Shown in pieces: positions 1 to 64,000 of a stretch of 64,000 nucleotides of DNA. The notes beneath the pieces were generated by a model. It was given only the letters and a program-made list of their open reading frames with translations, did no database searches and was not told the DNA's origin. The stretch covers positions 13,737 through 77,736 of the forward strand of contig JABLXR010000014.1 of assembly GCA_013178015.1 (NCBI GenBank), written 5' to 3'. Each line of letters begins with the position of its first letter. The stretch's first letter is position 1. The stretch is from Anaerolineae bacterium (GTDB taxonomy: Bacteria; Chloroflexota; Anaerolineae; DRVO01). The position numbers and the translations under genes are program-made.

Positions 1-1588
1 ACTCGGTGCCATAGTCGGCCCCCGGGTCCCGGCTGTTGACGGGGCGGTTGCGGATGGCGCCCCGGCCGCGGGGGTCGAAGACGAAGAGGCGATGACCCCT
101 CCGAAGCAGTGCCTCCAGCCGGGCACGCTGGGCGGGGATGTCGTCGCTGCCCTGCTCGAGCAGCACCAGGTCTATCTGCACCACCGGGCCGGCCTGGCGG
201 GGGTGGATCATGACGCCGGTGACCACTATGTCCGGGGCGCTGAAGAAGAAGACGTGTTCGGTGCGGTAGCCCTCCACGGGGTCGTCGAAGACGACTCGGG
301 GGTCGATGGGATGGTCCAGGGGCTCATCGGCGATGCCGAGCACCTCGGCCAGTTGCCGACGCAGCTCCGCCGCGTCGGTGGGGGGCGTCGGCGGCCACAG
401 GCGCTCGCGGTTGAGGTCGAAGACGGTCTTCGAGCGGGGAAACTCGGCCAGCACCTGCCCAGCGGTGGTGCAGTGCAGCTCGGCCTCCGGCAGTACCTCG
501 GGCTCGCCGGTGCAGAAGTCCCCGGGCTCGCCCTTGAGGTGGACCCGCATCCAGTTGACTACCGCCTCCCGCAGTGGAGCGGTGAAGCCGTGCGTGGCCG
601 GCGAGTAGGCGATGCCCACCTTGTCCTCGGCGCCGTAGAGCCGGTAGACCTGGTGGGCGCGGCGGACCGATTCGCGGGCCCCCTCGATGGGAAAGAAGTC
701 GTAGAGCGCCGCTCCCACCATAACCGGCTTGGGCGCCATCGCTGTCAGGTATTGGTAGTAGTCCGGCCCCCAGGCCATAGCTCCCCGTACCAGTTGCTCG
801 GCGTCCTGAGCCTGGCCGGTCTTCATGTAGCTCTCCAGGGTCATGACGAAACAGCAGGGGGCGCCGGCGGCGAAGCGGTCGTCGGACATCATCAGCAGGC
901 ATGTCTGAGTGCCCCCGCCGGAGTTACCGGTGACGCCGATGCGCTCCCGGTCCACCTCGGGGCGGGACTGGAGGTAGTCCACCCCCCGCATTCCGTCCCA
1001 GATGAAATGGCGGGCGATGCTGGCACCATCGAGTATGTACTGCAGGCCGGCGTAGGAGTGCTCGACGGTGCACCCTCCCACGTTGCGCCTGCCCGTCTCG
1101 GGGTCGAAGTACTGGAAGCGCTCGCCCTGGCCGGGCGGATCCATGGCCAGGACCACGAACCCGTTCTGGGCCAGGTCGGAGCACACGGCCTGGTAGCGCG
1201 GCTCAGCCTTGCCTGACTCGCTGTGGCCGCAGACGAAGAGGATGCCAGGGACCTTACCGTCCAGGGCCTTGGGTACGTAGAGGTTGGCAGTGACGTAGAA
1301 CTGGGGCAGGCTCTGGTAGATGATCTTCTCGATGGTGTAGTCGCCCCGGTCGAGGATGCCGGTGCAACGTGCTTCCAGAGGGGTCCGCTCTTCAGGCAGG
1401 CCGCCGACGGCTTCCAGGAATCGCCGGCGCACCTGACGTCGGTGCTCCTCGAACTGCTCCACCGTAGCGATGGCTTCCCGTTCCCGCTCCTGGCGCCGGA
1501 AGTGGGCCTCAGCCCGCCGGCGCAGGTCATCTATCATCTGATCGGAAACGTCGTAGTAACCGTCCACGTGCGAACTGAATGCGCGCAT
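1..1588 (-). CDS. Alpha/beta-hydrolase, acetyl xylan esterase-like (partial, runs off the left edge)
   Basis: Read manually (absent from the ORF track because it has no stop in the window). ATG at 1588 follows a GGAGGGA SD. Translation contains ...YQSLPQFYVTANLYVP...FVCGHS... and the nucleophile elbow RIGVTGNSGGGTQ; frame still open at position 2. Confidence 0.8.
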   Translation of the reverse strand, partial: MRAFSSHVDGYYDVSDQMIDDLRRRAEAHFRRQEREREAIATVEQFEEHRRQVRRRFLEAVGGLPEERTPLEARCTGILDRGDYTIEKIIYQSLPQFYVTANLYVPKALDGKVPGILFVCGHSESGKAEPRYQAVCSDLAQNGFVVLAMDPPGQGERFQYFDPETGRRNVGGCTVEHSYAGLQYILDGASIARHFIWDGMRGVDYLQSRPEVDRERIGVTGNSGGGTQTCLLMMSDDRFAAGAPCCFVMTLESYMKTGQAQDAEQLVRGAMAWGPDYYQYLTAMAPKPVMVGAALYDFFPIEGARESVRRAHQVYRLYGAEDKVGIAYSPATHGFTAPLREAVVNWMRVHLKGEPGDFCTGEPEVLPEAELHCTTAGQVLAEFPRSKTVFDLNRERLWPPTPPTDAAELRRQLAEVLGIADEPLDHPIDPRVVFDDPVEGYRTEHVFFFSAPDIVVTGVMIHPRQAGPVVQIDLVLLEQGSDDIPAQRARLEALLRRGHRLFVFDPRGRGAIRNRPVNSRDPGADYGTE

Positions 1589-1606
1589 TGTCCCTCCGAA
1601 GCCGGG

Positions 1607-1736
1607 GAGTAGTGATACGTGATGCGTGATGCGTGATGCGTGACGCGTGACCACACTGTGTGTGTCGCATCACACATACCACGTATCACGTATCACGCAT
1701 CACGCATCACGTATCACGCATCACGTATCACTACTC
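1607..1736. repeat. Inverted repeat built from tandem heptamers (TGATRCG)n / (CGYATCA)n
   Basis: Left arm gagtagtgatacgtgatgcgtgatgcgtgatgcgtga; right arm ...atcacgcatcacgtatcactactc; the outer 24 bp are perfectly complementary. Confidence 0.9.
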
Positions 1737-1738
1737 AC

Positions 1739-2944
1739 TCATATGTAATCCAGGTGATGGTAAGCCCAGGGGGCGAGGGGGAGGGCGCGGGAGATGGCGT
1801 CCACCTCGCGGTCGTTGCCCCCAACTACGGTGACGAGGTCCTGACGTACGGCCGCCATCAGGTCTAGCCGAGAGAGAAGCAGACGCGTCAGGGAGTCTTC
1901 CTTCATCTCTAGCGTGACCCGACCGGTCGCCCTGCCGCTAGGGCGGTGGATGACCGCCTCCCGTAGCGGGGTCCAGACCTCCACCTCCAGACCTTCGGCC
2001 TCCTCGTTCTCCTGCCAGACCTTGGAGGCGAGGGAGGCCGGATCGAGCACGTAGCCCATGATCATCATCGAGCTCTCGGACCGGGGCACGGGGCGGAAGC
2101 CCAGCCCCAGAAGGGTGCGGGCATAAGGGGAGCAGTCGGTGGCGAATGTACGGAGGCCCACGCCCCACTCGGATGCCAGAGTGACGGCTTCTTGCAGGAC
2201 GGCGTGAGCTGCGGTACTGTCACCACCTCGAGTGGCCAGCTCCAGTAACTGAGCTCGACCATGGGCCAGCTCTCGGCTGATCAAGGCGTAGCCTTGCAGG
2301 GCGCCCTGCTCCTCGACTCGGATCAGGACGAACTCGTGGGGAATCATGTCGAAGTAGGCAGAGGAGAAGGCATCTTTGTAGTAGCCGGGCCGACGGGAGG
2401 GGAAGCCCCCGTACCGGCCGTAGGCGCTGTCGAAAACGGCCAGGAACTCGCCCTCGCGCTCCAGCAGTAACTCCCGACCGGATCGCTCTGCTTTAGTGGT
2501 GGGCTGGAGCCGGGGCTGGTCGAGGACGAAGGGCCGCAGGTACGCCAGGTCGTGGTGGCCATTTCGGGCGTAGAAGCGGTACCCGGCGGAGCGCTCGGCA
2601 CCCCGATAGACCATCATGGCGTCGCATCGCCCTAGCAGGATCTCCTTGGCCACGTCCATCATGCGCGAGCCGATCCCCTGATCTCGCAGCGACTCCTTGA
2701 CCAGCACCGCGTGCTCGAATCCGGCGCCCACGGCGGCTTGCGGGTTGACGCGGAAGTCTCGGAGATGGAAAGGAACGGCGCCCACCGGTTCCGACCCTCG
2801 CAGAGCCAAGATGGCGGTCACGTCTTCGCGGGCGGCCCAGCGGAAGCCGGCCTCCTCGGTGAGGGGTGGAAAGTGGGTGCTGTGCACAGCAAGCCAGCTG
2901 GAGACGTCTTGCGGGCGCATTTCCCGGCAAGTGATACCCTGCAT
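1739..2944 (-). CDS. GNAT family N-acetyltransferase, Eis-like tandem GNAT
   Basis: ~400-aa ORF with acetyl-CoA motif VLVKESLRDQGIGSRMM and a second degenerate GNAT domain; the start could instead be 2965. Confidence 0.7.
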   Translation of the reverse strand: MQGITCREMRPQDVSSWLAVHSTHFPPLTEEAGFRWAAREDVTAILALRGSEPVGAVPFHLRDFRVNPQAAVGAGFEHAVLVKESLRDQGIGSRMMDVAKEILLGRCDAMMVYRGAERSAGYRFYARNGHHDLAYLRPFVLDQPRLQPTTKAERSGRELLLEREGEFLAVFDSAYGRYGGFPSRRPGYYKDAFSSAYFDMIPHEFVLIRVEEQGALQGYALISRELAHGRAQLLELATRGGDSTAAHAVLQEAVTLASEWGVGLRTFATDCSPYARTLLGLGFRPVPRSESSMMIMGYVLDPASLASKVWQENEEAEGLEVEVWTPLREAVIHRPSGRATGRVTLEMKEDSLTRLLLSRLDLMAAVRQDLVTVVGGNDREVDAISRALPLAPWAYHHLDYI

Positions 2945-3192
2945 GGTGCTCGGAAGCTCCGCCAATGGTCTGGTGTGGCAATTAGTATACGCCCAAAGGC
3001 GGGGCAGTGCCTAGGGGCAACCGGAAGCTGACTGGTCGCGCGCCGAAGGCCTGCCCTGGTCCCAGGGGACGGGGTCGGCCCTCGGCCTTGGCCGGCAACG
3101 CCGAACGGGCGCGGCCGGGGTTCAGGCCAGCCGGCTCGTCCGCGGCACCGGCACCAAGCCCCGCGGTGTGGCTTCCCTAGCGTGGGCGCGAC

Positions 3193-4002
3193 TCAGCGGT
3201 TGCGGTGAGAGTGCGCGAGGACGAGCTCGGCACAGAAGCGCACGCCGTCGTCGGCGGGGGCGTTGGGCCAGCCCTCGGGCTCGAAGGCCAGGTACCGATC
3301 GAAGCCGGCCCCCGCCAGGATGCCCACCAGCAGCGGGTAGTCGGTGATGCCCTCGGAGGGCCGGGTGTACTCGAAAGGACGCGGCTGCTTCTCAGGGGCG
3401 GCCACGAAATTCTTGACGTGCACGTGCACCACCCGGTCGCCCAATTCCACCGCCGCCTTGATGGGGTCGGACCCGGCTAGGATGAAGTTGCCCCCATCGA
3501 GGGTGACTTTCATCTCTGGACCCACCCGCTGCACGCATTCCTTGAGCTCCTCCCAGGTATGGCACATGCGCCCGGCGTTCTCAATGCTGAACAGCAGGCC
3601 GGCTGAGCGAGTGATCTCGAGGGCCTTCTGCAGCCCGTCCACGTAGCGGTTCATAGCCTCAGGGCCGCTGTTGGTGTGCTGACCTCCGGCGCTGAAGAGG
3701 TGGTCTATCCCGTGGCGGGTGCACACCTCGGCGCCCTGCCGCACGGCATCCAGCGAACCCTCGATGTCGGCGCCGGGGGTGATGAAGTCGGTGTGGATGC
3801 AGTAGACAGCAGGCTCCAGCCCGTGCTGGCGCAGGAAGGCGACGGCATCGTCAGGGCTGACGTTGATGCGCGCCAGATAGCGGGCGAACAAGTCCACACC
3901 CTGCAGCCCCTCGCTCTTGAGCTGCAGCACCGCATCGCGCCAGTCCATGACGCTACCGTCGTCGGCCCGTGGGTCTCCCATGAGCATATAGCTTACTTTC
4001 AA
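3193..4002 (-). CDS. Sugar phosphate isomerase/epimerase (xylose isomerase-like TIM barrel)
   Basis: Metal-ligand motifs FSIENAG, VTLDGGNF, VHVHVKN, LAFEPE; TTG start with AGGAG SD. Confidence 0.85.
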   Translation of the reverse strand: MKVSYMLMGDPRADDGSVMDWRDAVLQLKSEGLQGVDLFARYLARINVSPDDAVAFLRQHGLEPAVYCIHTDFITPGADIEGSLDAVRQGAEVCTRHGIDHLFSAGGQHTNSGPEAMNRYVDGLQKALEITRSAGLLFSIENAGRMCHTWEELKECVQRVGPEMKVTLDGGNFILAGSDPIKAAVELGDRVVHVHVKNFVAAPEKQPRPFEYTRPSEGITDYPLLVGILAGAGFDRYLAFEPEGWPNAPADDGVRFCAELVLAHSHRNR

Positions 4003-4082
4003 CGCGGTCTCCTAGAGTGGCTGGATAGTGTCCGCTGGATGGCGGCGCGGGGGCTCATGGCGCATCGCCCCGGTCTGTCCCG

Positions 4083-4853
4083 CTACCGCAGGCCCATCTG
4101 GCGCAGGTTGCGGTAGCTGATGGCCAGGCTCTCAAACGGGTCCCGCTGGCAGACGTCTTGTTCCACGGCCGCCCACTCTACCTGAGCGTCGTGGCATGCC
4201 TCCAGGATAGCGGGCCAGTTCAGGTTGCCCTCCCCGATTTCGGCGAAGGCCTGGGCCCCGTTCAGTATGACCATGTCCTTGAAGTGCACCACGGGCATGC
4301 GGCCGCGGAAGCGCCTGATCCAGGCCATGGGATCGCCTCCGCCGTGCTGGACCCAGTAGGTGTCGATCTCGGCCAGCAGGTACCGGGGGTCGCTCTCCGA
4401 GAAGAGGATGTCCAGCCCGGTGCGCCCATCGTACTTCTCGAACTCGAAGCTGTGGTTGTGATAGCTGAAGGTCAAGCCAGCCTCGGCCAGCCGACGCCCC
4501 ACCTCGCTTGCCTCTCGCGCGAAGCGACGGTAACCCTCGGCGCCCTCGCCGCGATACTCGCGGGGCATGCTGCCGATAGCCACATGCTTGCACTCCCACA
4601 GGCGGTGCTCTTCGATGACGGCGGGCAGGTCGTTCCACAGCCGGTCGGGGCTGGTATGGGTGTTGCACATGATCAGGCCCTCGGCGTCCAAGAGACGCTT
4701 GAGCTCCCGGGGCTCGATGGGACCGATGCCGGAGACCTGCACCGCTCGATAGCCCATCTCACGGATTCGCTGCAGGCCCTTGGCGATGTCCTCGGGGGTC
4801 TTCATGTACTCCCTAACGGTGTACAACTGAGCGGCGACACCCATTCGCTCCAT
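4083..4853 (-). CDS. Sugar phosphate isomerase/epimerase (xylose isomerase-like TIM barrel)
   Basis: AQLYTVR N-terminus, YHNHSFEF, EIDTYWVQHGG, VHFKD, VEQD motifs; GGAGG SD. Confidence 0.9.
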   Translation of the reverse strand: MERMGVAAQLYTVREYMKTPEDIAKGLQRIREMGYRAVQVSGIGPIEPRELKRLLDAEGLIMCNTHTSPDRLWNDLPAVIEEHRLWECKHVAIGSMPREYRGEGAEGYRRFAREASEVGRRLAEAGLTFSYHNHSFEFEKYDGRTGLDILFSESDPRYLLAEIDTYWVQHGGGDPMAWIRRFRGRMPVVHFKDMVILNGAQAFAEIGEGNLNWPAILEACHDAQVEWAAVEQDVCQRDPFESLAISYRNLRQMGLR

Positions 4854-4969
4854 GTGAGCCTCCTAGGGTAAGTGCATGGGACGCGGCGGCACCAAGCAGC
4901 GCCGCCGGGTGCCTCATTATGGGCCTCAGGCGGCAACGGCTCAAGCACGACCGGAGCCCGGCAGAGGCG

Positions 4970-6286
4970 TCAATGGGAGGACCGATCACCGCGCTTCGGC
5001 TCCTCGTCAGCAGGCCGGTCTAGCACCAGCCCCGAGGCCTCCTGGTCCTCCCCGCCAGCAATGGCTTCCTCCCCTGCGTCCCCCTCTACCGCTTCCCTGG
5101 TCTCCGCCACCGTGCGCCCGCGTATCCTCATGGGAGGTGTCCGCCGACCTAGCTCCTCCGAGCGGGCGGCTACCTCCGCCTCGACCTCGGCCACAGCCGC
5201 CGGCAGGATCCAGCCATGCCCCAGAGCGTGCTCCGCCATGGGCAGGGTGTTGTCCGCCAGAACCAGGGAAGAGCCCGCCTCCGCGATCTCCTCGGCTAGA
5301 CCGCGGATGGCGCGGACGCGGTCGGGCCCGGGGCTCACATTCCGGATGTAGACGGCCAGGATGCGCTCGGGATACTGGTGCACGATGTCGCGGTAGATCT
5401 CCGGGTCTTTCTCGCCGCTGTCGCCTATGAGGATGAAGGGCAGGCGAGGGTAGAAGTCCACGATCTCCCGGATCACCTCGGACTTGTAGGCCCGCTGGCG
5501 CAGGGGAAACAGACCCTCGGTGGAGAGGCCCCAGTCCCGGAGGAAGAGCACCGGGCCGAGGGGGATGTCGTTGAGCCTGAAGAACTGGGAAAGGAGGTCG
5601 TAGAAGTTCCAGGGGCTGTTGGAGACGTAGAACAGGGGGTTGAGGGCCGGGCCATCCGCGCCGTGCATGAATGCCCGATACAGGGCAGCCACTCCGGGGA
5701 AGGGCAGGCGAGTGTGGGCGTTGCCCAGCATGACGTTGCGCAGCATGCCTACCAGGTGAGTGGCGTCGGTGAAGACCACCGTGTCGTCAATGTCGCTTAT
5801 CACCCCGTACCTGGCGCCGGGCGGGGGGACGAGCACCTCGGCCGCGGCCGTTACGGGCGCGTACCCGGGCCGCCGCGGCTCCAGGAGCTCGAGCTCCACC
5901 CGGTGCCAGAGCCGGTCGGGGGGAAGGGGCCGGTCGGTCTCGATCAGGACCTCGAAGAATCCCTCGACGTCCGCTACGGCCTCCTGCTCCACCTTTCCGA
6001 ACCGGGCCCGCACCCGGGCATAGGGGATCTCATTGGTCTTCAGGCGACGATACATGTTCAGGAGGTTACGATACACGCTGTCCGCTTCGGTGGCAGGTCC
6101 GATCCCGCGGGCCTCCTGGACGCGGCCCCTGAGGCACAGCCGGTCGAGCGTTCCGTAGCCCCGGTAGGCCACGATCTCGATAGGGGGCCTACCCCCGAGG
6201 CGCTCGCGCACCCGGTACTTGAGGAGGTCGAACCTCTCCTCCATGCTGACCAGGGCCCGCAGCGCCTGCCTCCGCCAACTTGCCAT
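4970..6286 (-). CDS. App1-like phosphatidate phosphatase (DUF2183 family)
   Basis: VISDIDDT (DxDxT-like), YVSNSPWN, LIGDSGEKDPEIY and AVYIRNV motifs; start trimmed to MASWRRQ. Confidence 0.85.
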   Translation of the reverse strand: MASWRRQALRALVSMEERFDLLKYRVRERLGGRPPIEIVAYRGYGTLDRLCLRGRVQEARGIGPATEADSVYRNLLNMYRRLKTNEIPYARVRARFGKVEQEAVADVEGFFEVLIETDRPLPPDRLWHRVELELLEPRRPGYAPVTAAAEVLVPPPGARYGVISDIDDTVVFTDATHLVGMLRNVMLGNAHTRLPFPGVAALYRAFMHGADGPALNPLFYVSNSPWNFYDLLSQFFRLNDIPLGPVLFLRDWGLSTEGLFPLRQRAYKSEVIREIVDFYPRLPFILIGDSGEKDPEIYRDIVHQYPERILAVYIRNVSPGPDRVRAIRGLAEEIAEAGSSLVLADNTLPMAEHALGHGWILPAAVAEVEAEVAARSEELGRRTPPMRIRGRTVAETREAVEGDAGEEAIAGGEDQEASGLVLDRPADEEPKRGDRSSH

Positions 6287-6313
6287 CACCGGCTCTCCAG
6301 CTCCAACCAGGGG

Positions 6314-6493
6314 ATGGAACGCTGATGACGCCGATGATATGCTGATTGGCGCCGATTCCGAAAGGATGGGGGCATGGGTAGCGGGAGACCCTGGGTACCG
6401 GCCGCTGCTGAGGGCTCCCACGGGACGGGTTGCCCTTGTTTCCCTTTCTGATCAGCGCCGATGAGCGTATCATCGGCAGCATCTGCGTTCCAT
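6314..6493. repeat. Imperfect 43-bp inverted repeat with ~9-bp internal periodicity between divergent genes
   Basis: 6314-6356 versus the reverse complement of 6451-6493: 36/43 identical by manual alignment. Confidence 0.85.
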
Positions 6494-6517
6494 GGCGTTC
6501 CATCCAGGGAGGTAGCC

Positions 6518-7348
6518 GTGAGACCCGAGTTCACCCTGATCGCCGAGGGCTTGCCCGGAGCCGAGGGCCCGGTATTCGACCGCGATGGGCGGTTCTTCAT
6601 GGTGGTGCCGGACCGAGGACTGGTAGTGCGAGTGACGGACGACGGGCACGTGAGCACCCTTGCCGACACCGGAGGCATCCCGGCCGGACTGCAGTGCGAC
6701 CGAGAGAACCACCTGTGGGTGGCGGACATGAAGCTGGGCATCCTGCGCATCAGCCCCCAAGGCGCCATCGAGCCCATCGTCTCGCGCTTTGAGGACGCAC
6801 CCATACGCGGGTGTAACGACCTGTACTTCGACTCCCGGGGCAATCTGTACTTCACTGCCCCGGCCGGCTCCAGCGCCGAGAACCCGGTAGGAGAGGTGTT
6901 CTGCCGCCGCGCCGACGGCGAGGTGGTGCGGCTGGATCAAGGCTACCAGTTCTGCAACGGCATCGCTGTGACTGCGGACGACCGCCAGCTGATCGTGGCC
7001 GAGACGCGCACCAGGTCTCTCTGGGCCTTTGACATTGTGGCGCCGGGTGTGGTGGCGAACAAGCGGCTCTGGGCCCGGCTACCGGGAGAGCATGCCGGTG
7101 GGCCGGACGGGATAGATTTCGACGAGGCGGGCAATCTGCTGGCGACCAACATCGGCGGCAGTGCCATCGAGGTCTACGGCCCCGATGGTACCTGGCTAGA
7201 GAGCATCGAGACGCCCTTCACCCGCCCCTCCAACGTGCACTTCGGCGGGGACGACGGCCGCTGGGTCTACGTCACCGAGCACACCAACCACGCCGTCTGG
7301 AAGTTCCGCTGGCGGCACCGGGGGCAGCGGCAGTACTGCGAGGGCTAG
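6518..7348 (+). CDS. SMP-30/gluconolactonase/LRE family protein
   Basis: AEGPVFD, CNDLYFD, CNGIAV, PDGIDFDEAGNL, PSNVHFGG motifs; GTG start with GGGAGG SD. Confidence 0.9.
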   Translation: MRPEFTLIAEGLPGAEGPVFDRDGRFFMVVPDRGLVVRVTDDGHVSTLADTGGIPAGLQCDRENHLWVADMKLGILRISPQGAIEPIVSRFEDAPIRGCNDLYFDSRGNLYFTAPAGSSAENPVGEVFCRRADGEVVRLDQGYQFCNGIAVTADDRQLIVAETRTRSLWAFDIVAPGVVANKRLWARLPGEHAGGPDGIDFDEAGNLLATNIGGSAIEVYGPDGTWLESIETPFTRPSNVHFGGDDGRWVYVTEHTNHAVWKFRWRHRGQRQYCEG

Positions 7349-7377
7349 TCCGGGCAGAGCCGACCAATTCTGTGGTG

Positions 7378-8181
7378 TTACGCCTGCCCGGCGGGCCTCT
7401 TCCTGGATACCACGGCGAACCCGCCGCAGTAGAGCAGGTAGTGGTGCCAGGTCCCCGGGTCGGGCGGCGGGCGGTGCTCCGTGAAGTACTGGGGATCGTC
7501 GGCGACCTGCTCGATGGACAGCCCCGCGGCGAGGAGGCCGTTGAAGATGTCGGCCAGGTAGTGGCGGAACTGCGCCGAGCCCCCGGAGGTCTCTTCCTTT
7601 TGAGCGTACGGGAGGCTGATCCGGTAGCCGTGGCCGTCCCAGGACTCCATCCCCACGAACTCGGTGGCCGGGTTGGTGAAGCACACCCGATAGACACCGC
7701 CGGGCCGAAGCACCCTGGTTACCTCGGCAAAGACGGGCCGCAAGTCGGGGACGTAGCACACGGAGGGCGCCTGGTAGACCAGGTCGAAGGACTCGTCGCT
7801 CAGACAGGATAGGTCGCGCATGTCGGCCTGGATAGTGGTGACCGGGTAGCCGTAGTGCTCTGCCGCCACCCTGTCGCCCTGCAACTGCCCCTCGGCCAGG
7901 TCCACCACGGTCACCCGGGCGCCCTGCAGGCCGAAGACGGCGGACTGCTGCCCTCCACCGGAGGCCAGGCACAGCACATCCTTGCCCTCGACGCCGTCCA
8001 GGATGCTGGCGGGGTACATCCAGATGAGCGGCTCCGGGGGATGATCGAGGCTGCCTTCGGCATAGCGGCGAATCAGGACGCGGTCCAGATCGAGGGAGGG
8101 GAGGGTGAAACCGCAACCCTCCCGCACCATTCGCTCCCAGTGCTGCCGGTTCATGGCTGCGATGCGGTCGAGGTTCTCCAC
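7378..8181 (-). CDS. Class I SAM-dependent methyltransferase
   Basis: VLCLASGGGQQS motif I, VTVVDL, FDLVYQ, VLRPGG. Confidence 0.9.
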   Translation of the reverse strand: MENLDRIAAMNRQHWERMVREGCGFTLPSLDLDRVLIRRYAEGSLDHPPEPLIWMYPASILDGVEGKDVLCLASGGGQQSAVFGLQGARVTVVDLAEGQLQGDRVAAEHYGYPVTTIQADMRDLSCLSDESFDLVYQAPSVCYVPDLRPVFAEVTRVLRPGGVYRVCFTNPATEFVGMESWDGHGYRISLPYAQKEETSGGSAQFRHYLADIFNGLLAAGLSIEQVADDPQYFTEHRPPPDPGTWHHYLLYCGGFAVVSRKRPAGQA

Positions 8182-8358
8182 CCTCCCTCCTTACGTGATC
8201 GGGGTGTGGCCGTCCGGGAAGGATGGGCCGCCGATGAGCCTCCCGAGAATGCGCCTGACGGATTCCATGGCGGGCGGGTGCTTCCGTGCTTCGACGGACG
8301 GGCAGTTGTGTGCCAGACTAATGGACGCTTAGTGACCGCACAAGGGGAGGGGAAGCCT

Positions 8359-9252
8359 ATGTTGACCGCCGATGCCCTGAGAGGAGTGATCCCCGCCATC
8401 GTGACGCCGTTCACCGTTTCGGATGCGGTGGACGAGCCGGCGTTGCGGCGCATCACCGACCACGTGCTGCGGAATGGTGTCCACGGCGTCATGACTACCG
8501 GAGGTACGGGGGAGTTCCCCCACCTTTCGCGGGAGGAGAAGCGCATTGTCACTGCCATAGTGGTGGACGAGGTCCAGGGCCGGGTCCCGGTCATCGCGGG
8601 AACGGCAGCCTGTAGCACCCGGGAGGCCATAGACCTGAGCGAAGACGCCCAGGCTATCGGCGCCGACGCGGTCATCGTCACGGCGCCCTACTACTTCGGG
8701 CTGCCCCCGTCCTCTCTGGAACGGCACTACCGGGAGCTGGCCGAGGCGGTGGACATCCCGATCGTCGTCTACAACAACCCGCTGTACACGGGCAACAACC
8801 TGTCCCCGGCCCTGTTGGCCCGGCTGGCCGAGGTGGAGGGGATCATCGGCCTGAAGCAGAGCAACGACAACCTGGGCGAGCTGGTGGAGGTGGTCAGGCT
8901 GGCCCGTGAGCGGATGTCCGTCTGCACCGGCATAGACAGCCAGTTCTACCCCGCCCTCTGCGTGGGTGCTCGCGGGATCTTCTCCACCGCTGCCAACGTG
9001 ATGCCGGCGCAGATGGTGCAGGTGTACGAGCTGACGGTGTCTGGTCGCCATGACGAGGCCAGGGAGCTGCACCTCCGGCTGCAAGTTCTGAATCGGTTGC
9101 TCGAGTACGATCCCGGGTATGTCTCGCCCTGCAAGGAGGCCCTGGCCATGATGGGTATGCCGGCGGGGAGGGTGCGCCGGCCGCTGCCCGAGCTGACCGA
9201 TGAAGAGTGGCAAGAGCTTCGCGGGGCGCTCGAGCAGTTGGGGCTGGTATAG
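8359..9252 (+). CDS. Dihydrodipicolinate synthase family (DapA/N-acetylneuraminate lyase-like) class I aldolase
   Basis: PAIVTPF, GGTGEF, APYY, VYNNP, GLKQS (Schiff-base Lys); GTGE instead of GTTGE suggests it is not the true DapA. Confidence 0.9.
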   Translation: MLTADALRGVIPAIVTPFTVSDAVDEPALRRITDHVLRNGVHGVMTTGGTGEFPHLSREEKRIVTAIVVDEVQGRVPVIAGTAACSTREAIDLSEDAQAIGADAVIVTAPYYFGLPPSSLERHYRELAEAVDIPIVVYNNPLYTGNNLSPALLARLAEVEGIIGLKQSNDNLGELVEVVRLARERMSVCTGIDSQFYPALCVGARGIFSTAANVMPAQMVQVYELTVSGRHDEARELHLRLQVLNRLLEYDPGYVSPCKEALAMMGMPAGRVRRPLPELTDEEWQELRGALEQLGLV

Positions 9253-9487
9253 AGCCCGCCTGGCCCGGGCGCGCTTCGCAGGAGGGGCGGGGGAGCCGCA
9301 TCGGTGCCTGACCAGGTCAGCGGCGGGGTACGGCCCCCAGCGGGCATGGGGACGGACGGCGATGCTATAATGAGCGCTAACGAAACCTGCCAATGAGACC
9401 GTTCCGGCTGTGACCGGCGCGGGGTGGAGCGGAAGTCATATGTCCGACGGTGGGGAAGACTCCGCTGGTGCAACTTGGCCCAGTGGG

Positions 9488-12037
9488 ATGCGGACCGGGG
9501 TTGTACCGCTGAGAGCGGTGGCGCGCGGCGTCGCCGAGTGTGCCCGATGCCTCGAGGCTCTGCGGGAGAAGGTGGAGGGTATACGCGGGGTGGAGGTGGC
9601 CTCTCTGGACCAGGAAGGCGACGCTCTGGTGCTCACCTACGACCCAACCCTGGCGGGACTGAGCCAGATCGAGGACGTGGTGCGCGAGGAAGGCCTGCGG
9701 CTGGACGCGCGCTATAAGCACCTGAACCTAGGTGTGGAAGGGCTTCACTGCGCTGACTGCGCCACGGCCCTGCAGCGGGCTCTGCAAGACCTACCTGGCG
9801 TCCTGTTCGCCGAGGCCAACGTGGCCTCGGCCACCCTCCGACTGGAGTACGATGCCGCCCAGGTGGACCAAAGCGAGATTGTGGCTCAGGCCAGGCGAGC
9901 TGGCTTCGAGTTGGAGCCGCCCCCTTCCGGAGCGCTGGCGCTGACGGTCTCCGGGCTCGATTGCCCCGACTGCGCCCGTGAGCTGGAGGAGGAGCTCCGC
10001 CGGATCGAGGGAGTGGAGTTCGCGGAGCTGGATTTTGCCACCGGGCGCCTGACCGTGGTGACCCATTCGGGACAGGAAGTCCTTCCTCCCATCAGGGAAG
10101 CGGTTGCGGCCGCCGGGTTCTCCCTCTCCGAGGGAGACGAGGCGGTTTCGGTTCGGGTTGGACCCGGGGACCGGCTGCGCAAGGACTGGCCAGTGGCTGC
10201 GGCCGGCTTCTTCACCCTGGCCGGCATGCTCCTGGGCCTGGCCGGGATAGGACTGGTGGCGGACATCTCCTTCCTGGTGGCCATCGTCGTGGGCGGGTTC
10301 CGGGTCGCCCGATCCGGTATCAGGGTGTTGAGGGTGTCGCGTACCCTCAGCATAGACGTGCTCATGACGGTGGCGGTGACGGGCGCAGTAGCGATCGGGG
10401 AGCTGAGCGAGGCGGCTACCGTCGTCTTCCTGTTCGCCCTCGGTGAGGCGCTCGAGGGGTACACCATGGACCGAGCCCGGAGGGCCATCAGCAGGCTGCT
10501 GGACCTCAGTCCGCGGCAGGCCAGCCGGCTGCGCGATGGTGTCCCGGAGCGGGTCGCGGTGTCGGCGTTGGTTCCTGGGGACGTGGTGCTGGTCTCGCCG
10601 GGAGAGAGCATCCCGGTGGATGGGCTGGTCGCCGCGGGCGAGAGCAGTGTGGACGAGTCCACCCTCACGGGCGAGTCGGTGCCGATGCCCAAGGCCGTCG
10701 GGGAAGCGGTGTACGCCGGGACGGTCAACGGGATGGGGGCGCTGCAGGTGCGCGCCCTCCGTCCAGCCGCGGACTCCACCGTGGCCCGGATCGTACGCCT
10801 GGTGCAGGAGGCGCAGTCGCGTCGGGCGCCCAGCCAGCGGCTGGTGGAGCGATTCGCCCGGTACTACACCCCGGCGGTGATGGTCGCGGCGGTGGCAGTG
10901 GCGGCCATTCCTCCGGCATTGGGGCTGGGACCGTTCCGGGACTGGCTCTACCGAGCTTTGGTGCTGCTGGTGATTTCCTGCCCCTGCGCTCTGGTCATCT
11001 CCACTCCGGTGGCGGTGGTGAGCGCCATCGCTCGGGCGGCGCGCCGTGGTGTCATCCTCAAAGGGGGCGTCTACCTGGAAGCTTTGGGACAGATCCGGGC
11101 CCTGGCCTTGGACAAGACGGGCACGCTCACCACCGGCCGGCCGGTGGTGAGTGAGGTGATACCGCTCAACGGGGCGTCGGAGGCGGAGGTGCTCGCCCTC
11201 GCGGCAGCTGCCGAGGAGCGGTCGGGGCATCCCCTGGCGGCGGCCATCGTACGAGAGGCGACCATGCGCGGTCTAGCCCCGGCGGCTGGAGTGGAAGTGC
11301 TACAGGAGACTCCGGGTCGCGGGGTCGAGGCGGTCATCGCCGGGCGGCGCGTGTGCGCCGGCCAGGTGGAGTTCGTCCGGGAGCGGTGCGGCGCCGGAGC
11401 CGACGGTCTAGATGGGCAGGCAGGCGGCCTGCATGACCAGGGCCGAACGGTGGTGGCCCTGGCGCTGGAGGGGCGGCCTGTGGGCCTGATTGGGCTGCAG
11501 GACTCCCCGCGGCCGGAGGCAGCGGGAGCCGTGCGTGTGCTGCGGGAGATGGGGCTTCGCCTAGTGATGTTGACCGGCGACAACGAGCGCACCGCCGCCG
11601 CCATCTCGCGCCAGCTGGGCATACAGGAGTACCGGGCGTCGTTGCGCCCGGAGGACAAGCGGGAGGCGGTGACCGAGTTGGTGGCCCGTCACGGCCACGT
11701 GGGCATGGTGGGCGAGGGGGTGAACGACGCCCCGGCGCTGGCAGCCTCCACGGTGGGGATCGCCATGGGAGCGGCCGGGTCTCACGCCACGCTGGAGACG
11801 GCGGACGTGGTGCTTATGGCCGACGATCTGGCCCGGCTGCCGGGGCTGATCCGGCTGGGCCGGAGCGCCAGGCGAACCATAGCCGTGAACGTGGGCGTGG
11901 CCCTGGCCATCAAGGCACTCTTCCTAGCGCTGGCGGTGGCGGGGGTGGCTACTCTCTGGATGGCCGTGTTCGCCGACGTGGGCGCTTCGCTGCTGGTCAT
12001 CTTCAATGGAATGCGGCTGCTGAGAGCGGAAATCTAG
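9488..12037 (+). CDS. zntA: Heavy-metal translocating P1B-type ATPase (Zn/Cd/Pb type) with three N-terminal CxxC HMA domains
   Basis: CARC, CADC and CPDC HMA motifs; TGES; transmembrane CPC; DKTGTLT; HP motif; TM Lys and AVFADVG Asp typical of P1B-2. Start uncertain (9410/9440/9488). A TGnTATAAT extended -10 lies at ~9362-9370. Confidence 0.9.
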
Positions 12038-12079
12038 GGGCGCCGGGGCGGAGCGTTCTACGCCCATTCTGTACAAAGG

Positions 12080-12118
12080 GCGATGAGCCTCGGGCCGCGA
12101 GGACCCGGGGCTCATCGC
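12080..12118. terminator. GC-rich hairpin between convergent genes (probable bidirectional terminator)
   Basis: gcgatgagcc-tcggg-cc-GCGA-gg-a-cccgg-ggctcatcgc. Confidence 0.6.
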
Positions 12119-12145
12119 TTGCTGTCCCTCCGCTCAGTCCAACTC

Positions 12146-12328
12146 TCAGCCCTCGACGATTACCTCCACTCCTTCTTCCGCCGCGAGCTGGCGGGCGAAG
12201 GCCTCCGCCTCCTCTCGGGTGTCCAGGGTCTTGGTGGCGCAGCGGGCTCCCTCGCGCTTCACTGCCCAGGTTCCATCTCGGCGCGCCGACACCACCACGT
12301 TCTTCTTCACTGCTTCCTTCTTGGCCAC
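12146..12328 (-). CDS. DUF2188 family small protein
   Basis: 60 aa; VVVSARRDGTWAVKREGA...TREEAEAFARQLA matches the DUF2188 pattern. Confidence 0.8.
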   Translation of the reverse strand: MAKKEAVKKNVVVSARRDGTWAVKREGARCATKTLDTREEAEAFARQLAAEEGVEVIVEG

Positions 12329-12434
12329 ACGTCCCTCCGACGCAGAGGTTCCTAGGGAGCGCGGCAGCTAGCCGCGTCTCTCCCTTCCTGGTGGCCATGC
12401 AAACGTTGTGCCGGCGGCCACCCGGTGGGGCAGG

Positions 12435-12764
12435 TCACCACTTCTTGAAGATGACAAACACCGCCGCCACGATGAGCAGGAAGCCCAAGATGTAGTTCCA
12501 CCGCAGGCTCTCTTTGAGGTAGAGAACGGAGAAGCCGGAGAAGATCACCAGGGTAATGGCCTCCTGCATGGTCTTGAGCTGAGCGGCGGAGAACTGGCCA
12601 TGACCGATACGGTTGGCAGGCACCTGAAAGCAGTACTCAACGAAGGCGATCATCCAACTGATAACGATCACCCGCAAGAGAGGCGCCGACTTGTACTTGA
12701 GGTGGCCGTACCAGGCCAGGGTCATGAACAGGTTGGAGACGGCCAAGAGCAGAACCGTCTTCAC
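12435..12764 (-). CDS. DMT superfamily small membrane protein (DUF486 type)
   Basis: SNLFMTLAWYGHLK, EYCFQVPANRIG, QLKTMQEAITL; GTG start. Confidence 0.9.
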   Translation of the reverse strand: MKTVLLLAVSNLFMTLAWYGHLKYKSAPLLRVIVISWMIAFVEYCFQVPANRIGHGQFSAAQLKTMQEAITLVIFSGFSVLYLKESLRWNYILGFLLIVAAVFVIFKKW

Positions 12765-13072
12765 GCGGTGCCCTCCACGCCGCTCGGCACAAGGTGGCGG
12801 CATTGCATCGAGGATGGAATGCGCACGGAGCAGAGGACCCGCGGCTGGCGCGCCCCCTAAGGCAACCGCCGCTGTCGGCTCTGTCGTCGGCGAGTAGATA
12901 GTATACGCTTCCTGGCCACATCCGCTAGAGTCGGTAGGACGCGATTACGGCTTTCTCAAAGTCGAGCCACCGTTGGGCGAGCTGCCATCTGGCGCGGGCC
13001 AGGAACCGCCACTGGCCAGCCAGCAGGCATGGAACACAGACGCTGCAGCCCCCGATAGCGCCCAGCCCGGTC

Positions 13073-13207
13073 CCGACAGTCATCTCTGGTGGCCTGCTCC
13101 AGGACCCTGTCAACGCCCTAGCCGTAGGGGCGAACCTCGTGTTCGCCCGCAGCATTCTCCGGCAGTCACCTCTGCTGGCCTGCCCCAGGACCCTGTCAAC
13201 GCCCTAG
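13073..13207. repeat. 49-bp imperfect direct repeat (13073-13121 and 13159-13207) enclosing a single GTAG-type REP (13124-13148)
   Basis: ccgacagtcatctctggtggcctgctccaggaccctgtcaacgccctag versus ccggcagtcacctctgctggcctgccccaggaccctgtcaacgccctag (4 mismatches); the spacer begins ccGTAGGGGCGAACCTCGTGTTCGCCC. Confidence 0.85.
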
Positions 13208-13404
13208 GACGCCATTTCGGAGGCGTTGTCATGGCGAAGCGGAGGGCCTATGCTTGGGGTCGGGCGCACCCGAAGGCGGTGCATATTGAGTCGCCTGAGG
13301 TATGTGTGGCCAGGCGCGTTGATGAGCGGAGACAGGGCCTCCGCCGTCGGCGTTGCCGGTGTTGGTGTCGGTGTTGGGAAAAGTCATAGTGAAGGAGATA
13401 AACC

Positions 13405-13791
13405 GTGTCAGACCCAATCGTCTTTGTGGCTGTGCACAAGGTCAAGCCGGGCAAGGTTGACGGCTTGCGAGCGATGAGCCCGGAGCTCACGGAGGCCTTC
13501 AGGGCTGGAAAGCCTCAGACTCTTGCCTACCTAACGTACCTGAGCGCGGACGGCAACGAGGTAGGCTACGTGCAGGTGTACGCCGACGCAGACGCCATGG
13601 AACGCCACATGGAGGGCCTGGAGGACAGACTGAGGCGCCTGGCCGAGTTCATGGACTTTCATCGCTACGAGATATTCGGCAGGCCTAGCGACGAGACGCT
13701 ACACAGACTAAGACAGGCTGCCGGACCGGGCGTCACCCTCACCGAGATGCCGGAGTACATCAGCGGCTATATCAGGTTGCTCTCTATCTGA
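13405..13791 (+). CDS. Hypothetical protein, dimeric alpha-beta barrel (ABM-like) fold
   Basis: GTG start with GAAGGAG SD; HKVKPGKVD...YADADAMERH pattern. Confidence 0.65.
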   Translation: MSDPIVFVAVHKVKPGKVDGLRAMSPELTEAFRAGKPQTLAYLTYLSADGNEVGYVQVYADADAMERHMEGLEDRLRRLAEFMDFHRYEIFGRPSDETLHRLRQAAGPGVTLTEMPEYISGYIRLLSI

Positions 13792-13876
13792 GCTGCGGCC
13801 GCTGCCCTGGGAGCCGGACGCACCGGGCCGTGACGAGCCTAACCCGAACTCGCCAGGCCTCGGTGCGCCGAGACCG

Positions 13877-14617
13877 TCAGGAACCCGATGACCCGTTGGC
13901 CTGGCGCCCCGCGTGCGCGTCGAGCACGTCCCGGTGCTGCTCCAGGGCGTGCCAGCCTTCTTCCGAGAGCCGGTAGAGGCCGTGGCCCAGGCGTTCGAAC
14001 CATCCGTAGTGGTTGCGATACAGGATGGACTGCGTCTTGGCCCCGCAGCCGAGTTCCCTCAGGCGGCGCGGCGTGCACTCGCCCTCGGTGGCGAGTGCCA
14101 TCGCCGTCCTGAGGACCTCCTCGCGGTAGGCGGTCATTAACTTGCGGCCGGTGCTGCCGCCTAGATTGTGGTCGCCCGACCGTCCCTGCATCTCTCCGAT
14201 GATGGCGCGACGCCGCGCCCGACTTCGCCTGCGGCTGTGAGGCAAGGGATGGCAGACGACCTCCACCGTCGCGCCCTCCGAGTCAGTGGAGACGAGCATG
14301 AGACCCAGCTCCAGTCTCCGCAGTAGGGCAAGTGTCCGTTTCCAGCGACCTCGCTGCCGTCGCCCCGAGGGACGAGGCACGGCCAGATAGACGGAGTCGG
14401 TGAGTGCCTGGCGCTGCACCGCCTGGGCCAGCAGATCTACCGAGAGGTGGCGCTTCAGTTCCACCACTACCAGGCTAGGCTCCCCCGGCGAGCCAGGTTC
14501 CTGGGCGCGGACGGCGGTGACGTCGCACCCGGCCACCTCGCCCTGGACGGTGAAACCCTGGGCCACCAGGTAGTCCCGCACCGGGGCATACAGGTCGGTC
14601 TCTCGCTTGGGTGGCAC
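13877..14617 (-). CDS. DUF2161 family protein (putative PD-(D/E)XK-type phosphodiesterase)
   Basis: RETDLYAPVRDYL..QGFTVQGEV..CDV, VELKR, QAVQRQ, MTAYRE, NHYGWFER. Confidence 0.85.
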   Translation of the reverse strand: MPPKRETDLYAPVRDYLVAQGFTVQGEVAGCDVTAVRAQEPGSPGEPSLVVVELKRHLSVDLLAQAVQRQALTDSVYLAVPRPSGRRQRGRWKRTLALLRRLELGLMLVSTDSEGATVEVVCHPLPHSRRRSRARRRAIIGEMQGRSGDHNLGGSTGRKLMTAYREEVLRTAMALATEGECTPRRLRELGCGAKTQSILYRNHYGWFERLGHGLYRLSEEGWHALEQHRDVLDAHAGRQANGSSGS

Positions 14618-14754
14618 TGCCTGCTCCCCTCTTGAGTGACGCGGGGATGGTTTTCGCCTCCTTCCCGCAGGCGGTATGATACCCGCCACCGACGACCGAG
14701 CGCACGTCGGCCCTGGGAGCCGCCCTAGGCCGCGGCTGCGTAAAGGGGGAACAC

Positions 14755-17289
14755 ATGGAGCAGGACCTCTCCCGGTTCACGGTACACCTCCTGGGCAACG
14801 CCCACATAGACCTGGTGTACCGCTGGCGGCTGAACGAGGTGATCGAGAGGGTGGCCCCAGATACCTTCACCGGTGTGCTGGCGCTGATGAAGCGGGACCC
14901 CGACTTCACTTTCGTGCAGAGCCAGATGGCCCTCTACCAAGCCATGCAAGAGCACCACCCGGAGCTGTACCGAAAGATCGAGGAGGCCGTGCAGGACGGG
15001 CGCTGGGCCGTGGTGGGGGGATGGGCCGAGTACGACCACATGCTGACCGGCGACGAGAGCATCATTCGTCACTACCTCCTCGGCACCCAGTACATGCGGG
15101 CTCAGGGGCTGGCCCAGCGCATCGTGGTGGACTGGTGCCCGGACTCTTTCTCCGGCCACGCCCACACCCTGCCTACCATCATGGCTGGGTGCGGCATCAG
15201 GTACCTCCTGATGATTAGGGCCACGCCCCAGGGCATGCCGGCGTTCATCTGGGAAGGGCCGGACGGCTCGCAGGTGCTGACTTGCCGGGCGCCTCTGGGG
15301 TATGGGATCGCCCTCTCCCCCTCCGTGCTGGACGTTCTCCCCGAATGGGAGCGGGTCACGGGGCTGACCGACGTACTCGTTCTCTACGGCATGGGCGACC
15401 ACGGAGGCGGCCCCCGCCAGGGCGACCTCGACGCTCTGGCCGACATGCAGTCGCGGCCGGGTGCGCCCCGGTTCGTCCATAGCCTGCCCGAGCCCTTCTT
15501 CCAGACATTGGGATGGCGCATGGCGGAGGCAGGGGAGCGGGACGGCCGCTCCTACGTATTCCGGGGAGAGCTTCTGGACGTCTCTCGGGGTCCGTTCACA
15601 TCGGAGGGACGCAACAAGCGGCGCATCGTGGCGTTGCAGCACGATCTCCTGACGGCGGAGCGCCTGGCGTCGTTGTCTTCGCTGCTGCAGCGCAAGCCAG
15701 TGTGTCCCCGGGTGGACTTCGACCGTATCTGGCAGGCGCTGCTGCGGCATCAGTTCCACGACGACATCCCCGGCACCTCCCGTCACCCAGTCTATCTGGA
15801 CAACGAGCGCGAGTACGAGAGCATCGGCCGGGAGATTGAGGAGATTGCTCTGACGGCCATGGGCGAGGTGGGGGCCCGGCTAGATACGCGCGGTGAAGGC
15901 CAGCCGGTGATCGTGTTCAACCCGCTGGCGTGGGAGCGCACCGGGCCCGCTCTGGCTACCCTCCGGATGGCCGAGGCTCCGGGCAGGCTGGCCGTGGTGG
16001 ACGAGAGCGGCGGCCTTCAGCCCGCCCAGGTGGTGTCTCACCATCACGAAGGCCCCTGGCACATGGTGGACGTCGCCTTCACCGCCAGGGAGGTGCCTCC
16101 GGTAGGCTATCGCCTCTACCGCGTCCTCGAGGCCGTCGCTGTTGAGCCTGAGTCGGACCTGCGAGTGGGCCAGAGCACCATCGAGAACCAGTTTCTGCGA
16201 GTCACAATGGACGAGCGGAGCGGCAACGTCAGCAGTATCTTCGACAAGCGCCGGGGCGTGGAAGTGCTATCCGGCCCCAGCAACGCCCTCCAGTTGCTGG
16301 GCGAGGACCCGAGCAAGTCCAGCGCCTGGATCATGTGGCCCACGGGGGAAACGGAGGAGCTGGACCGGGCCGACCAGGTGAGGCTGTTGGAGGCGGGGCC
16401 AGCCCGTGCCACTCTAAGCGCGTCCTCCTACTGGCGGGATTCCCACTTTGAGCGACAGGTCACCCTGTGCAGCGGCGTGCCGGTGGTGTTCTTCCGCTGC
16501 GTCTGTCACTGGTACGAGCGCGAGGCGGCGCTGAAGGTGGCCTTTCGACTGGACGCACCTGAGGCCGTGGCCACCTACGACGTGCCCTTCGGGTCCATCG
16601 AGCGCCCGACGAACGGTCAGGAGGTGCCTGCGCACCGTTGGGCGGACTTGAGCGGGCCTTCTGGAGGCGCCGCCCTGCTCAATCGCGGCTGCTTCGGCCA
16701 CGATGCCGAGAAGGGCACCTTGCGGCTGACTCTTTTGCGTGGCATCGGCGACTTGGACCCCCTGGCTGACGAGGGCGAGCACGAGATCGTGTATGCCCTG
16801 TATCCTCATGCAGGGGGCTGGCAGTCGGCGGAAGTAGTCCGGCGGGGGATGGAGTTCAACCTACCTTTCGTCTCCCGGCGGGAGATGAAGCGCTCCGGCG
16901 TGATTTCGCCCTGGGGGGCGCCGGGGCTCAAGGCGGCGCTCCCGCCGTCGCTCGGGCTGGTGGAGGTAGGGCCGGCCAACGTAGTGTTGACGGCGCTGAA
17001 GTTGGAGCAGGGCCAGTGGACCCGAGGAGCCCTCATCCTGCGTCTGTACGAGGCTCATGGCCAGGAGACCACCGCTTGCCTCCGGTTCCCGGAGCCGGTG
17101 GCCCTGGTGCAGGAGACCAATCACCTGGAGGAAAGCAAGGCGGAGGGGCGGGTGCGGTGGCAGGACAACGAGATCGCCTTGCACTTCCGTCCCCACGAGA
17201 TCCGCACCATCCGGGTTGAACTGGCCGTCTACGGGCTGGGGTTGGATACCGAGGCCTGCGGCGATGCCCGTGGGTTGGAGAACGGATAG
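14755..17289 (+). CDS. Alpha-mannosidase, glycoside hydrolase family 38
   Basis: GNAHIDLVYRW Zn motif, W..PDSFSGH, YGMGDHGGGP, QFHDDIPGTS and C-terminal GH38C region. Confidence 0.9.
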   Translation: MEQDLSRFTVHLLGNAHIDLVYRWRLNEVIERVAPDTFTGVLALMKRDPDFTFVQSQMALYQAMQEHHPELYRKIEEAVQDGRWAVVGGWAEYDHMLTGDESIIRHYLLGTQYMRAQGLAQRIVVDWCPDSFSGHAHTLPTIMAGCGIRYLLMIRATPQGMPAFIWEGPDGSQVLTCRAPLGYGIALSPSVLDVLPEWERVTGLTDVLVLYGMGDHGGGPRQGDLDALADMQSRPGAPRFVHSLPEPFFQTLGWRMAEAGERDGRSYVFRGELLDVSRGPFTSEGRNKRRIVALQHDLLTAERLASLSSLLQRKPVCPRVDFDRIWQALLRHQFHDDIPGTSRHPVYLDNEREYESIGREIEEIALTAMGEVGARLDTRGEGQPVIVFNPLAWERTGPALATLRMAEAPGRLAVVDESGGLQPAQVVSHHHEGPWHMVDVAFTAREVPPVGYRLYRVLEAVAVEPESDLRVGQSTIENQFLRVTMDERSGNVSSIFDKRRGVEVLSGPSNALQLLGEDPSKSSAWIMWPTGETEELDRADQVRLLEAGPARATLSASSYWRDSHFERQVTLCSGVPVVFFRCVCHWYEREAALKVAFRLDAPEAVATYDVPFGSIERPTNGQEVPAHRWADLSGPSGGAALLNRGCFGHDAEKGTLRLTLLRGIGDLDPLADEGEHEIVYALYPHAGGWQSAEVVRRGMEFNLPFVSRREMKRSGVISPWGAPGLKAALPPSLGLVEVGPANVVLTALKLEQGQWTRGALILRLYEAHGQETTACLRFPEPVALVQETNHLEESKAEGRVRWQDNEIALHFRPHEIRTIRVELAVYGLGLDTEACGDARGLENG

Positions 17290-17343
17290 GAGCGCGCTGG
17301 TGTCGGCCGACGCGCGCCGGAATGACGACGAAGGAGGAGGATC

Positions 17344-18528
17344 ATGGACGACCCAGCACGGGCGGTCGGCTTGCATGCCGCTGCTATCACCGTGGACCTG
17401 ACTCCGCCGGTCGGGTACTACCTGGGCGGCTACGGGGACCGAAAAGACCCTAGTAATGCCGTCCGCGACCCACTGCGCGGGCGTCTCCTTCTGCTCGACA
17501 ACGGAGAGACCCGTCTGGTCCTGGTCACGCTGGACCTGCTTAGCATCCAGTGGCAGTCCACCCAACAGATCCGGCGGGGCCTGGAGGAGCGCATCGGCGT
17601 GCCGCCGGCCCATGTGCTTGTCAACTACTCCCATACCCACGCCGGGCCAGACGTGTTGCGCTACGACGGCTACGTCTCCCAGGTAGTGGAGAAGGTGATC
17701 GGCGCCGGCCAGGAAGCGTCGTCCTTGCTCGAGCCGGTTACCATCGTCTACGACGAGGACGCCATCGAGTTCAACATCAACCGCCGTCTCAAGGGCTCCG
17801 ACGGGACGGTGCGGATGGCCCCGAATCCCGAGGGACCAGTGGACCGGCGGGTGCGGGTGCTGAGAGTGCAGAGGGAGGATGGTTCCCCCTTGGCTATCTT
17901 GTTCCACGCGGTCTGTCACGCCAATGCTCTGCGGGCCGACAACCTGGCTATCTCGGCGGACTTCCCTGGGGTGGCGCAGGACTTCCTCAGGGCAGTCTTC
18001 GGCCCGTTCTGTGTTCCCATGTTCATCCAGGGATGTACGGGCAACGTCAGGGCCAATCTCCCGGGCGAAACCGGCTTCCGCAGCGCTGACGAGGCCGACC
18101 TGCTCTGGTGCGGCTACTCGCTCGGGGCGGCCGCTGCGAGAGCCGCGGCTCGGGCCGCCACCCGGGAGAGGGTCGCGGCCGGAGTCCTGGGTGCGGCTCT
18201 TGGCGGGGTGGACCGGATTTTGCCGCTGCCCGGGCGCGAGGCGGGCATGGTGGACTACCCCGTCCAGGCGGTTCGCATCGGGAGCCTGCTGCTCATAGGC
18301 CTGCCCGGTGAACCGGTGGTGGACTATGCCCTTCGGCTGGAGCAAATGCTCGAAGGCTGGCAGCAGATAGTGGTGGCCGGCTACTGCAACGCCCGCAGCC
18401 GCTATTTGGCCACCGCCCAGCACTATGCAGAGGGCGGGTACGAGGCCCTGGCTCGCAGCTCGCCCTATGCGCCCGAGGCGGAGGAAGTGCTGCTTGCAGC
18501 CGTGACGGACCTGGTACAGACGCTCTAG
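17344..18528 (+). CDS. Neutral/alkaline ceramidase-like hydrolase
   Basis: VDLTPP..YYLGGY, DPLRGR, SHTHAGP, CHAN, SADFPG, QGCTGNV. Confidence 0.8.
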   Translation: MDDPARAVGLHAAAITVDLTPPVGYYLGGYGDRKDPSNAVRDPLRGRLLLLDNGETRLVLVTLDLLSIQWQSTQQIRRGLEERIGVPPAHVLVNYSHTHAGPDVLRYDGYVSQVVEKVIGAGQEASSLLEPVTIVYDEDAIEFNINRRLKGSDGTVRMAPNPEGPVDRRVRVLRVQREDGSPLAILFHAVCHANALRADNLAISADFPGVAQDFLRAVFGPFCVPMFIQGCTGNVRANLPGETGFRSADEADLLWCGYSLGAAAARAAARAATRERVAAGVLGAALGGVDRILPLPGREAGMVDYPVQAVRIGSLLLIGLPGEPVVDYALRLEQMLEGWQQIVVAGYCNARSRYLATAQHYAEGGYEALARSSPYAPEAEEVLLAAVTDLVQTL

Positions 18529-18540
18529 GAGACGGTGAGC

Positions 18541-19683
18541 ATGTATGACCTTGTGATCCGCGGAGGAATCGTAGTGGACCCCTCTCAGGGCCTGCACCAG
18601 CGGGCCGACGTCGCCGTAAGCGACGGGGTGGTGGAGGCAGTGGAACGGCAGGTGCGGGGCGCCGCCCGGCGCGATCTGGACGCCTCTGGCCTCATCGTCA
18701 CCCCGGGGCTGGTGGACATACACGTCCACGGGCTGCCAGGGGTGTCGCACTACGGGATTGACCTGGATCGCGCCGCCCTGGGGACCGGCGTGACCACGGC
18801 GGTGGACGCGGGCACGACCGGGCGCTGCACCTGGCCTGCCATGCGCCGCTATGTGCTGGAGCGATCCTGCCTGGACCTCTATGCGCTTCTCAACATAAGC
18901 GGAATGGGGCTGATCAGCGATTCGGTGGGCGAGGGGACGGACTTGCGCTGGCTGGACGTGGCCGCCTGCACTGCCATAGCCAACGACAATCGGGACAGGG
19001 TCCTGGGGGTGAAGGTGCGCCAGGACCTGGCCCGGGTGGGCGACAATGGACTGGAGCCGCTGCGTCGGGCCGTGGCTGCTGCTGAGTGGCTAGATCTGCC
19101 GGTGATGGTACACGTGGGCAGGCTACCCGCCCCACTGGCGGAGTTGCTTGCCCTCCTCCGGCCCGGAGACATTGTCACTCACGCCTTCCACGGGTGGCCG
19201 GGGGGAATCCTGGGCCAGGACGGCCGCGTGCTGCCTGAGGCGCGGGCGGCGGCGGACCGAGGTATCGTCTTCGACGTGGGCCACGGCGCCGGCAGCTTCT
19301 CCTTCCCGGTGATAGAGGCCAGCCTGGAGCAGGGCTTCCTGCCGGGGACTATCAGCAGCGACCTGCACGTCTACAACGTGCACGGGCCCGTGTACGACCT
19401 ACCCACGGTGATGGCCAAGTTCCTGTGGCTGGGGCTGTCTCTGGAGGAGGTGGTAGGACGGGTGACGGTGGAGGCGGCCCGGGCCGTGCGGCTGGACACG
19501 GTAGCGGGGTCGCTGGCGCCCGGGCGGCGGGCCGATGTGACCCTGTTGCAGGAGATCGAGGGGCGCTTCCGCTTCGACGACTGCTTTGGCAACAAGCGGG
19601 TGGCGGAGCGGACGCTGGTGCCGCGCCGAGTGGTTCTGGGGGGAGAGGTCCTGCCGGCGGCCACAGCTGCGCCCTGGAGGTAG
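18541..19683 (+). CDS. Amidohydrolase/deacetylase family metallohydrolase (dihydroorotase-like)
   Basis: PGLVDIHVH, VDAGTTG, GVKVR, VMVHVG, THAFHG, DVGHGAGSF, ISSDLH. Confidence 0.85.
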   Translation: MYDLVIRGGIVVDPSQGLHQRADVAVSDGVVEAVERQVRGAARRDLDASGLIVTPGLVDIHVHGLPGVSHYGIDLDRAALGTGVTTAVDAGTTGRCTWPAMRRYVLERSCLDLYALLNISGMGLISDSVGEGTDLRWLDVAACTAIANDNRDRVLGVKVRQDLARVGDNGLEPLRRAVAAAEWLDLPVMVHVGRLPAPLAELLALLRPGDIVTHAFHGWPGGILGQDGRVLPEARAAADRGIVFDVGHGAGSFSFPVIEASLEQGFLPGTISSDLHVYNVHGPVYDLPTVMAKFLWLGLSLEEVVGRVTVEAARAVRLDTVAGSLAPGRRADVTLLQEIEGRFRFDDCFGNKRVAERTLVPRRVVLGGEVLPAATAAPWR

Positions 19684-19705
19684 GCGCGCCCTCCGGCGCC
19701 GACGG

Positions 19706-20404
19706 CTATACTTCGGCGTATTCGTCCACTGGTCGGGCTCGCGCCCGGGCAGGGCCCGGGACGGAGTCGCCGGCGGCCATCGCCGTGCGCGCCGCCCGCA
19801 GCGCGCTCCAGAGCAGATAGGCGGCCACGGCCAGCGATCCCAGCAGATCCACGTAGCCGGTGGCTCCGTGGGAGGGGGCGAGCGCCACCGCCGCCAGGGC
19901 GGTGATGACGCACAGGTCTACTAGGGCCTTGGCCCGGTACAGGTGACACTGGGCTTCGATCACCGAGCTGTACTGCTCGCGAGCCAGGCCGACGTAACGT
20001 CGCCAGAACCAAAGGTTGGTGACAAGTCCCATGCCGGCGATGGCCAGGCCCGGGTATACGTTGCCGCCCGGGCGGTAAGAGAGGCCGCGGGAGAGGGCGA
20101 GCGCCGACATCACTACGGCGGAGCAGCCCAAGGCGGCGGCCACGCTCAGGCCCGCCACCCTCTCCACCCGGGCTCGTGTGTGGGCGTCCAGCTCCCGGCC
20201 GCGGGCCAAGTAGCGGAACACCCGCCAGGAGATGAACAGAGCTATCAGCTCGACTGTGCGGCGGACGAAGTCGGCCAACTGGGTGGTAGAGCGGCTGGTG
20301 ATAACGGCGACGCCAGTGGCCAGTGGTGCCCAGGCGCTGAGGAGGACGGCCGCCAGCAGAGTGCGCTCGCGCCGGCAGACCTGGTTGTCGGGCAGGGAAT
20401 TCAT
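19706..20404 (-). CDS. Cation diffusion facilitator-like membrane protein (transmembrane domain only)
   Basis: Six hydrophobic segments with CDF-like spacing (ITSRSTTQLADF; GYVDLLGSLAVAAYLLWSA); ATG follows the upstream stop as TAG-A-ATG. Confidence 0.6.
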   Translation of the reverse strand: MNSLPDNQVCRRERTLLAAVLLSAWAPLATGVAVITSRSTTQLADFVRRTVELIALFISWRVFRYLARGRELDAHTRARVERVAGLSVAAALGCSAVVMSALALSRGLSYRPGGNVYPGLAIAGMGLVTNLWFWRRYVGLAREQYSSVIEAQCHLYRAKALVDLCVITALAAVALAPSHGATGYVDLLGSLAVAAYLLWSALRAARTAMAAGDSVPGPARARARPVDEYAEV

Positions 20405-20405
20405 T

Positions 20406-21152
20406 CTACCAGCCCAGAAGCGACAGCACGATGGCCAGGCGCCGGGTGACGGCTGCTGCCGCGAGGGGCACGGTGAGGGTATCGGTGCCTCGCCGGGAGA
20501 ACAGCTCCACAATCCCGCAGACCGGGGCCACGACGGTGGACATCACCAGGCTCACGTACCAGGGCTTCCCCGCATACAGCAGGAGGGTGTAGAAGAGAGC
20601 GGTGCCGGCCACCACCATCATAGCCCACAGGCCTTCGTGCGTCTTGGCGCCTTCGATGTACCGGGTGAGGAAGCGACGCCGGCCGAACCGCTTGCCGATC
20701 AGGGCGGCGGCGGCATCGCCGAAGCCCCACCCCATCACGGCCACCGCCACCACATAACGCCACTGAGGTCCCATGAGCCCCCAGTAGACAGAGATGAGGA
20801 TGGCAAAGGAGAGCTGCACGTAGAGGAGCTGCTTCCTCAGTTCCCCGCCGTGCTTCGTCCTGTCCACGAAGACCTCGAGATAGCGGGGGGTCTTCTCCAC
20901 CAACAGGAGGACGGGGTAGGCCAGGAGCACCAGGAGAAACGCAGCGCCAACTGCTACATACCAGGTGCTAAACAGGTTTAGCAGGATGAATACCGAGAGG
21001 CTATAGGCGATGTGCTGCATCTTGCGCACCAGCTCCGTGGGCGTCTTCGTCAGCACTTTGAGCAGTGTGGGCAAGAGCACCACTACGAGCAGGTAGTAAG
21101 CTAGCAGTGACCCGGCGGCGAGGATGTCACTCGTGGGAACAACGAAACTCAC
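20406..21152 (-). CDS. Phosphatidate cytidylyltransferase/dolichol kinase/phytol kinase-like membrane protein
   Basis: ELVRKMQHI, GWGFGDAAAALIGKRFG, KTHEG, E......DTLTVP; CAGGAG SD. Confidence 0.8.
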   Translation of the reverse strand: MSFVVPTSDILAAGSLLAYYLLVVVLLPTLLKVLTKTPTELVRKMQHIAYSLSVFILLNLFSTWYVAVGAAFLLVLLAYPVLLLVEKTPRYLEVFVDRTKHGGELRKQLLYVQLSFAILISVYWGLMGPQWRYVVAVAVMGWGFGDAAAALIGKRFGRRRFLTRYIEGAKTHEGLWAMMVVAGTALFYTLLLYAGKPWYVSLVMSTVVAPVCGIVELFSRRGTDTLTVPLAAAAVTRRLAIVLSLLGW

Positions 21153-21280
21153 GTACGTCTCCTGAATGCTGCGTCCCGCTGATTAGGCTTCGGTGCTTGC
21201 TCGGGCCTCGTCGCTGGGCGCCTGCGCGCCCGTCAGGATACCATCCGCCGGATCGGAAGGAAAGCCTGACTGCCGTGCTT

Positions 21281-21309
21281 TTGACAAGCTACTGCCGCAC
21301 CCATACAGT
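21281..21309 (+). promoter_or_regulatory. Sigma70-type promoter for the metX operon
   Basis: TTGACA-17 bp-TACAGT, ~95 nt upstream of the metX ATG. Confidence 0.7.
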
Positions 21310-21402
21310 ATTCTTTCAGGCAGATGCCAGCATCACCTGTGGAGCCGATCGGCGCCGACCCGGCCCGCGGCTCCACTGCCGTATGTAGAGGTACCGCTTC
21401 GC

Positions 21403-22551
21403 ATGGATGAGCGCAGCGTAGGTATCGTGCAAACGCAATACGTGCGTCTCTTCGAGCCGCCTAACGAGCTCAGGCTGGACAGCGGCGAGAAGCTGGGTCC
21501 CATCACAGTCGCCTACGAGACGTATGGGGAGTTGAACGCCGATCGCTCCAATGCCATCATGCTCTGCCACGCTCTCTCGGGCGACGCTCATGCCGCTGGT
21601 CGGCACAGCCCGGACGATGCCAAGCCTGGCTGGTGGGACGACATGGTGGGCCCGGGAAAGGGCTTCGATACCAGCCGCTACTTTGTGATCTGCGCCAATG
21701 TGATCGGCGGCTGTATGGGCACCACCGGCCCATCTTCCATCAACCCGCGCACGGGCCGGCCTTACGGCCTGGCTTTCCCTGTGGTCACGGTGGCGGACAT
21801 GGTGCGAGTGCACCGGGAACTCCTGCGACACCTGGGCATCGAATCCCTCCTCAGCGTGAGCGGTGGCAGTATGGGGGGCATGCAGGTGCTCCAGTGGGCG
21901 GTGGACTACCCCGACGTGGTCCGCAGCGCCATACCGATCGCCACCGCGGCCCAGCAGTCAGCCCAAGGCATCGCCTTCGACGTGGTGGGCCGACGGGCAA
22001 TCATGTCGGACCCGAAGTGGCGCGGCGGCAACTACTATGCCTTCAACGATCCGCCGGTGGACGGTCTGGCCCTGGCCCGCATGGTGGGGCACATCACCTA
22101 TCTGAGTGAGCTGTCCATGAGGCGGAAGTTCGGCCGCCGCCTGCAGGATCGGGAGCGCTACGGCTACGACTTCGCCACTGAGTTTCAGGTGGAGAGCTAT
22201 CTCTACTATCAGGGCGACAAGTTCACCGAGAGGTTCGATGCCAACACCTATCTCTACATAACCAAGGCCATAGACTACTTCGACCTCACCAACGGCAAGG
22301 CCTCTCTGGTAGAGGCGTTTCGGGGGGTGCGGGCCAAGTTCCTGGTGATCGCCTTCAGTTCGGACTGGCTCTACCTTCCCTCGCAGTCGCGGGAAATCGT
22401 GAGCGCTCTCAAGGCCAACGACGTGGACGTGTCCTACTGTGAGATCGAGTCCGACTACGGTCACGATGCCTTCCTGCTGGAAGTGGAAGAGCAGGAGAGC
22501 CTGATCCGCAACTTCCTGGCCGCCGTGGCGAGGGAGAGCGGCGTGACATGA
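21403..22551 (+). CDS. metX: Homoserine O-acetyltransferase
   Basis: [47 protein letters not shown]. Confidence 0.93.
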
Positions 22552-23198
22552 GTGTAGCAGAGAGCACCGGGCAGGTTGGCGTACGCAGGCTGGACTACGA
22601 CGTCATCGTGGGGTTGGTGGAGCCTGGCTCCCGGGTGCTGGACCTGGGCTGCGGGGATGGCCTGCTGCTGTCCCGGCTCATCGCGGAAAAGGGCGCCCGC
22701 GGCGCCGGGGTGGAGATCTCCCAGGCGGGGGTGCAGGCGGCCATCGCCCGGGGGCTGAGCGTGGTTCAGGGCGACCTGGACCAGGGCCTGGCCGACTACC
22801 AGGACAAGTCCTTCGACTGGGTGATCCTGAATCAGACGCTGCAGTCACTGCTCAAGCCGGTGTTGGTGCTGGACGAGATGCTGCGGGTGGGTCGGCGCGC
22901 GATCGTGGGCTTCCCCAACTGCGGCTACTGGCAGGCTCGGCTGCAGCTGCTGCTCACAGGCCGCATGCCGTCCGACCGCAACCTCTCCTACCGGTGGTAC
23001 GATACCCCGGCTACTCGCCTTCTCACGATTAAGGACTTTCGTGCCTTCTGCGCCGAGCACGGCATCGCCATTCTGCGGGAGGTCTACCTGGGAGGGCAGA
23101 TGGGGGAGCGCCGACATCTGCTGCCCAACCTCCGCGCTGAGACGGGCATATTCGTGCTGGCAGGCGATGGCCGGCCGTCCGGGCGCCGGCTAGAGTGA
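22548..23198 (+). CDS. metW: Methionine biosynthesis protein MetW (SAM-dependent methyltransferase)
   Basis: [24 protein letters not shown]...Y.WYDTP; overlaps the metX stop. Confidence 0.88.
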
Positions 23199-24469
23199 CG
23201 GCCTCGAGGGTTGGCCCTTCGCCGAGCACGTCTGGGTCTTCGGCCGGGACCGTGGACGTCACTCCGTGCCGGAACGGCACGCTGGACGCAGAGGCAGGTG
23301 CGAGGAGCCGAAGCTCGGCCCGCATGAAGGCGGTGCTGACCCTGGCACTGGGCCACGCATCGGCCGACTTCTACCCCGGTTACCTCCCCAGCGTGCTCCC
23401 CTACTTGATCGCCAAGCTGGGCTTCTCCCTCACCGTGGCTGGAGGGCTGGCCTCCCTGCAGTCGTTCGCCACCTCGCTCATCCAGCCGCTGCTGGGCTAT
23501 CTGGTGGACGCCCGGCGCCCTCGACCGTACGCGGCCTGGGGTTTGGTGGGTGCGACGGTGCTGTTCAGCCTGATGGGGCTGGCGCCCAACGGGTGGCTGC
23601 TTGCCGGCCTAATCGTGCTTGGTGGCTTCGGGGTGGCCCTGTATCACCCTCAGGGCGCAGCCATGGCTGCCATGCTTTCCGGCGGGAGGGCGGGCACCGC
23701 CATGTCGCTCTTCGCCACCGGGGGCAGCATCGGCCACGCGCTCGGTCCACTAGTGGCAGTGCTGGTGGTAGAGGCCTGGGGCCTGGAGAGCCTCGTGGTG
23801 CTGTCGGTGCCAGGGCTGGTGGTGGCCTGGCTGGTGCACCGGGCCATGCGCGTTCCGCTGGCGGAGATGGAATCCAGGCGGCGGCACGTGTCCCTGAGGG
23901 CGGCACTGGCGGGGGCGGGCTCGCAGCTGGTGCTGCTTCTGGCAGTCATGACTCTGCGGTCGGCCGCCTCGGTGGGGATAAGCACCATGCTGCCCATATA
24001 CCTGGAGGCCAAGGGGCTGGCCCTCGCCATCGGGGCTACGGCCATATTCGTGTTCCGCTTGGCCGGGGCGGTGGGAGTGTTCTTCGGCGGACCCTTGAGC
24101 GACCGGTTCGGGCGCCGGGAGGTGATCTGGGTATCGTTCGCCTTGGCGCTGCCTTTCCTGTACCTGTTCTTCAACAGCGACGGGGCGATGCGGTTGCTCC
24201 ACCTGGCGCTGGCGGCGGCGGTGCTTACCTCCAGCACCCCGGTCAACACCGTCATGGCCCAAGAGACCATCCCTCGCACCGCCGCCGTCGCCTCCGGGCT
24301 GATGATGGGAGTAGGCTGGGCCCTGGGGAGCCTAGCCGTGTTCGTGATCGGCTTCCTGGCCGACCGGGTGGGCATCGAGGCCGCTCTGCCGGCGACGACC
24401 ATGGTCCTGGTGGTGGCCGGCCTGGTATTGGCTCTGCTCGTGCCGCGCCGACCGCGTACTGCCCCCTGA
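23195..24469 (+). CDS. MFS transporter (Fsr/fosmidomycin-resistance type)
   Basis: GHASADFYPG, QPLLGYLVD, ALYHPQG, GGPLSDRFGRR; GTGA overlap with metW; alternative start 23324. Confidence 0.85.
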   Translation: MTASRVGPSPSTSGSSAGTVDVTPCRNGTLDAEAGARSRSSARMKAVLTLALGHASADFYPGYLPSVLPYLIAKLGFSLTVAGGLASLQSFATSLIQPLLGYLVDARRPRPYAAWGLVGATVLFSLMGLAPNGWLLAGLIVLGGFGVALYHPQGAAMAAMLSGGRAGTAMSLFATGGSIGHALGPLVAVLVVEAWGLESLVVLSVPGLVVAWLVHRAMRVPLAEMESRRRHVSLRAALAGAGSQLVLLLAVMTLRSAASVGISTMLPIYLEAKGLALAIGATAIFVFRLAGAVGVFFGGPLSDRFGRREVIWVSFALALPFLYLFFNSDGAMRLLHLALAAAVLTSSTPVNTVMAQETIPRTAAVASGLMMGVGWALGSLAVFVIGFLADRVGIEAALPATTMVLVVAGLVLALLVPRRPRTAP

Positions 24470-24668
24470 GAGACAGCCCCACTCCGCCAGCCGGCCTGGG
24501 CCAGTGGCGCGCGGCGCCTGTCTCTGGTGACGCTGCAGCTCCACCGCCGTCATGCTACAATCCCCTGAGTTAGGCGTTTGCACGGCTGGACGTGCGAAGA
24601 AGCAGCGGCTTGGTCGTCTGGCCGGTTCACAGAAGGGCGTGATCTGCCTCGATGGGGATGGTCTGTAC

Positions 24669-26339
24669 ATGGCACAACAAGCAAGAGACAACGAGCTCAT
24701 CATAACCCCCATAGGTGGCCTGGGCGAGATAGGCAAGAACATGATGGCCATCGAGTACGGGGGGGACATCATCATCATCGACTGCGGGGTGATGTTTCCC
24801 GAGAGCGACATGCTGGGCATTGACCTCGTCCTCCCCGACTACACCTTCATCCTGCCCAGGGCCGACCGCATCCGCGGGGTCATTCTGACCCACGGTCACG
24901 AGGACCACATCGGGGGTCTGCCCTACTTCCTGCGCAGTGTCAACGTGCCCGTCTATGGGAGCGATCTCACTCTGGGTCTGGTGAAGGTGCGCCTGCAGGA
25001 GCACCGCATGCTGAGCGTGGCCGAGCTGCACGAAGTCCGCATGGGAGACAAGGTGCGGCTGGGCGCCTTCGAGGTGGAGTTCTTCTCCGTCAATCACAGT
25101 ATCCCCGAGGGGCTGGGGCTCGCCATCCGGTGCCCCCTGGGGCTGGTGGTGCACAGCGGCGACTTCAAGTTCGACTATACCCCTGTCCAGGGGCGGGGCA
25201 CCGACTTCGTGAAGCTAGCCTCTCTGGGGGGAGAAGGGGTATTCGTGCTGCTGTCGGACAGTACCAACGCCGATACCCCCGGTTTCACCCCCTCGGAGAG
25301 GGTGGTAGCTGAGGCGCTTGGGGATGTGTTCCACGAGGCTGGCGGGCGCATCATTGTGGTGACTTTCGCCTCGCTGATCTCGCGCATCCAGCAGGTAGTG
25401 GACGCGGCTGTGCGCCACGGGCGCCGGGTGGCGATCACCGGTTTCAGCATGGAGAAGAACACTGTCATGGCCCAGGAACTGGGCTATTTGCGCATCCCCG
25501 AGGGCACGCTCATCGGGATCGAGGACATCGGGCAACTGCCCGACGATCAGGTGACCATCCTAGCCACCGGGAGCCAGGGCGAGCCTTCGGCGGCGCTGGC
25601 ACGGATGGCGGCCGGTCGCCATCCGCATGTGAGCTTGAAGCCGGGGGATACAGTGGTGCTATCGGCCCACCCCATCCCGGGCAACGAGGAAATGGTGCAC
25701 CGCATCATCAACCGCCTGTTCCAGCGCGGTGCCAACGTCATCACCGACCAGATGCTTCCCGTACACGTGTCCGGGCATGCCGGCCAGGAGGAGGAGAAGC
25801 TACTGCTTGCCATGACTCGGCCGCGCTACTTCGTGCCCATCCACGGCGAGCTTCGCCACCTGCACCTGCACGCCCGGACGGCCATCGAAATGGGCGTGCC
25901 CAGGGAGAACGTGTTCGTGGCCGAGAACGGCTACGAGCTCCACTTCACCGAGGAGCGAGGCTGGATAGGCGAGCGAATGCCCGGCGGCTATGTCTTCGTG
26001 GACGGCGCGGGCGTGGGCGACATCGGCCCGGCGGTCATGCGCAACCGGGCTGCCCTGGCGGAGGCAGGGGTGGTCGCCGTGTCGGTGCTCATGGACCAGA
26101 GCAGCGGACGCGTGGTCGGAGAGCCAGAGATCGTGTCGCGGGGCTTCGTCTATCTGCCCGAGTTCGGCGGTATCATAGACAGCGCTCGCCAGGTGCTGCT
26201 GCAGGACCTGAAGGAATCCCGCCCCACGGGCCGGGGCGCCATCGCCAACCGCATTCGCTCGGTGTTAGCTCGGCACTTCCACGAGCAGACCGGCCGCAAC
26301 CCGGTGATCCTCCCCCTGGTGCTGGTCTCCCCCGCGTAG
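24669..26339 (+). CDS. rnj: Ribonuclease J
   Basis: PIGGLGEIGKNM, THGHEDHIGG, SGDFKFD, LSDSTNA, HVSGHA, PIHGE. Confidence 0.95.
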   Translation: MAQQARDNELIITPIGGLGEIGKNMMAIEYGGDIIIIDCGVMFPESDMLGIDLVLPDYTFILPRADRIRGVILTHGHEDHIGGLPYFLRSVNVPVYGSDLTLGLVKVRLQEHRMLSVAELHEVRMGDKVRLGAFEVEFFSVNHSIPEGLGLAIRCPLGLVVHSGDFKFDYTPVQGRGTDFVKLASLGGEGVFVLLSDSTNADTPGFTPSERVVAEALGDVFHEAGGRIIVVTFASLISRIQQVVDAAVRHGRRVAITGFSMEKNTVMAQELGYLRIPEGTLIGIEDIGQLPDDQVTILATGSQGEPSAALARMAAGRHPHVSLKPGDTVVLSAHPIPGNEEMVHRIINRLFQRGANVITDQMLPVHVSGHAGQEEEKLLLAMTRPRYFVPIHGELRHLHLHARTAIEMGVPRENVFVAENGYELHFTEERGWIGERMPGGYVFVDGAGVGDIGPAVMRNRAALAEAGVVAVSVLMDQSSGRVVGEPEIVSRGFVYLPEFGGIIDSARQVLLQDLKESRPTGRGAIANRIRSVLARHFHEQTGRNPVILPLVLVSPA

Positions 26340-26416
26340 GCCCCATCACGGTAGGGCCAGGGCACGCGACGGCACTCCTCTGAGAGGGGCCCTGAGCTCG
26401 TGATCGCCAGCGTAGC

Positions 26417-26728
26417 AGCTCAGGATCGGGGGGACACATGGCCACCAGCGCCGCTGCTCAGGGCCTTCCCTGCGCTCGCACTAGGCGACCCAGCCCCGAC
26501 TGGACCGGAGGAACACCTTCCTTGGAGGAGTGCGCGCGCCCACGCGCGCTGTCCCCCCCAGTGCCTACCGCGCCTGGGGGCGCGGACTCCTCAGGAGGAG
26601 GCCGGAACCGGCCAGGATGCCAGCGCCTTGCCCTCCTAGCCAGCCGAGGAGCCTGCCGCGAAAGCCTGTGACGAAACCACCTGCGCGCGACTGCCGGCCG
26701 AACACACTCGTCCCCCTGATCCTGAGCT
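26417..26728. mobile_element. ~312-bp MITE-like element, copy 1
   Basis: Terminal inverted repeats AGCTCAGGATC(G/A)GGGG; clearly homologous along its length to 59028-59338; no transposase. Confidence 0.8.
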
Positions 26729-26871
26729 CGTGATCGCCAGCTAGCCCCCGGGGCTCCTGCCGTGTAGAATGCCGGGGCCGGTTTTCCATCGCCGCCCGGG
26801 CCAGGCGACCCTGCGACGTATCGAGAGCCGACATCCGGGCCCACACTACCACCGGGCACTGGTACCCGAAC

Positions 26872-28152
26872 ATGACGTTGCTTACCGAGTTGGAGCCTTG
26901 GTGGCGCTTTGCCGCCGTTCTGTTAGTAGGCGCGCTGATCGGCCTGGAGCGCGAGTTCATCCAGCAGCGCCAGCATGAGCGCGAGTTCGCGGGGATCCGA
27001 ACGTTCCCGCTTATAGCCATGCTGGGAGCCGGAGCCGCCTACCTGGAGGGCCGTGCCGGCGCCCTGGCCTACATCGCCGGGTTTGCGGCCCTGGCCTTGC
27101 TCGTCCTGGGCAGCTACGTGATCAGTGTCTACCGTGGGTCGGGGCATGGCATGACCACGCAGGTAGCGGCCCTGCTGTGCTACCAGTTCGGCGCTCTCAT
27201 AATCTGGGATTACGCCGAGCTCGGGGTGGCCCTGGGAGTGGTGACGGCGCTGGTGCTGGCCCTGAAGCCGCCCCTGCACGGTGCGGTGCGGCGTATGAGC
27301 GCGGAGGACCTGCGGGCCACTCTGGAGTTCGCCATCGTCGCTGCCGTGGTGCTGCCCATCCTGCCCAACCGCGCCCTCGATCCTCTCGGGGTGCTCAACC
27401 CTTTCTCCATCTGGCTGCTAGTGGTGTTCGTATCGGGTATCGGCTTCCTGGGGTATGTGCTCATGAAGGCTCTGGGAACCGAGCGAGGCATCGGCCTCAC
27501 CGCTGTCCTGGGTGGGGTGGTGAGCAGCACGGCCAGCACCCTGAGCTTCAGCAGCAGGAGCAAGAGCTCTCCGCGGCTCTCACCCACGCTGGCCTGGGGC
27601 ATTCTGTTCGCGTCCAGCATCATGTTCCCTCGCATCCTGGTGGAAGTGGCGGTGGTCCATCCCCCTCTTCTGGGCGCCGTGGCGGTGCCGCTGGGGGCCA
27701 TGTTCGCTGCCAGCCTGGGGATGGTCGCCTACCTGGCCTGGCGCAGACCGCAATTCCAGGACGGGCCTCAAGAGGAAGTGGAGGTGACCAACCCGCTCCG
27801 GCTGTCCACCGCAGTGGCCTTCGGCCTGGCCTTCGCGGTGGTGCTGGTGGTGGTGCGGGTGGCCCAGGATGTCTTCGGGTCGGCCGGCGTCTACGCCGCC
27901 GCCTCTCTGACGGGCCTCACGGGCGTAGATGCCATCACCCTGAGCATGGCCGAGCTGACGGCACTCGGCCAGGTGGCGCCCGACGTAGCCGCGGTGGCCA
28001 TCGTGCTGGCGGCCATCAGCAACACGACCGCGAAGGCGGTGCTGGCGGTGGCCTACGGGGCGCCACAACTGCGGCGAACAGTGTTGTTGGGCTTTGGCGT
28101 AGTGGTGGCGGTGGGGGTGATGGTGGGTGCCACCATCCTGGTATGGAAGTAG
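26872..28152 (+). CDS. MgtC/SapB family membrane protein with DUF4010 domain
   Basis: GALIGLERE, AGIRTFPLI, GMTTQVA, LPILPN, NPFSIW..VV..SGI, GGVVSSTAST, DAITLS. Confidence 0.9.
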   Translation: MTLLTELEPWWRFAAVLLVGALIGLEREFIQQRQHEREFAGIRTFPLIAMLGAGAAYLEGRAGALAYIAGFAALALLVLGSYVISVYRGSGHGMTTQVAALLCYQFGALIIWDYAELGVALGVVTALVLALKPPLHGAVRRMSAEDLRATLEFAIVAAVVLPILPNRALDPLGVLNPFSIWLLVVFVSGIGFLGYVLMKALGTERGIGLTAVLGGVVSSTASTLSFSSRSKSSPRLSPTLAWGILFASSIMFPRILVEVAVVHPPLLGAVAVPLGAMFAASLGMVAYLAWRRPQFQDGPQEEVEVTNPLRLSTAVAFGLAFAVVLVVVRVAQDVFGSAGVYAAASLTGLTGVDAITLSMAELTALGQVAPDVAAVAIVLAAISNTTAKAVLAVAYGAPQLRRTVLLGFGVVVAVGVMVGATILVWK

Positions 28153-28235
28153 GGCGGACTCCGCGTGGGCGCGGGATCGGCCCCGGGCCTCACCGCCATG
28201 GCGTGCGCCGGGAGTAGAGGCTAGAGGCAATCTCT

Positions 28236-30545
28236 ATGGAGCTGTCGCTTCTGGTGTTGGCAGGCCTCCTGGGCGCCGTCTTGGCGCCTAGCTTGTATCG
28301 CGTATCGCCTCGGCTGGGCCGGCTGGCAGCCATCGTCGTGCCGGGAGGGCTGACGGTCCGGCTTCTGGGGTTGGCAGGGGGAGCGGCCGCTGGCCTGCCG
28401 CCGGCGGTGTCCGTGCCGTGGGTGCCAAGCCTGGGCATTCGGTTCGCCTTGCGCCTGGACGGGCTGAGCCTGCTGTTCTCCCTCCTGATCGCGGGCATCG
28501 GGACGGCGGTGGTGGTCTACGCCGGGGGGTATCTCCCCGAGAGCCCGCGCCAGGGGCGCTTCTACGCTTACATCTTGGCCTTCATGGCTTCCATGCTAGG
28601 GGTGGTGCTAGCCGACGACCCCTTTCTTCTGTTCGTGTTCTGGGAGCTGACCAGCATCACCTCTTTCCTGCTGATCGGGTTCGACCACGAGCGCGAGGCG
28701 GCCCGGCAGGCCGCGCTCCAGGCGCTGCTCACCACCGGCTTCGGAGGGTTGGCCCTCTTGGCGGGCCTGGTGGTCCTGCAAAGCATCACCGGTCCGGCAA
28801 CGATCGCTGAGCTGGCGGGGCAGGCAGAGGCGATCCGCACTCACCCCTGGTACCCGGCGGCGCTGGTGCTGGTGCTGGTGGGAGCCTTCGCCAAGTTAGC
28901 CCAGTTTCCCTTCCACTTCTGGCTGCCCAACGCCATGGAGGCGCCCACGCCGGTGAGCGCCTACCTGCACTCCGCTACTATGGTCAAGGCAGGAGTCTAC
29001 CTCTTGGCGCGGCTGCTTCCGGCACTGGGCGGCACACCCCTCTGGCAGGGACTGGTGACCGGAGGAGGGGCGGTCACTCTCGTGGTGGGAGCGGTCCTCA
29101 CCATTCGACACACCGACCTGAAGGCGGTGCTGGCCTACGCCACCGTCAGTGCTCTCGGAGCCTTGGTGATGCTGGCGGGCATCGGCACCGAGGCTGCCAC
29201 CGTGGCCCTGGCCGTGTACGTATTGGGCCACGCCTTCTACAAAAGTGGTCTCTTCCTGGTCGCGGGAGTGGTGGATCACGAGACGGGTACCCGCGATCTG
29301 GCCCGGCTGGGAGGGCTGGCGCGGCCCCTGCCCCTGGTGGCGGTAGCTGGGGCCCTGGCAGCCCTGTCTATGGCCGGGGTGCCGCCGCTGCTGGGCTTCC
29401 TCAGCAAGGAGGCTCTGTACCAGGCCGCCTGGGACGTGCCTCAGTGGGCTCCCGCGGTGACGGCGGCGGTGGTGGTCGCTCACGTGCTCCTATTCACGGT
29501 TGCCATGCGAACGGGGTTGACGCCATTCTTGGGCCGCCGCCAGGAGACGCCCAGGGAGCCTCACGGTGCCTCACCGGCTCTGTGGCTGCCACCGGTGGTG
29601 CTGGCGATGCTGGGGGCGCTGCTCATGCTAGCACTGGAAGTGGTGGACCAGGGACTGGTATCGCCCGCTGCGTCGGCGCTGTTGGGTCAGCAGGTGAGGG
29701 CCGGGCTAGGGCTGTGGCATGGGCTGACCCCGGTGCTGGGGCTGAGCGCCCTGACCATCGCCCTCGGCCTAGGGCTGTTGGCGCTCTGGCCGCGGGTGGT
29801 TCGGGCCGTGGAGCCCATCCAGGCCGTATCGGCGATAGGACCGGCGCGCTGGTACGATGCCGCTCTCTCGGTCACAAATGCGGTGGCCCGGATTCAGACC
29901 GACGTACTGCAGAGCGGCTACCTGAGGCGGTACGTCCTCATCGTGCTCTCCACCACCGCGGCTTTGGTGGGATTCACCATGCTGACGCGAGGGTGGCAGT
30001 TAGGGCCGCTGTTGCCCGAGGATGTCCGGTTCTACGAGGTGGCCGTGGTACTGGTGATGCTGGCGGCGGCTTTGGGCGCGGTGCTGGCCCGCAGCCGGCT
30101 GGCGGCGGTTGCCTTCCTGGGGGTGGTGGGGTACGGGGTCAGTCTGATCTACGTCTGGTTCGGTGCCCCCGACCTGGCGATGACCCAGTTCATGGTGGAG
30201 ACCCTGGTGGTGATTCTGTTCGTCACCATCCTCTACCGCCTGCCGCCCTTCCCCGTCCTCTCCGCTCGGCGCACCAGGATACGGGATGCGGCCGTCGCCG
30301 TGGCGGCGGGAGGCACCATGGGAGCCCTGGCACTGATCGCCTCCGGCGTATCGTTGCCTACCCGCGTCAGCGACTTCCACGTGCTCTACTCGTACAGCCT
30401 GGCACACGGCCGCAACATGGTGAACGTCATCCTGGTGGACTTCCGGGCACTGGACACGCTGGGCGAGACCACGGTGCTTGCGACCGCGGCGCTGGGTGTG
30501 CTCTCTCTGCTCAGGCTGACGCTGGCAAGAGGTGGCAAACGATGA
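28236..30545 (+). CDS. mrpA: Mrp/Mnh Na+/H+ antiporter subunit A
   Basis: [64 protein letters not shown]. Confidence 0.95.
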
Positions 30546-30958
30546 GGTCCCTGATACTGCTCACGGCGAGCCGATATCTGCTGCCCCTGTTGTTGCTCTT
30601 CTCCGTCTTCATCCTTCAGCGAGGCCACAATGAGCCCGGCGGCGGGTTCGTGGGGGGCCTGGTGGCCGCTGCGGCCTTCGTGCTCTACTCGCTCGCCTAC
30701 GGGGTGCCGGCCGCTCGCGTCCTGCTGCGCCTGGATCCGCATGCCACCATTGGGCTGGGCCTGCTCCTGGTGGTAGGCAGCGGGGCAGTGGGGGCCGTCT
30801 TGGGACAGCCGTTCCTGACCGGCGTCTGGACGGAGGTGACGCTGCCGTTCCTGGGGCATCTGGAAGTGGGGACGCCGGTGTTGTTCGACTTAGGGGTGTT
30901 CCTAGCGGTGTTTGGAGTGACTCTGATGATCATGTTTGCCCTCGAAGAGGAGGAGTAG
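30542..30958 (+). CDS. mrpB: Mrp/Mnh antiporter subunit B
   Basis: [23 protein letters not shown]. Confidence 0.93.
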
Positions 30959-30961
30959 ACG

Positions 30962-31308
30962 ATGCGCGTGCTCCTGGCCATCGTGATCGGCGCCCTCTAC
31001 GCTGCCGGCTTCTACATGATGATGCGACGCGGGATCGTGAAGATCGGCCTTGGATTGGCCCTGCTCAGCAACGCCGCCAACCTGCTCATCTTCGTGGCCG
31101 CCGGCCCGAGCCGGGCGGCGGCGCCCATCATACCGATGGGGCAGACGGTCCCCTCTGCGCCGGTAGCGGACCCACTGCCTCAGGCGCTGATCCTCACCGC
31201 CATCGTCATCAGCCTCGGGGTATTGGCCTTTGCCCTCGTGTTGATCCACCGGGTGCACTCCATCTGCGGCACGGTGGACTGCGACCTGCTCCTCCTGGAA
31301 GACCGCTG

Positions 31309-31309
<1 letters not shown>
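30962..31309 (+). CDS. mrpC: Mrp/Mnh antiporter subunit C
   Basis: [16 protein letters not shown]. Confidence 0.93.
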
Positions 31310-32814
<1,505 letters not shown>

Positions 32815-32815
32815 A

Positions 32816-33289
32816 ATGGTTCTGTTTCTCGGCAACGTACTGCTGGCGCTGGTGTGGGTGGCGCTGACCGGGCGCTTTAGCGGTGGCAACCTCCTCCTGG
32901 GGTTTGGCGTAGGGTTTGTCGCCCTGTTGGCGCTGAGGCGCAGAGGGGAGGCCCCAGACTACTTCGACAAGCTCCCCCAGGCTCTCTCATTCCTTGCCTT
33001 CTACCTGCGGGAGCTGGTACTGGCGAACCTGCGGGTGGCCCAGGTGGTGATCCACCCCAGGCCGCGCATCCTGCCAGGAGTAGTGGCCATCCCTCTGGAC
33101 GTCCGGTCGGACGCTGAGATCACCCTGCTGGCAAACCTCATTACCCTCACCCCTGGGACTCTGTCCCTGGACGTGTCCTCCGACCGAAAGGTGCTCTACG
33201 TACATGGCATGGACATTCCCGACCGGGAGGAGTTCCGGCGCTCGGTGAAGGATGGCTTCGAGCGCCGCGTGATAGAGCTGCTCCGATGA
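32816..33289 (+). CDS. mrpE: Mrp/Mnh antiporter subunit E
   Basis: [14 protein letters not shown]. Confidence 0.93.
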
Positions 33290-33573
33290 CGGTGGGCGAC
33301 GTGGCCTTGCTAGACGTGGCCATGACAGTGGGCCTGGGAGCGCTCACCCTATCGCTCCTGCTGGCCTGTGTTCGTCTGTTCAGGGGACCGAGCCTGCCCG
33401 ATCGGGTCATATCGTTGGAAATGGTGTCCCTGTTGGCTGCCGGTCTCATCCTGTTCCACGCCATCGCCACCGACGAGCCCGGATGGCTGGACGCGGCCAT
33501 CGTGATCGCTCTCATCTCGTTCCTGGGCACGGTGGCCTTCGGTCTTTACCTAGAGAAGAGGGCTTCGGAGTGA
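33286..33573 (+). CDS. mrpF: Mrp/Mnh antiporter subunit F
   Basis: RLFRGPSLPDRVISLE, ALISFLGTV. Confidence 0.92.
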   Translation: MTVGDVALLDVAMTVGLGALTLSLLLACVRLFRGPSLPDRVISLEMVSLLAAGLILFHAIATDEPGWLDAAIVIALISFLGTVAFGLYLEKRASE

Positions 33574-33977
33574 AGGACGCCATCACTGCTCTATTCTTGC
33601 TCGCGGGCAGCCTAGTCATGCTGCTGGCGGGACTGGGGTTGCTGCGCCTCCCCGACCTGTTCCTGCGGATGCAGGCCGCCACTAAGGCGTCCATACTTGG
33701 CCTGGGGCTGGTGCTCCTGGCCGTGATCGTGCACTTCAGTTCGGGCGTGATCGCCGCTCGCGCGGCTCTAGTGCTGGCCTTCATCTTCCTGACTGGCCCC
33801 GTGTCGGCGCACGTGCTGGCGCGGGCGGCGTACTTCGTCGGAGTGCCCTTGTGGGAGGGCACGCGGTTCGACGAGCTGCGGGACCGCTACGACGTGGTGG
33901 ATCACACTCTGCGCGGCAGCGGGCCGCCTCGTCCCCGCCTGGTGCGACCGGGCGGCGGGCCGCCCGCCCCTGGGTGA
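33570..33977 (+). CDS. mrpG: Mrp/Mnh antiporter subunit G
   Basis: GLLRLPDLFLRMQAATKA, LTGPVSAH; GTG start overlaps the mrpF stop. Confidence 0.92.
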   Translation: MKDAITALFLLAGSLVMLLAGLGLLRLPDLFLRMQAATKASILGLGLVLLAVIVHFSSGVIAARAALVLAFIFLTGPVSAHVLARAAYFVGVPLWEGTRFDELRDRYDVVDHTLRGSGPPRPRLVRPGGGPPAPG

Positions 33978-33999
33978 GCCCGCCTCTGGCGCTGCTGCT

Positions 34000-34755
34000 T
34001 CAGTCCTTCCTGGCTACCAGCAACTGCCGATGCTCGTTGGTGGTGATGCCGCCCGGGCCGGAGCAGGTGGCGATGATGTGAGCCACCTGCTCCCAGTGTC
34101 GGTCCACGCTGAAGTCCTCCGGCATCGGGATGGCCTTGAGCCAGAAGACGAAGGACTCGACATCTCGGAAGCGGTAGGTCACGTTGTACTCGGCCCAGGC
34201 CTCGAGCTCGCAGCCCAGGTGGCGCAGCCGGTCCCTCAACTGCCAGAGGTCTGGCTCCGAGGCCGAGTCATACTCCCCGCCCGGGCCGCAGCCGAAGACA
34301 CGGCGGATGTTCTCGGTGTTCCTGGGCCCCACCTGCTGAGTGATGAAGATCCCGCCCGACCTCAGCACCCGCACGATCTCCGCCGGGCACAGAGGCGCGT
34401 GCCGGTTCAGGACCACGTCGAAGCTGGCCGGTGCCAGGGCCAGTTGCTCCGCCCGCATCCGGGCGAAGGCCACCTTGCCGGCCAGGGAAGCGGGGGTGTT
34501 GGCACGAGCTGTAGCCATCATGTCCTCGCTGGGGTCCACTCCCAGCCCGGTTCCGAAGTGAGGTGCCAGCCCGAGGAAGCGCTCTCCCCCGCCGGTTCCC
34601 ACGTCCAGGACCCGGTGATCGGCTCTGAGATAGCGGCGCACCACTTCGGGATAATCCCAGGGCACCGGGTCCCGGTCGTCGCGGACGCGGGAGAAGTCCC
34701 ACCCGCTGCGCTCGCCCACCGCTTCGGCGATGCGATGCAGTTCTTCCCGGGTCAA
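34000..34755 (-). CDS. Class I SAM-dependent methyltransferase
   Basis: GWDFS, VLDVGTGGGE, FDVVLNRH, FITQQVG. Confidence 0.88.
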   Translation of the reverse strand: MTREELHRIAEAVGERSGWDFSRVRDDRDPVPWDYPEVVRRYLRADHRVLDVGTGGGERFLGLAPHFGTGLGVDPSEDMMATARANTPASLAGKVAFARMRAEQLALAPASFDVVLNRHAPLCPAEIVRVLRSGGIFITQQVGPRNTENIRRVFGCGPGGEYDSASEPDLWQLRDRLRHLGCELEAWAEYNVTYRFRDVESFVFWLKAIPMPEDFSVDRHWEQVAHIIATCSGPGGITTNEHRQLLVARKD

Positions 34756-35480
34756 AGCCCGAGCTCCCGACGCAGATCCTCGATCATCAGGGGGAGGTAG
34801 ACTTGCCAGTAGCGGTCTCCCTTTTCCTTCGTCCCCAGCGACGGTTCTCCCAGCGACCCCATGGGGGAGACCTGGCGGACGTCCTGGGGGAACCCGGTCT
34901 CAGGAGTGACCGGCACGTCTCGAATGCGGCTGCGAGGATGAGGAAAGTCGGTGGGCTCGGGGCCTACCAGGTCGGGCCGCAGCGAGGCGACCAGGGAGGC
35001 CTCGCCCTCGCCGGCGTGCCATTCCTCGCTGTGGATTCCGGCCGCCTCGCGGGCCACCTGGCCGGCCCGGCGCGGCCTCAGGACGACGATGGTCATGTGC
35101 GGGTGCCGGCGGCGTAGTTCATCCACGAAGTCGGAGTAGAGCACGTAGTTGCCGCCGTGGGTGGACACGATGATGACGGTGGTGAAGCCCGTCTGCGCCA
35201 GGGAGTCCACCAGGTCCGTCACCACCGCTGCCAGCGTTTCGCGCCTGAGGGAGAGGGTACCCCTGAACGACAGGTGGGTGGCGGACATGCCTACAGGAAT
35301 GGTGGGCAGCAGGTAGGCGTGAAAGGCGTCGGCGATGGCCTCTCCCACCCTGGTAGCGATCAGGCTGTCGGTCATCAGGGGCAGGTTGGTACCATGCTGC
35401 TCGGTGGCGCCAACGGGGAGGACGGCGATCGTGGTCCCGGATTCCTCCAGGTCTCTCCAGGTGTTCTCCCAGCTAAGCAA
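34752..35480 (-). CDS. Creatininase/creatinine amidohydrolase family protein
   Basis: PVGATEQHGTNLP..TD, STHGGN, HAGEGEAS. Confidence 0.9.
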   Translation of the reverse strand: MLSWENTWRDLEESGTTIAVLPVGATEQHGTNLPLMTDSLIATRVGEAIADAFHAYLLPTIPVGMSATHLSFRGTLSLRRETLAAVVTDLVDSLAQTGFTTVIIVSTHGGNYVLYSDFVDELRRRHPHMTIVVLRPRRAGQVAREAAGIHSEEWHAGEGEASLVASLRPDLVGPEPTDFPHPRSRIRDVPVTPETGFPQDVRQVSPMGSLGEPSLGTKEKGDRYWQVYLPLMIEDLRRELGL

Positions 35481-35495
35481 CTATCCCCTCCGAGT

Positions 35496-35831
35496 CTACC
35501 GATCGCTGAATGCAGCCCAAAGGACGAGACCCCAGGCCACAGCCTGCACGCTGGACCGGACGAGGGTGAGCACGGAGGTCAGGAGCGCTAAGCGCTGCGG
35601 GCCCGCAGTTTGGGCCAGCGACATGGGGAGCCAAGTGCTCACAATGCCGCCGACCACGGCATCGAGTAGGGCGATGAGGAGACCCAGCATGACTAACGGA
35701 GCCACTCGGGGCATCTGCCGCCAACGGGCCAGGGCGATGATCACGGCGATCAGCCAAAGCAGGAGCAGAGGGAGGCGCATCACGTAGTTGCTGAGCAGGA
35801 ACAGGGGGAACTGCGTAAGTGCTTGCATCAT
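35496..35831 (-). CDS. Hypothetical 3-TM membrane protein
   Basis: 111 aa with three hydrophobic segments; GAGGAG SD; in line with the operon. Confidence 0.7.
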   Translation of the reverse strand: MMQALTQFPLFLLSNYVMRLPLLLLWLIAVIIALARWRQMPRVAPLVMLGLLIALLDAVVGGIVSTWLPMSLAQTAGPQRLALLTSVLTLVRSSVQAVAWGLVLWAAFSDR

Positions 35832-35882
35832 TCTCTCCTCAGGTCGATCCAGCCGGTGCAGGCCCCCATGGCGAGCAGAAGG

Positions 35883-37469
35883 CTAGCTCCAGGCGAGGCG
35901 CCCGCCCACGTAGGTGGCCACGGGCCTGCTTTGGGCCAGTCGGTCCGGCTCGGTAGTGAAGGGGTCGGTACCGAGCACGACGAAATCGGCACGGCAGCCC
36001 GGCGCCAGCCGGCCTTCGTGCGGCTCACCGGCCGCCGCGGCGACACCTCGGGTGAATCCAGCCAGGGCCTCCTCTAGCGAGAGCCGCTGCTCCGGATACC
36101 AGCCGCCTTCGGGGTGACCGTCCAGGCCGGTGCGCGTGATGGCGACCTGGAGGCCCGCCCAGGGGCTGATGGGCTCGACCGGGGCATCGGAGCCGAAGGC
36201 TAGGGTGACGCCGGCATTAGCCAGAAGGCGCCAGGCGTAGCTGTGGCGGGAGCGGCTCCCCCAGAGCCGATCGGCCACGCGCCAGTCGGTGGAGACGTGC
36301 ACGGGCTGCATGGAGGCCACCACGCCGAGCGCTCCCATGCGGGTGGCGTCCTCGGGGCGGATGATCTGCACGTGTTCGATGCGGTCGGGCAGGGACCCGG
36401 GGGCGCGGGGAGCCCTCTCCAGCACGTCGAGGACGGTTCGGTTGGCGGCGTCGCCGATGGCGTGGATGGCACAGGGCCAGCCGGCGGCGTGCGCTTCCTC
36501 GATGATGCCGGCCAGCTCGGCAGGCGGGTGGATGGGTATGCCGCGGTTATCGGGCTCACCTTCTATGGGCTCGAGCATCCAGGCCGTCCGCGAGCCCAGG
36601 CTGCCGTCGGCGAACAGCTTGAGCTGGCCCAGCTGTAACCACTCGTCCCCGAAGCTGGGCTTGAGCCCCAACCTGCCCAGCTCGGGCCGCAGGTCGGCCG
36701 GAGGAAGGACCAGCACCCGTAAGGATAGCTCTCCCTTCTGCCGCATGTCCTGTAGCGCCTCTAGGGCGTCGGGCCCCTCCATGGTATGCAGCCCTACCAG
36801 CCCCAGTGAGAGGGCTTCTGCCTGCGCCTGTCTCAGGGCGCTCACCCGCTCGCTGAGAGAGGCAAGCGGGACTTGATCCCACACCAGGGCAGTGGCCCGC
36901 TCCCGGAGGATGCCGGTGGGCTCTCCCCGCGCGTCGCGCTCGATCCGACCGCCGGGAGGGTCGGGAGTGTCCGCGGCGATGCCAGCAGCCCGGAGGGCGA
37001 TGGTGTTGACCCAGATCATGTGCCCGTCCGCCCGCGATAGCAGCACGGGCCGGTCAGGTATGGCTTCGTCCAGAGAGACACGCGAGGGCAGGGCCGGAGG
37101 GGTCCAGGTGTTCTCGTTCCAGCCGTGTCCCAGGATCCACCTCGTGCCGGGCCGGCGGGCGGCGTATGCCGCCACCTGCCTGACGGCAACGGCCTCGCTG
37201 CCGGCGTCTCTCAGGTCGACCCGCTGACGCAGGAGGGCGTGGGACAGGAAGTGGGTGTGGGCGTCTCTCAGGCCCGGGATGACCCAGGCGCCATCTAGGT
37301 CTACCTCCTTCCACGAGCCGGATCCCAGATCGTCCTCCGGTCCTACCCACACGACCCGGCCGCAGGCGACCACCATGGCCCCCGCCCGGGTCAGCTGGGA
37401 GTCCAGGGTGTGGATGTGGCAGTGCCGGAAGACAGTGACCGGCGCGGTGGTGGTCTCTGGCTGGCTCAT
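35883..37469 (-). CDS. Amidohydrolase family 3 (YtcJ-like) metallohydrolase
   Basis: [50 protein letters not shown]. Confidence 0.92.
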
Positions 37470-37497
37470 GCTCGCCTCGCGGGGCCCGGCCGGGCGG

Positions 37498-38034
37498 TCA
37501 AGGGCGACTCTGGGCCCGCCGTGCCGCGACGATCTCGGGGTGGGGGACCCAGGCACCGTTGCTGAACACGTAGGCGTCCCAGGGGAAGACAATCAGGGCA
37601 TCGCTGACAACGGGGCAGACATCCGGAACCGGTTGGGCCCAGGTATGCCGCGCCAGACAGGCGGTGAAGACCGAGGAGGCGCCCTGGCGCTGCACTTCAG
37701 CACGCACCAGAGCCAGCGTCTCCCCCGTATCGGCGATCTCGTCCACCACGGCGACCCGGCGGCCTGCTACCTCGGGAGAGACGGGCACCTTCCAGACGGG
37801 ATGAGGGTAACGCACGATATCGCTCTCCCGGCGGGTCAGGCGGACGGGGAAGAGGTCGAGGCGCAGGGCGCAGGCCACAGCCGTGGCGGGGAGGAGGCCA
37901 GCCCGAGCGATGCCGACGACGGCGTCAACGGCCAGGGCGGCCAGCTCCTCGGCCAGTCGCCGAGATAGGGCGGCGAACTCGTCCCAGGTGAGCGCCAGTT
38001 CGCCCTCTCGATGAGCGTAGTCGTAGCTATGCAT
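37498..38034 (-). CDS. Phosphoribosyltransferase family protein
   Basis: VVGIARAG, PRPP motif VAVVDEIADTGET, FPWD. Confidence 0.85.
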   Translation of the reverse strand: MHSYDYAHREGELALTWDEFAALSRRLAEELAALAVDAVVGIARAGLLPATAVACALRLDLFPVRLTRRESDIVRYPHPVWKVPVSPEVAGRRVAVVDEIADTGETLALVRAEVQRQGASSVFTACLARHTWAQPVPDVCPVVSDALIVFPWDAYVFSNGAWVPHPEIVAARRAQSRP

Positions 38035-38542
38035 GATCCTTCGGCGCGGGCTGGAACCGCCAGGCGATCTCGTCACCGACCTGGCCTGTCTGGTAGAAGC
38101 CGGCCTTGGTAAGCACCCGGGCAGAGGCGAGGTTGCCGGCATCGGAGCGGGCGACCACCGCGGTCGCCCCGCGATCCAGGGCCCACCTAACGAGGGCTAG
38201 GACTGCCTCGGTGGCCAGGCCTCGACCTCGATACCCCACGGCCACGGAGTAGCCGATCTCGACTTCGCCTCGCCCGTCGGGTGGGGCGTGGAAGCCGGCG
38301 TCGCCCACCAGCGCTGCATCCTCTCGGTGGATCAGGAGCCAAGGCTCCCACCCGGCGCGATCGCCGTCCTCGTCTGGTTGGGCGGGGTGGTGCTCCAGAA
38401 GGCCGAGCAGGTCCGGAGCGGGCCAGCCGGAAGCGAAAGAGCCCGGCACGCCAGAGAGCCAGGATTGGCCGTGCAGCAGAGCCCAGCGGGCGCTGTCCGT
38501 CATGGGGATTAGGGTCAACCGCTCGGTGTCTAGTCGTTCCAC
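38027..38542 (-). CDS. GNAT N-acetyltransferase, RimJ/RimL type
   Basis: LDTERLTL, VGDAGF, EIGYSV..YRGRGLATEA, NLASARVL.KAGF. Confidence 0.85.
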   Translation of the reverse strand: MERLDTERLTLIPMTDSARWALLHGQSWLSGVPGSFASGWPAPDLLGLLEHHPAQPDEDGDRAGWEPWLLIHREDAALVGDAGFHAPPDGRGEVEIGYSVAVGYRGRGLATEAVLALVRWALDRGATAVVARSDAGNLASARVLTKAGFYQTGQVGDEIAWRFQPAPKDHA

Positions 38543-38544
38543 GG

Positions 38545-38850
38545 TCAGCTCGGCATAGGCTGGCAGGTGCGACGGACGTAGGACGCAGTGCTGCCGGTCT
38601 TGATCTTGGCCACGGTGGTGCCACAGGCAGGGCAGGGTTTGCCCTTCCGATAGGCGAGAAGGAAGTCGCACACGGTCACTCCGCCCGGCTGCCCGTGGTA
38701 GTGGTTCCTGTAAGGCAGGCCCCGCTTGTCGCGCGCTCGCTCGAGGGTGTCAACCATGCCATGGCATGGCCGTTCCGCCGCGCCGGCAGTGACTTCCGCC
38801 GCCAGATATACAGGATGAAAGCGAGCGCGGAAGCGGACGTGCCCGGCATA
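38545..38850 (-). pseudogene. C-terminal remnant of an Fpg/Nei DNA glycosylase (part of H2TH plus zinc finger)
   Basis: RARFHP...AYRKGKPCPACGTTVAKIKTGSTASYVRRTCQP; no start or N-terminal domain; third Zn-finger Cys is Arg. Confidence 0.7.
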
Positions 38851-38851
38851 G

Positions 38852-39715
38852 CTAGCCGATCTCGTCCAGTAGCTTGTGGTAGGGCGCGTAATCCAGCAGC
38901 GGGCGAGGGTCGAAGGAGTAGTACACCTCCAGCCAGCCATCAGGCCGGCGGCGGCCGGCTCGCTGGTCCACCAGCCCCTCGATGACCTGCCCCTGGGACT
39001 TCCAGCTACGGAGGGCATCCATGACGGTCGCCTCCACCCGTTCGGTGCCCACCACGGCCCGGTTGGCCCGCAGGTGCACGTCCTCTCCCGACACCAGGGC
39101 ATCTTCGGGGGAGAGGTCGGCCCAGACAGCGTACTGCAGGAAGCTACGGACGGGGTCTGCCCGCCCGTACTCGGCCAGGATGGCGTCGCCGACCTGGGGT
39201 CCGTCGTAGGCGCCTACGCGGTGCACGGCCTCGTGGTCTATGTGCTCCCGATAGCCGTTGGGGATGAGGAGGCGGGTGATGTGCAGGCGGCGCAGCGTAG
39301 GGACGACGTTGGCGATGGTACCCAGCTTGCCCGAGTCGAGGTGCCAGCCGATGTAGGGCAGGACGCTAAAGTCGGCGTAGCCCATGCGGAGCACCCGTTC
39401 GGGCCTGACTCCGAGGCCGGCGTAAGCGTCTATGGTCTCCCGAGCCCGGACCTGGACGATAGTGGAGGCTTCCTCGGGCGTGCTGTAGCCGGCCCAGCCA
39501 TCGCAGAACACCAGGACGAAGACGTCGGCACCGTTGGCGAGGGCGGCCATGATGAGGTAACCCGCGCCCAGAGCGCCGTCGTCATCGTGTGGGGTGAGAA
39601 CAGCCAGGCGTTCGTTGCTCGGTTCCCAGCCGGGAAAGATCAGGCTGATGTCTTCGCTCTTGGTGCGGCGGCGCAGGTCGTAGTAGCGGAAGTCCCCGGC
39701 GTTGATGTCAGGCAT
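38852..39715 (-). CDS. PIG-L/LmbE family deacetylase
   Basis: TPHDDDG, FCDG, RARE, HIDHE; GGAGG SD. Confidence 0.85.
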   Translation of the reverse strand: MPDINAGDFRYYDLRRRTKSEDISLIFPGWEPSNERLAVLTPHDDDGALGAGYLIMAALANGADVFVLVFCDGWAGYSTPEEASTIVQVRARETIDAYAGLGVRPERVLRMGYADFSVLPYIGWHLDSGKLGTIANVVPTLRRLHITRLLIPNGYREHIDHEAVHRVGAYDGPQVGDAILAEYGRADPVRSFLQYAVWADLSPEDALVSGEDVHLRANRAVVGTERVEATVMDALRSWKSQGQVIEGLVDQRAGRRRPDGWLEVYYSFDPRPLLDYAPYHKLLDEIG

Positions 39716-40613
39716 GACGGCCTCCGTGTTGGCTATGCGCCCTCGCCGTGCGGGCGATGGCGGCAATATGTTCTGGTGTGCTGCCGCAGCAGCCCCCGAT
39801 GACCCGAACCCCTACGTCCAGGTAGCGGGCGGCGAACGAGGCCATCTCTTCCGGCCCCACATTGAAGTGCGTGCGGCCGTCCTCCCCGAGCACGGGCACT
39901 CCGGCGTTGGGCTTGGCCATGAGAGGGGCCTCGGGCAGCAGGTCGCGCAGTTGAGTGATGGCGGTGAGGGTATCCTGCAGGGTGTGGCCGCAGTTGGCTC
40001 CGATGAGGATCAGCCCCTCTTGCCAGAGATCCGCCAGCTGGGCTGGGCCGGCACCCATCACCGTGCGGGCACCGGGGCCGAAGCTAAGGGTGCAAGCCAC
40101 AGGCAAGGCGCAGGCCTGATGTGCCCCCTGGATAGCGGCTCGCGCTTCCTGGGCGTCAAGCATGGTCTCCACCAATATGGCGTCCACCCCCCCGGTGGCC
40201 AGCGCCTCGGCCTGCTCCGCGAAGGCGTCGCGGGCCTGGCTGAAGGAGAGGGGGCCCAGTGGTTCCAGAAGAGCGCCCGTGGAGCTGACGTCTCCGAAGA
40301 CGAAGCGATCCGGCCCTGCCTCCTCGCGCGCCAGGTGGGCGGCAAGCCGGTTGAGCTCGGACACCTGGTCATCCAGTCCGAAACGGGCCAGCTTGATGCG
40401 GGTCCCGCCGAAAGTGTTGGTGAGGATCACCTCGGCACCGGCCCGCACGTAGGCGGCGTGGACGGCGCGAACGGCCTCGGGGCGCTCGCGGTTCCATAGC
40501 TCGGGCGGCGTACCGGGCTCAAGGCCGGCCGCCTGGAGCATGGTGCCCATGGCGCCGTCGGCGACCAGTACGCGCTGGGCGAGGGCCAGCCTGAGCCTTG
40601 ACTCCTCCTGCAT
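39708..40613 (-). CDS. Homocysteine S-methyltransferase domain protein (stand-alone MetH N-terminal-like domain)
   Basis: DGAMGTMLQ, TNTFGG, ETM, GANCG, KPNAGVP, IGGCCGSTPEHI. Confidence 0.9.
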   Translation of the reverse strand: MQEESRLRLALAQRVLVADGAMGTMLQAAGLEPGTPPELWNRERPEAVRAVHAAYVRAGAEVILTNTFGGTRIKLARFGLDDQVSELNRLAAHLAREEAGPDRFVFGDVSSTGALLEPLGPLSFSQARDAFAEQAEALATGGVDAILVETMLDAQEARAAIQGAHQACALPVACTLSFGPGARTVMGAGPAQLADLWQEGLILIGANCGHTLQDTLTAITQLRDLLPEAPLMAKPNAGVPVLGEDGRTHFNVGPEEMASFAARYLDVGVRVIGGCCGSTPEHIAAIARTARAHSQHGGRHA

Positions 40614-40667
40614 ATCGGCGCCTCAGTGGGGTGGATAGCCTGCACCCGCCGGGAACAGGTCCGCGTC

Positions 40668-40696
40668 AGTGTAGGGCAGGGGAGGGAAGAGGTCAA
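40668..40696 (-). promoter_or_regulatory. Sigma70-type promoter for the homocysteine methyltransferase operon
   Basis: Minus strand TTGACC-17 bp-TACACT, ~55 nt upstream of the ATG. Confidence 0.6.
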
Positions 40697-40842
40697 GCGC
40701 TACTACTGACGGGGTGCATCTCGAGGAAGGGGCGAGGGGGTACCGGCGCCGGCTCTCAGGGTGGGAGGGGCCCCATGGGCCTAGACGAACCAGTCTGCGG
40801 CACGCCCGCCTCCTGGGACGGTGCACCGCCCGTCCACCATTC

Positions 40843-40935
40843 CCGTAGGGGCGAACCTCGTGTTGGCCGGTGGTTCCGCTGACCAGTGGAACGTGCGAAT
40901 ACAGGACCGGGCGAATACAAGATTCGCCCCTACGG
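40843..40935. repeat. REPIN-like doublet of inverted GTAG-type REP sequences
   Basis: ccGTAGGGGCGAACCTCGTGTTGGCC ... GGGCGAATACAAGATTCGCCCCTACgg; the first 22 nt are identical to the REP at 13122. Confidence 0.8.
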
Positions 40936-41061
40936 CAGGGATGACGGCGTGCGGCGCTGCTGCTGCGGTTCGCCCCCAAGCTGGGGTTCACCCCGGTCGG
41001 CGGGAGCGAGGGGCAGCCAGAAAGCCGGCGCAAGTCGTCAGGTTTCTTAATGCAGCCAGTC

Positions 41062-41090
41062 TTGACAGGCGGGCAGCTCGCCGCTATACT
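41062..41090 (+). promoter_or_regulatory. Near-consensus sigma70 promoter with no downstream protein-coding gene
   Basis: TTGACA (41062-67), 17-bp spacer, TATACT (41085-90). Confidence 0.85.
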
Positions 41091-41096
41091 GTGCCT

Positions 41097-41460
41097 ACAC
41101 TGGTGAAAGGCGATAGCCAGACACCAGTGGGGAGCCTCAAGCAGTCGAGTACGAGCTACGAGCGGACTGCAGCCGAAAGGCACCGAGGCCGGTACGTCGG
41201 TCAAGGACGGCCGTGAGGGAGCGATCCTTCGTCCAGGGTAGGGCCTGGAAGCCGTGACCGGGCCGCGACCCAGCGGAGGCCGAGCGCTAAGGCCGGAGCT
41301 AGCGATAGAACCGGCGGAAGGGCGAAGCGCCGCAGGGACAGCCGAGCGGAATGCTAGCGCAGGAAGCGGAGCTGAACCGGTACCAGGGCTTCTCCGAAAG
41401 GAGACGAGTAGGCTGGAGAGAAGTTCGTAAGAACGGAAAAGCTGGCTGAGGCTCCCGCCT
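41097..41460 (+). ncRNA. Candidate large structured non-coding RNA of unknown family
   Basis: Starts ~7 nt after the -10. 5' hairpin CACUGGUG/CACCAGUG; terminal helix GGGAGCCUCA (41130-39)/UGAGGCUCCC (41447-56); five GNRA-capped hairpins on the + strand; followed by a U-tract and a hairpin. Confidence 0.75.
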
Positions 41461-41472
41461 TTTGAGCGGCGA

Positions 41473-41504
41473 CGCGCCCGGGCTCCCATGAACCCGGGCG
41501 CGTG
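41473..41504. terminator. 11-bp GC hairpin between the ncRNA candidate and the convergent oxidoreductase gene
   Basis: acgcgcccggg-ctcccatgaa-cccgggcgcgt. Confidence 0.65.
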
Positions 41505-41535
41505 TCTTGCTGCCCCCAAGCCGTGGCCCGGGGGC

Positions 41536-42951
41536 TCAGGTGGGCCTGGAGCCCGGGAAGGGCGGATGAGGCCATTCCTCGGGCTCCTTGAGGTTGGCGA
41601 GTGCCTTCTGCACCACCTCAGGCAGAGCGGGATGGATGTGCATGGCGGAGAAGATGTGGCCCGTCTTGGCGTGCACTGCCATGGCGTTGATGACTTCCTG
41701 GATCAATATCGGGGCATAGGGGCCGATGATGTGGAAGCCGAGGATCTCGCGGCTATCTGCGTCTACTACTGCCTTGGCGAAAGCATCCTCCTCCATCATG
41801 GCCTCACCCTTAGCCACCTCGGCATAGCGCGCGTACCCGATGACCAGGCGGTGATCTCGCGCCGCCTCCCGCTGGGTGAGGCCGACCGCGGCGATCTGAG
41901 GGTAGGTGAAGACGGCATGAGGCACGGCGTGGTAGCTCATCTCTACCTTGCTGTCGTGTAGGCTGTTGTTGGCGGCCACGTAGGCCTCTTCATTGGCCAC
42001 GTGCCTGAACATCGCCTTGCCGATCACGTCGCCCAGAGCCCAGACGTTCTCCTTGCTGGTCTCCATCCGGGTGTTGACCACGATGAACCCCCGCCCGTCC
42101 ACCTGGACGCCGCTGTTCTGCACGGCGAGGAGATCGGAGTTGGGGATCCGTCCCGCCGCCAGGAGGATAGTATCCGCCTCCACCGTCAGCTCCTCCCCGG
42201 TGCTCTCGTCCGCCGCCACCACCTGCAGGCGGGAGCCGACGCGGCGCACGGCCACTACCTTGGTCCCGGTGTGTACCGTCATCCTCTGGGCCAGCTTGCG
42301 CTTGAGCAGGTCCGAGATCTCGGGCTCCTCGTCCATGAGCAGCCGTTCCTCCATCTGGAGGAGGGTGACCCGGGTGCCCACCGAAGCGAAGAAGTGGGCG
42401 TACTCGACGCCGACGTAGCCGCCGCCGACGATGACCATGCTCGCCGGCCGGTGGTTGAGGTCGAGCAGGGTCTCGTTGGTCAGATACTCCACCCGGTCCA
42501 GTCCGTCAATGGGCGGGATGGCCGGGCGAGCGCCGGCGCCGATGACGATCTTGTCCGCACGCAGGCGCTCGCCGTTCACCTCGAGGGTGTACTCGTCCAC
42601 GAAGCGGCCCACACCTTCGTAGAAGTCCAGCCCCTCGGCGGAGCGAAGGGAGCGGCGGATCTCGTTCCTACTGGGGATGACCACCGAGCGCATGCGCTCC
42701 ATGATGGCGCGGAAGTCCACGCGCATGATCTCGGCGTACACTCCCAACCGGGCAGCGTCCTCTATCTCAACCACTCGATCGGCGGGGAAGATCAGCAGCT
42801 TGGAGGGGATGCAGCCTACGTTCAAGCAAGTGCCCCCGGTGGGGCCCTTGTCCACCAGGGCCACCCTGAGCCCATGGGACAGAGCCATGTCCACCGCTGT
42901 CAGGGCCGAGCCGGAGCCGATAACGAGGTAATCGTAACGCTTGGTAGCCAT
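41536..42951 (-). CDS. Class I pyridine nucleotide-disulfide oxidoreductase (dihydrolipoyl dehydrogenase/mycothione reductase-like)
   Basis: VIGSGS, GGTCLNVGCIPSK redox disulfide, VGGGYVGVE, AAGRIPN, WALGDV, HIHPALPE. Confidence 0.9.
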   Translation of the reverse strand: MATKRYDYLVIGSGSALTAVDMALSHGLRVALVDKGPTGGTCLNVGCIPSKLLIFPADRVVEIEDAARLGVYAEIMRVDFRAIMERMRSVVIPSRNEIRRSLRSAEGLDFYEGVGRFVDEYTLEVNGERLRADKIVIGAGARPAIPPIDGLDRVEYLTNETLLDLNHRPASMVIVGGGYVGVEYAHFFASVGTRVTLLQMEERLLMDEEPEISDLLKRKLAQRMTVHTGTKVVAVRRVGSRLQVVAADESTGEELTVEADTILLAAGRIPNSDLLAVQNSGVQVDGRGFIVVNTRMETSKENVWALGDVIGKAMFRHVANEEAYVAANNSLHDSKVEMSYHAVPHAVFTYPQIAAVGLTQREAARDHRLVIGYARYAEVAKGEAMMEEDAFAKAVVDADSREILGFHIIGPYAPILIQEVINAMAVHAKTGHIFSAMHIHPALPEVVQKALANLKEPEEWPHPPFPGSRPT

Positions 42952-43040
42952 AGTGTCGCCCTTCAACGTGCCGAAGTGAGCGATCTACCGCTCCGAGCGA
43001 TTCTAGCACGAGGACCCTGAGGAGTCAGGTAGACCACGCA

Positions 43041-43075
43041 GAAAGGGGAGCCCGGTAGCGTGTACCGAGCTCCCC
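43041..43075 (-). terminator. Intrinsic terminator downstream of def
   Basis: Minus strand GGGGAGCUCGGUA-cacgc-UACCGGGCUCCCC-UUUC. Confidence 0.7.
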
Positions 43076-43102
43076 CATGGCTCGCCGTCGGGGGCGACGG
43101 TG

Positions 43103-43651
43103 TCAGGTGCCGGAGGCCACCTCGGCGCCCGCGGCGCTCTGGCCCAGCTCCTCCAGCTCTTCGTCGCCCACGAAGTGCAGGGTGCCGTCCTCTACCTTGT
43201 CTATGAAGAGGACTCCGTCCAGGTGGTCTATCTCGTGCTGAAGCACGCGGGCCAGCAGGCCCTCGGCCTTGAGGCGCACCTCACGGCCGCGGAGGTCGGC
43301 GCCCTTCACAGTGATCTGGGCGGCGCGGCACACCTGCCCGTAGAAGCGGGGCACGGACAGACAGCCTTCCTGGCCGGTCTGCTCGCCTCGCGCTCTAACG
43401 ACCTCTGGATTGGCCAGAGCCAGCGTAGTGCCAGCGGCCGGGTCGTCCTCGTAGTCCTCAGGGATCTGGATCACGATGACGCGCTCTGACACACCGATTT
43501 GGGGCGCTGCCAGCCCCAGGCCGCTGGCCGCTTGCAGGGTGTCAAACATGTCCGCGACCAGCTCCTCCAGTCGGGTGACGAAGCGGCGCACGCTGCGAGC
43601 GCGCCGCCGCAGCACCGGATCGCCGTCTATGATAATCTCTCTCTCAGCCAT
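43103..43651 (-). CDS. def: Peptide deformylase
   Basis: GLGLAAPQIG, EGCLS and QHEIDHLDG motifs. Confidence 0.96.
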   Translation of the reverse strand: MAEREIIIDGDPVLRRRARSVRRFVTRLEELVADMFDTLQAASGLGLAAPQIGVSERVIVIQIPEDYEDDPAAGTTLALANPEVVRARGEQTGQEGCLSVPRFYGQVCRAAQITVKGADLRGREVRLKAEGLLARVLQHEIDHLDGVLFIDKVEDGTLHFVGDEELEELGQSAAGAEVASGT

Positions 43652-43727
43652 CGCTCCAACAGGCGAACGAGCCCGGCGCAGGTAGCGCGTCAGGGCTCGC
43701 TGCCTCCCCTTCTGCTAAGCGCGACCT

Positions 43728-43943
43728 CTACTCCGCGGCTGCCTCTTCGGTCTCGACAGCCGCGTTCAGGTCGGTGATGAGCTCATCCACATTGATGCCA
43801 TGGGCAATGGCACCCTGCTCGATGTTCTCGAACCGGGCGGCGGCGCAGCCCAGGCAGAATAGCCCGTGACGGAGGAACACCTCGATGGTCTGTGGGTATT
43901 CCTGAACCGTCTCTCCGATGGTCATGCTTCTGGTGATGGTCAC
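43728..43943 (-). CDS. DUF1858 domain protein
   Basis: MTIGETVQEYPQTIEVF..HGLFCLGC....ENIEQGA.AHG; TATAAT -10 at 44002-44007 (minus strand). Confidence 0.88.
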   Translation of the reverse strand: MTITRSMTIGETVQEYPQTIEVFLRHGLFCLGCAAARFENIEQGAIAHGINVDELITDLNAAVETEEAAAE

Positions 43944-44002
43944 CTGATGCCTCCGATGGGTGCGAGTTGATCACATCCTCATTCATACCTAACGTGCTCA
44001 TA

Positions 44003-45034
44003 TTATACCACCGGCAGTTGGTGGTGTAAACCGCGAGCAAGGGCGCGCGCCTTTCGGCTACGGTAGGGCAAGTGCAACAGGCTAGCCGCCCGGCGCTTGG
44101 TTTCCTCTGGCCGGCGGTCACATGTGGCCATTGTCGTGGGCGATGCGTGCCCGGCCAGGGCTTGCACCGTCACCACGTCCGCGCCGGCATCCAGCATATC
44201 GCCAACAAACGTCCGCCTCAGATCATGCGGAGAGAATGAGCGTACCCCCGCCTCCTCTGCCCGGCGGGCCAGCATGTCATAGATGGTCTGCAGGTTCAGG
44301 CGCCGCCGCTGTATGCGCCCGCCCCGAGTGACGGGCAATAAGAGCGGGCCGGCCTCGGTGCCACGCGCCTTCAGCCAATCGGCCATGGCTTCGCCGGTGC
44401 CGTTATTGATCCACACGCGCCGCTCTCTGTCGCCCTTGCCGTGTACCCTCAGCTCGCCCGTCGCCGGGTGATAATCTGCCAGGTCCAGTGCCGGCACCTC
44501 CTCGCGCCGTAGGCCGCCCGTGTACATCACGCCGATGATGGCGCAGTCCCAGGGGCCGACGTTGGTGGCGTCATCGGCGCAGGCCTCTGCCAGCGCCGCC
44601 AGCTTGCCGTGCGACAGGGACCGGCCCGCGGGCGACCGCTCCCCGCGCACATTCTTCACCGGGTGTAGCCTGGCGTAATCGTCTGCCGACAGCAGGCCCA
44701 GATTGAAAGCCTCCCGCGCCACCCCGCGCCAGGCCGACGGGTTCAGGTGGATCGTCGCCGGCGCCTGGCCCGACTCTGTCAGCCTGGCGCGGATCGCGGC
44801 CGCGTGTTGGTGGGGGAGCATGTGCCAGGGCACGGCTAGCGGATCGTCGGCGCCCAAGAGGCCGGCCATGTAGCGCAGGCGCCCGAGCATCGCCCGCCTG
44901 GCTCGCTCACTGGACAGGCCCGCCAGGTAGACGGCCGCCGGGTTGCGGTCGCTCGGCAACGGCCCGCCCGTGGTTACTAGCTCGCCCGCCCCCGCCTCGG
45001 CTGCTACTTGTACAGCCCGTATCAGCTCGCTCAT
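44003..45034 (-). CDS. Tyrosine recombinase/integrase, probably inactive (catalytic Tyr replaced by Cys)
   Basis: GGLRREE, HGKGD, SPHDLRR and LAGHAS are present, but TTMATCDRR stands where ..YDRR is expected. Confidence 0.85.
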   Translation of the reverse strand: MSELIRAVQVAAEAGAGELVTTGGPLPSDRNPAAVYLAGLSSERARRAMLGRLRYMAGLLGADDPLAVPWHMLPHQHAAAIRARLTESGQAPATIHLNPSAWRGVAREAFNLGLLSADDYARLHPVKNVRGERSPAGRSLSHGKLAALAEACADDATNVGPWDCAIIGVMYTGGLRREEVPALDLADYHPATGELRVHGKGDRERRVWINNGTGEAMADWLKARGTEAGPLLLPVTRGGRIQRRRLNLQTIYDMLARRAEEAGVRSFSPHDLRRTFVGDMLDAGADVVTVQALAGHASPTTMATCDRRPEETKRRAASLLHLPYRSRKARALARGLHHQLPVV

Positions 45035-45500
45035 GGTGCCCTACCCCTCGTGCCATTGTCTGCTACAATGTCCATTGTCATATACTACCACAGGGCTCTA
45101 CCGCTTCTGTCGCAAGGGGGAGTTCACTCTCTCAGAGGACAAATCGGGGGCCCGCAGGTGTTGAGGATGCAGGTGGAAACACACACGACAGGGCGAGAAC
45201 GTCGCTTCGACGGCTTCCTAGCGCCGCCTGGCCGATGGCCAAAATGGAGCCGCCTGTCTCCGCCGCTTAACTCGAGGGTTCACGGGCTTAGCCATAGGGC
45301 GGGCGTGGCGATACCCGGCCCCCGAGCCACTTGCCGACCTCTTCGCCGAATCATCTGGCTGGACGCGCACCCTGAAACTAGTACAATTATTGCTAAGGCC
45401 GGTCCTTACATGCGCTGGGCACCATTGGCAGACGATGGGGCAGGGCGGCACCATGCGCTCCGCCAGGGCGCTGACTGTCATGCCTGTAGCGGAGGTCTGG

Positions 45501-46208
45501 ATGGCAGAACGAGCACGGGGCCAAGTTGAGCTCACGGCCGAGGTCAGGCAGTTCTTTGCCTCCGTGCCTTACCTGGCCGGCCTAGGCGAGGAAGTCCACG
45601 CAGCCTGTGTGCGCGCTGCGCGGCGACGCGAGTTCGCCCGGGGAGCGGTCGTCGCCCTGGAGGGCGAGGCCTGCCCCGGCCTCTACTTCGTCGAGAGCGG
45701 CTGGCTCAAGGCCGTCAGGAGTTCTCCCGACGGCCGCGAGCAGGTCTGGGCCTTCTTCGGTCCAGGCGAGGCGCTTAACCACTTCGACGTTTTCGCGGGC
45801 ACCCCCAACTTGAGCACGATCGTGGCGCTGGAGGACTCATCGCTGTTCTTCGTCTCGCGTGAGGCGCTAACACGCCTGCTTGCCGAGCAGCCCAGCCTGG
45901 CGGCCGCCGTGATCGCCCATCTGGCGCAGCATGCGGTCCTCCTTCTATCGCTAGTCGACGACCTCTCGCTGCGCTCCGTGGAGGAAAGGCTTGCCCACTT
46001 CCTCCTCAGTGAGAGCGACGGCGACACCGTCCACCGCCGTCGCTGGCTGACTCAGTCCGAGCTTGCCGCCCGTCTCGGCACCGTCCCCGATGTGCTCAAC
46101 CGCGCCCTACGCTCCTTGAGCGAGCAGGGGCTGATCGCGGTCGACCGTCACCAGATCCGTTTGCTCGACCGTCAGGGGCTCGCCGATAGAGCCGAAGGCT
46201 ACGCCTAA
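45501..46208 (+). CDS. Crp/Fnr family transcriptional regulator
   Basis: cNMP-binding domain (EGEACPGLYFVESGWLK..RSSPDGREQ), SVEERLAHFL, HTH LTQSELAARLGTVPDVLNRAL; GGAGG SD. Confidence 0.92.
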   Translation: MAERARGQVELTAEVRQFFASVPYLAGLGEEVHAACVRAARRREFARGAVVALEGEACPGLYFVESGWLKAVRSSPDGREQVWAFFGPGEALNHFDVFAGTPNLSTIVALEDSSLFFVSREALTRLLAEQPSLAAAVIAHLAQHAVLLLSLVDDLSLRSVEERLAHFLLSESDGDTVHRRRWLTQSELAARLGTVPDVLNRALRSLSEQGLIAVDRHQIRLLDRQGLADRAEGYA

Positions 46209-46231
46209 GATTCCCTCCTAGTACTTCTCAA

Positions 46232-46275
46232 ATCCGACAAAAGTCATATAACCCCAGCCGTCCGGGGCTTATGCT
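46232..46275 (+). promoter_or_regulatory. Putative Crp/Fnr-activated class II promoter 1
   Basis: ATCCGACAAAAGTCATATAACC, then TATGCT at 46270-75, then ATG 6 nt later; same layout as 48094. Confidence 0.6.
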
Positions 46276-46556
46276 CCCGGCATGGTTCTGCGTATGGCAT
46301 CCGAGAAGTCTCAGCCGCCGGCATCACCGGCGAAGCGACGGCTGCTCCCGGCGCCACGGTTGGGGATCCACGCATCCCAGGGTTCGACTCCCTGCACTGG
46401 ATCTGACAATGGCGACCTAAAAGCCGCAACCCCGCGTAGAGGGCGTGAGCTTGTCCGGGGCAATGGCACGGCAGCAAGGTAGCCTACATCACGGTCAACG
46501 AACCGGCGTGGTCTCGACGACACAGAGACGGCACTCAAGCGAAAGGGGAAGACGGA

Positions 46557-47357
46557 ATGAACAAGATGCTAGTGGCGGTTTTCGGCAGCGAGTCGGCGGC
46601 CTACGAGGGCCTGAGCGCGCTCAAGGATCTCCACAAGAGTGGAGACATCACGCTCTACGCGACGGCGGTGATCGCCAAGGACTACTCGGGGGCCGTCAGC
46701 GTCAAGCAAGCGGCTGACGAGGGGCCTGTTGGGACCGCTCTGGGCATGCTGACCGGGAGCTTGATCGGCCTGCTGGCGGGCCCCGTCGGCGTGGCCGTTG
46801 GCGCCTCGGTGGGAGCTCTCTCGGGCGCGGCCGTCGATCTGGGCCGGTCGGGTGTCGGCCTGGACATGGTGGACGAAGTGTCGGCGGCGTTGCTTCCCGG
46901 CATGGTGGCCGTGCTGGCGGAAGTTGACGAGACCTGGATGTCTCCCGTGGACACCAGGCTGGGCGCGCTGGGCGGGCTCGTCTTCCGTCGCCTGCGTTCT
47001 GAGGTCGTCGAGGATCAGCTAGCGCGCGAATCAGCCCTGTTCAATGCCGAGATGAACGAGCTCTCTGACGAGCTGACGCGTGCCAGAGCTGAGGATAAGG
47101 CCGCCGTCAGAGAGCAGATCGAAGCTGTCAGGAACAAGCTGGAGGCGACGCAAGCCCAGGCCAAGGCCAGGCAGGAGCAGGCCAAGAGCGAGATGGAGGC
47201 GAAGGTCGCCGCCCTGCGCGACCAGATGAAGGGGGCCAGCGATCGCCGGAAGGCCCAACTCGAGCAGCGCATCGCCCAGGTCAAGGCCGACTATGAAGCC
47301 CGCAGCGCCAAGCTCGCGCAAGCGCGCAGACTCACCAGGGAGGCATTGTCACCCTAG
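46557..47357 (+). CDS. DUF1269 family protein with C-terminal coiled coil
   Basis: MLVAVF, GTALGMLTGSLIGLLAGPVG, VLAEVDE.W..PVD. Confidence 0.8.
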   Translation: MNKMLVAVFGSESAAYEGLSALKDLHKSGDITLYATAVIAKDYSGAVSVKQAADEGPVGTALGMLTGSLIGLLAGPVGVAVGASVGALSGAAVDLGRSGVGLDMVDEVSAALLPGMVAVLAEVDETWMSPVDTRLGALGGLVFRRLRSEVVEDQLARESALFNAEMNELSDELTRARAEDKAAVREQIEAVRNKLEATQAQAKARQEQAKSEMEAKVAALRDQMKGASDRRKAQLEQRIAQVKADYEARSAKLAQARRLTREALSP

Positions 47358-47433
47358 AGACAGACCTGGCGGCGCGGGCGGCGCGGGCGCCGCCCGCACA
47401 CTCTGAATCTACAAATATGGAGGTAGACCAATT

Positions 47434-48006
47434 ATGTACACTGTAGAGAAGCGTCTGGCCACAATCCTCTCCCGCAACTGGTGGGTGCTTCTGCTGCGCG
47501 GCTTGGCCGCCATCCTCTTCGGCATCGCGGCCTTCGTCTGGCCGGGCGCCACCGTGGCGACACTGGTCCTGCTCTTCGGCAGCTTCGCCCTGGTCGACGG
47601 CATCCTTGAGGTCTGGACTGCCATCGCGGGGCGCAAGGAGTACCAAGACTGGTGGGTACTGCTCCTCCGGGGCCTCGTCGGCGTTGGTGTCGGCATCCTG
47701 ACCCTGGTGCTGCCCGGTGTCACCGCGATGGCACTCCTGTTCTACATCGCGATCTGGGCCATCGCCACCGGCGTTCTTGAGATCGCGACTGCAATCAAGC
47801 TACGAAGGGAGATAGCGGGCGAGTGGTTGCTCATTTTCGAAGGCCTCGCATCCGTCGCCTTCGGCGTGCTTCTCATGGCGCGGCCAGGCGCGGGCGCTCT
47901 CGCCGTGGTCTGGCTGATCGCGATCTACGCCGTCGTCTTCGGCATTCTACTCGTGGTTCTGGCATTCAGGGTGCGCGCCCTGAGCGGGCAACTGTCTCGC
48001 CAGTAG
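47434..48006 (+). CDS. HdeD family (DUF308) membrane protein
   Basis: WWVLLLRGLAAILFGIAAFVWPG, FALVDG, WAIATGVLEI; GGAGG SD. Confidence 0.9.
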   Translation: MYTVEKRLATILSRNWWVLLLRGLAAILFGIAAFVWPGATVATLVLLFGSFALVDGILEVWTAIAGRKEYQDWWVLLLRGLVGVGVGILTLVLPGVTAMALLFYIAIWAIATGVLEIATAIKLRREIAGEWLLIFEGLASVAFGVLLMARPGAGALAVVWLIAIYAVVFGILLVVLAFRVRALSGQLSRQ

Positions 48007-48093
48007 AGCCCAGGTGCATTGCATCACCTTGCCGACCGGGCACCTCGGCCCTTCCGGGTCATCGGGAGGCTCGGTCGGATTGTTCTCCTCGCC

Positions 48094-48137
48094 ATCCGAC
48101 GGAAGTCACATAACCGCGCTAGCTCAGGTGCTATGCT
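48094..48137 (+). promoter_or_regulatory. Putative Crp/Fnr-activated class II promoter 2 (leaderless ferredoxin mRNA)
   Basis: ATCCGACGGAAGTCACATAACC, then TATGCT at 48132-37, then ATG at 48144. Confidence 0.65.
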
Positions 48138-48143
48138 ACCGAC

Positions 48144-48380
48144 ATGAACGTAGATGATCGCTTCCCTCCCGGCCAGAACCCAGAGAGGCCGGTGCCGCTG
48201 ATAGACCGTCAGCTCTGCGACGGATGCGGGAGGTGCGTAGTGGTGTGCCCCGGCCATGCCCTGGCGCTTGAGGGCAGCAAGGCAGTCGTCGCCCACCCTG
48301 ACGCCTGTGAGTACGCCGGCCTCTGCGCATCGGCCTGCCCACGGCAAGCGATTGACCTTCTGTTCGAGATCGTGTGTGGT
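48144..48380 (+). CDS. Small dicluster ferredoxin domain (no stop codon; reads through in frame)
   Basis: CDGCGRCVVVCP and CEYAGLCASACP motifs; the end coordinate marks the approximate domain end. Confidence 0.8.
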
Positions 48381-48713
48381 GATACCGTCGCGGTGCCGGT
48401 CACGACGCAAGCTGGAGCGACGCGCCGGCCAGCCGAGCCGCCCTTGAACGTGCAGCAGCGCTTGACCGCCGAGCTAGTGCGGGCACTCCCGTTACTCGAG
48501 GATGATCGGCGATGCGCCTGCTCACGGCAACGAATGCCAATGAGGCCTATGGACTCCACTCGGTCAACACGCAGTTGCCGCTGGGAGCTTGGCGGAGTCT
48601 CACACCCGCTGTCCGGGGCTGCCGGTTGGCGAGGCCACCGGGCAGTCCGGCCACTTGCGGGGCCAAATCTCGCCGAGGCCCCAATGTCCGCAAACGTAGA
48701 GGAGTGTAATGTC

Positions 48714-49334
48714 ATGGATATACCGCTTACGATCGGAATGCCCGTGGATGCTGAGAACGGCCGTGCCGGCCGCCTGGAGATGATCATCGTGGACCAGGAC
48801 TCCAAGCAGCCAACCTACCTGGTCATCAGGCGCAGCCCGCCATACTTCCCCGCCCGCGTTGTCGTGCCGACGAAGCTGGTGTCGGAGGTAGCTGAAGGCA
48901 CCGTCAGACTGCGAATGTACAAAGAGGCACTCGATGCTTTCCCCGACTACGAGGTGACTGTCGAGAAGCCTGTCGACGAGCCAGGGGAGAACCCCGAGCA
49001 GCCGAGCTACGTGGACCAGTGGCCGCTGACGACGCCCTCTCTCTGGCTCACCGAGGGGGCGGTGAAGGTGCCCCAGCGCACGGTGCCAGAGCACACGGAG
49101 GACGTGCGCATAGGCATGACCGTCTACGACGCCGGCGGCTTGGCGTTGGGAATGGTGCAAGGCGTCATCGTCAACTCGGATACCAAGCAGGTGACGCACA
49201 TCATCCTCTGGCGACTGGGGGTCAGACGCCTGGTACCCGTGGACCTGATCGACTTCACGATCCGCAACGATGTCTATCTGACCATCGGGCAGGACTATGT
49301 CCCCGGCCTACCCGCGGAGAAGCAGAAGGCGTAG
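48714..49334 (+). CDS. Tandem PRC-barrel domain protein
   Basis: IGMPVDAENGRAGRLE.IIVD....PTYLVI and a second copy IGMTVYDAGG..LG.V.GVIVN...VTHII; own AGAGGAG SD; in frame with the ferredoxin ORF. Confidence 0.75.
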   Translation: MDIPLTIGMPVDAENGRAGRLEMIIVDQDSKQPTYLVIRRSPPYFPARVVVPTKLVSEVAEGTVRLRMYKEALDAFPDYEVTVEKPVDEPGENPEQPSYVDQWPLTTPSLWLTEGAVKVPQRTVPEHTEDVRIGMTVYDAGGLALGMVQGVIVNSDTKQVTHIILWRLGVRRLVPVDLIDFTIRNDVYLTIGQDYVPGLPAEKQKA

Positions 49335-49436
49335 GAGTAGCGGGAGTGAGCGGCCTCTCTGTCGCTCACTCCCGCTACTCGGGTTGGTATTCGCCGGGCA
49401 GTCTGTCCGGCGGCGAACGCCTGGGAGGTAACGATC

Positions 49437-51137
49437 GTGCGAGCCAACAAGCGAGGCCCGGCCTTTAGGCGCTGGCGTGAGGTTCAGGCTGTGCTACTGC
49501 GCTATGGCTTTGAGAGCCTGATCGAGAAAGACAGGATTAGGACGGCCAGGCAGTGGCTGGAGAAGGAGCTACATCTGCGTCCGGCCGACATCGAAGGCCG
49601 CAGCGCCCCCGAGCGGGCCCGCCTGATGCTGGAGGAGCTTGGCGTCAGCTACGTCAAGTTGGGACAGATCATGGCCAGCCGCTCCGACCTTCTGCCCGCC
49701 GAGTGGGTGAGCGAGTTATCCAGGCTGCAGGACGACGTCGCCCCCTTCCCCTACGAGCAAGTGCGCCAGATCATCGTCGACGAGTTGGGCGCGCCGCCGG
49801 AGGAGTTATTCGCCCGCTTTGAGGAACAGCCTCTGGCAGCCGCTTCCATCGGCCAGGTGCACCGAGCCCTCCTACCAGCCCGCCGGCCGGTGGTGGTGAA
49901 GATCCAGCGCCCCGGCATCGAGCCGCAGATCCGGGCCGACCTGGAGATGCTGCGCAGGGTCGCCCGCCTGGCAGAGGCGCGTACGGCCTGGGGGCGCGAG
50001 TCGGACGCGGTGAGCATAGCCGAGGAATTCGCCCGCTCCCTGCTCGATGAGCTCGACTACATCAACGAAGGGCGCAACGCCGAGCGCCTGCGACACAACC
50101 TGGCGGCGCTGCCGCAGGTGCACGTGCCCGCCATCTATTGGGAGCTGACCACCTCGCGCGTGCTGACGATGGAGCGGGTATCGGGGATCAGAATCGACGA
50201 CCTCGAGGCGCTTGATCAGGCAGGGATCGATCGCGCCACTCTCGCCGACCGGTTCATCCGCAGCATGTTTCAGCAATCGCTCGTTGACGGCTTCTTCCAC
50301 GCCGATCCGCACCCCGGTAATGTGCTGGTCAACCCCGAGACAGGTGACCTCACCTACATTGACCTGGGCATGATGGGGACGCTGATGGAGGAGCAGCGAG
50401 AGCTGCTGGGCGACATGCTCGTGGCCGCGGTACAGCGCGACAGCCGAGAGGTAGTCCGCATCGCGCTAGAGATCGGCACGTCCACCGGTGAAGTGCAGGA
50501 GCCGGCGCTGCGCCGGGACGTCGACCGCCTCCTGAACCGATACCTTACAACCGGGCTGGCGGATATCGCCCTGACGAGTACCTTGGGCGACGTGATGGAC
50601 GCTATCAGCAAGGCCGGCATCCGTCTGCCGAGCGACCTGACGCTGGCTTCCAAGGCGATGGTCCAGGCAGAAGCCATCGCGCGCAAGCTAGACCCTGAGC
50701 TCAAAGTTGTCGAGATTGCCGAGGCAGCCATCGAGCAGGCCGCCGCGCACCGCTTCGAGGCGCGGACGGTGATGACGCAGCTGTCACGGGACGCGCGCGA
50801 TGCGGTGCGCCTGGCGAGGTCGCTTCCCCGGGTCATGGACCGGCTGTTGCACCAGATCGAGAGTGGGGCAGTGCAGGTGCATCTAGATGCCCCCGGCTGG
50901 AAGGACCAAGTGCGCCACTTGTCCACCATCGCTAACCGCCTCACGGCCGGGCTGGTGGTTATCGGGATGGCCGTTGGCTCGGCGATTGCGATGGGGGTTT
51001 CTCCCCAGGAGTCGTGGTCATTCATTCCAGTGCTGGGCGCGCTTGGCTTCAGCCTGTCGACAGCCCTCGGCGGCGTCTTGGTGTGGAGCGTGCTGCGGGA
51101 TATGTGGCGGACGGGCCGCCAGAGGGATGGCGGGTAG
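49437..51137 (+). CDS. ABC1/AarF/UbiB family atypical protein kinase
   Basis: YVKLGQ, AAASIGQVHRA, VVVKIQRP, ELDY..EG.N, FFHADPHPGN, IDLGMMG; C-terminal TM pair. Confidence 0.93.
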   Translation: MRANKRGPAFRRWREVQAVLLRYGFESLIEKDRIRTARQWLEKELHLRPADIEGRSAPERARLMLEELGVSYVKLGQIMASRSDLLPAEWVSELSRLQDDVAPFPYEQVRQIIVDELGAPPEELFARFEEQPLAAASIGQVHRALLPARRPVVVKIQRPGIEPQIRADLEMLRRVARLAEARTAWGRESDAVSIAEEFARSLLDELDYINEGRNAERLRHNLAALPQVHVPAIYWELTTSRVLTMERVSGIRIDDLEALDQAGIDRATLADRFIRSMFQQSLVDGFFHADPHPGNVLVNPETGDLTYIDLGMMGTLMEEQRELLGDMLVAAVQRDSREVVRIALEIGTSTGEVQEPALRRDVDRLLNRYLTTGLADIALTSTLGDVMDAISKAGIRLPSDLTLASKAMVQAEAIARKLDPELKVVEIAEAAIEQAAAHRFEARTVMTQLSRDARDAVRLARSLPRVMDRLLHQIESGAVQVHLDAPGWKDQVRHLSTIANRLTAGLVVIGMAVGSAIAMGVSPQESWSFIPVLGALGFSLSTALGGVLVWSVLRDMWRTGRQRDGG

Positions 51138-51455
51138 CAGCCTGGCGGAAGCGTGGTGGCCTGGCGCCGGTTTGCCGGCCCATCCACCTCCTGAAAGTGA
51201 CCACCTCGCCCCGCATCAGGGTGGCATCCGCCGCCTGCTCGATCAAGTGCGCCGAAAGATGCGGACGCAGAATCACGTCCGGGGACGCTGGTGGCGAGGA
51301 GAGCTTGGTCGCCGGCGGCTCGGTGGGCATGACCCGCTCATCGCCTATGGAACGTTGCCTCATCGCTTAGCAGGTACGGCTTCAGGACCGAGTATGGTGT
51401 CGCGCTCAGCTCGCCACACCGCTGTCACTGGCCCGCGCTCGAGGGAGAGACTACA

Positions 51456-52220
51456 ATGCCGCCGACAAGAGCGCGGGAGGGTGAGTTGGCGCCATCGCTG
51501 CGGGGCGTGACTTTCGACTGGTGGGGGACGCTGTATCAGCATCGGGAGGCGCGCCGCCGCCGGGTGCAGAAGATCCTCGAAGTGCTGGCCGCTCACGGCG
51601 TTCCGGTGTCACAGGATGAGGTGGAAGCGGCCTATCTGGTGGCAGCCGAGACCTTCGACCGAGAGTGGCGCGCCGGCCGCGCCTACTCACCCGAGAGGTG
51701 GCTGGATGAGATCCTGACCCAGGTGGACGCCGACATCCCCGAGTCCGAGTGCCTGATGCTGCGCCGCTTCATGGAAGAGGCCATGCTCGACCACCCACCC
51801 GAGATGGTGCCCGGTGCCCGCGATCTACTCCACGACCTGCACGCTGCCGGGGTGAAGCTGGGGCTCATCTCCGACACCGGGCTGACGGTGGGAAGGGTGA
51901 TGCGCACCATCCTGGACCGGGACGGCGTGCTGACCTTCTTCCAGGGCCTGGCCTTCTCGGACGAGGTGGGTGTGACCAAACCCAACCCGCTGACATTCCG
52001 GCGGGCTCTGGAAGGCATGGGGGTCGCGCCTGCCGAGGCGGTGCACGTCGGCGACCTGCCCTTCACCGACGTTCGAGGGGCGAAGGAGCTGGGCATGCGA
52101 GCGGTGCTGATCACGGGGGTCACCGGGCTGCCGGACGATGGTCAGGCGGACGCAGTGGTGAAGGACTTCGCCGAGCTGAGGGAGCTGTTTAGGGCGTGGC
52201 GGCTCCTGCCGCCTGGCTAG
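51456..52220 (+). CDS. HAD superfamily hydrolase
   Basis: FDWWGTL, LISDT, GVTKP, VHVGD...DV.GA. Confidence 0.9.
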   Translation: MPPTRAREGELAPSLRGVTFDWWGTLYQHREARRRRVQKILEVLAAHGVPVSQDEVEAAYLVAAETFDREWRAGRAYSPERWLDEILTQVDADIPESECLMLRRFMEEAMLDHPPEMVPGARDLLHDLHAAGVKLGLISDTGLTVGRVMRTILDRDGVLTFFQGLAFSDEVGVTKPNPLTFRRALEGMGVAPAEAVHVGDLPFTDVRGAKELGMRAVLITGVTGLPDDGQADAVVKDFAELRELFRAWRLLPPG

Positions 52221-53665
52221 CGGGGGGTGACGCCCCAGGAATCGGCCAAGGCGATGCCCGGAGGGCCCACCAGGCGCGCCAGGGCGACGGCCACCTGGGC
52301 CGAGCTGAGATAGCCAAAGGCGCCCTCCTCTTGCAGCGCTCGCAAGGTGGCCATCAGGCCCGTCTCGCCCAATAGCAGTTCCAGGTCGCGCCAGAACAGG
52401 GGGCCCTGGGAGTGCACCAGGAGCTCGTAGCGGGCCGAGTTGCCGTAGGCGGAGAGAGGCTGAGCGAGGGGGGCTAGCTGTCCGGTAGTGATGGCGGTCT
52501 GGTAGGCGTCTTCCCAGCCGCGCAGCAGGGCCTGCGTCCCGCCGGTACCGGAGACGTGGCGCAGGAACAGATAGGCTGTGTAGGAGGCCAGGCTCTCGTC
52601 TATCCAGGGGTCGCGCAGGGGGTCACTGGCGACGCGTCGACTCCACCATTCTCGGGCCACCTGAAGGGCTACCGCTTGGCGGGAGTCGGCCCGGCTTTCG
52701 GCGTAGTAGCGCCGGTGCAGCAGGAGTAACCCTGATAGGTGCACTTCTGCCCGCTCCAGGGGCACCTGAACCAGGGCCAGCTCGGTGGCCATATAGGGGC
52801 TGAGGTTCTCCTCGCAGTAGGCCAGGGCAGCAGCGGCGTAGCTAAGGATGGCCTGGGAAGCGGTGGCATCCTCGGCCGGTGCATAGCTGGTCAGGCGGAC
52901 GGAGCCGGCGTGCAACTCGTGGGCCCGATAGCCTTGGGCGGCGACGATTCCCACGGTACGGGCCAGCCCCACCACGAACTCGCGCCTAGTGCCTGCCTCG
53001 GCCGGGCCTTGGCCCACCAGCACCCCGGGAGCGACGACGAGGTAGTGGTCTGGGGCAGTCACCTCGAGGCGATAGAGAGAGGCCTCTGCGAAGGCGGCAT
53101 CGCCATATCCCGGCGAAGCGTCCAGCCGCCACTCACCCTCTATGAGAGGGGCGACCACGGGGTAGCATTCGGGGAGGATGATGACTCCGTCGCGGGCGCC
53201 GAAGAAATCGTACTCGCCCTTGGCCTCGGGGTACGACAGAGAGAAGTCTATCACCAGGGTGGCCGCTCGTCCTGAGGGCAGGGTGCGGGGCAGAGGGATC
53301 TTGAGGTCAGTGCCCTTGGCCGTCTCCACGAAGGGGACATCGTGTCCGTCTACCGACGCGCGGAGCACGCTCATCCGACCGCCATACATGCGCATGTTGG
53401 GGTAGAGCCTGAGGTAGACTTCCCGCAACTCCCCAGGTGCCCGGTTGACGTAACGTATAGTAGCCCGACCCGCCACGGTGGACGTCTCCGGGTTGAGGAT
53501 CAGGGACAGGTGATAGCGCGGGAAGCGGTCCAGGGAGCTGATGTCGGAGGTGACGCTCTCGGGGAGGGCGACGGCGAAGGGCTCCAGCGAGGCCGGCTCG
53601 GCGGTCTGGGCGCAGCCGGCTAGGCAGAGAGTGATGAGGAGAGCTAGGAGGCGGCAGAATCTCAA
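52217..53665 (-). CDS. M1 aminopeptidase-like lipoprotein lacking the HEXXH motif
   Basis: TTG start with GAGGT SD; lipobox CLAGC; M1 fold motifs LRE.YLRLYPN and PWIDESLASY; LQVAR in place of HEXXH. Confidence 0.75.
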   Translation of the reverse strand: MRFCRLLALLITLCLAGCAQTAEPASLEPFAVALPESVTSDISSLDRFPRYHLSLILNPETSTVAGRATIRYVNRAPGELREVYLRLYPNMRMYGGRMSVLRASVDGHDVPFVETAKGTDLKIPLPRTLPSGRAATLVIDFSLSYPEAKGEYDFFGARDGVIILPECYPVVAPLIEGEWRLDASPGYGDAAFAEASLYRLEVTAPDHYLVVAPGVLVGQGPAEAGTRREFVVGLARTVGIVAAQGYRAHELHAGSVRLTSYAPAEDATASQAILSYAAAALAYCEENLSPYMATELALVQVPLERAEVHLSGLLLLHRRYYAESRADSRQAVALQVAREWWSRRVASDPLRDPWIDESLASYTAYLFLRHVSGTGGTQALLRGWEDAYQTAITTGQLAPLAQPLSAYGNSARYELLVHSQGPLFWRDLELLLGETGLMATLRALQEEGAFGYLSSAQVAVALARLVGPPGIALADSWGVTPR

Positions 53666-53792
53666 TTGGCTACCTCGAGGTGGCGGACGGTGCATGGCAG
53701 CATCGGAGCAGGTTGAGGCGACACCTCGACCGGGCGGGTGCTCCAGACATGAGGTCGATGCAATTCACGGGCCAGCGGGTGATAGGCTGCGG

Positions 53793-54626
53793 ATGCGCGA
53801 GCGAGCTAGCCTGGGCTCTGCCGATGGTGCCGCAACCGCCCTGGAGTGTCCTGAGGGCGGTACTGAGCGGCAGCTCCGGTCGACCAAGTCTCGGTTCGAT
53901 ATCGGGTGGTTGGCACTGGTGTTGCTGGTGAGCACGCTAGTCCTGGTGAATGGCGCCTGCAGCCCCAAGGCAGACGTGGCCACCATAGGTGGGAACCGGA
54001 CTGGGACGGCATCGGCAGCCGCCGCCTGCACCGTCGAGGGAATCTGCGTGCACGAGCGTTTCCTGGCCTTCTATCGAGAGCACGGCTGGCTCATCGGGCC
54101 GCCAATCGCCCAGCCGGACACCTACCGGGAGCGCCTGGTGCAATACTTCGAGGCCGGACGGCTGGAGTACGTTCCCGAAAACCCTCCCGGCTATGAGATC
54201 GGTCTGGCCTACCTGGCCGAGGAGACTTGCGGCCGCCAGCCCCCTCTTCATTACAGCCAGGTCCCCTCGGCGCTAGATGCCGAGGCGGAGTACTACCCGG
54301 AGACCGGGCACAGCTTGAGGGGGCAGTTCCTGCTTTTCGTGCGGGAGAACGGAGGCGTTGACCTGTTCGGGCCGCCCATCTCGGAGCAGCGGCAGGTGGG
54401 CGGCGAGGCAGTACAGGACTTCGTCCGAGTCCAGCTCAGGCAGGCCGAGGATGGCACTTTCTACCTGGCCCCGCTGGGGCGGCTGGTTATGGAGAGGACA
54501 GAACCCCCGCCGGGGCTGTGCCCATCAGTCCCACCCGATGATCCATACACACAGCCCGGCCAACCCGATGGTGGCCAGGATGATGGCGGCGAACTGACCG
54601 GGGAGCAGCCCCACATCGCGGGCTGA
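53793..54626 (+). CDS. Lipoprotein with Chloroflexota-type cell-surface repeat domain
   Basis: Signal peptide and lipobox (LVLVNGAC); F.AFY..HG..IG.PI...VQYFE.GRLEY; YYPETGHSL; LFGPPISE. Start uncertain. Confidence 0.7.
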   Translation: MRERASLGSADGAATALECPEGGTERQLRSTKSRFDIGWLALVLLVSTLVLVNGACSPKADVATIGGNRTGTASAAAACTVEGICVHERFLAFYREHGWLIGPPIAQPDTYRERLVQYFEAGRLEYVPENPPGYEIGLAYLAEETCGRQPPLHYSQVPSALDAEAEYYPETGHSLRGQFLLFVRENGGVDLFGPPISEQRQVGGEAVQDFVRVQLRQAEDGTFYLAPLGRLVMERTEPPPGLCPSVPPDDPYTQPGQPDGGQDDGGELTGEQPHIAG

Positions 54627-54773
54627 CCAGATCACCATGACCACCATCACTACCGCGAGCACCGCCCATGCCGCCAGCTGCGGATGTCTGCTGGCGAACC
54701 CCCGCAGACCACCGGATGCTCTCTCGTCATCGGGATCTGCGGCAGTAGAGCGCTTCTCCTGGCTCTCCTCCAT
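54525..54773 (-). CDS. Small 2-TM membrane protein
   Basis: 82 aa; GGAGG SD; two hydrophobic helices; directly downstream of coaE. Confidence 0.7.
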   Translation of the reverse strand: MEESQEKRSTAADPDDERASGGLRGFASRHPQLAAWAVLAVVMVVMVIWSARDVGLLPGQFAAIILATIGLAGLCVWIIGWD

Positions 54774-55644
54774 CGCGACATGCCTCCACGTACCCCATTC
54801 CCTGCAGGAACTGACAGTAACCGGTGCGCTGGGGCACGAGCAAACCGGGCGGCGGCTTGTTTTCGTGGGCGGCCTCGGCTTCCAGCGCGGCTATTAAGGG
54901 CCGCAGCAGGCGCGGCATGCGGGTGGACGCCGGCGCCAGCAGCCGCCAGCGGTCGGCACCGGCCGGCACGGCGACTGCCTGGTACGCGCCCTCCCGGACG
55001 AACCAGGCGCCGTGGCTGTGATAGGGTCTACCAGGTCCAGCGCCCTGCCCAGGAGCCTGACCATCCACGATGTTCCTCCACTCGGCATCCACCAGGTCCA
55101 GCAGCGCCGCCTGGGTGCCCTCGTTCACCAGAAGCACGTCAGCCCGACATACCTTGGCACCGGGGTGTGGCTGGGCCTGGATCCGGGCCCGCGCCTCTTT
55201 GGGGGAAAGGCCTCGGTCGCGCACCAACCGCTTCAGCTGGTGCTTGGGGCTGCAGGCAGTGACCCAGAGGGCGTGGCACCGCTCGGACAGGCCCGACTCG
55301 ATGAGCTTGATGGCCTCTACCACCGCCACGGTGGCGTTGCTGCCCTCCAGGAGCGACTCGACCCGCTCCACAACGCGGGGATGCACGATCCTCTCGAGCG
55401 CCTGGAGCTCCTCCGGGTCAGAGAAGACCACCTGTGCGAGAGCGGCCCGCCGGATCTCTCCGTGCTCGTCGAGAATGCTCTCGCCGAAGTGCTCGCGAAT
55501 GTCGGCCCAGGCGGGTTGGCCCCGTTCCATGACCTCGTGGGCCACCTGGTCCGCGTCAACGCAGAAGGCGCCGTGTTCGGCCAGCCGGCGGAGAACTAGC
55601 GTCTTGCCAGTGGCTATGTTGCCGGTGAGGCCGATGCGGTACAT
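54727..55644 (-). CDS. coaE: Dephospho-CoA kinase with C-terminal extension
   Basis: IGLTGNIATGKT P-loop, DAD.VAH, LERIVHP, EAIKLIE; ATGA-coupled to the ABC-F gene. Confidence 0.93.
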   Translation of the reverse strand: MYRIGLTGNIATGKTLVLRRLAEHGAFCVDADQVAHEVMERGQPAWADIREHFGESILDEHGEIRRAALAQVVFSDPEELQALERIVHPRVVERVESLLEGSNATVAVVEAIKLIESGLSERCHALWVTACSPKHQLKRLVRDRGLSPKEARARIQAQPHPGAKVCRADVLLVNEGTQAALLDLVDAEWRNIVDGQAPGQGAGPGRPYHSHGAWFVREGAYQAVAVPAGADRWRLLAPASTRMPRLLRPLIAALEAEAAHENKPPPGLLVPQRTGYCQFLQGMGYVEACRDGGEPGEALYCRRSR

Positions 55645-57515
55645 CAGGCCACTTCTTCCCAGGAGCGCAAGGCACGTGCTAGCGCCTGAGAGACGGCCTC
55701 ATGGTCAGTACCTAGCTCGCGCAAGGTGTCCCAGTCCTCCTGCTCGGCCGCCTCGGCGAGCTGGGCCTCCAGGGCAGCCAGCCTCTGCTCCATCTCCTCG
55801 ATCTCGGCTTCCAGCCGGACCCGCCGCTCCTGTCGCCGCCGCTGCTCCCGTTGAGCGGCGCGGGCCTCAGGGGTAGAGCGGGGAGAGGGCCGGCGCTGCG
55901 CCGTTTCGCGCTTCTCCCGCTCGCGGCCCTGGGCCGCTTTCGCTGCAGTGTATGCACTGTAGTCCCCGGGGTAGGCAACCAGCCGGCCGGACTCGATGGC
56001 CCAGACCTGGGTGGCCAGTGAGTCTATGAAGTAGCGGTCGTGAGAGACGAAGAGGATGGTGCCGTCGTATTCGCTCAGCACGGACTCCAGAACATCGCGG
56101 GACAGCATGTCGAGCTGGTTGGTGGGCTCGTCTAGGACCAGGAAGTTGGTCCCTTGAAGGGTAAGCTTGGCCAGGGCCAGGCGGCTGCGCTCGCCCCCAC
56201 TCAAGTCGCCCACGCGCTTGAAGGGGTCGTCTTCTGTGAATAGAAAGAGGGCCAGATGGTCGCGGGCTTCGGGCAGGCTGAGTTCCCTGACCGACAGCAT
56301 CTCCTCGACCAGAGTACGGCCCGGATGGAGCTCATCTTGGGCCTGAGAGAGGTAGCCGGGCAGGACATTGTGCCCCAACATGAGCCGACCGGCCAGCGGC
56401 TCTAGCTCGCCCAGGGCTGTGCGCAGGAAGGTGGTCTTGCCCGATCCGTTCGGTCCCACCAGGGCCGCCCTTTCTCCCCGCAGCAGAATCAGGTCTTCGA
56501 TCGTGAATAGAGGGCGGCCTTTCGCATAACCGACGGCCAGGTCGTGCGCTTCCAGGACGACCCAGCCGCCTCGGGCGGCCGCCTTAAGGTTGACCCGCAT
56601 GGCGCGCTGCTGACTGGGGAGCTCGATGCGCTCCAGGCGATCCAGCCGCTTCTGTCGTCCCCGAGCCTCCCGGTACCGCTGCCCGGCCTTGTACCGACGG
56701 ATGAAGGCTTCGGTGGCGCGGATGTGTTCCTGCTGCCTCTCGTACTCCCGCCGAAGGTGCTCCAGCCGCTGGGCCTTCTGAGCCTCGTAGGCACTGTAGT
56801 TGCCCCGGTAGCGATCCAGTCCCTCGGGGGTGAGCTCCCATATGGTACCCGCGACGGCATCCAGGAAGTAGCGGTCGTGGGAGACGGCTACGATGGAGCC
56901 CTCCCACGACTGGAGGAAGGACTCCAGCCAGGCGAGAGCTTCTAGGTCCAGGTGGTTGGTGGGCTCGTCCAGAAGCAGGACGTCGGGCCGCTGTAAGAGG
57001 AGCTGGGCCAGGCGGGCCCGGGTGTGCTGGCCTCCGCTCAGTTGGGACACGGGGCAGTTCAGGCTGTCGCCCAGCCCCAAGCCCTCCAGCGTCTGCCGGG
57101 CGCGCCACTCGTGGTCGTAGCCGCCCGCAGCCTGGTACCGGTGCTCGCAGTCCTCGTAGCGGCGCCAGAGAGCCGGGTCGTCACTCTCGGCAATGGCAGC
57201 CTCCAGCCGCCGCAGTTCCTCCTCGAGGGAGCGCAGAGACCCCAGCGCCGAGAGGGTAGCCTCCCACAGGGTGCAGTCTCCCTCGATCTGGGCATCCTGG
57301 GCCAGGTACCCCAGGCTTATGCTGGAGGCCCGATGCAGGCTGCCCTCGGTGGGCACCTCCTGGCCGGCGATGATGCGAAGCAGCGTGGTCTTGCCCACCC
57401 CGTTGGGCCCGATCAGGCCGGCTTTCTCGCCTCGGGCCAGGGAGAAGGAGACCGATCTGAAGACGTCTTGGGCCCCGTAGTACTTGGCCAGGCCGCTTCC
57501 AGAAACGACGGACAT
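55644..57515 (-). CDS. ABC-F family ATP-binding protein
   Basis: Two ABC cassettes (GPNGVGKT/LSGGQ/LLLDEPTNHLD; GPNGSGKT/LSGGE/LVLDEPTNQLD), no TM domain, C-terminal coiled coil. Confidence 0.95.
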   Translation of the reverse strand: MSVVSGSGLAKYYGAQDVFRSVSFSLARGEKAGLIGPNGVGKTTLLRIIAGQEVPTEGSLHRASSISLGYLAQDAQIEGDCTLWEATLSALGSLRSLEEELRRLEAAIAESDDPALWRRYEDCEHRYQAAGGYDHEWRARQTLEGLGLGDSLNCPVSQLSGGQHTRARLAQLLLQRPDVLLLDEPTNHLDLEALAWLESFLQSWEGSIVAVSHDRYFLDAVAGTIWELTPEGLDRYRGNYSAYEAQKAQRLEHLRREYERQQEHIRATEAFIRRYKAGQRYREARGRQKRLDRLERIELPSQQRAMRVNLKAAARGGWVVLEAHDLAVGYAKGRPLFTIEDLILLRGERAALVGPNGSGKTTFLRTALGELEPLAGRLMLGHNVLPGYLSQAQDELHPGRTLVEEMLSVRELSLPEARDHLALFLFTEDDPFKRVGDLSGGERSRLALAKLTLQGTNFLVLDEPTNQLDMLSRDVLESVLSEYDGTILFVSHDRYFIDSLATQVWAIESGRLVAYPGDYSAYTAAKAAQGREREKRETAQRRPSPRSTPEARAAQREQRRRQERRVRLEAEIEEMEQRLAALEAQLAEAAEQEDWDTLRELGTDHEAVSQALARALRSWEEVA

Positions 57516-57532
57516 GAGACCTACCGGCAGCT

Positions 57533-57594
57533 CAGTGGATAGTGGTGAGTGGAGAGTGGCCCGGAGGGGCGGCCGTGTCGCTAGCCACCGGCCA
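57533..57594. repeat. Degenerate heptamer (AGTGGNN) tandem/inverted repeat
   Basis: cAGTGGat AGTGGtg AGTGGag AGTGGcc ... ctagCCACcggCCACT. Confidence 0.55.
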
Positions 57595-58995
57595 CTATAC
57601 CACTACTACATCTATGCCGACGAACTGCCCGAACTGGGCCAGCTCCGCGGTAACATCGCCGTGAATCATGCTGGCGTGGTGGATGAAGCCCTCGCTGACC
57701 AGGGTTCGATACAGGCGGTCCAAATCCTCTACCTGGACCCAGGACCAGGAGCCCCGCAGGTTGCGGTCGTCTGGGATCACCTCGCCCTTAGTGATGAGCA
57801 TTTTGAACTGGTTGTCGTACTCGACCAGGCGGCTCAACGTAACGGTGCCTTCGCGAAGCTGGAATTCGCCTGTCCCTTCGCCGGCGCTACCCTCAAACTG
57901 GCCGCCCAGGATGCTGTGCTGACGCACGTTGACCCGACACCCGGGTGCGGCGAGGCACTGAGGGGCGTTGCCGCAGTGCCAGGCAAAGAACACGTTCTCC
58001 TTCTCCTGGTGCTGGATGGTCCAGTCTATGAAGTGGGGCACGCTGGCCCGCCGGGTGGCCTCGTACTGGGCCAGCATAGTGAGGGCGCCGTAGATGTCCA
58101 CTTCGCAGGCAGTCATGATTCCCCGCTCGGTCAGTCGACCCATGGCTAGACAGGGCGTGACCCCGTAGTCGGCCTGGATGACATCCCAACACTGCAGCCC
58201 CATGGCTGAGAGACCTTTCTCCCTGGCGAAGCTGACGAGGGCATGCTCCAGCTTGGCCAGTCGGGCCAGGGTGGTGTCGCTCACTTCGGTCGTGGAGGAG
58301 CGCTCGCGTATGTCGGCGATCACCGCCAGCACATCGGGGTGGTCGTCGGGCAGCGCCCGGGCGGCGTTGAAGATGGCGGGAAGGGCGACGGGGACTAGGC
58401 GCTGGCCGAAGCTCTGTATCATGGCCACCTCGTCGCAGGCGCAGGTCTCGAACCGCTCCGGCCGAGGGCCCACCAGGCCCACACGGGCTCCGAGGAAGTG
58501 GCTCACGGTGTTGCAGGTGGCGGCAAAGCGATTCAGTTCAGCGGTGAACTTCTCTTCCTCGGGGAAGACGATGCCGGCGAAGGCGAACGGTATCCGGCGG
58601 CGGTATAGCCCCGAGGAGATGGACAGAGTGCCGCAGAATGAATCGGAGCGCCGTCCACCGTCAGGCAGGAACTCACCTTCTTTGGTCCCGAACAACAGGA
58701 CAGGCAAGCCGGGGAGGTATTGGGCCACCGCCACTGCCGAAACTTCGTCGCCGAAGGTCATGGCGCCGATGACGATGCCCTGAACGCGCTCGCGCCGGAA
58801 CAGCTCGATCACCCGATCGGCATCGGCGTCATCGCGAACCAGGCCGCCCTGGGTCAACTCCTCGCCGGGAGTGACGAACTCCACGTCGGGGATGCGTGCC
58901 ATGACTTCCAGGCAGCGACGACGCATGTCTTTGGCCCAGCCCTCGTCGAAGGGGACCCTATGCGCCGGGACGAAGCCCAGTTTCACCTTTTGCAT
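57595..58995 (-). CDS. L-fucose/L-arabinose isomerase family protein
   Basis: MTFGDE, RSDSFCG, LQCW, ACEVDIYGA, WHCGNAP, GFIHH; CAGGAGG SD; TACAAT -10 at 59020-25. Confidence 0.88.
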   Translation of the reverse strand: MQKVKLGFVPAHRVPFDEGWAKDMRRRCLEVMARIPDVEFVTPGEELTQGGLVRDDADADRVIELFRRERVQGIVIGAMTFGDEVSAVAVAQYLPGLPVLLFGTKEGEFLPDGGRRSDSFCGTLSISSGLYRRRIPFAFAGIVFPEEEKFTAELNRFAATCNTVSHFLGARVGLVGPRPERFETCACDEVAMIQSFGQRLVPVALPAIFNAARALPDDHPDVLAVIADIRERSSTTEVSDTTLARLAKLEHALVSFAREKGLSAMGLQCWDVIQADYGVTPCLAMGRLTERGIMTACEVDIYGALTMLAQYEATRRASVPHFIDWTIQHQEKENVFFAWHCGNAPQCLAAPGCRVNVRQHSILGGQFEGSAGEGTGEFQLREGTVTLSRLVEYDNQFKMLITKGEVIPDDRNLRGSWSWVQVEDLDRLYRTLVSEGFIHHASMIHGDVTAELAQFGQFVGIDVVVV

Positions 58996-59027
58996 ATCAG
59001 CCTCCTGTCTACGCCCGCGATTGTAGC

Positions 59028-59338
59028 AGCTCAGAATCGGGGGACACATGCCGGCCAGCGCTGTCGCTCAAGGCCTTCGCTGCGCTTGGACTACGCGAGC
59101 CAGCCCCGACTGCACCACAGCCACACCCTCCTTCGAGGAGGGCGCGCGCCCACGCGCGCCATGCCTCCAAGTGCCTACCGCGCCTGGAGGCGCGGACTCC
59201 TCAGGAGGAGGCTGGAACGTACCAGGATGCTGGCGCCTTGCCCTCCTAGCCGGCCGAAGAGCCTGCCGCAAGAGCCTGTGAGGAAACCACTTGCGCGCGA
59301 CTGCCGGCTGAACACGGCCAACCCCTCGATCCTGAGCT
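59028..59338. mobile_element. ~311-bp MITE-like element, copy 2
   Basis: Ends AGCTCAGAATCGGGGG ... CCCCTCGATCCTGAGCT; colinear homolog of 26417-26728. Confidence 0.8.
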
Positions 59339-59425
59339 CTTATCCGTGGTTGGCCGATTCTACCACGATAGCGGACAGTGGCTAGTCGGGGCGGTCACTC
59401 CCGGCCGAGCAGCATCCGGCAATCG

Positions 59426-60547
59426 CTATCCACCTGGGAGCACTGACTCGCCCTGGATCCAGCGCACCACGTCGAGGTAGGAAACGACCAGCATGAGCCC
59501 GATGAGTATGACCATGCCCGCCAGGTGCACTAAGGCTTCCTTCTCCGGCGGCACCCTCTTGCCGCGGCGCACCCACTCCAGGAGCACGAAGGCGATGTGA
59601 CCTCCGTCGAGCGCCGGCAGGGGCAGGACGTTGATGAGGGCGAAGTTGAGGCTGAGGAAGCCAGTGAGGTCGAGGAAGGGCAACCAGCCGCCCCGCGCCA
59701 CTTCGCCCGCCAGTCGGGCTATCCCTACGGGCCCAGAGATGCCACCCTCGGGCGCTGGCACGCTGGTGGTGAACAAGCTGAGGATCAACCGGCCCAGGCC
59801 CTCCATCATGGCCCCGACCAGGAAGAGGGCACGTTGTATGCCCAGCCAGATGGTGCGTATCGGGCCTGTGCGCCGGTACACCACATCCTCCACCTCTTGG
59901 AGGCTGATGGTAACTCCCATAGCACCCTGGCCCTCGGGCGTGTCCTCGGGCCGCCTCGGCACCAGTGTGATGGTGAGCGGGACCTGGTCGCGCAAGACGG
60001 TGATCTCCACCGGCTCTCCCAGATGGGCGGCAGTGGAGTCCTGGACGTCGGTGAAGCTGCGCACGGCAGCGCCCCCAATGTGGGTGAGGACGTCACCTGC
60101 TTGCAGACCGGCCTGGGCGGCGGGGGAGCCGGCCGCCACCTCCTGGATCACCACTGGGCCCACCGGCTCCGGAATGCCGCCGGCAAACACCCCGATGTAG
60201 ATGAGCACGGCCAGGAGCACGTTCATGGTTGGTCCGGCAGCGAACACGATGAAGCGCTGCCAGGGCGCCTTGGCCGCCAGGCTACCCGGGTCCTCGAAGC
60301 CTCGCTCTTCGCCGGCCATGCGCACGAACCCGCCAAAGGGTAGCCAGTTGAGGGTGTACTTGACCCCGTTGCGTTCGAAGAGAACCAGCATGCGAGGAGG
60401 GTAACCGAAGCCGAACTCCTCCACCCGCACCTTCATCCAGAGGGCGGCCAGAAAGTGCCCTAACTCGTGGGCGAACACCAGTATGCTCAAAAGCGGGATC
60501 ACGGCGAGCCACTCGAGCCCGCTCGGCCAGCGCAACAATGCGTCCAT
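59426..60547 (-). CDS. rseP: RIP metalloprotease RseP (M50B) with PDZ domain
   Basis: FAHELGHF, GGFVRM, AGPTMN, PDZ domain, ISGPVGI, NVLPLPALDGGH. Confidence 0.92.
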   Translation of the reverse strand: MDALLRWPSGLEWLAVIPLLSILVFAHELGHFLAALWMKVRVEEFGFGYPPRMLVLFERNGVKYTLNWLPFGGFVRMAGEERGFEDPGSLAAKAPWQRFIVFAAGPTMNVLLAVLIYIGVFAGGIPEPVGPVVIQEVAAGSPAAQAGLQAGDVLTHIGGAAVRSFTDVQDSTAAHLGEPVEITVLRDQVPLTITLVPRRPEDTPEGQGAMGVTISLQEVEDVVYRRTGPIRTIWLGIQRALFLVGAMMEGLGRLILSLFTTSVPAPEGGISGPVGIARLAGEVARGGWLPFLDLTGFLSLNFALINVLPLPALDGGHIAFVLLEWVRRGKRVPPEKEALVHLAGMVILIGLMLVVSYLDVVRWIQGESVLPGG

Positions 60548-61022
60548 CTAGCTCCTTCCCTGCTCCGCCAAAGGGCGTAAGCCTGATGTTAGCCCATCGC
60601 TGTGGCCGCAGCAAAGCGGCGCCGCCACGCGGGCACGCTCCCGGTTCGAAGCAGACGGTGCTGGCGAGGGTCCTTCTGGCTGTCACCGCGAGTGGCGCAG
60701 GTAACGCTCTTCCTGAGACGGGCCACGATTACCGCTCACCGACACGCAGGTGTAGAGGTACGCCACCGCGCCTGCCCACGCCGTGGGCTCGTGCTGGGTC
60801 TGCCACCGGCGCGTGCACTCTAGTTTCTCGAGCCACTCTGAGGGATCTCGCCTCTCCCTCCCTTTTTTACCTTTCGTTTACGCGGGCCGCCCTAACGGGG
60901 GTGGCATCTCTGCCGATACAACAACGGGAGTCGCTCCGCTCCGCGCCTGCCAGTGGTCGGGGGAACGTATTCCCGGCGTCACTTATCACAGCCAGTCACG
61001 AGGTCGCTGGTTGGAGCCACCA

Positions 61023-63476
61023 ATGAGGGCGAATGCCGCCCTCCCCTCCATAGTGCCCCGCGTTATCCTGCGCCTGGGGCTTGTGATCGCCATTCAAATA
61101 GTGGTGGTGGGGCTTTTGGCGTTGGCTGCCCCCCGCACCCTGGCTTCTCTCGGGCACTACGTGGTGGGCACCCCTTCGCGAGCCCTCACCGCGGCGGTGG
61201 AGCACCGCGGGCGGGACCGGGCGGAGATGGCTCGGCTGCTGGCGACCGCCCTAGTGGACGAGGAAGGCTTGCGAGCTGCCTCAGCAGCTTCTCCGGTTGC
61301 GCTGCTGGCTCTGCGCCAGGGGGACGCCACGCCGACAGTCTGGGCCGATTGGCCTTCGGGTTGGCCCGAGGTCGTTCCCTCAGCGGTGAGACAGTGGCTG
61401 GCCGACCGATCTGGCGACTCCGAGCCGCTGTGGTGCACGGTGTACCACTCGGGCAGGCTCTTCATCGTCGGCGCAGCATCGTGGGGGGCGGAGGGCGACT
61501 GGCTGGTGGTCGTGGCCGACGAGACGGAGGACCTCGGGGAGGTGGCGGCCCGGGTGGCGGGGGCCAGAGCGTTCTCGGTCGTGGCCGCCGCCGGCTGGGA
61601 ACCCGAGGGCACGGTATCGTTGGCCGAGATCACTAGCGGGCTGGTGCACGTGGTGCTGCCAGTGCCGGGCAGTGTAGGAGATCCCGGGCTGCTTTCCTTC
61701 GACCTCCCCACGGGCGGCATCGGCGCCCCGCTCCGGGCCGGCGCGATCATCCTCCTGGCCAGCGTGCTTCTGGTGGCCGGGGCACAGACCCTGGCTTTCA
61801 CCAGCACCTACGTCCAGCTCATGCAGCCCTTCCGAGAGGTGTTGCGAGCCCTGGATGCCTACGCTACCACGGGAAGATGGGAACCGCCCCGAGGCGAGTT
61901 CCAGGAACAGCAGATGGCGGTGATGGCCATCAGCCGCGCTGTGGAGGCGAGAGAGCGAGCAGAGAAAGAGGCTCGGGCCAGGCTGGAGGAGCTGCGAGCC
62001 TTTGTGGACGCATTGCCGGCTCCGGCTGGGGTGAAGGACGCCGACCTGCGCTATCGCCTGGTCAATGCAGCGCTGACGCGGCTCATAGGGTGCCGGCCGG
62101 AGGAGCTCATTGGGAAGACAGATGATGAGATCCTCCCGGAAGACCTGGCCCGAGTATGCACCGACCACGACCGCCAGACCATCGAAAGCGGGCAGACTCT
62201 GCAGTTTGAGGAGTTCGCTGAGCTGGAAGGCCAGCGACACGTCTTCCGAATAGTAAAGGCGCCTCTGAGGGACTCGGAGGGGACGGTTTCGGGGCTTGTC
62301 AGCGTTGGGGTTGACATCACCAGAGAGCGGGAGATCCAGGCTCGCTTGGCGGAGGCGCAGAAGGCGCAGATGATGGGGCGCCTGGCCGGGGGAGTAGCCC
62401 ACATCTTCAACAACATCTTGACTGCCATCATCGGGTCCTCAGAGCTGGCTCTGCTGGAGCTGGGGGCAGGACATCCGGCGCGCCCGGACATCGAGGAAGT
62501 CAAGGCGGCGGCCAACCGAGGGGCTCGGGTGAGCCGCCAGCTTCTCTTCCTGGGGCGGGGCCACCCGGGAGGCGAAGGGCCCACCCGAGTACACGAGGTG
62601 CTGGACGATCTCCTACCAGTGCTGAAGGAGATGGCGGGCACTCAGGTAGAGCTCGAGACGGCGGTGGCGCCCGAGCTGCCTCCGGCGCTGGTGGGCGCCG
62701 GAGAGCTCAAGCAGGTGCTGCTGAACCTGGTGCTGAACGCGACAGAGGCCATGCCCGACGGCGGGCGACTCCTGATTGAGGGATGTGTCTGTCAGCCTCC
62801 GGCCGAGGCGGTGCGCATCGAGCCAGCCCTGAGTCAAGGTGCGGTGGTGGTGCTCAGGGTGGCCGATACTGGGACTGGCATTGGCCCTGGGGTCCGGGAA
62901 CACGTGTTCGAGCCCTTCTTCACTACCAAGGGTGCCGCCGGGGGGCGCGGTCTGGGGCTGGCGGTGGTGCAGAGCATCGTCCGCAGCTACCGGGGTGCGG
63001 TGCTCTTCCGATCAGAAGAAGGGCGTGGCACCTGCTTCGAGGTCTATCTCCGGAGCCAGGCCGAGCCCGAGGTGAGGACGGATCGAGGGGCGGCGACCGG
63101 AACCGGAGTGCCTCAAGGTCACGAGGTGATACTGCTGGCGGAAGACGAGCCCAGTGTGCGTCAGCTGACCGAGAAGATGCTGGCTTCCCAGGGCTACACC
63201 CTTTGGACGGCGACTCGGGGAGACGAGGCCCTGGAGCTGGTGGAGTCCAGGGGACAGCCGCCCGATCTGCTCCTGACGGATGTGGTCATGCCGGGGATGA
63301 GTGGCGTGGAACTGGCGCTGGCCCTGCGGGACCGTTACCCGGGAATGCGAGTGCTGCTCATGTCGGGCTACGCTAGTGGCCACGATGGCGAGGACCTGCA
63401 GGGCTTCCCCCTACTGTGGAAACCCTTCACCCTGGACAGTCTCACCCAAAGGGTCCGCAGCCTCCTGGATAGCTGA
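61023..63476 (+). CDS. Hybrid sensor histidine kinase/response regulator with PAS domain
   Basis: N-terminal TM sensor; PAS; H-box LAGGVAHIFNN; N-box LLNLVLNA; DTGTGI; FEPFFTTK; GLGL; receiver LLLTDVVMP. Confidence 0.92.
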   Translation: MRANAALPSIVPRVILRLGLVIAIQIVVVGLLALAAPRTLASLGHYVVGTPSRALTAAVEHRGRDRAEMARLLATALVDEEGLRAASAASPVALLALRQGDATPTVWADWPSGWPEVVPSAVRQWLADRSGDSEPLWCTVYHSGRLFIVGAASWGAEGDWLVVVADETEDLGEVAARVAGARAFSVVAAAGWEPEGTVSLAEITSGLVHVVLPVPGSVGDPGLLSFDLPTGGIGAPLRAGAIILLASVLLVAGAQTLAFTSTYVQLMQPFREVLRALDAYATTGRWEPPRGEFQEQQMAVMAISRAVEARERAEKEARARLEELRAFVDALPAPAGVKDADLRYRLVNAALTRLIGCRPEELIGKTDDEILPEDLARVCTDHDRQTIESGQTLQFEEFAELEGQRHVFRIVKAPLRDSEGTVSGLVSVGVDITREREIQARLAEAQKAQMMGRLAGGVAHIFNNILTAIIGSSELALLELGAGHPARPDIEEVKAAANRGARVSRQLLFLGRGHPGGEGPTRVHEVLDDLLPVLKEMAGTQVELETAVAPELPPALVGAGELKQVLLNLVLNATEAMPDGGRLLIEGCVCQPPAEAVRIEPALSQGAVVVLRVADTGTGIGPGVREHVFEPFFTTKGAAGGRGLGLAVVQSIVRSYRGAVLFRSEEGRGTCFEVYLRSQAEPEVRTDRGAATGTGVPQGHEVILLAEDEPSVRQLTEKMLASQGYTLWTATRGDEALELVESRGQPPDLLLTDVVMPGMSGVELALALRDRYPGMRVLLMSGYASGHDGEDLQGFPLLWKPFTLDSLTQRVRSLLDS

Positions 63477-63481
63477 CTGGC

Positions 63482-64000
63482 TCAGTCCTCCTCCGGTAGG
63501 ACCGCCACCTCCGCGTCCTCGACCAGTTCCGCGAAGCGATGGGCGTCGTCCAGCTCCCCGACGACGCGCCCGTAGTGCATGGGTACCACGATGCGCGGCT
63601 TGAGTCGGTGAACGGCGGCCGCCGCCTCCTGGACGTTCATGGTGTAGGTGCCGCCTATGGGCAGCAAGGCGACGTCCACCGCCAGGCCGGCCATCTCGGG
63701 GATGAGATCAGTGTCACCGGCGTGGTAGACTCGCACTCCGTCGAGGGTGACTATGTACCCCACGCTATCGGGGGATTCCGGATGGAAGCTCTTGCCTACA
63801 TTGTAGGCGGCCACCACCTGGACCTCCAGGCCCAGAACGGTGAGACGGTCTCCCACCTTCACGGCCCGCACGCGCTCGGGATCGCGGCCGAGCTTGTCCA
63901 GGCAGGGCCGAGGGGCCACCACGATGGTATCCGGTTTGGCGACGCGCTCCACGTCCTCGGCGGAGCAGTGGTCGTGGTGGGCATGGGTGATCAGAATCAG
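63482..64000 (-). CDS. Metallo-beta-lactamase fold hydrolase (partial, starts beyond the right edge)
   Basis: ILITHAHHDHCS read from the window end, VYHAGDT, LLPIGG.YTM, VVPMHYG. Confidence 0.88.
   Translation of the reverse strand: MILITHAHHDHCSAEDVERVAKPDTIVVAPRPCLDKLGRDPERVRAVKVGDRLTVLGLEVQVVAAYNVGKSFHPESPDSVGYIVTLDGVRVYHAGDTDLIPEMAGLAVDVALLPIGGTYTMNVQEAAAAVHRLKPRIVVPMHYGRVVGELDDAHRFAELVEDAEVAVLPEED

What the first reader, a model, noticed from the sequence alone, without database searches (positions are those of the whole stretch)
41062..41504. Unannotated ~360-nt highly structured RNA gene behind a near-perfect sigma70 promoter
Seen in the sequence: TTGACA-17-TATACT points into a gap with no credible ORF on either strand. 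The predicted transcript starts near 41097 with an 8-bp hairpin (CACUGGUG/CACCAGUG). A ~327-nt body follows, closed by a perfect 10-bp long-range helix (41130-39/41447-56), then CCUUUUU and an 11-bp hairpin. Helices inside the body include GCAGUC/GACUGC, GCC-GAAA-GGC, UCGGUC/GACCGG with ACGGC/GCCGU, CC-GUGA-GG, GGA-GCGA-UCC, UCCAGG/CCUGGA, CCGC/GCGG, GGCC/GGCC with a self-complementary AGCGCU loop, GCUAGC/GCUAGC, UCUCC-GAAA-GGAGA and GUUC-GUAA-GAAC. That gives five GNRA tetraloops, all on the + strand, plus a possible long-range GCCGGU (41188-93)/ACCGGU (41376-81) pairing. Established knowledge: GNRA-rich multi-domain folds of this size typify ribozymes and large ncRNAs, but I find no RNase P GAGGAAAGUCC, no tmRNA T-arm/CCA, no SRP helix-8 loop and no group II intron domain V. 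Inference: an abundant, independently transcribed large ncRNA, possibly of an undescribed class, with potential tertiary or dimer contacts.
Basis: partly seen in the sequence, partly recalled or inferred. Interest (0 to 1): 0.9.

Follow-up and report, generated by a model that had tools for sequence, protein, structure and literature searches.

The report
New abundant structured RNA in Anaerolineae
This gap holds a real, separately transcribed gene for a very abundant, tightly folded RNA of about 360 bases that matches no described RNA family, so it is probably a new class of bacterial non-coding RNA whose job is still unknown.

Summary
The finding holds up. TTGACA-17-TATACT (41062-41090) drives a stand-alone + strand gene for a 361-nt RNA (41097-41457). 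It is followed by a U-tract and a terminator hairpin.

- **Expression:** public metatranscriptome contigs cover only the RNA, never the flanks. For a homolog in one digester run the depth was about 2975 against 2-3 on the flanks.
- **Conservation:** six distinct full-length copies (68-89% identical) lie at the same syntenic spot in uncultured Anaerolineae. All keep the promoter, a conserved upstream TCTTAATG box, the 5' hairpin, the closing helix and a terminator.
- **Structure:** a 90-pair consensus is 95.5% paired. It has 24 compensatory pairs, against 10.2±2.3 in shuffles and 1-7 in slid controls.
the 5' and 3' ~100 nt form an almost invariant interrupted rod (P1-P5). This rod carries three variable domains capped by GNRA loops. 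GUUC-GUAA-GAAC, GCUAGC/GCUAGC and the palindromic-loop hairpin are not conserved.
- **Known families:** Rfam 15 gives nothing for the body, and the hallmarks of RNase P, tmRNA, SRP, 6S and CsrB are absent.
- **Function:** unknown. My best guess is the core of a protein-RNA complex.
- **Head-to-tail joints:** seen in 3 of 16 RNA-type runs. They map both ends of the RNA but are probably cDNA artefacts.

The parts
41044..41052 (+). Conserved A/T-rich upstream box TTCTTAATG (-53 to -45), like an UP element
   Evidence: TCTTAATG followed by 9-10 nt and then TTGAC is kept in six of seven loci (window, L001, L008, L013, L021, L022); L009 has TTTTAATG. The pattern occurs once in the 64-kb window, with 0 expected. 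Its role as an UP element is inferred.
41062..41090 (+). Sigma-70-type promoter: TTGACA, 17 nt, TATACT
   Evidence: 11 of 12 consensus matches. The -35 TTGACA is identical in all six full copies. The -10 is TATACT, TATTCT or TAGACT, always with a 17-nt spacer.
41097..41457 (+). Mature RNA, 361 nt (5' end at A41097 or C41098, 3' end at G41457)
   Evidence: RNA-run contigs span 41108-41451 and nothing beside it. Joints in homolog L001 link 1756/1758 to 1405/1406, which equals window 41457 to 41097/98. An adapter lies flush after 41457 in run X7. CM and nhmmer find this single copy in the window.
41098..41129 (+). H0: 5' terminal hairpin (8 bp, a 3-bp apical stem and a GNRA-type loop). It abuts P1, so it should stack on it.
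   Evidence: Helices 1 and 2 contain 5 pairs with compensatory changes. The apical loop reads GAUA, GAAA, GAAA, GUGA, GAAA and GAGA in the six copies.
41130..41145 (+). P1 and P2, 5' strand (GGGAGCCUCA-AG-CAGU); pairs with 41441-41456
   Evidence: 14 pairs, 100% paired; 12 never vary and 2 vary on one side only (helix 3). Coordinates.
41146..41155 (+). J2/3 5' strand, CGAGUACGAG, opposite AACGGAAAA (41432-41440): a conserved purine-rich internal loop with AGUA opposite GAA
   Evidence: CGAGUA and GAAAA are invariant in all six copies. Reading it as a loop-E-like motif is inference; the closing Watson-Crick pair is not conserved.
41156..41163 (+). P3 5' strand CUACGAGC; pairs with GUUCGUAAG at 41423-41431
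Evidence: 4 of 8 pairs have compensatory changes (G-C to A-U and A-U to G-C in 3 sequences each), 93.6% paired (helix 4).
41167..41174 (+). P4 5' strand CUGCAGCC; pairs with GGCUGGAG at 41411-41418
   Evidence: 7 pairs, all invariant (helix 5). P4 appears in the minimum-energy fold of the window RNA and in the six-sequence consensus fold. It competes with the equally invariant local hairpins GCAGUC/GACUGC and GCC-GAAA-GGC, and covariation cannot decide between them.
41189..41193 (+). P5 5' strand CCGGU; pairs with ACCGG at 41376-41380
   Evidence: 2 of 5 pairs are compensatory (CCGGU/ACCGG in clade 1, CCGAC/GUCGG in clade 2), 100% paired (helix 7).
41197..41266 (+). Domain A: a three-way junction with hairpin GAGGGA-GCGA-UCCUUC (41215-30) and hairpin CAGG..CCUG (41234-47)
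   Evidence: Helices 8-11 contain 6 compensatory pairs. The A1 loop is GNGA in 6 of 6 copies. The same shape appears in six independent minimum-energy folds.
41269..41337 (+). Domain B: a long irregular hairpin closed by CCC/GGG and capped by GCUA-GCGA-UAGA (41298-309)
   Evidence: Helices 12-16. The apical loop is GNRA in 6 of 6 copies. The same shape appears in all six single-sequence folds.
41340..41375 (+). Domain C: a hairpin with internal loops (GGAA opposite GGAA in clade 1; a GCC-GAAA-GGC tip in clade 2)
   Evidence: Helix 17 and the single-sequence folds. The basal stem reads GCCAG/CUGGC in L008 and L013 but ACCAG/CUGGU in L009.
41391..41404 (+). Hairpin D: UCUCC-GAAA-GGAGA, branching from the 3' strand of the rod
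   Evidence: Helix 18 has 2 compensatory pairs (UCCUC-GCAA-GAGGG in L013 and L010). The loop is GNRA in 5 of 6 copies.
41405..41456 (+). 3' strand of the rod: CGAGUA, P4 3' (41411-18), AGAA, P3 3' (41423-31), AACGGAAAA, P2 and P1 3' (41441-56)
   Evidence: The runs AGUAGGCUGGAGAGAA and GAAAAGCUGGCUG, then GGCUCC after one variable base, are identical in all seven copies, including the partial L010.
41458..41463 (+). U-rich tract (CCUUUU) directly after P1
   Evidence: A U-rich tract follows P1 in every copy. Its role as a first termination or processing signal is inferred.
41472..41503 (+). Terminator hairpin (11 bp), absent from the mature RNA
   Evidence: Seen in the fold. Five of the six distinct full copies and the partial L010 have a GC-rich hairpin here with an unrelated sequence; L001, L008, L013 and L010 have a clear U-run. 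The L022 contig ends before it. RNA-run depth is 0 beyond about 41457. The simple terminator scan did not call the window copy because its U-run is weak.

Best explanation
This is a stand-alone gene for a very abundant, stable, compactly folded non-coding RNA of 361 nt. It belongs to a family that is not in Rfam.

**How it is made**
- Shown: a near-consensus sigma-70 promoter with a conserved upstream TCTTAATG box starts transcription at A41097 or C41098.
- Shown: the first ~100 nt and the last ~80 nt pair with each other into an interrupted rod (P1-P5). Its sequence is almost invariant among relatives.
- Shown: the middle ~180 nt forms three variable domains capped by GNRA loops, and a fourth GNRA hairpin branches from the 3' strand.
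- Shown for position, inferred for process: the transcript runs into a U-tract and a terminator hairpin and ends up trimmed to one base beyond P1.
- Inferred: the 5' hairpin stacks on P1, so both ends are buried in helices. That would explain why the RNA accumulates about a thousand-fold above its neighbours.

**How it works (inferred)**
- It acts in trans as the RNA core of a protein-RNA complex.
- The invariant rod is the surface that a partner recognises. It carries two conserved CGAGUA-opposite-GAAA internal loops that resemble loop-E / sarcin-ricin motifs.
- The variable peripheral domains brace the three-dimensional fold through their GNRA tetraloops.
For: **Gene and transcript**
- Promoter. 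It is conserved in all copies.
- RNA-run contigs are confined to 41108-41451.
- For the L001 homolog in run X49, depth is 2975 against 2-2.7 on both flanks.
- Ten other metatranscriptomes give one RNA-sized contig each.
- Ends.
- The next gene downstream is convergent, so this is not a leader sequence.

**Family**
- Six distinct full copies and one partial copy sit at the same position: def, pyr_redox, then the RNA, then S-methyltransferase.

**Structure**
- 95.5% of cells are paired. There are 24 compensatory pairs, against 10.2±2.3 in shuffles (0 of 500 reach it) and 1-7 in slid controls.
- Six independent single-sequence folds of the central part give the same three-domain shape.
- GNRA loops are conserved at four hairpin tips.

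**The rod as functional core**
- 19 of the 21 pairs of P1, P2 and P4 never vary and 2 vary on one side only, while the peripheral helices covary freely at 68-89% overall identity.

**Not a known family**
-.
Against: - No partner protein, ligand or target is identified. The protein-RNA-complex idea rests on analogy with other abundant lineage-restricted RNAs (6S, Ms1, OLE).
- There are only six sequences in two clades, so each compensatory change may be one or two events.
- P1, P2 and P4 are invariant and therefore unproven by covariation. P2 and P4 compete with invariant local hairpins.
- The loop-E reading is pattern recognition. For the first loop the closing pair is not conserved.
- Neighbouring genes are ordinary metabolic genes that give no functional hint.
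- The family's true range is unknown, because my two large-collection scans used words that only clade 1 carries.
Confidence: 0.55

Rival explanations
1. It is a lineage-specific RNA-polymerase-binding regulator in the manner of 6S RNA or Ms1. An abundant RNA whose paired 5' and 3' halves mimic nucleic acid in the polymerase cleft would sequester holoenzyme or core enzyme.
For: The RNA is highly abundant and has a strong housekeeping-type promoter. Its 5' and 3' halves form a long interrupted duplex. Its size, about 360 nt, is close to Ms1 at about 300 nt (abstracts, PMC4191392 and PMC9130861).
Against: There is no Rfam 6S hit, even at E<=10. The centre is not an open bubble but a 180-nt, three-domain branched fold braced by tetraloops. 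The rod sequence is invariant, whereas in 6S it is the shape, not the sequence, that is conserved. 6S genes have been reported in Chloroflexi (PMC7726162, citing Wehner 2014), so no gap needs filling.
Confidence: 0.12
2. It is a ribozyme. The invariant rod and junctions would form an active site and the GNRA-capped domains would be the scaffold, as in RNase P or group I and II introns.
For: Four or more conserved GNRA tetraloops, multi-way junctions, an invariant core with variable periphery, and a P1-closed architecture.
Against: No substrate or cleavage or ligation site is evident. The 5' end coincides with the predicted transcription start, so there is no self-cleavage at the 5' end. Large ribozymes known so far are either universal or mobile, while this RNA is fixed at one syntenic site in one clade. 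No known ribozyme model matches.
Confidence: 0.12
3. The functional form is a covalently closed circle. The 3' end at G41457 would be ligated to the 5' end at A41097, and the two ends lie side by side where H0 stacks on P1.
For: Exact head-to-tail joints with no extra letters occur in three runs from two studies. X42 gives a 382-nt contig, which is a 352-nt cycle plus a 30-nt overlap. X10 joins 1756 to 1406. X44 joins 1758 to 1406 at a depth of only 10. A bacterial ncRNA with both linear and circular forms has a precedent, DucS (PMC10504365).
Against: Ten of the 13 metatranscriptomes that assemble the L001-type RNA in full give linear contigs, and adapters lie flush at 1417 and/or 1745-1749 in five of them. 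At depth 2975 (X49) nothing covers 1405-1416, 1746-1756 or a joint. A circle would be covered evenly there. The three joint positions differ from each other. The 5' end is the primary start site and would carry a triphosphate. Joints appear in the same libraries that capture the extreme ends, as expected for reverse-transcriptase template switching onto a second molecule.
Confidence: 0.08
4. It is a base-pairing or sponge RNA. It would titrate a small RNA-binding regulator such as CsrA, or pair with mRNAs or the 16S 3' end through its purine-rich single strands.
For: The RNA is purine-rich and U-poor (G 35-39%, A 25-31%, U 10-13%). It has many GGA and GGAG strings, and the A1 hairpin reads AAGGAG-N-GAUCC.
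Against: The GGA count is 15-18 against 12.6-13.7±2.9 in shuffles, so there is no enrichment. Most GGA strings sit inside conserved helices. The elaborate fold that is preserved by covariation is not what sponges need.
Confidence: 0.07
5. It is an extremely divergent copy of a universal RNA (RNase P RNA, SRP RNA or tmRNA) that the covariance models miss.
For: The size, about 360 nt, fits RNase P and tmRNA. P1 closes the molecule. A GNRA hairpin (D) sits before the 3' strand, much as P18 does in RNase P. The strings GAGGCCGG and GAACCGG faintly recall CR-I and CR-V.
Against: No Rfam hit at E<=10 for any of these families. ARAGORN finds no tmRNA. CR-I, CR-V, the SRP helix-8 motif, a T-loop and a 3' CCA are absent or lie at non-homologous positions in the six copies. 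The GAAC string is not kept in clade 2. Relatives with S-methyltransferase identity of 69% or less lack the RNA at this locus.
Confidence: 0.03
6. It is not an RNA gene. The region would code for protein, either the 298-aa minus-strand ORF at 40623-41519 or the 32-aa + strand ORF at 41351-41449.
For: Both ORFs exist mechanically. The 32-aa frame is open in clade 1 simply because the nucleotides are conserved.
Against: No Pfam hit, and the product is low-complexity R/P/S/A-rich. Substitutions preserve base pairs. The start codon of the small ORF is missing in clade 2. Transcripts start and stop at the RNA borders, not at the ORF borders.
Confidence: 0.01

Closest known systems
6S RNA and Ms1 RNA (RNA-polymerase-binding RNAs)
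   Same: A stand-alone gene with very high abundance. The 5' and 3' halves pair into a long interrupted duplex. Like Ms1, it is lineage-restricted and about 300-360 nt long.
   Different: There is no open central bubble. The centre is a branched, GNRA-braced three-domain fold. The rod is conserved in sequence rather than only in shape. There is no Rfam 6S match. Polymerase binding was not tested.
Orphan large structured bacterial RNAs (OLE, raiA motif, GOLLD, ROOL)
   Same: It is large, ornate and rich in GNRA loops and multi-way junctions. Like OLE and raiA it is very abundant, restricted to particular lineages, and of unknown or only partly known function.
   Different: No match to any of their Rfam models. 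There is no associated partner gene such as oapA for OLE. It has no phage or tRNA-island context and no hit in viral contigs. At about 360 nt it is smaller than OLE, GOLLD and ROOL.
Bacterial RNase P RNA
   Same: Similar size. A terminal P1 helix joins the ends. Long-range nested helices lead to a multi-domain body. A GNRA hairpin sits just before the 3' strand of the core.
   Different: The universal CR-I and CR-V sequences are absent, there is no P3-type hairpin between P2 and the next helix, and no Rfam hit. The distribution is narrow, not universal.
DucS of Bacillus altitudinis (a linear and circular ncRNA)
   Same: Head-to-tail junction reads exist for a bacterial ncRNA with a defined linear form (PMC10504365).
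   Different: Here the joints occur in only 3 of 16 RNA-type runs and are absent at 2975-fold depth. An artefact is the more likely reading. There is no sequence relation.

Membership tests
Any Rfam 15 family (4227 models) | A covariance-model match at or near the gathering score | tested here: not met
   0 hits at gathering score in the whole 64-kb window. At E<=10 in 40500-42000 only 7 weak chance-level hits appear, none in the RNA body; four lie in the flanks and three over the terminator hairpin, one of them (mir-770) reaching back only to 41448. 0 hits at E<=1 in five homolog loci.
Bacterial RNase P RNA | Universal core sequences CR-I (GAGGAAAGUCC) and CR-V (ACAGAANCCGGCUUA) forming P4 | tested here: not met
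   The best approximate matches need 2-4 substitutions and fall at different, non-homologous positions in the six copies. CR-V is absent in 5 of 6.
Bacterial RNase P RNA | Present in essentially all bacteria, as an essential single-copy gene | tested here: inconclusive
   Related contigs with S-methyltransferase identity of 69% or less lack the RNA at this locus. Whole genomes could not be searched.
tmRNA | A tRNA-like domain (acceptor stem, T-arm, 3' CCA) plus a tag reading frame | tested here: not met
   ARAGORN finds no tRNA or tmRNA in the window. The 3' end is ..CCCG..CCUG or ..CCUU, and there is no T-loop.
SRP RNA (4.5S or long form) | Helix 8 with the conserved GGAA tetraloop and the AGCA and CAGG loops | tested here: not met
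   No Rfam SRP hit. Motif searches give only 2-4-mismatch hits at non-homologous places.
6S RNA / Ms1 | A long duplex formed by the 5' and 3' halves | tested here: met
   P1-P5 pair 41130-41193 with 41376-41456.
6S RNA / Ms1 | A large single-stranded central bubble that mimics an open promoter | tested here: not met
   The centre (41197-41375) folds into three helical domains supported by covariation.
6S RNA / Ms1 | Binds RNA polymerase; templates product RNA | not testable with these tools
   Needs co-immunoprecipitation or in-vitro transcription assays.
CsrB/RsmZ-type protein sponge | Many GGA motifs, enriched and displayed in hairpin loops | tested here: not met
   15-18 GGA strings against 12.6-13.7±2.9 in composition-matched shuffles. 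Hairpin loops are GNRA, not ANGGA.
Cis-regulatory leader or riboswitch | Lies upstream of, and on the same strand as, the gene it controls | tested here: not met
   The next gene (41536-42966) is on the minus strand and convergent. A terminator follows the RNA.
Circular or viroid-like RNA | Head-to-tail junctions present at the same depth as the body in every library | tested here: not met
   Joints occur in X10, X42 and X44 only. The other ten L001-type runs give linear contigs, five of them with adapters flush at an end, including one at depth 2975.
Circular or viroid-like RNA | No DNA template (an RNA replicon) | tested here: not met
   DNA copies with promoter and terminator exist in the window and in five further distinct loci.
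Phage or mobile-element RNA | Encoded on viral or mobile DNA, at variable locations | tested here: not met
   0 hits for two family-wide patterns in 2.9 million viral contigs. The syntenic position is fixed in all copies.

The most novel reading that the evidence does not exclude
This would be the founding member of an undescribed class of large bacterial RNA with a biochemical role of its own. It could be a new ribozyme, or the core of a previously unknown protein-RNA complex in Anaerolineae. These are dominant but mostly uncultured organisms of anaerobic digesters and the subsurface. The RNA is expressed at levels comparable to the classical housekeeping RNAs, and a fraction of it may be circularised in vivo.
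Probability: 0.3. Interest if true: 0.9.

Novelty: categorically new. Interest (0 to 1): 0.8.

Why it matters
- **Rarity:** new classes of large, highly structured bacterial RNAs are rare. Each earlier one (RNase P, tmRNA, 6S, OLE, raiA, ROOL and GOLLD) opened a line of biochemistry.
- **Strength of the evidence:** this candidate already has the evidence that most computational candidates lack. It has a conserved promoter and terminator, mapped ends, about a thousand-fold over-representation in many independent metatranscriptomes, and a fold supported by covariation.
- **Where it lives:** it belongs to Anaerolineae that are abundant in digesters, sludge, compost, groundwater and oil-field water. 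It may therefore be one of the most abundant non-ribosomal RNAs in those communities, and a contaminant or marker in their RNA-seq data.
- **Scope of the novelty claim:** "categorically new" here means no relation to any described RNA family. The general kind, a stand-alone structured ncRNA, is of course familiar, and the function is not known.

Tried and rejected
1. **Exact-word scans.** The genome-contig scan with GACTGCAGCCGAAAGGCAC gave one true homolog (L001) and one chance hit inside a gene. The metagenome-contig scan with CCGAAAGGCACCGAGGCCGG gave five chance hits inside genes. Both words turned out to be specific to clade 1 (clade 2 reads GGUAC or GGUGC). These scans therefore understate the family's range and say nothing about its absence elsewhere.
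3. **Synteny walking.** The pyr_redox and S-methyltransferase proteins found the other copies. The trail ends at about 68% protein identity: L011, L014-L020, L023 and L024 have no RNA.
4. **CsrA-sponge idea.** Rejected, because GGA is not enriched.
5. **RNase P, SRP and tmRNA hallmarks.** Rejected.
6. **Protein-coding reading.** Rejected.
8. **Phage origin.** No hits in viral contigs.
9. **Literature.** No paper in the library contains the invariant strings, and keyword searches found no description of such an RNA.
10. **Neighbouring genes within about 10 kb.** Ordinary metabolic genes with no RNA ligase, Ro, or other obvious RNA partner.
Full report
**1. What is in the sequence**

The gap between a homocysteine S-methyltransferase gene (39708-40613, minus strand) and a pyridine-nucleotide-disulfide oxidoreductase gene (41536-42966, minus strand) contains these elements, all on the + strand:

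| Element | Coordinates |
|---|---|
| Promoter TTGACA-17-TATACT | 41062-41090 (11 of 12 matches) |
| 8-bp hairpin CACUGGUG/CACCAGUG | 41098-105 / 41122-29 |
| 10-bp helix joining the two ends | 41130-39 / 41447-56 |
| CCUUUU tract | 41458-63 |
| 11-bp GC-rich hairpin | 41472-82 / 41493-503 |

- The 408-nt stretch folds at -203 kcal/mol, z = -6.9. The opposite strand also gives z = -6.2, so energy does not choose the strand.
- A 298-aa ORF spans the region on the minus strand. Its product is R/P/S/A-rich junk with no Pfam hit.
- The + strand is strongly purine-skewed here. The RNA has only about 10% U.

**2. It is transcribed as a discrete, very abundant RNA**

- Runs that hold 31-mers of the region include many metatranscriptomes from groundwater, oil-field water, sludge, compost and freshwater.
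- In four of them the only contigs that lie on 40600-42000 cover 41108-41451 or part of it. The flanks have depth 0.
- For the homolog in L001, each of eleven metatranscriptomes gives a single contig of RNA size.
- In run X49 that contig has depth 2975, while both flanks have depth 2-2.7.
- In several libraries, adapters are assembled flush against the insert. The P7-side adapter lies at the RNA's 5' side and the P5-side adapter at its 3' side. That is the orientation expected for stranded libraries of a + strand RNA.

**3. Ends**

- Three runs contain exact head-to-tail joints of the L001 RNA with no inserted letters:
  - 1756 to 1405, in X42, where the contig is a 352-nt cycle plus 30 nt.
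  - 1756 to 1406, in X10.
  - 1758 to 1406, in X44.
- Positions 1405/1406 lie 7-8 nt after the -10 box, which is the predicted start. Position 1756 is one base beyond P1.
- In window coordinates the RNA is 41097/98-41457, or 361 nt. An adapter flush after 41457 in X7 agrees.
- The terminator hairpin is therefore not part of the mature RNA.
- I read the joints as reverse-transcriptase template switching, not as a circular form, for three reasons:
  - The other ten metatranscriptomes that assemble this RNA give linear contigs, five of them with adapters flush at 1417 and/or 1745-1749.
  - At depth 2975 nothing covers a joint or the terminal 11-12 nt.
  - The joint position varies between runs.
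- A minor circular fraction is not excluded.

**4. Relatives**

- One exact-word scan of GTDB genomes found L001, a MAG labelled Anaerolineae bacterium.
- Walking through the two flanking proteins and their contigs gave further copies:
  - L008 (GCA_032942435.1), L009 (a Logan assembly), L013 (JGI) and L022 (a Logan assembly).
  - L012, which is identical to L001.
  - L010, a 3' fragment, and L021, which holds only the promoter.
- The six distinct full copies are 352-361 nt long and 68-89% identical. They fall into two clades: window, L022 and L001 against L008, L009 and L013.
- All lie between the oxidoreductase and S-methyltransferase genes, convergent with the oxidoreductase.
- All six keep the TTGACA box, a 17-nt spacer, a TAnnCT -10 box, the 5' hairpin, P1 and a U-rich tract; five keep the TCTTAATG box and L009 reads TTTTAATG. 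Wherever the contig reaches that far (all but L022), a terminator hairpin of unrelated sequence follows.
- The clade-2 form is the one seen at depths of 4000-7000 in sludge runs.
- Contigs whose S-methyltransferase is 69% identical or less have lost the synteny and carry no copy.
- No copy occurs in 2.9 million viral contigs. The window has a single copy.

**5. Structure**

RNAalifold on an unguided MAFFT alignment of the six copies predicts 90 pairs. Counting those pairs gives:

| Measure | Observed | Shuffles | Slid controls |
|---|---|---|---|
| Cells paired | 95.5% | 90.8% | 28-44% |
| Pairs with changes on both sides | 24 | 10.2±2.3 (0 of 500 reach 24) | 1-7 |

The architecture, with coordinates:

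- **H0:** 41098-129.
- **P1 and P2:** 41130-45 / 41441-56. 12 of 14 pairs never vary and 2 vary on one side only.
- **P3:** 41156-63 / 41423-31, with four compensatory pairs.
- **P4:** 41167-74 / 41411-18. Invariant.
- **P5:** 41189-93 / 41376-80, with two compensatory pairs.
- **Domain A:** a three-way junction, 41197-266.
- **Domain B:** a long hairpin, 41269-337.
- **Domain C:** 41340-375.
- **Hairpin D:** 41391-404.

Further points:

- Six separate single-sequence folds of the central part give the same three-domain shape.
- GNRA-type loops are conserved at the tips of H0, A1, B and D.
- 40 G-U cells work only on the + strand.

- **Upheld:** the H0 hairpin, P1, UCGGUC/GACCGG, ACGGC/GCCGU, GGA-GCGA-UCC, UCCAGG/CCUGGA, UCUCC-GAAA-GGAGA and the "possible" GCCGGU/ACCGGU pairing.
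- **Rejected:** GUUC-GUAA-GAAC, which is 58% paired with no compensatory change. Its bases form P3.
- **Not conserved:** GCUAGC/GCUAGC and the GGCC hairpin with the palindromic AGCGCU loop.
- **Undecidable:** GCAGUC/GACUGC and GCC-GAAA-GGC are invariant and compete with P2 and P4.

**6. What is conserved**

- The rod is nearly invariant in sequence. It holds invariant runs of 26, 19 and 17 nt, and 22 of 23 nt at the 3' end. The peripheral helices covary freely.
- CGAGUA occurs twice, each time opposite a GAAA(A) string:
  - 41146-51, after P2, opposite 41436-40.
  - 41405-10, before P4, opposite 41175-78.
- The second occurrence fits the loop-E / bulged-G pattern, including its closing pair. 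The first lacks a conserved closing pair. This reading is inference from the sequence.

**7. What it is not**

- **Rfam 15:** no hit at gathering score in 64 kb. Nothing in the RNA body at E<=10. Nothing at E<=1 in five homolog loci.
- **tRNA or tmRNA:** ARAGORN finds none.
- **RNase P, SRP, T-loop, CCA:** RNase P CR-I and CR-V, the SRP helix-8 motif, a T-loop and a 3' CCA are absent.
- **Sponge:** GGA is not enriched.
- **Leader:** the next gene is convergent.
- **Phage or mobile element:** no.
- **Literature:** no paper in the library contains its invariant strings or describes such an RNA.

**8. Mechanism**

- Shown: this is a strongly expressed, stand-alone, end-protected, compactly folded RNA with an invariant rod and a variable periphery.
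- Inferred, at about 0.5 of the probability mass: it works in trans as the core of a protein-RNA complex, and the rod is the recognition surface.
- Rivals:

| Rival | Confidence |
|---|---|
| 6S/Ms1-like polymerase binder | 0.12 |
| Ribozyme | 0.12 |
| Circular functional form | 0.08 |
| Sponge or base-pairing RNA | 0.07 |
| Divergent universal RNA | 0.03 |
| Protein-coding | 0.01 |

- The reported presence of 6S genes in Chloroflexi (PMC7726162) lowers the 6S-replacement idea.

**9. Limits**

- There are only six sequences in two clades.
- All run data are assembler contigs, so depths are k-mer means and rare forms cannot be quantified.
- My two large scans used clade-1-specific words, so the family's breadth is unknown.
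- The genomes could not be checked for canonical rnpB, ssrS, ffs and ssrA.
- No experiment bears on function.

Noticed in passing
L001:1405-1758 (equivalent to window 41097-41459): Exact head-to-tail joints of the RNA occur in three metatranscriptomes (X42: 1756 to 1405; X10: 1756 to 1406; X44: 1758 to 1406). In X42 the contig is a 352-nt cycle plus a 30-nt overlap. Ten other runs give linear contigs. The likely cause is template switching, but a minor circular form is not excluded.
   Followed up: partly
window 40843-40935: An inverted repeat, CCGTAGGGGCGAA ... TTCGCCCCTACGG, sits between the two divergent promoters. The intergenic region of the other loci is 190-256 nt against 483 nt here, so this looks like an insertion. 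The 11-mer also occurs at 13124-13134, and a contig of run X13 carries 40902-40945 in a different context. It may be a small dispersed palindromic repeat.
   Followed up: partly
window 40668-40696 (minus strand): This is the divergent promoter of the S-methyltransferase operon, TTGACC-17-TACACT. The same element (TTGACC-18-TAGACT, seen as AGTCTACGGCAGC...GGTCAA on the RNA strand) is conserved in L008, L009 and L021. The RNA gene and the operon are therefore a back-to-back promoter pair.
   Followed up: partly
window 1-64000: The whole 64-kb window has no tRNA or tmRNA (ARAGORN) and not one Rfam hit at gathering score.
   Followed up: no
L001:1417 and 1745-1750: In ten independent libraries the contig starts within one base of the same position (1417 in seven runs, 1416 in two, 1418 in one) and stops at 1744-1754. 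Adapters lie flush at one or both of these ends in five of the runs. The first 12 and last 2-12 nt of the RNA are systematically missing. I read this as a library artefact on an unfragmented RNA, but a cut in the H0 loop in vivo is not excluded.
   Followed up: partly
runs X8 and X9, loose ends next to window 41191 and 41422: Further variants exist whose sequence after the conserved 5' block differs from both clades. One example is ACATTCTGGCCCAGGGCGGATTCTAGAGGG in a freshwater metatranscriptome. Another has a 3' end reading GAAAAGCCGGTTGGGGCT. The family has at least one more clade that was not recovered as DNA.
   Followed up: no
window 41351-41449 (+): A 32-aa ATG ORF lies inside the RNA. 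It is open in clade 1 (37 aa in L001) only because the nucleotides are conserved, and its start codon is missing in clade 2. Gene callers might pick it up.
   Followed up: yes
window 44003-45034 (minus strand): A gene of the phage-integrase / Xer family lies 2.5 kb downstream of the RNA, next to peptide deformylase. It is not part of the synteny that is conserved with the RNA.
   Followed up: no
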